Below, in pieces: positions 1 through 45,323 of a stretch of DNA of 45,323 nt (within the stretch, counting starts at the first letter, position 1; each line of letters starts with the position of its first letter). Under the pieces are notes generated by a model. That model was not told where the DNA came from and made no database searches. It saw only the letters and a program-made list of their open reading frames with translations. This DNA comes from Octopus bimaculoides (Eukaryota). The DNA is taken from positions 5,979,634 through 6,024,956 of the forward strand of contig NC_068982.1 in assembly GCF_001194135.2 (NCBI RefSeq), written 5' to 3'. The translations under genes and the position numbers were made by a program.

Positions 1-183
1 ATTTCACTTAATATTTCAACAAAGGATAAAAAAATGAACTTTCCAAATTATAGGAGGATTAATTTTACAATTTCTTTAAAGGACAGTATACACTTTAATA
101 TTTTTAATATTTTTAATATTTTTAATATTTTAATTAATATTACATATACCATTCGTTCTTAATACATAGATTATAAATCCACT

Positions 184-270
184 CACCTCCGAAGAGCGGA
201 ATTATTGATAGTATGCTGATCTTTTGATTACATTGTGGTTACAATAATATCGCGAAACGATCGTCAGATG
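184..270 (+). ncRNA. Type I hammerhead ribozyme fold, minimal helix III, long helix II, U4C core variant
   Basis: Helix I CACCU(184-188)/AGAUG(266-270), 1 mismatch. Core CCGAAGA 189-195. Helix II 196-207/242-253, 11 of 12 paired. GAAA 254-257. Palindromic ACGAUCGU 257-264. GUC triplet, predicted cut after 265. Confidence 0.7.
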
Positions 271-561
271 TTTAATTTTTATAATTAAAAAAAATTTGTT
301 TAAATTCTAGACTTCTTTAAATTTTAGACTTTATAATATTCATGCTCAATTACGCATAAATTTATATGCATTTATATTCACATGTATCTTTATCTACATT
401 CATATTTTTATATATACTTATATTTATATTTAGTATATCTTAAATTTTTAAATTTATTATATTACCATGTCATATTGGATATATATCTTTCGAAATTTAA
501 ATATTAAATATTGATTTCCTGCTATATTATTGATAATTTTATGAATTTATTAATAATATAA

Positions 562-611
<50 letters not shown>

Positions 612-777
612 NNNNNNNNNNNNNNNNNNNNNNNNNNNNNNNNNNNNNNNNNNNNNNNNNNNNNNNNNNNNNNNNNNNNNNNNNNNNNNNNNNNNNNNNN
701 NNNNNNNNNNNNNNNNNNNNNNNNNNNNNNNNNNNNNNNNNNNNNNNNNNNNNNNNNNNNNNNNNNNNNNNNNNNNN

Positions 778-831
<54 letters not shown>

Positions 832-885
832 AGTGTAAGCACATAAATGTGAAATAAGGTAGAAAAAATGCTTCATTAAAAAGTG

Positions 886-928
<43 letters not shown>

Positions 929-960
929 ATGCGTGTGTGTGTGTGTGTGTATGTGTGTAT
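562..960. repeat. (CA)n, (TA)n and (TG)n microsatellites around assembly gap 612-777
   Basis: Direct reading. Confidence 0.95.
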
Positions 961-971
961 TTATATACTTT

Positions 972-1190
972 TATTCTTGTATTCTTTTACTTGTTTCAGT
1001 CATTGTGGCTGTGGCCATGCTGGAGCACCATCGTTTAGTAAAAGAAATCGGTCCTTGGACTTATTCCTCGTAAGCCTGGTACTTATTCTATTAGTTACTC
1101 TTACCGAACCGCTAAGTTGCGGGCACATAAGATCGGTTGTCAAGCGATGGTGGAAGGACAAACACAGACACAAACACACAAATATATACA
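972..1190 (-). mobile_element. SINE family B (tRNA head, CORE-like), 3' half
   Basis: Matches the tail of the full copy at 7311-7695 (GGTGCTCCAGCATGGCC...GACTGAAACAAGTAAAAGA). Confidence 0.85.
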
Positions 1191-1191
1191 T

Positions 1192-1334
1192 ATTCTTTCA
1201 AAGACCAAATGTGCTTGGCTATTGTTGTGGCGTTACGTCTCTCGAGGGTATTGAAGGAGGACTTGTGGTTGTTAAAGCGGTTTATGAAGAAGCCTTCTGT
1301 TGCCCCCACATACTTCTGCCCCTTCAGCACCCAG
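1192..1334 (-). mobile_element. Penelope-like GIY-YIG endonuclease fragment, inverted arm
   Basis: Translates KYVGATEGFFINRFNNHKSSF..NATTIAKHIWSLK, typical of a PLE endonuclease. Confidence 0.8.
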
Positions 1335-2200
1335 TTTAACAACCTTAAGACCTCCTTCAAACTCCCAGAGAGACGCAACGCCACAACCCTAGCCAAGCAC
1401 GTTCGGTCTTTGGAAGAAAGCACCACAGAGTAGAACTTAAAGTGGAAGATCCTAGAGAAATGCAAACCGTACTTCAATAGCAGCAGGAAGTACAAGTTGT
1501 GCTTGGCTGAGAAGAGAGCGATTTTAAAGGGTACCCAACGCTCAGATGTTTACCTGAATAGCAGGAGTGAGGTGTTTACTCCTTGCTCACATGAAGGGAA
1601 GCACATCCTATCGTACCTGCGGACCCTGCAGCCATAGGTCCCTGGCCTCGACCTTCCACCAATGCCCTCAAGCCTGGCAAAGAGTTTAACCCAAGCACAC
1701 ACCAATGCACCTATGCACACACACGCACACCCCTACAAGGCGGACACCCCAAAAATAGACTCCCACCACCCATACATTATACATTGCACGCTAACATAAC
1801 CCACATAACCTTATCCTTTACAGAACCAACGAACTTAGCTATAGATACCCACGTACCCAGAAAAGTTTATGCATATGGTACCACTACACATCTCCCCTAC
1901 CCCATCTCCATAGGAGCACCACATTTAATAATGCATACTTTCCTCACAAACACTTCAAGATAGCTCATACCGGTCTCACAGCACACACAACCATGGGACA
2001 TAGTTCCTCAGCTTACCCCCTGGCTCTTTTTCGTTTCATCTTTTTTTTCCACAACAGCCGCTGACCGGTTGTGTTAATCCACTTCCGACAATAGACAGCA
2101 GGCACCATATTCCCTTCCATATTGGCTAACTCTGATGAGCGTAAGGTTATGTAATCAGATTTTTACCTAACACTAGAATCGATAAAACAAAACGTTTCGT
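1335..2200 (+). mobile_element. Penelope-like element 3' end: endonuclease C-terminus (1335-1637, one internal stop) plus 3' UTR
   Basis: FNNLKTSF..NATTLAKHVRSL..*NLKWKILEKCKPY..KLCLAEK..LNSRSE..CSHEGKH. The right boundary is approximate. Confidence 0.75.
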
Positions 2201-2491
2201 TCGAAGTTCGTTACAGAAAAGATTTTGACTTTTGTCATTCTGGACATTTTACACATTACACGCACGCGCGTATAAAACCATAATAGAAAATAACAATGTG
2301 AGTGTAGACACACACACAAACGCACACACACGCTCACATACACACCATAAAAAATACAAAGCAAACGGCATCGTTGACATTTTCATCAATTTATTACTCA
2401 TTCTTTTCGTGCGTTTTGCTAATACAATTAAATAACTGCTGCAAAAACTAAGCATTGGCTGCAGTTTGATAATAATGCCATGAATAAGAAG

Positions 2492-2778
2492 TGGTACTCC
2501 GTCGCTTACGACGGCGAGTATTCCAGCTGATCCGATCAACGGAGCATCCTGCTCGTGAAATTAACATGCAGGTGGCTGAGTACTCTGCAGACACGCGCAC
2601 CCTTAACGTACTACTCAGGAAGAAGCGACAAGGCTGGACCTTTGAATTATAGGGACAACATTTTGTTTCTAGCTGAATTGAAGAGAGCGATGAGGAATAA
2701 AGTGTCTTGCTGAAGGGTATCGGACTCACGACCTCATGACCGTTATCCGAAGAGCCTAACTACTAAGCCATGCGCCTT
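2492..2778 (-). mobile_element. SINE family C tail with an alternative tRNA head (GGCGCATGGCTTAG)
   Basis: Shares the GTTGATCGGATCAAC hairpin tail with 18711-19088 and 33200-33571 but has a different head and body. Confidence 0.8.
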
Positions 2779-2905
2779 CGACCATTAATAATATCAAGCA
2801 GAATAATGTCATATGTTGTTTTCTGTCATGCAGCGATCATGAGTAAATTATGGAATGGCTACAAGGATATGGACTTCTTTTCCTTATGAATAAAAAGAAT
2901 CTAAA

Positions 2906-3122
2906 AAGGCAGCGAGCTGGCAGAAACGTTTGCACACCAGGCGAAATGCTTAGCCGTATTTCATTTGTCTTCACGTTCTGAGTTCAAATTCCGCCAAGGT
3001 CGACTTTGTCTTTCATCCTTTCGGGGTCGATAAATTAAGTACCATATGCGTACTGGGGTCGATTTCATCAACTGACCCTCTCCCACCAAATTTCGAGCCT
3101 TGTGCCTAGAGCAGAAAAGAAT
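2906..3122 (+). mobile_element. SINE family A (AAGGCGGCGAGCTGGCAG head, Meta/MESC-like central domain)
   Basis: Head, GAGTTCAAATTCC B-box-like motif, GTCGACTTTGCCTTTCATCCTTTCGGGGTCGATAAATTAAGTACC core, CCTTGTGCCTAGAG tail. About 20 copies in the window. The domain name is recalled, not verified. Confidence 0.9.
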
Positions 3123-3214
3123 AAAAAGAATTTAATTTACAAAGAAAATTATTCACGCAATCGTCAACTATTCCTTCGAATACAACGAATTTCTTTGAAA
3201 TTGAGAATATTATT

Positions 3215-3408
3215 AGTAATACAGTTCTATATCTAAGAGATGAGGAATTATTTACATTATTTACATGTGACGGATATTTGTCCTCATCTTGTTTGTTGTT
3301 AACACAACGTTTCGGCTGATATACCCTCCAGTCTTCATCGGGTGTCTTGGGCAAATTTCAAACCTGGGTTCTCATTCCGAAGGTATTTTTCGATGTTGCT
3401 GTTGTTGT
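3215..3408 (-). mobile_element. PLE pseudo-LTR fragment, inverted partner of 3814-3970
   Basis: Reverse complement of 3814-3970; contains a hammerhead motif. Confidence 0.7.
3301..3346 (-). ncRNA. Minimal hammerhead ribozyme, mutated copy
   Basis: GACAC CCGAUGA A GACUG(loop10)CAGCC GAAACGUU GUGUU. Helix I GACAC/GUGUU, ACGU helix III, one mismatch in helix II. Confidence 0.6.
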
Positions 3409-3410
3409 TG

Positions 3411-3457
<47 letters not shown>

Positions 3458-3459
3458 TT

Positions 3460-3716
3460 ATGTTTGACTTTTGTTTTGCATTTGTACAAGTTGGATCCAA
3501 GTCTCACCCAGAGACCTCAAGAGACAACAAGTTAGAAGTTCATGTAGGTGTTGTGCCTAGAGTACCATATATTTGGATTTGTACAGTTTTGTTCAAGTGA
3601 ATGTTTAAGAAACCATAAGAAAATTATGTGTTTGCTTTAAAATTTGAGATCACATAGACAGTATTTTACGTAGGATATGGGCAGTTCCCATGAGCACTAT
3701 CTTTTGAACTTCAGCC

Positions 3717-3719
<3 letters not shown>
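3460..3719 (-). mobile_element. R4/Dong-like non-LTR retrotransposon 3' end between (TTA)n tracts
   Basis: 3650-3718 encodes MAEVQKIVLMGTAHILRKILSM*, the typical C-terminus of REL-endonuclease R4/Dong ORFs. (TTA)n at 3414-3457 and 3719-3792. Confidence 0.75.
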
Positions 3720-3796
<77 letters not shown>

Positions 3797-3813
3797 TCAC
3801 TGCCTGGAATCGA

Positions 3814-3970
3814 ATAATAATAACATCGAAAAATACCTTAGGAATGAGAACCCAGGTTCGAAATTTCCCCAAGACACTTGATGAAGGCTGAAGGGTATAT
3901 CAGCTGAAACATTGTGTTAACAACAAATAAGATGAGGACAAATATCCATCAAATGTAAATAATGTAAATA
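3814..3970 (+). mobile_element. PLE pseudo-LTR fragment with decayed hammerhead at 3873-3918
   Basis: GACAC UUGAUGA A GGCUG(loop10)CAGCU GAAACAUU GUGUU, with CpG-type transitions relative to the sister copy. Confidence 0.7.
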
Positions 3971-4127
3971 ACGTATTATTAGTAATAATTAGAATTTCGC
4001 CGGCGCAAGAATTAGTGTTCATTCCAGTATGATTGAATATATCCCCAGTTGGTCACTCCTACCACTTTTATAACACTTCTGTTTCCTGCTCTCATCCATG
4101 ACTCTCGTGCAATTCTTCACAAACCGT

Positions 4128-4285
4128 GAGGTAAGAAGTTTTCTTTCCAACCACATGGTTCCGTGTTTGGTCCCATTGCGTGACACCTTGTGTATGTGTC
4201 TTCTACAACAGCCTAGCGCTGATCAAAGCCTTGTGAGTGGATTTAGTGGACAGAAACTGGAAGAAGCCCGTCGTGTGTGTGTGTG
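4128..4285 (+). mobile_element. SINE family B, 5' half
   Basis: GGTAAGAAG..CCAACCACATGG..CACCTTG..AAAGCCTTGTGAGTGGATTT. Confidence 0.85.
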
Positions 4286-5247
4286 AAGACAACACACTGC
4301 ACCAAGCCAAAAGATGATTTGGTGGTTCGATCTCCACGATAGACTTCTGCGAACTTCATTTCAAACCCATTACATGAAACGAAAACATTGTGACTTGAAA
4401 GATTTCTAGAAAGTGTGCATAATCTCCCAATTAAACAGCCCTTCGGATATTGTTCAGTAGAGCTTGAAGTAAAGAACACTTTGTCATCGTTTATGCACGC
4501 CGCTATCTCACTATTCAATATGAATTTTGACGTTTGATCCGTCAAATTGTCCGACTGATAGTGGACATAGACAAAATAAGAGATTCAAAATGTTTAATGA
4601 AAAAAATTGTCGTTACTACAAACAACGAACACCGAGATAGTTTGAAAATTATTGCAGCCACTGTCCTGATGCTAGCTGATCAGCATGTGTTGCTGGCGTT
4701 GTCTGTCTATTGTATTATTTTTTGTTTCTCTTTTTTGTGACAGCACTCTGACCAGTTGTTGGCTCTGTTTACCGTCTGATGACTGTCGTCTTTTGTGTCT
4801 GCTTTGATGTCGGCTGTCCGCCATTTGTCGCTGACGCAAATGCAGTGAATATGTAGCGGTGGTCTTGTTCAGAACAAAAAGTGCCACAGATAAAATTGCT
4901 AGATCCGGTTCCACACAAAGTCTTGAATGGTCTGATATTTTTTTTATGACGTTGGTAATATTCTAGCGAATCGCAATCGTATAGTTGTTTTTTAAAAAAA
5001 AATATACGCTGGTTATAGTCATCCGAGTTTGATTGCCAAATAACACTACTATTGTGGCTGTCCATCTTTCATCGTCTTCTTTGTAGAATAAAACCGTCGT
5101 TATCCAAGCTACTTTATCTTCTTATAGGTCACATGACATTTGACGCTACTTTCACGAATTTTTCTTCCTCGGTTAACGCTGGGCTTTGTAGATTTTTCCT
5201 TTGACAGGTTATGCGCCAATATGTAATTTTTTTGGTTTCGTCTGAAA

Positions 5248-5438
5248 TCTTTTACTTGTTTTAGTCATTAGACTGTGGCTATGCTGGGGCACGGTCTTGA
5301 AGACTGTCAGTCGAACGAATCGGCTCCAGTACTTGCTTTTTTTCAACCTTGTACTTATTCTAACGATTTCTTTCGCCGAGCCGCTAAGTTACAGGGATGT
5401 AAACACATCAACGACAGCTTTCAAACAGTGGAGGGGAC

Positions 5439-5501
<63 letters not shown>
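5248..5501 (-). mobile_element. SINE family B 3' half running into its internal (TG)n
   Basis: Family B tail followed by (CA)n and a gap. Confidence 0.8.
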
Positions 5502-6446
5502 NNNNNNNNNNNNNNNNNNNNNNNNNNNNNNNNNNNNNNNNNNNNNNNNNNNNNNNNNNNNNNNNNNNNNNNNNNNNNNNNNNNNNNNNNNNNNNNNNNN
5601 NNNNNNNNNNNNNNNNNNNNNNNNNNNNNNNNNNNNNNNNNNNNNNNNNNNNNNNNNNNNNNNNNNNNNNNNNNNNNNNNNNNNNNNNNNNNNNNNNNNN
5701 NNNNNNNNNNNNNNNNNNNNNNNNNNNNNNNNNNNNNNNNNNNNNNNNNNNNNNNNNNNNNNNNNNNNNNNNNNNNNNNNNNNNNNNNNNNNNNNNNNNN
5801 NNNNNNNNNNNNNNNNNNNNNNNNNNNNNNNNNNNNNNNNNNNNNNNNNNNNNNNNNNNNNNNNNNNNNNNNNNNNNNNNNNNNNNNNNNNNNNNNNNNN
5901 NNNNNNNNNNNNNNNNNNNNNNNNNNNNNNNNNNNNNNNNNNNNNNNNNNNNNNNNNNNNNNNNNNNNNNNNNNNNNNNNNNNNNNNNNNNNNNNNNNNN
6001 NNNNNNNNNNNNNNNNNNNNNNNNNNNNNNNNNNNNNNNNNNNNNNNNNNNNNNNNNNNNNNNNNNNNNNNNNNNNNNNNNNNNNNNNNNNNNNNNNNNN
6101 NNNNNNNNNNNNNNNNNNNNNNNNNNNNNNNNNNNNNNNNNNNNNNNNNNNNNNNNNNNNNNNNNNNNNNNNNNNNNNNNNNNNNNNNNNNNNNNNNNNN
6201 NNNNNNNNNNNNNNNNNNNNNNNNNNNNNNNNNNNNNNNNNNNNNNNNNNNNNNNNNNNNNNNNNNNNNNNNNNNNNNNNNNNNNNNNNNNNNNNNNNNN
6301 NNNNNNNNNNNNNNNNNNNNNNNNNNNNNNNNNNNNNNNNNNNNNNNNNNNNNNNNNNNNNNNNNNNNNNNNNNNNNNNNNNNNNNNNNNNNNNNNNNNN
6401 NNNNNNNNNNNNNNNNNNNNNNNNNNNNNNNNNNNNNNNNNNNNNN
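5502..6446. other. Assembly gap
   Basis: N run. Other large gaps: 8216-8786, 23385-23550, 25976-26383, 41017-41346. Confidence 0.99.
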
Positions 6447-6493
6447 TATATATATATATATGTATATATGTATATATGTATATATATAAATAT

Positions 6494-6666
6494 ACTTTAT
6501 TTATCCCGTTCATCGGACAGTTTTTTTTTAGAAAACTGTCCGATGAACGGGAACGTGAAACTCCGAGTAACAGTTTTTTGTTATATTTCTGCTGCTTTTA
6601 AATAAAGCATATTACTCTACCTCTGGTATTGGAGTACTCTTTTTTCAACCCAGTTGCGCATTTATG
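6494..6666 (+). mobile_element. PLE-type terminal fragment with a 21-bp inverted junction
   Basis: Perfect inverted repeat 6504-6524/6532-6552 followed by a hammerhead motif. Confidence 0.6.
6532..6577 (+). ncRNA. Minimal type I hammerhead ribozyme, all helices paired, U4C variant
   Basis: Helix I AAAACUGU/ACAGUUUU (8 bp). Core CCGAUGA 6540-6546. Helix II ACG-GGAA-CGU. GAAA 6557-6560. Helix III ACU-CCG-AGU. GUA triplet, predicted cut after 6569. Confidence 0.75.
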
Positions 6667-6689
6667 TGCTTACTCCGGTATATATATAT

Positions 6690-7015
6690 ATAATACATAA
6701 TATGAGAGAAGCTTTTGTATACAATGCTCAGGCGCACCAAAGCTAAGGAAACAAAAGCCATCAAGTGTACCGTTACGGATTTCAGGAAGCATGGACATTT
6801 TGAAGGATGCAGTGTCTCGACAGCTAACAACTGATGCGGGTAGTCTATTCCATGTTTCAACAATTCTGAGCGTGAGGAAAAATGTTTCCGAAAATTATGA
6901 GTGCTTTGTTGTTTTTTTAATTTGTAAGCATGTCCACAAATGTTTGACGTATTATATGGCGAAATTCTTTCACTTACTGTCTGTCAAATCCACTCCCAAG
7001 TCTTTACCCAACCCG
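6690..7015 (-). mobile_element. CR1-clade LINE 3' fragment
   Basis: KDLGVDL, GHAYKLKKQ..FRKHF / LRIVETWNRLPASVVSCRDTASFK, with a frameshift. Confidence 0.75.
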
Positions 7016-7020
7016 AATCC

Positions 7021-7109
7021 ATAGCGGAAGACGCTTGCCCAAGGGACCACGCTGTAGGACTAAACCCGGAACCATGCCGTTGGGACTTTTTACCACACAG
7101 CCACGCCTG
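7021..7109 (-). mobile_element. SINE family B head fragment
   Basis: Reverse complement of the family B head. Confidence 0.8.
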
Positions 7110-7143
7110 TGCCTAGTTAGAAACTTTTTTCGTTGTGTTGTTT

Positions 7144-7695
7144 GGAGTGGTTGTGGGGTAAGAAGCTTGCTTCCCAACCACATGGTTCCGGGTTCAGTTC
7201 CACTGCGGGTCACTTTGGGCAAGTGTCTTCTACTAAAGCCTCGGGATAGCCAAAGCCTTGTGATTGGATTTAATAGATGGAAACTGAAAAAAGCCCATCC
7301 TATATACTAGGGGCAGGAGTAGCTGTGTGGTAAGAAGCTTGCTTCCCAACTACGTTTCTGTGTTCAGTCCCACTGCGTGGTACCTTAGGAAGATGTCTTC
7401 TACTATAGCCTCGGGCCGACCAAAGCCTCGTGAGTGGATTTGGTAGACGGAAACTGAAAGAAGCCCGTCGTATATATATGTGTGTGTGTGTTTGTGTGTC
7501 TGTGTTTGTCCCCCCACAATCGCTTGAACGATGTTGGTGCGTTTACGTCCCCGTAATCTAGCGGCCCGGCATAAGAGACACATAGAATAAGTACAAGGCT
7601 TATAAAGAATAAGTCCTGGGTTCGGTTTATTCGACTAAAAAAGTGGTGCTCCAGCATGGTAGCAGCCAAATGGCTGAAACAAGTAAAGAGTAAAA
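7144..7695 (+). mobile_element. Two tandem SINE family B copies (7144-7306 partial, 7311-7695 full length)
   Basis: Head GGAGTAGCTGTGTGGTAAGAAGCTTGCTTCCCAAC, CORE-like CCTTGGGCAAGTGTC segment, internal (TA)(TG)n, tail to CAAGTAAAGAG. Confidence 0.9.
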
Positions 7696-8786
7696 GCGCA
7701 GCTCCTTCAACGGCATCCCAGTTGCTGCCGCTTTTCATTATAGCCGGAAGTATTAGCGACTGTGGTTGCAGTCTTGGGCTGCATATGCCCAAACGATGGA
7801 GGAGGACAGTGCTGCTGCTGCTGCCGTTGAAAGCAGCCATGGTAACCATGGTGATGGTAGAAGTGTTATTTTTGCTTCTGTTGCTATGCCACTCACGATG
7901 TTGTTGATGTTGCTGCTACTGCTGGTGCGGCTGTTAGAGTTTCTGCTATTGTTGTTGAAGGCGGTGGCAATAATCTGGCTGTCGCACGTGCTGCCCTCAG
8001 CTTTTACTACCACGAAAGATGCCAATTTTTTTTTTCCATTCAAACCCCCGAAAGTTTCCAAAATTATTTCAAAGGTGAGAGAAAACTGACAAGTTCTCTT
8101 TCTCTCTCTCTCTCTCCCTCTCTCGATTTCTTGCCACCAAATTAATTAATAAAAATAGTTTATCTGTCAAGTCGGTGCAGACAACTAGTTTTAAGCAAAA
8201 ACTCTGAAATGTAAANNNNNNNNNNNNNNNNNNNNNNNNNNNNNNNNNNNNNNNNNNNNNNNNNNNNNNNNNNNNNNNNNNNNNNNNNNNNNNNNNNNNN
8301 NNNNNNNNNNNNNNNNNNNNNNNNNNNNNNNNNNNNNNNNNNNNNNNNNNNNNNNNNNNNNNNNNNNNNNNNNNNNNNNNNNNNNNNNNNNNNNNNNNNN
8401 NNNNNNNNNNNNNNNNNNNNNNNNNNNNNNNNNNNNNNNNNNNNNNNNNNNNNNNNNNNNNNNNNNNNNNNNNNNNNNNNNNNNNNNNNNNNNNNNNNNN
8501 NNNNNNNNNNNNNNNNNNNNNNNNNNNNNNNNNNNNNNNNNNNNNNNNNNNNNNNNNNNNNNNNNNNNNNNNNNNNNNNNNNNNNNNNNNNNNNNNNNNN
8601 NNNNNNNNNNNNNNNNNNNNNNNNNNNNNNNNNNNNNNNNNNNNNNNNNNNNNNNNNNNNNNNNNNNNNNNNNNNNNNNNNNNNNNNNNNNNNNNNNNNN
8701 NNNNNNNNNNNNNNNNNNNNNNNNNNNNNNNNNNNNNNNNNNNNNNNNNNNNNNNNNNNNNNNNNNNNNNNNNNNNNNNNNNNNNN

Positions 8787-8817
<31 letters not shown>

Positions 8818-8898
8818 ATATATATATTGGAAAAAATAATAAGGTAGTCAGATATCTGGATGGTTGTACATTTACAGATTTTATTAATATGTCACATG

Positions 8899-8985
8899 TT
8901 TTATAAATATTAGCTCTTGCACCTATTCTTGTAGGTTCTTCAAAAGAACCTACAAGAATAGGTGCAAGCGCTAATATTTATAAAA
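8899..8985. repeat. 42-bp near-perfect hairpin (41/42, loop CAA)
   Basis: Arms 8899-8940 and 8944-8985. Confidence 0.95.
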
Positions 8986-8989
8986 GCCA

Positions 8990-9068
8990 CTACATGTTAA
9001 TTTCATGAGCAGGCTGTTTCGTTGATCGGATCAACTGTGACCCTCGTCGTCGTAACCGACGGGTTGCT
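8990..9068 (+). mobile_element. SINE family C tail fragment
   Basis: GTTAATTTCATGAGCAGGCTG..GTTGATCGGATCAAC..CCCTCGTCGTCGTAACCGACGG. Confidence 0.8.
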
Positions 9069-9204
9069 AGAGGTTTTTTAAACGCCACAACAAAGCAAAA
9101 CCGATGTGTGTAAGTAAAATTCTACATTCAGGAAAGACAATGCTGCGCGCACCTCAGGCACAACCTTGAACTTGGTAGTGCAGACACTTGTTGAAAACAA
9201 GATG

Positions 9205-9336
9205 TATGTTGATGATCATGACGACGACGACGAAAATGATGATGATGCTGATGATGATGATTCTGATGCTGATGATGATGATAATGAAGATGATGATGCT
9301 GATGCTGATGATGATGATGATGATGATGCTGATGAT
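9205..9336. repeat. Degenerate (GAT)n microsatellite
   Basis: Direct reading. Confidence 0.9.
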
Positions 9337-9401
9337 AGCCACTTAGGGAGATGAAGGAAAATACGAAGAAATACAGTATTACAAAGGAAGGTTTAAAATA
9401 T

Positions 9402-9568
9402 TCTTTTCTGCTCTAGGTACAAGGCCCGAAATTTTGGTGGGAGGGGGCCAGTCGATTAAATCAATCCCAGTACGCAACTGGTACTTAATTTATCGACCCC
9501 GAAAGGATGAAAGGCAAAGTCGACCTCGGCGGAATATGAACTCAGAATGAAAAGACAGACGAAATACG
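9402..9568 (-). mobile_element. SINE family A, 5'-truncated
   Basis: Family A core and tail in reverse. Confidence 0.85.
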
Positions 9569-9900
9569 GAAGATTAAAAATATAAAAGAAAAAACTTACA
9601 CGGAAAATAAGATTTGTATTTTAAAATTAAACGTCTACAAGCATTAGTCAAGGCATTCGATGATCATTTTTTAAAAATCAGCCCATTTCTTTTTCTTTTG
9701 TGTATAATTACTCAATTGTGAATCTTTCCTGAAGAACTCTTGGCTTATATTGGGCAAGTGAGGGGCCTACGTACTCTGTATTATTGACATATACCACTTC
9801 GCACTGTCATCAGAAATTTATACAAGTTCCTTATTGAACAGTACTGAAATATTTTATGCATTTCGTATGTTTTATTAGATCATTATTGGTCGTGCAAAGC

Positions 9901-10345
9901 AAGGCGGCGAGCTGGCAGAATCGTTAGCGCTGGACGAAATGCTTAGCGGTATTTCGTCTGGCGCTACGTTCTAAGTTCAAATTCCACCGAGGTCGACTTT
10001 GCCTCTTATCCTTTCGAGATCGATAAATTAAGTGCCAGTGGAACACTGGGGTCGATGTAATCGGCTAGTCCCCTCCCCACAAATTTCAGGCCTTGTGCCT
10101 AGAGTAGAAACGATTATTTGTTATGCGAAGCGAAGTAGAAAAGGGACAGAATCGTTAGAACATCGGGCAAAATGCTCAGCTGTATTTCGTCCGTCTCTAC
10201 GTACTAATTTCACCCAGGTCGGCTTTACCTCTCATCCTTTCAGGGTAGATAAAGTAAGTACCAGTTGAGCTCTGGGGTCGATGTAATCGACTTATTCTCT
10301 CCCATGAAGTTTCTGGCCTTGTACCGAAATTTGAGGTCATTGTTA
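9901..10345 (+). mobile_element. Two tandem SINE family A copies
   Basis: Units at about 9901-10118 and 10128-10345. Confidence 0.85.
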
Positions 10346-11232
10346 ATCATACGAAGAGCTTTGAATATAACTACGTCCAGAGAAGAGGTTGGATTTTTAT
10401 CGATGAGTACGTGTTTGTGTTCATAAAATATGGGTTCTTCCTCAAATGAGCAATTCCTTCTCAGGAGTGGTACCATTTCGCAATTCTTATTGTCCCACCT
10501 TTTTTTTTTTCAATTTTTTTCGTTTGTGTCTTTTTCTGTTTCTTCCGCCTACGTTTCGTCTCCATCCTCATTGACAAATGGAATTGGTATTGCTGGCAAA
10601 AGGTGTAATCCTGATTGTTTGACTCCGGGTAATGTTTTTGTTGCTATGGATGGATTCTCTTCTCTTCTCCGGTTGTGGCTAGAAGAGGGGAATTTTGGGT
10701 TCCATGATTCGCTCTTGCCAAAAATGTTGGGGCCATGTTTTTTGTCCGAGTTACGATTTGTGTTGGTGTCGCAATCTCCGTGTTTGGTATTGTTATTGTT
10801 TCTTTTATTTCTCAGGAGTTTCTGTGCAAAAAGCGCTTAAATTGCTTCTACAACAGCATGCAGAGCAGTTGCGCCATCTGCTGTGGAGGCTGAGTTTTAA
10901 GGCCTTCCTCTCAACACACTCTACAGAACATGGTTCCGCTATTGCTTTGTGGTCTTGCGGGATAATAAGGACGTATATACCCATGATGACCCCTATATGA
11001 TCGTCTATTGTATATCTACACTGAACACGCAAAAGTTGTGGTATGAAGTTCATTACTAACCAGGAGTCGACATCGTCTACGGTGTCCTTGGCGCTGACTC
11101 GTGATCCGCCATCCCAAATACTTTGGTATCAGTTTATGCGCAAATGTATCACGTAGAAAACGGATTGTGACTTGGTCTTGTCCATTTCTTAAAAGTAAAA
11201 CATACGATGTTATATGTCCTCCCTCTCCCAAT
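10345..11232 (-). pseudogene. Decayed L1/Tx1-like ORF1 (gag-like) homologous to 39757-40803
   Basis: LIPKYLGWRITR resembles LLPTYCGKRAAR. CSACCCRSNLSAFC is a CX2CX4(H>N)X4C knuckle, followed by a low-complexity tail. Frameshifted. Confidence 0.6.
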
Positions 11233-11254
11233 AAAGATTTTAATTAAAATATCT

Positions 11255-11450
11255 GCCGAGCAAAATGCTTGGTGGCATTTCGCCCGTCTTCACGTTCTGC
11301 GTTCAAATATCACCGAGGTCGACTTTGTCTTTCATCCATTAGGGAGCGATAAAATTAAGTACCAGTTGAGCATCTGGATCGATGTAATCGGCTTCTCCAC
11401 TTCCCCACGTCCTCGAATTTGCTAGCCTTGTACCAAAAGTTGAACCCAGT
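11255..11450 (+). mobile_element. SINE family A, 5'-truncated
   Basis: Family A core and tail. Confidence 0.85.
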
Positions 11451-11700
11451 TAAAATATCTGCTAGGGCCGTTTTTAAGTCTTCCATGGACGGAATCAAGA
11501 AAGCCCACGTGGACTTAGCAAATAACTCGTAAGTTACTCTCTTCCTATTTAGTGCACTTATGATCGATTGAGGCAATTTGATGCCTGTTATATGAACAAA
11601 ATATGGCCAAGCCTTCGTAAAATGTTCCATACCTACGATTTTGTACGAAAGAACGTTTGCTGCAAATAACGTTCTGTTATTCATATTTACGTTCAACGTC
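11450..11700 (-). pseudogene. Possible further ORF1-like (RRM region) fragment
   Basis: Open, non-repetitive frame SYKIVGMEHFTKAWP..IKLPQSII..RVTYELF..SMEDLKTALADILT. Only loose similarity by eye. Confidence 0.3.
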
Positions 11701-11899
11701 GTATATGCAATCATGCTGTTGTTGTTGTTGCTTCTACTCTCAATATTGTAATGAAACGTGATGTTTATGATGTGTTTTTCAGTCATTCGTTTATGCATTC
11801 ATTAATGTTTTTGGTTACATTTTGTCTTATTTCCTTTGTTGGTTATTTCTACGGAGTGGAACCGAAGAATGAAGCCATTTAAAACGAAAACATGCTTTG

Positions 11900-13170
11900 T
11901 TGTTTACGCCCAGGAAGGATTAGACCCTCCCCACACATACACAGGTCGCAAGTCATCCGAATCACTTAGGGGTACTGTGATAAGAACTTCCCTGTACTTT
12001 TCATTCTACGCACTAAGCTTAGAGTAGGTGCCCTCACTCGGGCCGTTCTTCCTACATTTACTTACTTCTCACAAGTTTACTGGATGGAGAGGACTCCGCT
12101 TCCACTGTCAGCCATCTTTCAGCGTGGAACTTGTAAAAAAAAATTATGAGGATTGATTGAAAAGGAATGTATATATCTTCGGTCCTTTCAGTTTCGACCA
12201 TTATGCAATCTCTTTTACAATAGCAAGCAAAGACTGCTTGCTTTTCCCGGTCAAAGGAAGGGTGGTGGAATGATCTTCGCGATAGAGTCGTCTGATAGCC
12301 GGGTTCATTCCATATATGGATGGCCTGGACCTATTCTCGTCAAGTGCTGAGCTGCAGGCTCACCGTCCTTTCCTAGTTAACGTTGGCTCTTGTCATTGCC
12401 CAATTTTCTCTTAAAGTATTGCCGATCACCTTGATGTTTCTGCTATCCGACACCAATTCAGTGACGTCGTCTGCATATATAAAAGTGAGTTTTCTGGGAT
12501 GGCTGGTTTTGATTCTGTTGTTGTAGGTGGATATCATTGTTGCTGATGCTGGTCTTAGGGTTGCCACTGTTACTGCCGTTCGTGCAACTACCAACGTTCT
12601 TACTCCCTTTGCTGCTGCTGCTGCTGTTACTGCTATACTTTGCAACTGTTGTCGAGGCTGTCGTGTCAGTTGTTGTGGAATTTTCTTTCCCATGTTTGTT
12701 ACAGAGGAAAGAAAACTTTGAGGTGATCTTCCGCACCACACAAGAGAAATCTTGGTCTGTTCTCGACTACAACATGCAACTCCACTACACTGTGTCTGTG
12801 AATAAGTTCTGGGATCTTTTCCACGCTCTTCGGTTTAATCTGGATGATCTCCACTGTGGTCCTAAACCAAAACTTCCTCTCCGTTCGCCTAACGCCGAGT
12901 GTCATTATCCCTACAAAAGCAACACATGCTAATAGCCTCCAGAAGTCCTGTCAGATGGAACTCTTTCTTACTCTAACTGATCCTTCTCCCTAAATATGTT
13001 CCTTGTGTGGTACTGGAACTATTAAATACCTTAGCGCAAGGATTTCGCTCTTCAATAGGACCTACATGCTCCTGAGCTGCCATCCCTTGGTCACATGATC
13101 TATATCTGCCCATATTTCTTTAAGAGCTCTCTACTACTGAACATGTGTTGCTGCTTTTGGGGATCAGATT
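11900..13170 (-). mobile_element. Internally deleted L1/Tx1-clade LINE: ORF1 remnant, RT YADD segment, ORF2 C-terminus, 3' UTR
   Basis: ORF1-like ALKEIWADIDHVTKGW, TYLGRRIS, LHVVVENRPRFLLCGAEDHLK. YADDVT at 12466-12477 followed by IGNTLRE..T.ANVN*ERTVSLQLS. Then LSDDSIAKIIPPP / SFDREKQAVF / LLAIVKEIA*WSKLKG. Confidence 0.7.
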
Positions 13171-13248
13171 TTAACTGAGTCGCCGTGACACACCACCATC
13201 TTTTGGGCGGTTGCTTCCAAAATTATTGATACTGCTGTTGTACTGATG

Positions 13249-13293
<45 letters not shown>

Positions 13294-13295
<2 letters not shown>

Positions 13296-13735
13296 TCTTT
13301 TACTCTTTTACTTGTTTCAGTCTTTTGACTGTGGCCATGCTGGAGCACCGCCTTTAGTCGAGCAAATCGACCCCAGGACTTATTCTTTAGAAGCCTAGTA
13401 CTTATTCTATCGGTTTCTTTTGCCGAACCGCTAAGTTACGGGGACAAAAACACACCAGCATCGGTTGTCAAGCGATGTTGGGGGGACAAACACAGACACA
13501 CAAACACATACACACATACATATATATATATATACATATATACGNNNNNNNNNNNNNNNNNNNNNNNNNNNNNNNNNNNNNNNNNNNNNNNNNNNNNNNN
13601 NNNNNNNNNNNNNNNNNNNNTGGTCGGCCCGAGGCTATAGTAGAAGACGCTTGCTCAAGATGCCACGCAGTGGGACTGAACCCGGGACCATGTGGTTGGT
13701 AAGCAAGCTACTTACTACACAGCCACTCCTACGCC
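13294..13735 (-). mobile_element. SINE family B, full length with an internal gap
   Basis: Head GGCGTAGGAGTGGCTGTG at 13735; tail runs into (TAA)n at 13249-13293. Confidence 0.9.
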
Positions 13736-13750
13736 TATGAAAGTGTTGGA

Positions 13751-13866
13751 TGCTTACAGCACCTAGGCTTCCCAATCGGTCACCCATCTAAGTACTCACT
13801 AGGCTCGACGTTGCTTAACTTCGGTGATCGGACGAGAACCGGTGCTCTCAGCGGGATATGGCCGTA
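13751..13866 (-). rRNA. 5S rRNA copy lacking the first ~3 nt (probably a dispersed pseudogene or SINE head)
   Basis: TACGGCCATATC..GGTTCTCGTCCGATCACCGAAGTTAAGCAACGTCGAGCC..GATGGGTGACC..GGTGCTGTAAGCA. Helices I (UACGGC/GCUGUA) and V (CCUAG/CUAGG) pair. Box A and C are recognisable. No T4 terminator. Confidence 0.9.
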
Positions 13867-14672
13867 TTATTATTATNNNNNNNNNNCGAGAACCGGTGCT
13901 CTCAGCGGGATATGGCCGTATTATTATTATTATTTTTTTTTTTTTTTTGCTGGTATTGTTGATGCTTGTGGTGTTAAAAATGTTGTCCTTACCATTGTTA
14001 TTACCAAGCTGCTATTGCCGTGGTTGGTATTGTTACTCTTGTTGTTGTTCACGCGCGAAGGCTCCTTCATGAGGTTGGTAATGGCATGAGATTTCCCTAC
14101 AACCGCCTCATTGAATCCAAGAATGGCACTAAGGACGCCAGGGTTCCAAACGAGAAAAACAGACTAAAACAAATGTATATGACATTCTTTAGGGAACAAT
14201 TTTTCAATTCCCCTTTTTACTCAGTAAAGTAATGGTCCTTATTCAAAGTTTTAATAGCAATTTACAGCAGTAAACAAATTATGCTCCACAAAATCCAACA
14301 AACCTTAACGTACGTCCAAATACAAACGATAGTATTAGTAGTAACTGTAGTAGTAGTAGTAGTAGTAGTAGTTTAAAATAAAGTTGTTCTACGAAAAATT
14401 CTCCAGGGACAAATTGGAAATTAACACTGAATTAACTAAGCATAAAGAATCTATTTATTATAGGAGTGTATCATATATCGATATTCTTGCTTTACCTTTC
14501 GCTGGAGCCATAGATGTAGTGATGTGAAGTGCGAGCAGCGGATGTTTGAAACAACTTGCAGACTCGGCCTAACTACACGCAAGAATCCATATTCCAAAAT
14601 AATTGTTTTGACAAAATACAGTGGGAAAAACGTGATATTTATGCCTTTTCTAAGGTTATATAACGGCATAGT

Positions 14673-14820
14673 GAGGGCGCCCTGACCTGGTGGTTAAGAT
14701 GTTGCACTCAAGATCGTGAGATTGTGGTTTCGATTCCCGGACCGGGCCGTGAGTTGAGTTCTTGAGCAAAACACTTCATCTCACGTTGCTCTGCGATCAC
14801 TTCGACATCTTACATGTTGC
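14673..14820 (+). mobile_element. tRNA-derived SINE head of a family-C-related subfamily
   Basis: TGGTGGTTAAG A-box, GGTTTCGATTCCC B-box, CTTGAGCAAAACACTT CORE-like segment. Confidence 0.7.
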
Positions 14821-15029
14821 ACCCAGTTGATTTGATGGAAGTAATGTTGATTTGATGGAAGTAGTAAGCTAATGTCCAGCACGAACATTTGACCATTGTA
14901 AACAAAACATTCGTGATGGTTGTTCAGCGGCAGAAACGAAGTAAAATTTCTAGAAATCAGAACTGAAACTGTGTGGCGCAGTTTTACTTTGGAAATAACT
15001 TATTCTTTCCTCTTCGCCAGCAGGCAATT

Positions 15030-15249
15030 TGATATTGGTTTAAATGCTTGCGCAGGGCCAGCAACTTCTGGAGAGGGGCTAAGTCGACTACATCGACCCT
15101 GGTTCTTAATTGGTACTTATTTTATCGACCCCGAAAGGATAAAAGGTAAAGTCCGCCTCGGTGGAATTTGAACTCAGAACGTGAAGACGGACGAAATGCC
15201 GCTAAGCATCTTGTCCTACGTGCTAACGATTCTGCCATCTCGTTGCCTT
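15030..15249 (-). mobile_element. SINE family A
   Basis: Full family A pattern in reverse. Confidence 0.85.
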
Positions 15250-15600
15250 ATGACAAGTTAATGTTTAGAACCCTAATTCATAAGGCAAGTTAATACTGAG
15301 AAGCTTGTTTCTCATGTAATGCATGTGAGATATGAGTTCTGGAAGATGAGAAAAGTCATGCCTAAAACGTGTATCAATTTCATAATTCTCTTGTGTTAAA
15401 CAACATGCTGGCGCTGAATGAGACGGCCCAAGATGAAAAGTAGGACTATCCAGTCTTTTTCTATTCGCGTAATCCCTACCCTACCTAATATACTCTATCT
15501 AATACATACATTATCAAATATATACATTATTAAGACGAGTGGTGGTGGGGGTCGCTTGAGGCTGTTTTCGTTACCATTCCTGGTTGACCTAGCGACCTGG

Positions 15601-16275
15601 TGCAACGTGTGGGTCGGGGAAAAACTTTATTAGTAACCAGAGGGAATTTCAAATGAATAAGTGTCTGTGGCTGTGTATCTCTGACGAGAAAAAAGAATTC
15701 GTCCGTCACGGAGGTGTTTTATTGGCTGGTCTGAAGTAGTGACTGACTGAGTTGATGAATGAAAATATATTTCTTGGATTGCCTGGAGAAGTAACTGACA
15801 ACACCCACAAACATTCAACAGAAGATGTTATTAATGTACGTAGAGCTTTAACTGTGCTGGGTTTTTTACACTAACTAATAATACTAATTTTATACTAACT
15901 AATAATAACATACTGGGAGAGACATGCTGTTCGGAGTTTGTGACAAGCTTACTGAGACACCTATGGGTGACCCATCATAACAGGAAACAACTGTGCTATA
16001 TTCGTGGCGACGAAAATTCCTGTCTATTATGTGCCGTCTGACTTAACTGGTTGGCTGTGGTAAGAATGGAGACACAACGTACACCTGCCTCAACTTCTGC
16101 AACTACCACCAAAATGGTCATTTTATAGGGCACAAGGAAAGGATTCTAGAAGACTGAATCACGCAACAGCTTGACGCTGATTGGCTGCTCAATAGACCGA
16201 CCACGTGAAACTACTGTAGTTTGATTGTGATGCATGACCGGTTACTTAACAGTTCGGTTTCAAATCACCGCTACA
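15601..16275 (-). mobile_element. Candidate solo LTR
   Basis: TGTAGCG...CGTTGCA ends, then CCAAT-like, CTATAAAA and AATAAA signals in order on the minus strand. No target-site duplication seen. Confidence 0.3.
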
Positions 16276-16667
16276 TATTTTACTTGGAAATTAAATTGAT
16301 ATTTTGGTCTTCAGGCTACCGTGGTATATTGTTACCATGGGACTTTAGAGACTTAGTCAGTAGCAGTTTTAAAATCTGAATGTGGATCGGTGGTTCGTCA
16401 CTTTTGATACAGAGCCCACCCACAACCTCTCTTGGACAGCATCAAATCCGAAGGAGCTGTTTATCTGTCAAAGAGTAAAAGTAAATCGTTTGATACACTA
16501 CTGAACTCCTTGAGAAATCCGTGATTTCATCCGCAGATACACGGTATTTCGTTATGCAACAACAATATACTATAAAGTATATCAAACGTTTTTATAAGTC
16601 AATACCACGTCCTGCTGTGTTAGCAGTGCGATTTTACATTACTTGTTTAGGTTGTCTCTACAGATAT

Positions 16668-16873
16668 TCTATAGAAATTATAGCCAGCACTGATCTTTTG
16701 TAACTACCTTTCGTATACGAGACATCAGTTGTAAACGAACAGGGAGATCGAAGATGAAAAATGGGTAATATGACATATACGCTTTGGAATGTGGGGCATA
16801 TACAGCCATTAACCAGTCCCGGATAGTAAACATCGTAACGAACAAAATCAAAGCTGGCAATAATTTCTATAGA
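16668..16873. repeat. Small MITE-like unit with 21-bp terminal inverted repeats
   Basis: TCTATAGAAATTATAGCCAGC versus GCTGGCAATAATTTCTATAGA, 20/21 match. Confidence 0.5.
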
Positions 16874-16963
16874 GATAACCTTAACAAGTAAATCTCCCAG
16901 CAAGGTTTATCTGTCTCGAGAAAAAAAAAGAGAGCATTCCATTGTTGCTCTTGTGGTTGTCAT

Positions 16964-16972
16964 TTCATCATT

Positions 16973-17029
<57 letters not shown>

Positions 17030-17061
17030 GACATCGACAACATCATTATCATCGTCTTCGT

Positions 17062-17095
<34 letters not shown>
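16964..17095. repeat. (CAT)n and (TAC)n microsatellites
   Basis: Direct reading. Confidence 0.9.
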
Positions 17096-17096
<1 letters not shown>

Positions 17097-17349
17097 ATTT
17101 TCTTGGCATTTATTTGTAAAGCCTAGGTCAGCTCTCATCGAGCATGTCGATGAACAAAAGCAGTTAAGCCCTGATCTCTACAGCGTTATTTAAGTTATAC
17201 TGTATCCAGGTCTACGTTATGGATTTTTTTCTGAAACGGCTGGGCACAATTTGAAGGAAATTTAAAAAATGCTCTAATGTTGTAGTTAAAGCACATAATT
17301 GCACATATATGCACTGACAGCGACTGCAATCGCCCGAAGACACCAGTCG

Positions 17350-17414
17350 CGACCTCCCCATACCGATCGGTCAGTTTCGACTCATTCCGTAGCCTCATCA
17401 GTAGGGACCGTTCG
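17350..17414 (-). ncRNA. Canonical type I hammerhead ribozyme
   Basis: RNA 5'-CGA ACGG UCCCUA CUGAUGA GGCU ACGGAAUG AGUC GAA ACUGA CCGA UCGGU A^UGGGGA GG UCG-3'. All core nucleotides are present. Helix I 6+3 bp with an internal loop, helix II 4 bp, helix III 5 bp. GUA triplet, predicted cut between 17361 and 17360. Confidence 0.85.
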
Positions 17415-17499
17415 ATTCCGTTGATTCCGAACTTAATTCTCAATGATGAATACTTGTATACTGACGAAGAATTAATTCAGGAATCAGTCGAATCCATGA

Positions 17500-17798
17500 T
17501 AATAATATCATAACTTTACCAATATATATATATTCGTAGCCACTTTAACATGGCTGTCCGTTCGAGCGGACACTACTGCGATTTTTTTTTTAACCCCGAG
17601 AGGACATCTCTAGCTGGTTAACGATGCACAGCACCCCTGCTCGTAATTTTATCGGATGCAGGTGTGCATCGTTAACCAGGTAGAAGAGATGTCCTCTTGG
17701 GGTTAAAAAAAATCGCAGTAGTGTCCGCTCGAACGGACAGCCATGTCAAAGTGACTACAAATATATATATATATATTGGTAAAGTTATGATATTATTA
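17500..17798. mobile_element. Hairpin (foldback) MITE
   Basis: Arms of about 135 bp nearly identical in inverted orientation, loop about 25 bp, TA at both ends. Confidence 0.75.
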
Positions 17799-18430
17799 AA
17801 GGGACCTTTTCTCAGATAAAACACTTTTGTATGAGACTTACATTTTACAATCTATGACTTGCATTCTTTTATATTAACAACATCAAAGAATCCCAAACAG
17901 CTTTTTAAGTCAGATTGTGCTTTTTCTCCTGCAAGCGCTTTCTGTTCTGACAAGGTTACTGCTTTGATGTATCTCATTACAAGCTGTGATTCCTTTTGGA
18001 GGCGTTACAGATTCAGATTGGTTTGTCAGACAATTTTATGCCATCAACTGAAATAAATCTGAGCTATATTTCTGCTCGTGTTACGGAATCCAAGTAAGTT
18101 GATATTTCTTATTGCAAATAGTAAATCAATTTGAAACCGCAAATGGGTTACTGCAAGCTGTTATGCCATCAATGTTATGTGATAAACAGAACTATTTAAA
18201 TGGTTTTTCAGTTTAGAAAGTATATATGTGTGGTAAATGTAAATAAACTTTATTCTGTTTGAACCTGAAGTCAGCACGATCTCTAGATATTAAAACTTCA
18301 TGGTCTCAAGATACAAAAGGAAAATACGATATTCATGTATTTTCTAAAGTCATTAGCAGTGTAAATTATATAAAGTGACATTAACTGAGATCTGAAACTG
18401 CGGCGCGGTATCATTTTGATAATACTTTAA
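17796..18430. mobile_element. Unclassified TTAA-bounded segment (Kolobok-like ends, tentative)
   Basis: TTAA|AGGGAC ... ATACT|TTAA. Only the terminal AG/CT is complementary. Confidence 0.25.
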
Positions 18431-18710
18431 TTCTTTCTCAATGAAAATTATTAGTGGAAAGGATTTCCTTGGCCTACACGTATAAATTATATATTAGAGG
18501 ACGGAAAATTGTTTTATTTGATGCTCATACCTTTTTTCCAACGAATATAAGCGACGTTTGTGAAATAAATTGCTTCCACTGGGAAGTTCACAGAAAGTTT
18601 TCGCAACTGTGGACTGTCATTTCAAGTAGCATACAGTATATTCTTTGGTATATTTCGATTCCAAGATTTAATTTTGCTGAAGTCGATACTACTTTTCCCT
18701 CTCAGAATCG

Positions 18711-19088
18711 TGACGCTCCGTCGCTTACGACGACGAGGGTTCCAGTTGATCCGATCAACGGAACAGCCTGCTCGTGAAATTAACGTGCAAGCGGTTGCCC
18801 ACTCCACAGACACGTGTACCCTTAACGTAGTTCTCGAGGAGATTAAGCGTGACACAAAGTGTGACAAGGCTGGCCCCTTTGAAACGCAGGTGCAACAGAA
18901 ACAGGAAGAAAGAGTGAGAAAAAGTTGTGGTGGAAAAGTACAGTAGGGTTCGCCCCTTCCCCTGTCGGAGTCTTGTGAAGATTTAGGTGTTTTTGCTCAA
19001 TAAACACCCATAACGACCGGTCTGGGAATCGAAACCACGATCCTACAACCGCGAGTCCGCTGCCCTAACTACTGGTCCACTGCGCCTC
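18711..19088 (-). mobile_element. SINE family C, full length
   Basis: Reverse complement of 33200-33571. Confidence 0.9.
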
Positions 19089-19169
19089 CTCATCTCAGAG
19101 TAAAGTTAATAGTTAGTGAGAGGCTGAACCAATGTCATAAATGTATTTTATGAGGCAAATGTATTTTAT

Positions 19170-19333
19170 GATTAGATCGACCTCAGTACGCAACTGGTGC
19201 TTAATTTATCGACCCCGAAAGGATGAAAGATAAAGTCGACCTCGGTGGAATTTGAACTCAGAACGTAAAGACAGACGAAATATCGCTAAGCATTTCGTCC
19301 GGAGTGCTAACTTTTCTGCCAGCTCGCCGCCTT
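19170..19333 (-). mobile_element. SINE family A, 3'-truncated
   Basis: Head and core in reverse. Confidence 0.85.
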
Positions 19334-19680
19334 ACGCCCCGATAATTTCATTAAAAATATTCAGAAGTAAGCGCTGCGACATTAGTTGTCTTTGCGTAAC
19401 CCCACCCCGCCCAATGCTTTTTCAGTAACTTTTGGCTGTTTTGGCATTTCCGTCATATCAGATAGCCGTCTCCTACAGAACAAATGATTTGATTGTTTGT
19501 AACTTTTGGGCTAATATGTTACTTGTTAGCTGAATATATTTTTTTCTTCTTGTGGGACTGCAAGTTGTTACTAAACGCGGATTTTCTTTTTACAAGGAAG
19601 TTGAATTAATTTCAAGAATCTAGATAAACACGAAAGACTAGTTTGACCAATTTTTGTTCTTATTATATGTAATGGCTTAA

Positions 19681-19900
19681 AAGGGCGGCGAGCTGGCGGA
19701 ATTTTTAGCATGCCAGACGAAATGCTGCCAAGTATGTCATCCGTTTTTCCTTTCTGAGTTCATATTCCGTTGAGTTTGGTTTTGGTTTTCATCCGTTCGA
19801 GGTGGATAAATTTAATACCAGTTGAGCAATGGGGTCGATCAAATCGTCCTACTTCCTCTCCCAAAAGAGCTGGCCTTGTGCCAAAATTTGAAACCAATAT
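19681..19900 (+). mobile_element. SINE family A
   Basis: Full family A pattern. Confidence 0.85.
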
Positions 19901-19908
19901 ATGTTATG

Positions 19909-21715
19909 GTTTCATCCTCCTCCTTCGATCACCCTATGGTTTGTCGGAATTCCATTAACAATCCCTTTCCATACTACACGGTCCTACATTGCTGTGTTCA
20001 GGTCTCTAATATCCAGCCCTGAATCCCGAGATATAGTATCTGGAAATGTCAGTTTTCTGGAGAAAACACTTCCGGTGGGATGCCATAGGAGCAGGGATGA
20101 GACAACCTCTTTCTCTGCTCGATGACAGTGGCCAGCAGATTGTAGCCGTTTCCGCTTTAGCTTGAGGGATATTGGTATCAGATTTCCGTAGATGGTACTA
20201 AGTGTTGGGTGTGATCTCCAACTGATGTTCTGTACCTTTCTGAGTAGGTTGGTATATGTTCCATCTTGCTGTTTTTCTAAGAGAGCCAATGTCTTTGATC
20301 CATAGAGAAGGATTGGCTCAATCAGTGTTTCTAAATATCTGAACTTTTAACGTAGGTGGAAGGCTTGAATGCCAGATCTTATCAAGTCTGTTACATGCAT
20401 TCCATGCAAGAGCTTTGCGGATGCGAAAGTCCTTTTGGGAGTCTACTATGTGTGATCCAAGATATTTGAAGTCGTCAACGTTTTTGATTGATATATTATT
20501 GAGCGATTTAAGTTCAGTTAACTTGGCGGAAGTCGTAATAAACTCGTTGCAGTAAAAGCTGACCTGGTTTTCTGCTTTCTTCAGTGCTTGCAACAAAAAT
20601 TCTGCATCTTTAATACAATGGGATATCAAGGCAAGACCGTCAGCAAAGTAAAGATCAGTGAAATATTGTGCACAATGCCAACTGCTCTGGCGGGGTTTCA
20701 AAAGGAGTCCCTTTTCCTTCATACCGTTTTGGGAAATGCGCAGAACATAGTCGAGAGCAATGATGAACAAGAAAGGAACGAATGTGTCACCTTGAAGAAC
20801 AACTGCTTCAACTTCAAAGGAATCAGCCTCTCCATCAGGGGATATAAATGTGGCAGTGGTGTTTGTGTGCAGCGTTCTGGTAGCATCAACAATCCTGGGA
20901 GGAATACCACAGAGTGCAAGGATTTTAAACATAAGATCTCTGTTGATGGAATCAAATGCTTTGCGGAAGTCTTCAAAACAAACTGTGACACTCTTGGTAA
21001 ACTTTTTCATTTCTTCCAGGATGCGACGGATAGAGAAGGATTTGAGCAGTTGTTGACTGGCCCCTTCTAAATCCATTCTGATTCTTACGAAGAAGTGGAT
21101 CGAGCATAGGTACAATCCTATTAAGCAGAAATTTGTTATAAACTTTTGCTGCAATTGGGATCAGAGTAATGCCTTTATAATTTGCTGCACTTGTTAGATC
21201 ACTTTTTGTTTGGGACAGGGATAATTCCACCCTTCAACCAAGCTGATGGAAGCAAAGGATGTGCAGAAACCTAGTAATCATGAAATATTAGATCTTTCCA
21301 CAGTAATGTTGCTATGTTATCGAGTCCTGGACATTTATTGTCAGCAAAACTACAGAGAGCTACTTTGAGCTCATCCAATGTGAAAAGGTCTGTGTTGATG
21401 TCTAATACATTAGATATTTGGTGTAGAGGAAGTGGAAGACCGCTAGTTTGTGGTGGTTCTCCAAGAAGTTTCTGAAAGCCGTCAAACCAGTTTGCCTTGC
21501 ACTTCTCAGAGGAACCACCTTTAAGTCTGATGGATGGCTGAAATTTTTTTCCAGTCAGTGTGTTTATTAATTTCCATACTGCAGCATGTTGTTTTGCAGT
21601 ATGCAAGTTTGCAATTTTGTTAATCTCAGCTAGAATGTAATCTGTTTCTACATTGGCATATGCCTCACCTAGTGTTCCTTGAGCTTTGGAAGCATCTTTG
21701 AAGTTATTTTTAGTA
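19909..21715 (-). mobile_element. RTE-clade LINE, 5'-truncated and frameshifted (RT plus C-terminus, no endonuclease)
   Basis: KCPGLDNI, NYKGITLIPIAAKVYNK, NQNGFRRGQST, DFRKAFDSI, VLQGDT, FADG (degenerate YADD, 20636-20647), DFKYLGS, HPT..IYG..RLQSAGHC. Confidence 0.9.
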
Positions 21716-21908
21716 TAAAAGCACTAAGATAAATATAAACAGTCAGTTCACAACAATTGGACGAACAGATAAAGACTGAAACTACGTAGGTTTAACCACA
21801 CCCTTCATAAAGAATGTAATAATTAGAAAAACTGTATCAAAACACATAAATTTATACTCAAGTTCACTAATACATCAACTAACCAACAAACTAATGGCCT
21901 TCGGATCA

Positions 21909-22162
21909 GACGGTGGCGATCTGATAGGCTCGTTAGCACGCAGGGAAAAAATGATTAGCAGCATTTCGTTTGTCTCTGTGTTCTGAGCTCAAATCCCACC
22001 GAGGACTTCTTTGCCTTTCATCTTCTCGGGATCGATAAAATAAATACCAGTTGAACAATGGGCGTGATGTAATCGACTTAGTTCCTTCCCCGAAATCCCT
22101 TGGGTTAAAATGAGTCCCTTCCCTGAAATCGCTGGCGTTGGGTCAAAATTTGAAACGGATAT
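21909..22162 (+). mobile_element. SINE family A, diverged
   Basis: Family A pattern. Confidence 0.8.
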
Positions 22163-22179
22163 CTTCGGTTGACAGATTT

Positions 22180-23063
22180 TTTCATGAATAATGCGGGTTT
22201 TTTTATACTTCTTTTATTTTTCAAAAGCAAAGTTCGTTTTAAATCTAAAATATGCTATCCTTCCTTTTCTACAATACTCTTCTTTCCATCTGGTAGACTT
22301 GCAAGATCCCTCTTCCAAAATTCACTTGTCCACGATGAAAAATACTCGTTCAGTACTGATCTGGCCTCGTCTACAGAATTCAAATTTTTTCCGTCCAAAT
22401 GATTTTGAAGACTGCGGAATAAATGGGGCAATGTAGGGCGAATATGGTGCGTAGGGCATCGTTTTTCATCTGAACTGCTCCAGCCTTTGAAATGTCATCC
22501 TCGCCGTATGTGGAAGAACACCTTTCGTCTTGAAACCAAAGATGGTCATTTTTCCGATGGCATGCATGGTTGAATGGTTGAATGACCAAATTCAAGTTTC
22601 TCTGCTAGTTCCTCAACAGTTACGATGGGATTTCATTCCATCAGGGTTTGCAGGACGTCCTCGTCGAGTTCTACAGATCCTCCAAGACGAGGCTCGTTTT
22701 CTAGGCTCTAATTTTCGGTTCGGAATTTCTGGAACCCCTGTTCACACCGGCGTACACTTATGGCCCGATCCCCATATACTGCATTAATATTCCTCGCACT
22801 TTCCGTTGCGTTGTTGCTTTATTGATCTCACAAAGCAAAATATGCCGAATATGCTCCTTTGTCACTTCCAATATAGCTTCGAAAAAAAAAAAAAAAACTT
22901 AAAATCGAAATGCACACTTCAAAACTTGCACTAAGAATAAGTAGGATGTAAAATTACTACCTGCTTTTATAGCAAGTTGATGCAGGTAGTTTATCCCATC
23001 CCCCTCCGACTTTTAGTTCATGCAATTGATAAAACAACATTATTTATAGGATGACCAAATATA
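22180..23063 (-). mobile_element. Mariner (Tc1/mariner) non-autonomous deletion derivative
   Basis: EVTKEHIRHILL..NNATESARNINAVYGD..VEELAEKL joined to PHTARMTFQRLEQF..PYAPYSPYIAP. Right TIR ..CATTATTTATAGGATGACCAAATA+TA; left TIR partial (CATGAATAATGCGG). Confidence 0.85.
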
Positions 23064-23294
23064 TACTAGACTGGAGTGAGATAAGTCTATTGGCGAAAAC
23101 AGTTGTTAACCAGATACAATAACAATTAATGAAATGAATGCAAGAAATATATCATTTACATATTTAGTGAGGCATCCAATTAGAATGGCTCGGATTCCAG
23201 AGGTAAAACAACCACAACACGTCATGGTTATTTTGCAGTTACTTACTGGCAATGTATCGCATTTAATCTATAGTATGGCTGTGCGATGACGTAA

Positions 23295-23734
23295 TAAGTA
23301 GTTGTAGTAGTAGTAGCAGCAGTAGTAGTCGTAGTAGTAACAGCAGCAGTAACAGTAGTAGTACCAGTAGTAGTAGTAGTAGTANNNNNNNNNNNNNNNN
23401 NNNNNNNNNNNNNNNNNNNNNNNNNNNNNNNNNNNNNNNNNNNNNNNNNNNNNNNNNNNNNNNNNNNNNNNNNNNNNNNNNNNNNNNNNNNNNNNNNNNN
23501 NNNNNNNNNNNNNNNNNNNNNNNNNNNNNNNNNNNNNNNNNNNNNNNNNNAGTAGTAGTTGTAGTAAAAGTAGTAAGTAGCAGTAATAATAGTAGTTGTA
23601 GTAGTAGTAGCAGCAGTATTTGTAGCAGTATTAGTTGTAATAGTAGTAGTAGTAGTGGTAGTGGCAATAATAGTAGTAGTAGTAGCAGCAGTAGTAGTCG
23701 TAGTAGTAACAGCAGCAGTAACAGTAGTAGTACC

Positions 23735-23765
<31 letters not shown>

Positions 23766-23766
23766 A

Positions 23767-23844
<78 letters not shown>

Positions 23845-23856
23845 TAGTAGTAGTAC
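23295..23856. repeat. (TAG)n microsatellite with gap
   Basis: Direct reading. Confidence 0.95.
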
Positions 23857-24256
23857 CTTGACGAATGTATAAGAAATCGATTTACGCAGCCAGAGAACTT
23901 AGTTTTCACTTAGTTCCCAACCTTTTCACAACCAAAGACCCCTTTTATTCAAATGAGTGTTTTTTTTTTGAACGGATCCCAGTATATTGAAAGGTCTGTC
24001 AGTTTAACATGATGAAGGACCCCCCAGTACTACCTTTGCGGACCACAGGTTGGGAACCACTGACATAGGGTCTTCGCGCTTGGCTATATTCCACAGTGAT
24101 TTACAACTTTGAGAAAGATGGTTGTTCTGTGTCAGGTGAGTTTATGCAGGCCAATGAGAGAATCAGAATCTAACAGACTAGTTCCCAAAATGTGGTCAGC
24201 GGGCACCTGGTGGTCCGCAAATGTCGTTCTGGGAGTTCTTGAACTAAATTCAAAAC

Positions 24257-24258
<2 letters not shown>

Positions 24259-24330
<72 letters not shown>
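24259..24330. repeat. (CA)n(TA)n microsatellite
   Basis: Direct reading. Confidence 0.95.
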
Positions 24331-24334
<4 letters not shown>

Positions 24335-24532
24335 CGCCAAACACACATACAAGACTGGAGATGAAGAAAAAAGGTTGGTCATTCCCCTAACATTCTGTCT
24401 AAACACTTAAATATGATTTCTCATGAAGCTTTGACTAAGCAATACACGCTTTCTCCCATCAAATACTGTCTACAAATTCTTTCACTATATATGCTTATAT
24501 ACAATCACGATTTTTCATGAACTTATAGCAGA

Positions 24533-24732
24533 CAAGTGTGGTTGTGTGGTAAGAAGCTTCCTTCGCAAACACATGGTTCCGGGTTCAGTCCCACTGCATG
24601 GCACATATGGTCGTGATGCGTGAGCCAGGTGTACCATTATCAGACGGGTAATCATGATGGGTATATTGGGTTTCGTATATGTCTCTTTGATGGCATGCGC
24701 TGCTCTCTCAATAATAATAATAATAATAATTA
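24533..24732 (+). mobile_element. SINE family B head fused to an unrelated (AAT)n-tailed retroposon 3' end
   Basis: Family B head to about 24601, then CATATGG..ATCAGACGGGTA..GCTCTCTCA(ATA)n. Confidence 0.55.
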
Positions 24733-24737
24733 TAATC

Positions 24738-24947
24738 TTTTCTATTATTGGCACAAGGCCTGAAATCTAGGGGAGAGGATAGTCGATTACATCGACCACA
24801 ATGCGTAACCGGTACTTATTTAATCGACCCCAAAAGGATGAAGGGCAAAGTCGACCTCGGCGGAATTTGAACTCAAAGCGTAGCAGCAGGCGAAATACCG
24901 CTAAGCATTTGCCCGGCGTGCTAACGATTCTGCCAGCTCGCCGCCTT
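24738..24947 (-). mobile_element. SINE family A
   Basis: Full pattern; its 5' end abuts (AAC)n. Confidence 0.9.
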
Positions 24948-24948
24948 T

Positions 24949-25173
<225 letters not shown>

Positions 25174-25174
<1 letters not shown>

Positions 25175-25660
25175 GCGCTGCACTGGATAGTGTGCGAAAA
25201 ACGGGGGCTAGAGAGAGGTAAGACGTGGTGTGAGCACAAAGTATAGAGAGTGGCGGAGTCGGAGACCTGCAACATCCTCTGGGAATTCTCAATTCAAACA
25301 TATTAGGTACTAGTGTATCTCAGGTGCTAACGCATAACAGACCGGACCTAGTGCGGTGGACAAGATGTGCTATATAGTTGATGTTGCGTGCCCACTTGAC
25401 CCACGAGTAGTCAATAATGAAGGCGAAAAGATAGATATGTACAATCCCCTTGAGTATGAAATAGCCCGGCTTTGGAAAATAAGATAGTGCCAATTATTGT
25501 TGGGTCCTTGGGGACATTATCAGAATGTATCAAGAGGGATATAAAAGAAATCGAAATAGACAACATGGTGCTGTAGGCTGCAAGCAGTAAGACCTCTTAC
25601 TCATGCAAGACTCCAAGAGTTCCAATAAAACCCGAGAGAAAAAGAATAGATGATAATAAC
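25174..25660 (+). mobile_element. R4/Dong-like REL endonuclease fragment and 3' end
   Basis: ALHWIVCEKRG..WCEHK..ILWEFSIQ, HNRPDLV, VDK.CYIVDVACPLD..EGEKIDMY..LWK, VPIIVGSLG, i.e. the PD-(D/E)xK REL motif. Frameshifted. Confidence 0.8.
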
Positions 25661-25699
25661 ACGCAATAAATCACAAATAAACAACAACAACATAAACAA

Positions 25700-25818
25700 T
25701 AATCCTTTCTGATAAAGGTACAAAGCCTAAAATTTTAAGTCGATTACATTGAACCAATGTTCGACTGGTACTAATTTTATCAATCTCGAAAGGACGAAAG
25801 GCAAAGTCGATCTCAACA
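25700..25818 (-). mobile_element. SINE family A 3' fragment
   Basis: Core and tail in reverse. Confidence 0.75.
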
Positions 25819-26587
25819 ATAATAATAATAATGATGATGATAATAATGATAATAATAATAAAATAATAATAACCGACTCTTTATTTGTCCCAAGAGCGAC
25901 GAATGGGGAGACGTTCGTTTTAAGGTAATTGATATTTTTATCTAGTGAGTGAAAATAAATAATTCAATGTATATANNNNNNNNNNNNNNNNNNNNNNNNN
26001 NNNNNNNNNNNNNNNNNNNNNNNNNNNNNNNNNNNNNNNNNNNNNNNNNNNNNNNNNNNNNNNNNNNNNNNNNNNNNNNNNNNNNNNNNNNNNNNNNNNN
26101 NNNNNNNNNNNNNNNNNNNNNNNNNNNNNNNNNNNNNNNNNNNNNNNNNNNNNNNNNNNNNNNNNNNNNNNNNNNNNNNNNNNNNNNNNNNNNNNNNNNN
26201 NNNNNNNNNNNNNNNNNNNNNNNNNNNNNNNNNNNNNNNNNNNNNNNNNNNNNNNNNNNNNNNNNNNNNNNNNNNNNNNNNNNNNNNNNNNNNNNNNNNN
26301 NNNNNNNNNNNNNNNNNNNNNNNNNNNNNNNNNNNNNNNNNNNNNNNNNNNNNNNNNNNNNNNNNNNNNNNNNNNNNNNNNNNGAGTAAAATGGGGGCAC
26401 CCCCAAGAATTCCTAAACAATAACGATAATAATAGAAATATGGGTAATTTGTTTTAAGATCTGGAAAAAATGTGGGAAGGCTGTAAAGCAAGATAGTAAG
26501 GGGAGGAGGAGACTACAACAGTTATGGCAATTTGATTGAGAAAACTATTCTCAGACATTTAGTTCGAGAGGCTGTTGTCTTTACATG

Positions 26588-26924
26588 TTTCTACTTTTCT
26601 ACTCTAGGTACAAGGCTCGAAATTTTGCGCGAGGGGGACAGTCGATTAGATCGATCCCAGTACGCTACTGGTACTTAATTTATCGACCCCGGAAGGATGA
26701 AAGGCAAATCTGAACTCAGAACGTAAAGACAGACGAAATACTGCTAAGCAGTTCGTCCGGCGTGCTAACGTCTCTTATTTCTTTATTGCCCACCAGGGGC
26801 TAAACATAGAGGTGACAAACAAGGACCGATTATATCGACTCCAGTGTGTAACTGGTACTTATTTCATCGACCCCGAAAGGATGAAAGGTAAAGTTGACTT
26901 CGGCAGAATTTGAACTCAGAACAT
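26588..26924 (-). mobile_element. Dimeric SINE family A (left monomer cut by a gap)
   Basis: Same tail-2/monomer-2 junction as 36902-37332. Confidence 0.8.
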
Positions 26925-26948
26925 NNNNNNNNNNTTCGTATGTGTGTA

Positions 26949-26987
26949 ACATACATACATGCATACATACATACATACATACATACA

Positions 26988-27017
<30 letters not shown>
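26949..27017. repeat. (CATA)n microsatellite
   Basis: Direct reading. Confidence 0.95.
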
Positions 27018-27018
<1 letters not shown>

Positions 27019-27088
27019 CCAATCCATCACGGGAACTGTAAGAATCTGTAAAACTTTCCAGAAGTTCATCATTTAAATATATGTGAGC

Positions 27089-27579
27089 ACTAGCTTAAGA
27101 GCCGCCCCCGGACAGCTTTTAAACTAGTGTGTAGCTTTTGAGCAACTGAGTCTGAATGAGAAGATCTGCAAACAGATCTCTTACCTGTTTCGGAGAATTT
27201 CTTGCAATCGCTTCCTTCAGAGTCCATATCCCGAGGATGATCCGATTCGTTGCCAAAAAAATCATGTAAAAGAAATCGCAGCGTTTTAAGTAAGCTTAAT
27301 CTCGATGGCATTAGCTCCGATATCGGAAGTGCTGTGGGAATCAAATGTGCAGTCCTGTGGGAATCAAATGTGCAGTCCTGTGGGAATCAAACAATCGCTG
27401 TAATGAAAACATAGGAATCCAAAATTTCAGAATTGCAAGTCCGGATTCGGCCTGGAATGTTTGTAATTTACTCACGGAATCAGCCTGATTCCAAAATGGT
27501 ATGATATGTTGGGTCACGGCCTCTAGGAGTAAAGTTGAAAAAGTGTGACACACTGACATTCACATTTATTATATTAGAT
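27089..27579 (+). mobile_element. Composite repeat: PLE-RT-like segment (27283-27338), 23-bp tandem repeat (27332-27391), possible Helitron/Helentron-type ends
   Basis: 56 bp match 30895-30950 in inverted orientation with 3 mismatches. ACTAG start and TTTATTATATTAGAT end; that end motif recurs near 28140-28153. Confidence 0.35.
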
Positions 27580-27808
27580 ATGTTTAATTTTGGGGAAACT
27601 ATATTTCATTAAAATGCATTTTATATATACATGTGTGTGTGTACATGTATATGTTTATATGTATACACACACATAAACACACACACATATGTAGTAAAGA
27701 AAGCAAAAAATAAAACAAAAATAATAGAGTTCAGTAGTTGGTTCAGTATGCTGGCCACAGGAATTTCTGTCCTAGTTGTACATATTCTCCGTCTTTCTCT
27801 CACATAGC

Positions 27809-27811
<3 letters not shown>

Positions 27812-27860
<49 letters not shown>
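27812..27860. repeat. (CT)n microsatellite
   Basis: Direct reading. Confidence 0.95.
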
Positions 27861-27865
<5 letters not shown>

Positions 27866-28741
27866 CCTCTCTCTTCCTCTCTCCTATTATTACTCCCATT
27901 GCCACGATCAACACCACTACTTTTAATAAAACATCATCAACTCTCCCTAAATTTCTTTGTCTCTCTTTCTCTCCCTCTCCTTTTCTTTCTTTCTCTCTTT
28001 CTTCCTGTATGTCCTCGTTACCAACTTCACCGTCTTTATGCCTACTATTATTCTCACCCCATCACGAGGAAGTGTTATTGAGTAGTGAGAGAGGGGCGTC
28101 TAAGTGTGACACACTAACACACAAAAATTATGTTCCCCATTTATTATATTAGATGTCTAGATATGCAACTATATGCACGAGAATACATATATAAAGCAAA
28201 ACATACAAATCTGCACACATACATACATACATACATACAAAAATACTCTGTCGTTGATGTTGAAATTCCAATGAAGGAGCCATGAATCTCGGTTAGAAAC
28301 CGGCTCTTCCTCTATTGGCAAGATATCTTGAAATAAAACCGAACAATGACATACATGCATACGTACTTTAATAAATGTCTAAGTGACAATGTGGATAAGC
28401 ATTGATTTTCAGAAAAATAAATCCACCAACTAACTCGCACAAATACAATCTGTAATCTATACAGTAAAACTATGCAAGACTTTTCTCAAGTTTAATATGT
28501 GACATTGTTTTTATTATTTATATTCCAGCGATGGAGCTTTGTATCTTTGTTAGAAACCAGCTATTTTATCTGCGGAGGCATTTGGATAATTAAAAACAAA
28601 AGACAACATACATACACGCATGTATATATGATATACAGAAAATACATCATGCGTATGTACATATACATAAGTATATGAGTCTATCTATATAGATATATGC
28701 ACACATTCGTATATGTACATATATGAAAGTGTGCATATAAA

Positions 28742-28742
<1 letters not shown>

Positions 28743-28792
<50 letters not shown>

Positions 28793-29273
28793 TTTATAAT
28801 TATATACATAATTATAACAAGGGGTCGACTTTATGCCTCTCCACGCACTGTAAGAAATAGACGCTAAAGTCTTTTTTACTACCTTAAAATCTCCGAGGAT
28901 AACACACTTTATTGTAGGCAAGCAAAAGAAGAATAATGAATCAACAGGGCTGATTAACTATGGACGTGTTTCGAACTTAAAGTAAAAGATAATTTTACTC
29001 ATTGTTACTCTTCAGCATAGTATTTCGTATAAGTTCACGACTATTTCAAAACATGCACGCAATCAGCATCATCGTATGTCCAATATCTATCCACACTCGT
29101 AAAAATATACTGCCAAGTATAATTCATATCCTTTTTTTTATATATATATACTCACGTGTATGTTAAGATCTAGACCGCAGTAAATGTAGTTTCGATCATG
29201 GAGTGAATTTATTCAAATATTATTTTTATAATAAAGGGTAAAATCCATAATAATTTTACCCTTTATAATTAAA

Positions 29274-29338
<65 letters not shown>

Positions 29339-29505
29339 CATCTATACAAATACATATACACGTGCACATATATGTATGTAAATAAATATATTTATATATA
29401 CATATCATATATTTACAGACGTGCATTCTCCTATAACTACACACAAATATACATACATACATACATACATACATACCTACATACATACATACATACATAC
29501 ATATA
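28743..29505. repeat. (TATC)n at 28743-28790 and 29275-29340; (CATA)n at 29448-29505
   Basis: Direct reading. Confidence 0.9.
28957..29021 (-). ncRNA. Type I hammerhead ribozyme, canonical core, minimal helix III
   Basis: ACUAUG CUGAAGA G..GAGUAAAA-UUAUC-UUUUACUU..C GAAA C AC GU C^CAUAGU. Helix I 6 bp. GUC triplet, predicted cut between 28963 and 28962. Confidence 0.7.
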
Positions 29506-29604
29506 CTCATATTCCGATTGTCTACAGTTACTTATGTAGAGGAAACTAAAATTTGATTCGATAACAATTGGTGGCCAGATAAAACTACGTAGTTAAGTGG
29601 ATGT

Positions 29605-29687
29605 TATAAATATCAGCAGGTACCAGCGGCGTCGCCATTGGTTATGCACCAGTACGAGCCATTATCAGCAGACGTCATGCAAGTAAG
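29605..29687 (+). promoter_or_regulatory. Candidate TATA promoter plus first exon, or a 63-nt internal exon (29620-29682)
   Basis: TATAAATA 29605-29612; CA initiator-like site at about +32; ATGs at 29644 and 29677; CAA|GTAAG donor after 29682; alternative CAG acceptor ending 29619. GC-richer, non-repetitive island. Confidence 0.4.
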
Positions 29688-30062
29688 AAAGGAAATCCCT
29701 TAGAACAAATAAAAAAAAAAAGAAGAAAAAAAAAATATATATAAATTTAAGAGGCAAGTATTTAGGTTAAGAATACGGATCTGAAACTGTTATCAATAGA
29801 AGGTTTATAAACTAAATCTCATCTCCTTTCTGACTACTTTATTTGATAGATACAACACCACCACCTCTCTAATTGACCGACTTCTGATAAAAACCAGATT
29901 CTCAACCGTAACAATATACGAATAGTGATTTCACTTTTGGTGATTAGTAATGTATTCTTAAAATCGTGCCCTAAAAGTATCATATTAGGCATAGTAGGGA
30001 AAAATGAAGAAAAGAGACATAAAACTGCAACTGATGGCGCCAACTTATTTTGCATTGAGAGC

Positions 30063-30091
30063 TCACGTGATAGCTTTAATAAATCACGTGA
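30063..30091. promoter_or_regulatory. Pair of TCACGTGA E-boxes 21 bp apart
   Basis: 30063-30070 and 30084-30091. Confidence 0.3.
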
Positions 30092-30329
30092 TCAAATTAA
30101 TAGCGCAATTTTTTTCTTTCCCAACCCTAATATCAGTTTGTTAAACATGCTATGAGTTATTTTCAAATAATTACTGGCTACTGCGAACAGACTCACCAAT
30201 CAATAAATTCTTTGAAAGAATGCCGAAATTTCAAAGATAATATCTCACGGTGCAACATTCTCATCTTTTTCATCTAAAGTAACATGGCTTCAGTTTAGTA
30301 AACACATCTCACGACAAATTCTACACTCG

Positions 30330-31340
30330 TTTACCTGTCTCGCAATCTACGGTTATGCCCGAAATATCAACCCTGTTAAGCTAGTGATAACATTTATTTG
30401 ATAATGTTAATAAGGTTCTACCTGAGCTTATCCATGGTGTGTTCGTTCATATGTTTGAGATTCCCAGACCGTTATCCTCATGCAAGGTGGAATTGCGATG
30501 TGTGTAATCTTTTAGAACATCTTGGATAAATAACCCAAGGCCAATGCCCTCATCTTGGGTAAACAACACAACAAGGCCAAGGCCCTCATCTTGGATAAAT
30601 AACCCAACAAGGCCAAGGCCCTCATCTTGGATAAATAATCCAACAAGGCCAAGGCTCTCATCTCCATGGACATAACGAACAAAGAGTAATTTTTTTCTTA
30701 CCAGAATAGAATCATTGTGAAACGAGTTGATATCGTGATCACCAATTCGAAAGAGTTGTCTATAGACAGTAAAAAAAAACATTAAGAGGAATTTCGATAG
30801 TGTAAAGTAGAAATTCATGCTATCGAGCTGAGAAAACTTTTGTTCTCGTGCGAAACCACTTGATTCTCACAGCACTGCAATCTCATTGAGTAAGCCCATA
30901 GCACTTCTGATATCGGAGCTAATGCCATCGGGATTAAGCTTACTTAAAACACTTATTTCGCTCTTGAGAAAAATTGTTTAACCTTCATTTAGAAATTGAA
31001 GGGTGGAAAGCTTGTGGTCCTTAAGCGTGATGTAGTTGGGATGGCGAGGCGGTACCCACAATCCTCTATTTTCAGGAAGGTAGCTTGCTCTTTCACTTCA
31101 ATGTTTATTTCATTTCGTCTTGAGACTCTGGCTTTCTTTTATGTTCTAGTAACTCCATTTGCAAAGATTTCTTTATGTATGGAAGTGTTTGTTTCAAATA
31201 TGTTCTTTCTGTTGCCATCAAGAACATATATGATAATTGATTATCTAAATTGTTTCAAACTACTGTTGAAAGAGTTTAGGACGTGGTTAGAAGAATCTTA
31301 CCTTTTTGATGTATCGTCTGTTGGACTGTTATAACGCCAC
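30330..31340 (-). mobile_element. Penelope-like RT remnant
   Basis: NGVTRT*KKA..INIEVKEQA, YITLKDHK (31011-31031), QLDSMNFY..VRKKLLF, LVGLFI repeats, LHEDNGLGI (degenerate YRDDGL), MDKLR*NLI, VDISGITVD. Confidence 0.75.
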
Positions 31341-31416
31341 TCCGGTATAACAGCATAGTTAGACAAGTAGGAACGCGACTATGTATATGACCGTCTACCC
31401 AACTGACACTCTCCTC

Positions 31417-32160
31417 GAGTACCAGTTGAGCATTGAGATCGATGTAATCGACTTAACACCTCCCCACAAATTGCTGTCCTTGTGCCAAAATTTGAAACCA
31501 TTATTAAAGGCAGTCAGCTAGTAAAGTTACAAACGCGCCGGAGGGAAATGCTTCGAATAATCTCTCAGAGCTCCTTACGCTCCGAGTTCAAATTCAGCCG
31601 AAATCAACTTTCTCTTGTATCTTTTCGGAATCGATAAAAAGAAGTTCCAGTCGAGCACTGGGGGTCAATGTAATCGACTGACCTCCTCCCTGTGAAATTG
31701 CAGACTTTGTACCTAGAGTAGAAAGAATTATGGCGAGCTGGCAGAGTCGTTAGTACATTGGACAAAATGCTTAGAGGTATTTCGACGGTTGCTACGTTCT
31801 GAGTTCAAATTCCACCGAAGTCGAATTTGCCTTTCATCCTATCGGGAGTCAATAAATTAAGTACCAGTTACGTACTGGGGTCGATGTAATCGACTAGTCT
31901 CCTCCCCCAAATTTCAGGCCTTGTGTCTAGAGTAGAAAAGATTATTATGGCTGACCGAAAAGTAAACGCATCGGAGAAAATGCTGAACGGCATTTCTTCC
32001 TGCTCTTCATGTTCTGAGCTCAAATCCCATAGAGGTCAACATTACCTTTAATCCTTTAGAGGTCGATAAAATAAAGCACCAGTCGCATAACGGGGTCGAT
32101 GCAATCGACTGACTCTTCCCCAAATTACTGGCCTTGTGCCAAAATTTGAAACAATTATGA
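31417..32160 (+). mobile_element. Head-to-tail array of four SINE family A units
   Basis: Units at about 31417-31505, 31506-31730, 31731-31947 and 31948-32160, diverged from each other. Confidence 0.85.
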
Positions 32161-32376
32161 TCGTTGTCGTTAATTTGGTCTGTAACATATAGTAACAAAA
32201 TACGTAATAATTCAGTAATTAATGGAATAGATTACAGGAACAATTTTGTTAATTACTCTTGTTAACATAATATTTTGTATCATCAAGTCCCAGTTTTTGA
32301 AATGTCAGTTTTTAAAGGCAATGGTCTCAAAGTTAATTGTATTATTATTGTTGTTGTTGTTGTTGTTGTTATTGTC

Positions 32377-32592
32377 AAGGCGGCGAGCTGGCAGAATCGC
32401 TAGCATGTCGGGCGGAATGCTTAGCGGTATTTCGCCCGTCGCTACGTTCTGAGTTCAAATTCCGCCGAGGTCGACTTTGTCTTTCACCCTTTCGGGGTCG
32501 ATAAATTAAGTACCAGTGAAACACTGGAGTCTATGTAATCGACTTAATCCCCTCCTCTAAGCTGCCCTTGTGGTAAAAATTTGAAATCATTG
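32377..32592 (+). mobile_element. SINE family A
   Basis: Full pattern, preceded by (TTG)n. Confidence 0.9.
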
Positions 32593-33199
32593 TTATCATT
32601 ATTATTATTTCACCATTTCAGTAATGTTATTTAATTATGATGGTATTACATCATCATCTTTATTCGGTTATTTTAATAAATCAAGAGATATGCTTTAGAA
32701 AGTTACTCCATCGATGCTCTTTATTGCTGATCAAAACCTCACATCACTTCAGATTCTTTTGATAAAGCGTCATCGATTTAATACTCATTGCTGTCTACTC
32801 CAAATTAAAACTAAACTATATTTACAGAAAGTTAGATTCGTGCAAACTAATCATTGACACGAATAGATTAAATGACGGAGACATTTCAATTTTGTAATTA
32901 ATTCTTCCTGTTTTCCGCTTCTCTCTCATAAAATGTATGGAGTCTGTGTTTAACAAGATAAAAAAATGTTCAAAATATAATGAACGTGCGCAAGTAGATA
33001 TTCTGAGACATTAGACCTTTAGACTAATTAATTAACAATATGTTTTGAAGTAGTATATAATTGTTTTTTCTTTTTTCAGAGTAACTCGAAGTATAATGTA
33101 ATGTATGCTTTGAGTTCATCTTAATTGTTACCCTGCGCGCGTAAGCGAATGCAGAGTATTGTAATTGCTCGTCTTTGTCTGTTTGTCTTTGTTTGCAGT

Positions 33200-33571
33200 G
33201 GATGCGCAATGGCCCAGTGGTTAGGGCAGCGGGCTCGCGGTCGTAGGATCGCGGTTTCGATTCCCAGACCGGGCGTTGTGAGTGTTTATTGAGCGAAAAC
33301 ACCTAAAGTTCCACGAGGCTCCAGCAGGGGGTGGGGTGGCGAACCCTGCTGTATTCTTTCATCACAACTTTCTCTTACTGTTTCTGTTGTGCCTGTATTT
33401 CAAAGGGTCAACCTTGCCACACTCTGTGTGACGCTGAATCTCCCCCGCGAACTACGTTAAGGGTACACGTGTCTGTGGAGTACTCAGCCACTTGTACGTT
33501 AATTTCACGAGCAGGCTGTTCTGTTGATCAGATCAAGAGGAACCCTCATCGTCGTAACCAACGGAGTGCCA
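33200..33571 (+). mobile_element. SINE family C, full length
   Basis: tRNA-like head GGATGCGCAATGGCCCAGTGGTTAGGGCAGC..GGTTTCGATTCCC; tail ..GTCGTAACCAACGGAGTGCCA. Confidence 0.9.
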
Positions 33572-34063
33572 AGAAGAAAGTGTGTTTGCAAAATTTGTTT
33601 GAAAACGGCTGAACGGATTTTCCCCACATTTGGCAGGCATACTTATTGGGATTAATGGCTCCAAATGATGTACATTTGGTTTGATAATCTTTTAAAAAAC
33701 AAAATCAAACTTTCCCGATAAGCAAGTGGTCATATTATTTTATTCACTTTTTTTATCATATGAATCGACTCTCGTCTGCGTGTGTATAGATCATGGTGTA
33801 CCTATGTGCATAGACACGTGTGCGTACATATATACATAAATACATACATAGATATGCGACTCTGTGTGTGCGTAGACTGATGGATGCGAGGGCTTCGTTT
33901 ATTAACGAGTTGATTTCTTAACTTCACCGGAGTGTAAATGCCTATAATAGTATTACTTGCTTATAAAAAAAATGTATTCACTTGTGTCTGGGGAGAGTCA
34001 TTCTCTTTTAGTGCCTTATAATTTAACACACTTACCGGTAAAATTTCCACTCATTTATGTGTG

Positions 34064-34548
34064 TTTCCTTAGGCTAAATAACAATAAAATTCGTCCTATC
34101 CTGTGACTGCCACATTATGTTGGCAAAAATTCATTACCTTATGGTGCTGTTATTGTATATTTCTCTGAGAGATTTAGAAATAATAAAATTTCTGTGTTGT
34201 CGATCAGTGACTGTGTGTCACTTTGAAATCTATATATTTCGACAGCAGTTCAGTGGCGACATCTAGCCAACCAAGCTACTTCACGCTGATAAAGCGCAAT
34301 AACCCAGAAACCGATCCGTGGATGCGAAGTTGTGCTGGATGGAGCTGCTAATCTCCCCTGTTCGAAAATATAAAGACAAAATTCTTTGTGTCGTATAGCC
34401 AGCTGGAAACTATATTTCCTTGGGCTAAATAACAGTAACATTCGTCCCATCCTGGGACTGCCACATTATGTTGGCAAAAATTCATTACTTTATGGTGATG
34501 TTACAGTATATCTCTCTTTGAGAGATTTAGAAATAATAAAATTTCTGT
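34064..34548 (+). repeat. Diverged ~132-bp direct repeats (34064-34195 and 34415-34548)
   Basis: Both read TTTCCTT.GGCTAAATAACA..GACTGCCACATTATGTTGGCAAAAATTCATTAC..GAGAGATTTAGAAATAATAAAATTTCTGT. Confidence 0.85.
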
Positions 34549-34809
34549 TATATATATATTACATATATACATACATAAATCAAAATAAGGAACAAGGATA
34601 TTCTTGCTGGATATCCTTGTTGCTTATTTTTATTTTAATCACCTTGTTTTGAAATTGCATCGATAATACCGTACTAAATGCTGGTGCCTCAACTTAAGTA
34701 CCATATTAATCTGAATCTAAATTTTTGCTGAACTCATCTACCATACACATACATATATAGCTGATACTAAGAATTTTAGCTGACGTCAGCACTTATTTAC
34801 TTCTGAAGT

Positions 34810-34938
34810 TTGGTACTTATTCTATCGATCTCTTTTACCGAACTGTTAAGTTATGGAGACGTAAACACAGCAGCACTGTTTGTAAAGCGGTAAAGCAGTG
34901 ATGCGGGGGAGGGGGACAAACGCAGACACACAAACACA
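34810..34938 (-). mobile_element. SINE family B internal fragment
   Basis: GTACTTATTCTATCG..CCGAAC..AAGTTA.GG.GACGTAAACAC. Confidence 0.7.
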
Positions 34939-35068
34939 TCCAGTCTTCCCTGTCTGGTCTTAAGTAATATCAAGTAGTTTAGTTGGCCCTCGTTACGGAT
35001 AATAGTAGCATAGCGAAAATCGATGTAAGATTTCTCGCCGGGTTTCAAATCCTCCTGACTTATTACAG

Positions 35069-35155
35069 AAACTATGGGAATTATCCAAGAGGCTGACAGG
35101 ATTTTCTGACGCTTTGTGTTCCCCTACGCCACTGGTACCGCTGTCACCTTTGTAA
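35069..35155 (+). CDS. Candidate terminal exon resembling the C-terminus of RDH/DHRS-type short-chain dehydrogenases
   Basis: CTGAC..TTACAG acceptor, then KLWELSKRLTGFSDALCSPTPLVPLSPL*. No other SDR exon found in the window. Confidence 0.3.
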   Translation, partial: KLWELSKRLTGFSDALCSPTPLVPLSPL

Positions 35156-35294
35156 ATGAGGTCGATTCAATTGTTAGTAGCCTCGTCATCACAAGTATCT
35201 GGCCTTATCTCAATGTAGGGTACCATTATCGTCCTAATAAAATTTATAATCAATTTTGTTATTGTTATTGTAATTTTTGCCACTGTCGTGTTAG

Positions 35295-35295
<1 letters not shown>

Positions 35296-35370
<75 letters not shown>

Positions 35371-35405
35371 CATCATCATTTTCATCATCATCATTTTCAT
35401 CATCG
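35296..35405. repeat. (CAT)n microsatellite
   Basis: Direct reading. Confidence 0.95.
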
Positions 35406-35699
35406 TTATTGAAAATTAGCCAAATAGCTAAAGGAAACGGAAGAAGAAAATTGTGTGATTTTCCGGAGAGAATAAAAAAAAAAAAGCACAGAACAAAGAG
35501 AAGGAGGCGGGGAAAAAAATAAATGAACAAAAGCAAATGAAATTAGAATCTGCAGAACGAATGTTACACGAAGCATTTCTCTCCCATATATGTGAGAAAA
35601 ACTAGTGAAAATGGAATATTAAGAACAACAGCGTGCCATCTCGTGTCATCAGAATCTGTAAAAGAATTCTAAATTGTTCCATTTCAATATGCGTGTTTA

Positions 35700-35930
35700 G
35701 CTCAGAAGTGTAAGGGAAGATATTTAGTTATGATTTTTTTTCTTTTTTGGTTTGCAAGATTCTTTATGTGAATTCGTGTGTTGAAACATACTTTATAGTG
35801 TCTGAGGAGAGTCATGCTGTTTTAATACCTTATTAATTAACATAATTATCGGTTTAATTTCCGCTCATTTACTTACTTATTTAATTTTTTTTTTTTCGAA
35901 AATTTTCTTTGATTCTTGCAACCTCTTTAA
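35700..35930 (+). repeat. Unclassified interspersed repeat, partial second copy at about 33985-34060
   Basis: Shared GTGTCTG.GGAGAGTCAT..CCTTAT..AATTTCC.CTCATTTA. Confidence 0.6.
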
Positions 35931-36003
35931 TAGTTGTATGGCTCCTAAAGGCATTAAAATAGAATGACTCAAAGTAGACACACCAAAATAATAATAATAA
36001 TAA

Positions 36004-36378
36004 TCGTTTCTACTGGAAGCACAAGGCCTCACATTTGGAGGAGGGGTGAGTCGATTACATCCACCCCAGCGCGTAATTGGTACTTAATTTATCGACCCCG
36101 AAAAGATGAAAGGCAAAGTTGACCTCAGCGGAATTTTAACTCAGAATATCACGGCAGACGAAATACCGCTAAGTATTTCGCCTGGCGTGCTAAATATTCT
36201 GCCAGCTCGCCACCTTAATAATAATAATAATAATAATAGTAATAATAGTAATAATAATAATAATGATAATAATAGTAATAATAATAATAATAATAGTAGT
36301 AATAATAATAATAATAATATGTTTTTATATATATGTATGTATGTATGCTTTATCTATCTATCTATCTATCTCTCTTTC

Positions 36379-36410
<32 letters not shown>

Positions 36411-36505
36411 CCTATCTATCTATCTATCCATCTATCTATCTATCTATCTACCCATCTATCTATCCATCCATCTATCTATCTACCCATCTATCTATCTATC
36501 TACCC

Positions 36506-36538
<33 letters not shown>

Positions 36539-36550
36539 CCCATCTATCTA
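36004..36550 (-). mobile_element. SINE family A (36004-36216) with (AAT)n and (TATC)n tracts on its 5' side
   Basis: Family A pattern in reverse; simple repeats by direct reading. Confidence 0.85.
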
Positions 36551-36901
36551 AATGATCGATGGAGAAAAGGCGGCACACATGCTATTTCCTGGCTCTCCTC
36601 TCTTGTGAGGTAAATGTGATTGATATCTTACACTTCTGTTTGTTTATGCCTGTAAGAGACCATGGCTAGAGAAAGAATTCCAGAGTAGCTGGGTTTTAAG
36701 TAGGGAGTCTCGTTGAAGAGGTATAGTTTTGACCCTCGTCATTCATGACTAGAATTTAATAATTAAAGTTACTGATTTCTCTTCACTACTTGTATAATTT
36801 CAATTATAAATTCTTTTGGCTACTTCCGTTAATTTGATAGCACTCGTTTAACTGTAAAGTTTTCATGGGGACAGCGACCTGACAGAATCGCTGGAGTCAA
36901 T

Positions 36902-37332
36902 AAGGCGGCGAGATGGCAGAAACGTTAGCACGCCGGGTGAGATCTTTGGCGGTATTTCGTCTGTCTTTACATTCGGAGTTCAAAATTTCACCGAGGTCAA
37001 CTTTGCTTTCATACTTTCGGGGTCGATAAATTAAGTACCAGTTGAGTACTGGTGTCGATCTAATCGATTTAATCCCTTTGTCTGCCCTTGTTTGTCCCCT
37101 CTATGTTTAGCCCCTTGTGGGTAATAAAGAAATAAGAAACGTTAGCACGCCAGGCGAAATGCTTGGCGGTATTTCGTCTGCCGCTACGTTCTGAGTTCAA
37201 ATTCTGCCGAGGTTTACTTTGCTTTTCATACTTTCGGGGTCGATAAATTAAGTACCAGGTGAGTTTTGGCGTCGATCTAATCGACTGGGCCCTCCCCAAG
37301 ATTTTGGGCCTTGTGCCTAGAGTAGAAAAAAA
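36902..37332 (+). mobile_element. Dimeric SINE family A, followed by a degenerate third unit to about 37460
   Basis: Monomer 1 ends ..GGTAATAAAGAAATAAGA and is joined to AACGTTAGCACGCC of a headless monomer 2. Confidence 0.85.
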
Positions 37333-37589
37333 TCGTTGGAATCAATGGCAAAATATCTCGTGTCATTTATTTTAGGTATTTCCACTTTGAATTCAAATTC
37401 TGTTGTGTTCCCCTTTGCCTTTGAAGTTTCCGGGGTTGATAGAATAAAGTAGCTTTCCCGGGTCGTGGAATATTTAGAGGGCCACGAGGTGATTTGTGAT
37501 ATTTGTTTTGGCTATTTGTATCCTGAATTTGTGCATTTGAGTTAATATATCTTTCAATTCCACATCGCACCCGGTGGCTTTTGCAAGTA

Positions 37590-37680
37590 TTTAGCTCAGG
37601 TCGCAGGGTCGAGACAACTTCCTTTTCCCGAAGGAAACATTCCAAAGGAGTGCATTTCCATCCATAGCTAACTAGTAAAA
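37590..37680 (-). mobile_element. Possible PLE GIY-YIG C-terminal remnant
   Basis: ECFLREKEVVSTLRPELN fits an R..E..I..L.P.LN pattern. Short match only. Confidence 0.3.
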
Positions 37681-38617
37681 AGAACTAGGCAGAAGGCACC
37701 CCTGAGTAATTCTTCTGCTTACTGTAGAGTTTGGTGAGTGAGAAGCAATAGAGGCAAAAATTAGAGGTGCGGTTATAACATGTGGATTTAGAAGAAGGTT
37801 GTACGCAGTACAAATGGGCAGAACACAGAGTAGCGATAAAAGAATAGAGGGAAGGGGAGAAAGATAGGGAGAGAGAGAGCGGTAGAGAGGGAAGAAGAGT
37901 TTATGTTTCATTCGGTAAAATGTGTAAGATCCAACTTAGTTGAGTAGCCTTTCTATGTAATCTAGAATGTTTACCGAATAGTAGCAGCTGCACCTCAAAT
38001 ATGTGGGAAATGTTTAAATGTGGGTTGCACCTGTACTCAACCACAGCTGATTAGATCTCAAATAATTATGACACTGCACTGAAGAGGAAGACTAGTCTTT
38101 GAGATGCAATTTTGACAATGGCAATGATGTTCAGGCGTCATACAGAAAATTGCCAGAGCTTGCGAGGCCTAGAATTTTTAATGAGTTTTATGTGTCTAAT
38201 ATGCTTTTAATGAACAGAAGAGTCTGTGGGAAATAACTTTCTCGATAAGCACTCTAATTAGGTTTTAGTTCTTTCGAAGGAGGTTAGTTAGACTTACGTT
38301 AACACTGGGGGGGGNNNNNNNNNNNNNNNNNNNNGGGGGGGGGGGGTACTTGTAGTTTGAAAGTTCAACTACCGATGCAATGTATTCCTTGACTTTGTAG
38401 CAATTTTAAAAAAATGTAATAACGATTTAGGATATTCTACGGAGTTGAAACAAATTGGAAATAAGACATCATATTGTTTTGGATTAAGTTGTATCTTTCA
38501 ATACATCTCAACGCTTCTAAAGCAAACTCTGTTTACTTTCATCATAAGTTGATTTTAACGTTAGCGTCTTATAAAGCTAGATTTATAAATCCTAAAATTG
38601 CAGCACAGTTAGATACT

Positions 38618-38690
38618 GAGCAGTTTAGCTTAAAGGTAAAGTATTTGACGCGTAGTCACAGGGATATGAGTTCGAGTCTCCTGGTTGGCC
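38618..38690 (+). mobile_element. Decayed tRNA-like Pol III head
   Basis: TAGCTTAAAGGTAAAG A-box-like, TGAC..GTCA anticodon arm, GAGTTCGAGTCTC B-box. Acceptor stem is poor. Confidence 0.4.
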
Positions 38691-39756
38691 GGTAACGAAT
38701 TTTTCTGCAATATATGGATAGTTTATCCTGTTCTTGTTATTGTGTTAGTATTATCAAGCGTTTGAGAATAAATTATTTCTGTATCTTTATTAACTTTTAA
38801 GATTGTATATCTGCCATAGTTTTGGTCTGCATTTAATGAATGAGACTTCTTTTAGTGAATAACCAAAACATTAAGTACAATCCGTTTAATGCTAAACTAC
38901 CCTTTGCCATCATTGTAATTATCTTCTACCGTGTCACTCTCAAAGGTTATTCTTTGCCTTTTTCCTCTCTTAAGGCAATTTACTCTCTTGTGCATATATA
39001 TATTGTATATATTTAAGGTCAAGCGTAACGTTAATGCTTTTATAGCGTTATTTTTATCTCGATTAATTTTATCGGAATCCTACCTTGCTTTACCAGTCAC
39101 AATATCTGGGATCTATTAAAAAAAATTTTCTATCTATTTATTTCCTGCTATTATTTTCTTTGTATGTCTTACTCATGATCTGTATAGGACTTTCATGTTA
39201 ACTTGTGTTGACATACTAATTGCATCCTCTAAAATTTGGCAGATCGGANNNNNNNNNNNNNNNNNNNNNNNNNNNNNNNNNATATATATATATATATATA
39301 TACATATGCATATATGTAAACCAGTGCTTTTCGTCCATTTTTTCCCTATGAACCCCTTCGATTCATACTTTTCTCGGGTGAACCCTCATAACCGTTACAT
39401 GTTTATTAAAAAATCCTATGGTATTTCTGGAATTGTATAAAAAAAATTTGCTAAAATACTTTTTGCATTGTAGAAATATAAGCGATTTATTGCACAAAAT
39501 GGACTTCGCCACCCAAGAAGTGAGCACGTGACCGATTTTCTTTTTATATCAGCTGGGCATGAACATGTTATTGATTTAGTCTGCAATCATAAGGCGGCGA
39601 GCTGGCAGAACCGATAGTACACCATCGTTAGTATTTTATGAGTTAGTGAGTTGGAAACGTATACGCTCTTTGTGGGTACCTTTTTTGTTGTTTACTGAAT
39701 TGTTGTTGTCTGTTGAACTTGTTGCCGTTTTTTTCTTAGTTTTTTTTTCCCCATTT

Positions 39757-40803
39757 ATGGGTGAAGTCGTGAATAATATGGAAAGTACACCAGTTCAAGC
39801 GGGCAGTTATGCTGCGGTGACTGGCAAAAGCCTGTCAGCGGAGGGACTGCAAGTCAGAGAAATTAAATTACAGGAGAAAGACTTCAAAAAATACAATGAT
39901 TTATTGAGAAAGGAGGGAGATAGGCTGAGGTTGACGCCCCACAAAGAAGTAACAGATAAAACGGAGAAGGTAACAATTGTGTACAGAACATTAAAAATTG
40001 CAACAAAAAAGGTGGAAACAACAGCGGTGCAGGAGTTCGAGGAGTGCCTCAGAGAAATTAAAAACGTAGTGACGTTCTACACCAGAGGAAGGAAATACGG
40101 CACAGTGGAGGTACGCTTCGTGAGTGAAGAAGAAGTGAGGAAATACTCTACTGTGCCTTTGAGATCAGCGGAGTGGGCACTGCTGCCGACTTACTGTGGC
40201 AAACGTGCGGCCAGAGTAAAAATAGGTAAAATTCCCCCAGAAATTGATGAGGCGTGGCTGGCGACAGCCATCCTTTTCAACACAGAGGAGAACACTGAGA
40301 TAATAAGAATATCAAGAACTACGGAGGTGAACTGGTGGGGGTTTGGACTAGAGGTGTTGGTCTATATAAGCTTGCCAGACCTCCACAAGATTGCGGAGGA
40401 ACTGATAATGCCGGACGAAGCAAGGTTGAGAATAGTGGTGGAAGGAAGACCGCTGGTATGTTTTCTTTGTGGAGTAAATGGACATATGAAAGCAAGGTGT
40501 CCTCAGCAACAAGAAAAGGAAGTAGAACAAGAGAAGCAGGAAGAGGAAGAGGAACAGGAACAAAGAGTGGAGGTACAAATGCAAGTAAGCGAAAAGATAG
40601 AAAATGTAGGAGAAAAGTATAGAGTTGGAAAAAGAAGGAAGAAAAGAGAAGAAAACGTGAATTCACCACCCAGAAGTCCACAGGCGAAGAGAAAAAAAAA
40701 TAGAGAGGAGAATCAATGCGAAAGACCAGAGATTCAAAAGAAAAGAAGATTGCGGAGGAGGAAAGAAGTACGCAGAAAGGAAAGGAAGAGAGAAGAGAGA
40801 TAG
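39757..40803 (+). CDS. Uninterrupted L1/Tx1-like ORF1 protein (348 aa from first ATG): RRM-like region, CCHC zinc knuckle, E/K/R-rich tail
   Basis: LRIVVEGRPLVCFLCGVNGHMKARCP contains CX2CX4HX4C. Homologous to the ORF1 remnant physically linked to an L1/Tx1-type RT at 11900-13170. ORF1-like sequence continues out of frame to about 40990. Confidence 0.8.
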   Translation: MGEVVNNMESTPVQAGSYAAVTGKSLSAEGLQVREIKLQEKDFKKYNDLLRKEGDRLRLTPHKEVTDKTEKVTIVYRTLKIATKKVETTAVQEFEECLREIKNVVTFYTRGRKYGTVEVRFVSEEEVRKYSTVPLRSAEWALLPTYCGKRAARVKIGKIPPEIDEAWLATAILFNTEENTEIIRISRTTEVNWWGFGLEVLVYISLPDLHKIAEELIMPDEARLRIVVEGRPLVCFLCGVNGHMKARCPQQQEKEVEQEKQEEEEEQEQRVEVQMQVSEKIENVGEKYRVGKRRKKREENVNSPPRSPQAKRKKNREENQCERPEIQKKRRLRRRKEVRRKERKREER

Positions 40804-41347
40804 CAACAACTAAGAGTAAGAGAGATACGGAGAAGGATGAGACACCGATACCAGGAAGATGAAGAGAGAATAACGACGGAAAACGAGAGTTGGAACCAAA
40901 AGGAAAACACATTCGAACGATGATAAACTATAAAAAGAGTGTAGAGATCGAGAGAAGGATTACAAAAATGAAAAACGGAATCAGATATGAAAGTATATGT
41001 ATATATATATATATANNNNNNNNNNNNNNNNNNNNNNNNNNNNNNNNNNNNNNNNNNNNNNNNNNNNNNNNNNNNNNNNNNNNNNNNNNNNNNNNNNNNN
41101 NNNNNNNNNNNNNNNNNNNNNNNNNNNNNNNNNNNNNNNNNNNNNNNNNNNNNNNNNNNNNNNNNNNNNNNNNNNNNNNNNNNNNNNNNNNNNNNNNNNN
41201 NNNNNNNNNNNNNNNNNNNNNNNNNNNNNNNNNNNNNNNNNNNNNNNNNNNNNNNNNNNNNNNNNNNNNNNNNNNNNNNNNNNNNNNNNNNNNNNNNNNN
41301 NNNNNNNNNNNNNNNNNNNNNNNNNNNNNNNNNNNNNNNNNNNNNNN

Positions 41348-41399
<52 letters not shown>

Positions 41400-41498
41400 G
41401 TGTGTGTATATAGTTTTATAAAGTAGCTTCAATTTAAAGTAACAGCTATAAAGTTTTGTTCTTTACGTATGAAATTTTCCTCTTCTTTGTTTATACAT

Positions 41499-41544
<46 letters not shown>

Positions 41545-41823
41545 GTGGCCAAACGTTCGAATGCATACATACACAAATGCACGTAATTTTAAGAATATTT
41601 CTATCGGAGCTGAAAAATATTTCTTGGAGTTGTGTCTAATTAGTCCAGCGTATATTACAAGTAGCAGTTTTTAATCAACGGCCATGAACTAACAGAAAGG
41701 TAACTTCGCCTTCTGCTAACACCTTTTGCGAAACGTGGGTATGTGTTTGCAAAAATAATAATAGTATCGGATATATAATGAGGACTTACGAAAATTCAAT
41801 AATATACGTTTTCTGAGTTCCTT

Positions 41824-43036
41824 GGTTGTGTAAGTGTGGCTGTTCGTGAAGCTAGTACTTGAAGGCTGAAATGGTAAAATCCGTCAAAATTAATGACACT
41901 ATTTGCCTTACTCGCGGTAGAATTATTATTATTCCACCTTCTGTGAGGTGAGGACAGTGTTAGCAATACATAGAAGAGCGACGTGGCACGCTACTTCGGA
42001 AGCTTATTTTTATGAGTGTAATGATTTTCTTCAGGAAATACTTTCCTTCTTGTAAATCACACACTTAAACGACAGCTGTATAATCAACAATTACAATTCT
42101 TATCTATTTAGTTAAGGTATTTGAATGCAAGTAACTGCTTCTGAAAATTATTTATTTTAAGCTCATATGAAATGATTGAACTATGGTCTCCATTTTATTA
42201 TGGACTCGCCGGATATGGAAGGAAGGAGCGCACTACATTTGACCTATATAAGGTTGGTTAAGAATCCGAACATACTTGCTGGTATTCCTGAAATACGTCA
42301 ATACCGATTTTCGAAAGCTCGTTTCAAGGAAAGATTCAGGAGCATCATGGAGGCTTATACTTTGTTTGGCCATTAAATATTTACTATCAGACTATGATAC
42401 TATGTAAGTCGCGTTTAAGCCGACATAAATATTATTACCGTCGAAGAGGTCTCAACGAACAGACTATTCTTTTCCACGTTTTGCCCACTTTAAACTTCAT
42501 AATATGATGAAACTTATGTTTGAACCCTATGCCTGGAATTTGTTCAATCCGAAAATATGTCCAAACTGAAAATCAACCTCGTCGGTCTCTCTCGTCAGTT
42601 TAGGTCATGTCAGATGTAGGGCTCTCCTTCCTTCCATATCCGGTGAATCCATAATAAAATGGAGACCATAGTTCAATCATTTCATATGAGCTTAAAATAA
42701 ATAATTTTCAGAAGCTGTTACTTGCATTCAAATACCTTAACTAAAAAGATAAGAATTGTAATTGCTGATTATACAGCTGTCGTTTAAGTGTGTGATTTAC
42801 AAGAAGGAAAGTATTCATTACACTCATAAGAAATCATTACACTCATAGAAGTAAGCTTCCGAAGTAGCGTGTCACGTCGCTCTTCTAGCTATTGCTAACA
42901 CTGTCCTCAATTCACACAAAATCGAATAATAATAATAATTCTACCGCGAGTAAGGCAAATAGTGTCATTAATTTTGACGGATTTTACCACTTCAGCCTTC
43001 AATTACTAGCTTCTTGAACAGCCACACTTCACAACC
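41824..43036. mobile_element. Long foldback element: ~420-435 bp inverted arms around a ~350 bp spacer
   Basis: 41824-42246 is the reverse complement of 42601-43036, roughly 90% identical by eye with two small indel blocks. Confidence 0.9.
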
Positions 43037-43990
43037 ATGTCCTTCTTCTCCTTGGTGTCCGCCCTTTTCCATTGTTGAAAATGAAAAGAATCGAGACCCC
43101 TAGCTACCTCTGTATGTAATTCCAATAATGTTGCGTAGCTCCAGCATTCTTTCAGCCCGTGCGACTGTGGTGCTAGCTATCCACTTTCGCCCGGATCTTG
43201 TGATACTTGCTTGTCTGACACGTAGATCTTGTGAGTCCATGTACATCATTACGACTCTACATTTCGCGACTTTGAACTCATCCACTACTGATAACAGGGG
43301 AAGTTGTAAATGCCCGGATCTTATGTACAACCCTATTGAAGTGAAGCTTGAAGGGACAGCTAGCCACCTTTGAGAAAATTTATTTACCCTCCTCTCCGCC
43401 CTTTCTACTCTTGTCATTAGAATCTCATACACCGTCAATAACCGTATGAGCCTTAGTAGCAGTCCGTGTTGGTAGAACCATGTCTTGTATTTTCTTGGAA
43501 GCCCTGATCTTTCATCCTTCCGCATCCACTCTTGCTTCTTAGTATTAGTGACATTGCTTCTGTCAGAGAGTGGATTGTTAAACCTCATTCCAAGGCATTT
43601 GATTGAATTTTCCTCTATTGATGGAATAACCTCTCCTTACACTTGCAGCTTGATTTTGTTGCTTAATTTGTCTCTCCTAATCACCATACTCCTTGATTTA
43701 TTGAGCTTAAACTTCATTTTCGCCCATGCTGCTATATTCTCAGGTAAAGTGAACACCCTTTCCGCCTCCACATGTGTTGTGAGTGTTGCTATGAGATCAT
43801 CCACGGAACCACTTGCTGGATGTTGTTCTTTTGTAATAAAAAATCCTGATATGATTTTTTTGAACTTTGGCCTTAATTCGATGTCATTTTTAAAGTGAAA
43901 CCAGTTCTTCCTCCATTATCTTTGTTTCCTCATTACTGATTTTTAGGAATAATCCAGACTGGTATTTTAAGCAAAAATAGATATCCTGAA
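43037..43990 (-). mobile_element. HERO-like (R2/NeSL group) non-LTR retrotransposon fragment
   Basis: VDDL (43793-43804), WAKMKFKLNKSRSMV, KYKTWFYQHGLL, LQLPLLSVVDEFKVAKCR, SGRKWIA, FQQWKRADTKEKKDMV. Confidence 0.8.
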
Positions 43991-44034
43991 GTTTGTTAGA
44001 CGTCTGTACAGGTGTGAACAATACACTTGGACAG

Positions 44035-44177
44035 AAATTCCGCCGAGGTCGACTTTGCCTTTCATTCCCTCAGTTTAGAGAAAATAAGTATCACCTGAAC
44101 ACTAAGGGTCAATATAATCGATCTGTCTCCTCCCTTGAAATTGCGGGCCTTGTGCCAACGATTTTAAATCACCATTA
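44035..44177 (+). mobile_element. SINE family A 3' part
   Basis: Core and tail. Confidence 0.8.
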
Positions 44178-44382
44178 TCGAACTTCGCACATTAGTAGTT
44201 CCATAACTTACTTGGAAAGTAGAATTATTATTTGAAGACTTCCTCTTCCTATCTTGTGTCTAGGGTAAGTTAGTCAAAGAGACCCCTCCATTCCCTCCCT
44301 TCTTTTTCACATGTCTGTCTGTTTGTCTGTCTGTCTGACCCTCTCCCCTGTTTCTCCTACCTCTCTCTCTTGCGCACGCTAC

Positions 44383-44389
44383 ACACACG

Positions 44390-44482
<93 letters not shown>

Positions 44483-44485
44483 ATG
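44383..44485. repeat. (CA)n microsatellite
   Basis: Direct reading. Confidence 0.95.
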
Positions 44486-45323
44486 CACGCCCTTTATCAA
44501 GAGAGGATTTGAATTTAGCAAAGCAGGTTAGCGAAATATACTCTGTGTATAATACTACACTCCCGCATTAACTGTGCTAAATAAACATTTACAACGAACG
44601 AGCAAAGCGTTTCATATTTGGGAGACGGCTAAATGAGATTTAAGTAACTTGGTCATAAACATACTCGCAACCTTTCGGTCAAAAAGCCAAGCCTCTGTCG
44701 ATTCGGTCAATCGTGATTTAACGGACAGAAAAAGAAATCACAGAGAAATCAGAAAGACGAAGAATATATGGAAATGGCGACCTGCTAAATGAAGGGAAAA
44801 CATGAAATAAATGAGATGAAGGAAAAAGTGAGTTGAAATGTCAATGTATTTTTAAACACAGGCATTTTTATTGTGTTTTATTGTGTTTTATTGCATTTAT
44901 GTTTTAGCAAGTTTCTGACTGTTGAGTCTAAGTCGTTTGGCTTTATTTATCTCATTGATAATAAGGAAAAAGGGTCAGACTTGGTCAGAGAGTATTTTGT
45001 ATGTTAAATAGGAGTGGTAAAGTAGTAGAAAGAGAGAGAGAGAGGGAGAGAGAGTGAGTGGAGGGAGAGTGGGAAAAGTGTCAATGGTAAATTAGAGCTT
45101 GTGGTGTGCTACATACAAGAAAAAAAAAGTCAAGTGGATTTAATGAGAAAATGGGAACGGGTCTGGGAGAATAGAGAATGAGAGAGGAGGTAGAGAATGA
45201 AAGGAAGAGAGAAAGAGAAAAACAAATCTGTGAACAGAGGAGAAAGAAGAAAATCTGAAACAAAAATGATGGAAAGCGCAGAAACGATCGAATTCATCCG
45301 ACAACCTAACACACACACACACA

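What the first reader, a model, noticed from the sequence alone, without database searches (positions are those of the whole stretch)
17350..17414. Intact canonical hammerhead ribozyme with no adjacent recognisable retroelement ORF
Seen: complete CUGAUGA/GAAA/GUA core, three pairable helices with G·U pairs that preserve structure, and an extended helix I with an ACGG/GG internal loop opposite an 8-nt loop II. Known: fast natural type I hammerheads use a helix I bulge to loop II contact; minimal PLE motifs lack it. Inference: this is the best candidate for an active monomeric self-cleaving RNA here, either a retrozyme-like/PLE terminus of a new family or a domesticated intronic ribozyme. Helix III also contains the palindrome ACCGAUCGGU, allowing an alternative or dimeric fold.
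Basis: partly seen in the sequence, partly recalled or inferred. Interest (0 to 1): 0.85.

Follow-up and report, generated by a model that had tools for sequence, protein, structure and literature searches.

The report
Solitary hammerhead ribozyme motif in octopus DNA
A complete, textbook-looking type I hammerhead self-cleaving RNA motif really is encoded here on the minus strand of an octopus genome, but it is a lone copy that is broken and fast-evolving at the matching locus of Octopus sinensis, so it is most likely an ordinary decaying leftover of a ribozyme-carrying mobile element, not a new or domesticated ribozyme.

Summary
The motif is real. On the minus strand, 17414..17350 holds an intact hammerhead core (CUGAUGA, GAAA, A15.1-U16.1, GUA|U) and three helices of 6 (+3), 4 and 5 bp. 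Motifs of this quality are expected about 1e-4 times per window by chance.

It is the only hammerhead in the 45 kb. It is not in tandem and has no second copy in about 130 kb of octopus DNA examined. It does not reach any Rfam hammerhead threshold.

The window is an Octopus genome. The collinear, most likely orthologous, O. sinensis locus carries the same sequence with 12/65 differences, against 13/169 in the flanks. One difference is C11.1->G, which breaks the conserved G10.1-C11.1 pair. Helix I is shortened there and its extension is lost. That locus is intergenic in the NCBI annotation.

The nearest RT is a 5'-truncated APE-type LINE whose paralogues end 2.5 kb away without the motif. No PLE (GIY-YIG) ORF is present. 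Thermodynamically a register-shifted 11-bp helix that sequesters the core outcompetes the hammerhead fold.

Best reading: a solitary relic of a type I hammerhead from a retrozyme- or PLE-like element, possibly still cleavable in vitro, with no evidence of host function. It is a new member of a known kind and of low interest.

The parts
17350..17414 (-). Complete type I hammerhead motif (helix I open-ended). Predicted self-cleavage after A17361, before U17360.
   Evidence: Read directly. Pairs enumerated. Only descriptor hit in the window.
17395..17401 (-). Core box C3-U4-G5-A6-U7-G8-A9 (CUGAUGA)
17375..17378 (-). Core G12-A13-A14 plus A15.1 (GAAA)
17379..17394 (-). Helix II (4 bp: G-C, G.U, C-G, U-A) closed by the 8-nt loop ACGGAAUG (17390-17383). 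C11.1 = 17379.
   Evidence: C17379 is G in O. sinensis.
17361..17375 (-). Helix III (5 bp, A15.1-U16.1 to A-U) with CCGA tetraloop, then the cleavage-site nucleotide A17 (17361). Contains the palindrome ACCGAUCGGU (17371-17362).
17402..17414 (-). Helix I 5' strand (17407-17402), ACGG side of the internal loop (17411-17408), and 3-bp extension (17414-17412)
   Evidence: Not conserved in O. sinensis.
17350..17360 (-). Helix I 3' strand (17360-17355), GG side of the internal loop (17354-17353), and extension (17352-17350)
   Evidence: Extension lost in O. sinensis.
17096..17499 (-). 404-bp stretch carrying the motif. It is single-copy within the window and bounded by a (TCA)n/(ACT)n microsatellite (16965-17095) and a 299-bp palindrome (17500-17798). 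GC 0.41, CpG observed/expected 1.18. Its true element boundaries are unknown.

Best explanation
This is a solitary, no-longer-constrained copy of a type I hammerhead ribozyme. It was most likely left behind by a hammerhead-bearing mobile element: a monomer or fragment of a non-LTR retrozyme or a related PLE-derived sequence. The insertion predates the split between the window's Octopus species and O. sinensis.

If the minus strand is transcribed, the RNA can form the three-way junction. G12 (17378) would then activate the 2'-OH of A17 (17361). The products would be an upstream fragment ending in a 2',3'-cyclic phosphate and a downstream fragment starting with 5'-OH U17360. With only one copy there is nothing to excise or circularise, so the only effect would be to cut whatever transcript runs through it.

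Shown here: the motif, its uniqueness in the window, homology with O. sinensis, and lack of conservation. Inferred: origin from a mobile element, and residual cleavage competence.
For: - Motif complete and far better than chance for a 45-kb window.
- The window is an Octopus genome. L001 (O. sinensis CM016860.1:33245284-33265910) is collinear with window 14.4-32 kb.
- The homologous motif in L001 has 12/65 differences against 13/169 in the flanks (Fisher p = 0.03). These include C11.1->G and loss of helix I pair 2.6-1.6 and of the extension. It gives no hammerhead hit in Rfam even at E<=10.
- No gene range overlaps L001 apart from an RT fragment, so the locus is intergenic.
- There is no tandem array or second copy.
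- Five CpGs of the window's motif are non-CpG in O. sinensis and none the reverse. This points to an intact ancestral motif that decayed in O. sinensis.
- Literature: type I hammerheads are abundant in metazoan genomes as retrozyme repeats, with dispersed monomers (PMC7229834; bioRxiv 10.64898/2026.07.22.740005). 235 Hammerhead_1 hits were reported in the giant squid genome (PMC6962438).
Against: - No other family member could be found, so descent from a mobile element is inferred, not shown.
- The 404-nt unit is not unusually structured (z = -1.1), and no target-site duplication or element ends were identified.
- A 5-bp helix III and an 8-nt loop II are not typical of the described invertebrate retrozyme or PLE hammerheads (PMC7229834, PMC6155905), and Rfam models do not recognise the motif.
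- A few motifs of this quality are expected by chance per octopus-sized genome.
Confidence: 0.6

Rival explanations
1. Chance motif. The sequence never was a ribozyme. A hammerhead-like arrangement arose by drift in unconstrained intergenic DNA.
For: - Extrapolating, a few motifs of this quality are expected per ~2.5-Gb genome.
- No paralogue was found.
- Rfam hammerhead models are not reached.
- The hammerhead fold is not the thermodynamically preferred one.
- There is no conservation.
Against: - The expected number in one 45-kb window is about 1e-4, unless the window was chosen for the motif.
- The patch is CpG-rich (observed/expected 1.41 against 0.83 for the window) and stands out from its AT-rich surroundings.
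- Real hammerhead-derived copies outnumber chance ones in cephalopod genomes (235 Rfam hits in giant squid, PMC6962438).
Confidence: 0.2
2. Lineage-specific functional ribozyme. The motif is kept intact by selection in the window's species, for example to process an unannotated non-coding transcript, and was lost in O. sinensis.
For: - The motif is perfectly intact in the window.
- All 6 species-specific CpGs in the motif-containing alignment block are on the window side, against 59:78 elsewhere (binomial p about 0.006 before correction for 11 blocks).
- The helix I 6 bp + internal loop and helix II 4 bp + loop geometry is compatible with a loop-loop contact.
Against: - There are only two lineages and no outgroup, so changes cannot be apportioned.
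- The peripheral elements invoked for fast cleavage are exactly the ones that differ.
- The locus is intergenic in O. sinensis.
- A competing 11-bp helix sequesters the core. Helix III pair probability is 0.002 in the 65-mer.
Confidence: 0.1
3. 3' or terminal part of an identifiable autonomous retroelement in the window: a PLE pseudo-LTR, or the 3' UTR of the LINE whose RT lies upstream on the same strand.
For: - An RT ORF (21160-20321, minus strand) lies 2.9 kb upstream on the same strand.
- The unit abuts a trinucleotide microsatellite, as SINE/LINE 3' tails in this window do.
Against: - Three paralogous LINE copies (L002, L003, L004) stop aligning at about window 19913 and lack the hammerhead unit.
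- The LINE is APE-type (Exo_endo_phos_2 + RVT_1 in L002), not PLE.
- None of 94 ORFs >=75 aa has a GIY-YIG domain.
- PLE hammerheads are minimal and lack helix III (PMC6155905).
Confidence: 0.05

Closest known systems
Canonical type I hammerhead ribozymes of metazoan non-LTR retrozymes (Schistosoma Sm-alpha, newt satellite 2, coral / mussel / axolotl retrozymes; Rfam RF00163 Hammerhead_1)
   Same: - Topology: helix I open, helices II and III capped.
- Identical catalytic core and GUA cleavage triplet.
- Helix II of 4 bp, and helix I of 6 bp followed by an internal loop.
- AT-rich host sequence (GC 0.41) of retrozyme-monomer size (about 400 bp between flanking repeats).
   Different: - Single copy, not in a tandem array.
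- No family members found.
- Longer helix III (5 bp against 1-2 bp) and a larger loop II (8 nt).
- Below Rfam thresholds.
- The surrounding RNA is not unusually structured.
- Not conserved at the homologous O. sinensis locus.
Minimal hammerheads in pseudo-LTRs of Penelope-like elements
   Same: - Type I topology.
- Metazoan retroelement context is plausible.
- PLEs show an insertion bias for microsatellites (PMC8557442), and this unit abuts one.
   Different: - PLE motifs lack helix III and peripheral loops and act as dimers (PMC6155905). This motif has a stable helix III.
- No RT/GIY-YIG ORF or pLTR arrangement is present in the window.
Conserved intronic hammerheads of amniotes (HH9, HH10; RF02275, RF02277)
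   Same: Solitary rather than tandem type I motifs in an animal genome.
   Different: Those are intronic and strongly conserved across species. This one is intergenic in the O. sinensis annotation and diverges faster than its flanks.

Membership tests
Hammerhead ribozyme (type I) | Conserved core C3 U4 G5 A6 N7 G8 A9 / G12 A13 A14 / A15.1-U16.1 / H17 | tested here: met
   All positions canonical at 17401-17395, 17378-17375, 17362 and 17361.
Hammerhead ribozyme (type I) | Three helices around the core, with helix I open and G10.1-C11.1 closing helix II | tested here: met
   6 (+3), 4 and 5 bp. G17394-C17379 closes helix II.
Hammerhead ribozyme (type I) | Reaches the curated Rfam covariance-model threshold (RF00163 / clan CL00010) | tested here: not met
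   No hammerhead at gathering in the window. The best clan hit is RF00008 at 25.7 bits against 48.5, with helices mis-assigned.
Hammerhead ribozyme (type I) | Helices maintained (covariation) in homologues | tested here: not met
   The O. sinensis homologue has G10.1.G11.1 and A.A at pair 2.6-1.6, and the extension is lost. Only the G.U->A-U change in helix III is compatible.
Hammerhead ribozyme (type I) | Helix I - loop II tertiary contact | tested here: inconclusive
   Helix lengths are compatible. The loop nucleotides differ between the two species.
Hammerhead ribozyme (type I) | Site-specific self-cleavage | not testable with these tools
   The nearest-neighbour model ranks the hammerhead fold at -12.4 to -13.2 kcal/mol, below a competitor at -16.2 kcal/mol. 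Tertiary energy is not modelled.
Metazoan non-LTR retrozyme | Tandem repeats of 150-450 bp, each with one type I hammerhead | tested here: not met
   No tandem repeat covers 17096-17499. There is one hammerhead in 45 kb and none in L001-L004.
Metazoan non-LTR retrozyme | Multi-copy family in the genome | tested here: inconclusive
   No paralogue was found in about 130 kb of Octopus DNA or in metagenome and viral collections. Whole octopod genomes could not be searched.
Metazoan non-LTR retrozyme | Expressed as a circular RNA | not testable with these tools
   No expression data are available. A single hammerhead cannot release a unit.
Penelope-like element | RT plus GIY-YIG endonuclease ORF flanked by pLTRs with minimal hammerheads | tested here: not met
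   No GIY-YIG in 94 ORFs. The only RT belongs to an APE-type LINE. The hammerhead is not of the minimal type.
Domesticated intronic hammerhead (HH9/HH10-like) | Intronic position and sequence conservation across species | tested here: not met
   The L001 region has no overlapping gene range apart from an RT fragment. Divergence is 18.5% in the motif against 7.7% in the flanks.

The most novel reading that the evidence does not exclude
The window's species has kept an intact, cleavage-competent hammerhead of an undescribed octopod variant (5-bp helix III, 8-nt loop II, 4/2 internal loop in helix I). Either lineage-specific selection acts on a non-coding transcript, or it is a recent descendant of a still-unknown cephalopod retrozyme family whose tandem sources lie elsewhere in the genome. 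The 6:0 CpG retention asymmetry would be the first trace of that constraint.
Probability: 0.12. Interest if true: 0.45.

Novelty: new member of a known kind. Interest (0 to 1): 0.2.

Why it matters
If the ordinary reading is right, this adds one more dispersed hammerhead relic to the thousands known in animal genomes. It is a useful case of an intact-looking motif that Rfam thresholds miss and that comparative data show to be unconstrained.

It would matter more only in two cases. Genome-wide searches might reveal an octopod-specific retrozyme family with this unusual helix III / loop II architecture. Alternatively, an outgroup might show selective retention in one lineage.

Tried and rejected
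1. ORF trick. I translated the 82-aa ORF that runs through the motif and searched the 5.8-billion protein collection and the exact-sequence index, to catch copies in other assemblies. Nothing was found.
2. Exact or IUPAC pattern scans for the 5' and 3' halves of the motif gave 0 hits: two in JGI metagenome contigs and one in IMG/VR.
3. Hypothesis that the hammerhead sits in the 3' UTR of the upstream LINE: rejected. Paralogous LINE copies end at about 19913 and lack it.
4. PLE hypothesis: rejected. There is no GIY-YIG domain, and the LINE has an APE-type endonuclease.
5. Retrozyme-like compact fold of the 404-nt unit: not seen. The z-score is -1.1 on the minus strand and -1.05 on the plus strand.
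6. tRNA-derived SINE head: no tRNA was found.
7. Paralogous RT genes P0022 (O. bimaculoides, L003) and P0027 (O. vulgaris, L004) were fetched in the hope of further orthologous loci. They are paralogous LINE copies only, so no outgroup was obtained.
8. Double-hammerhead via the palindrome: the loop CCGA is not self-complementary in the catalytic register. The palindrome instead favours alternative pairings.

Full report
**Observation.** Reading both strands shows the motif on the minus strand from 17414 down to 17350:

CGAACGGUCCCUA-CUGAUGA-GGCU(ACGGAAUG)AGUC-GAAA-CUGA(CCGA)UCGGU-A|UGGGGAGGUCG

- Every core position is canonical (C3-A9 at 17401-17395; G12-A15.1 at 17378-17375; U16.1 at 17362; A17 at 17361).
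- Enumerating the pairs gives helix I of 6 bp with a 3-bp extension beyond an ACGG/GG internal loop. Helix II has 4 bp with an 8-nt loop, and helix III has 5 bp with a CCGA loop.
- Each helix contains one G.U pair.
- The palindrome ACCGAUCGGU is at 17371-17362.

**Chance.**
- My descriptor scan finds this as the only hammerhead in the window on either strand, even when helices of 3/2/2 bp are allowed.
- The loose string CTGATGA...GAAA is no rarer than chance: 2 found against 0.98 expected.
- In 40 Mb of simulated sequence with the window's dinucleotide statistics, the full descriptor gave 53 hits at 3/2/2, 4 at 4/3/3 and 0 at 6/4/4.
- Extrapolating with a pairing probability of about 0.385 per extra base pair gives roughly 1e-4 expected per window. 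It also gives a handful per octopus-sized genome.
- The motif is therefore very unlikely to be a coincidence for a randomly drawn window, but chance cannot be dismissed genome-wide.

**Curated models.**
- Rfam at gathering thresholds finds only a 5S rRNA in the window.
- A permissive local scan gives one hammerhead-clan hit: Hammerhead_3 at 25.7 bits (cut-off 48.5), E = 0.002 for a 361-nt search. It has the helices mis-assigned because the model has the wrong permutation.
- Any Hammerhead_1 score must be lower still.

**Folding.**
- The unconstrained MFE of the 85-nt and 65-nt contexts is not the hammerhead.
- The hammerhead secondary structure is worth -12.4 to -13.2 kcal/mol. A competitor is worth -16.2 kcal/mol.
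- In that competitor, 17407-17397 (including CUGAU of the core) pairs in a shifted register with 17356-17367 (including the cleavage site).
- In the 65-mer, helix II and helix III pair probabilities are about 0.1 and 0.002.
- Nearest-neighbour models ignore the core's tertiary energy, so this does not exclude activity. It does argue against a robust fast monomer.
- The 404-nt unit between the flanking repeats is not unusually structured: z = -1.1 on the minus strand and -1.05 on the plus strand.

**Context.**
- The window is microsatellite- and SINE-rich eukaryotic DNA with many N gaps.
- The motif lies in a 404-bp stretch that is single-copy within the window. That stretch is bounded by a (TCA)n/(ACT)n microsatellite at 16965-17095 and a 299-bp near-perfect palindrome at 17500-17798.
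- No tandem repeat includes it.
- The only protein domain found among 94 ORFs of >=75 aa is RVT_1. It belongs to a frameshifted RT at about 21723-19984 on the minus strand.

**Identity of the genome and homologous locus.**
- The RT's best matches are Octopus sinensis, O. bimaculoides and O. vulgaris proteins.
- Fetching the DNA around the O. sinensis hit P0002 gave L001 (CM016860.1:33245284-33265910).
- L001 is collinear, in reverse orientation, with window 14.4-32 kb at 80-92% identity. It differs by indels and one internal inversion.
- This is most likely the orthologous locus of a different Octopus species. An old segmental duplicate cannot be formally excluded, but the inference below is the same either way.
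- Three other RT loci (L002, L003, L004) are paralogous LINE copies. Their similarity to the window ends at about 19913 and they contain nothing like the hammerhead unit.
- L002 shows Exo_endo_phos_2 upstream of RVT_1, which makes this an APE-type LINE and not a Penelope-like element.
- The hammerhead therefore does not belong to the neighbouring RT.

**Comparison of the two hammerhead copies.** Across the 65 nt there are 12 differences (18.5%), against 13 in the 169 flanking aligned positions (7.7%; Fisher p = 0.03). In O. sinensis:
- C11.1 is G, so the conserved G10.1-C11.1 pair is lost.
- U2.6 is A, so helix I falls to 5 bp.
- The 3-bp extension and both sides of the internal loop are changed.
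- Two loop II positions differ.
- G16.3 is A, which turns G.U into A-U. This is the only structure-compatible change.

The O. sinensis copy produces no hammerhead hit in Rfam even at E<=10. No gene range other than the RT fragment overlaps L001, so the region is intergenic in the NCBI annotation. The motif is therefore not under purifying selection across these two lineages.

**Direction of change.**
- Five CpGs of the window's motif are non-CpG in O. sinensis, and none the other way round.
- For the whole motif-containing alignment block the count is 6:0. The rest of the alignment gives 59 window-only against 78 O. sinensis-only.
- CpG loss is far commoner than gain. This suggests that the common ancestor had the intact motif and that O. 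sinensis decayed.
- The asymmetry is nominally significant (p about 0.006 before correcting for 11 blocks). It is the only hint that the window lineage might have retained the motif non-randomly. Without an outgroup it cannot be interpreted further.

**Search for relatives.**
- No paralogue was found in the window or in 85 kb of other Octopus loci.
- Nothing was found in the protein collection via the ORF that spans the motif.
- Metagenome and viral contig scans gave no hits.
- Whole octopod genomes were not searchable with these tools.

**Known biology.**
- Type I hammerheads are widespread in animal genomes. Most sit in short tandem repeats of 150-450 bp that act as non-LTR retrozymes and yield circular RNAs (PMC7229834).
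- Dispersed monomers are common, and the retrozymes appear to derive from PLE pseudo-LTRs (bioRxiv 10.64898/2026.07.22.740005).
- PLE hammerheads are minimal and lack helix III (PMC6155905).
- The giant squid genome paper reports 235 Hammerhead_1 hits (PMC6962438).
- No paper in the held library describes octopus hammerheads specifically.

**Conclusion.**
- The best-supported explanation (confidence about 0.6) is a solitary relic of a hammerhead-bearing mobile element. It is older than the split of the two Octopus lineages, unconstrained, and still intact in the window's species. It is therefore plausibly cleavable in vitro, but there is no evidence of a host role.
- Rivals are a chance motif (0.2), lineage-specific function (0.1) and membership of an identifiable autonomous element in the window (0.05, largely refuted).
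- It is a new member of a known kind. Interest is low.

Noticed in passing
window 13751-13869 (-), context 13620-13960: A full-length 5S rRNA (RF00001, 95 bits) is preceded by poly-A/(TAA)n and by a partial duplicate of its own 5' end across a 10-N gap. It is followed directly by the octopus tRNA-like SINE body, the same family as 7144-7476 and 19170-19333. No 5S was detected in the collinear O. sinensis locus. It looks like a lineage-specific 5S retro-copy or 5S-SINE chimera, or an assembly artefact.
   Followed up: partly
window 17500-17798: A 299-bp near-perfect palindrome, with arms up to 100% complementary and ends TAATAATATC.../...GATATTATTA with possible TA/TWA duplication. It is a MITE/foldback-like element and lies 86 nt upstream (minus sense) of the hammerhead. 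It is also present at the O. sinensis locus, where the neighbouring 17762-18596 segment is inverted.
   Followed up: partly
window 17433-17475 (+): A mini hairpin with an 8-bp terminal stem (10 bp in O. sinensis), an AUGAUGA C-box-like element and a CUGA D-box-like element, giving a k-turn / C/D-snoRNA-like arrangement. It is only 43 nt long. It gives weak sub-threshold Rfam snoRNA hits of 14-18 bits.
   Followed up: no
window 17266-17533 vs L001 14987-15259: CpG asymmetry: 6 window-only CpGs against 0 O. sinensis-only in the hammerhead-containing block, compared with 59 against 78 over the rest of the orthologous alignment. The hammerhead patch has CpG observed/expected 1.41 against 0.83 for the window.
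   Followed up: partly
L001 15260-16647 (between window 17246 and 17266): O. sinensis carries a 1.39-kb AT-rich insertion about 100 nt downstream of the hammerhead. The insertion itself contains a long inverted repeat. It is absent from the window.
   Followed up: no
window 19170-19333 and >15 other sites (e.g. 2906-3070, 9901-10062, 15086-15250, 24785-24947, 36053-36217): A roughly 165-bp SINE family is present in many copies at 75-90% identity. Copies are typically followed by trinucleotide microsatellite tails such as (TTG)n, (TGA)n and (TAA)n. This explains much of the window's microsatellite load.
   Followed up: partly
window 39580-40800 (+): A 385-aa ORF with a weak zf-CCHC zinc-knuckle hit (E = 0.0016). 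It is probably a gag-like fragment of another retroelement, unrelated to the hammerhead.
   Followed up: no
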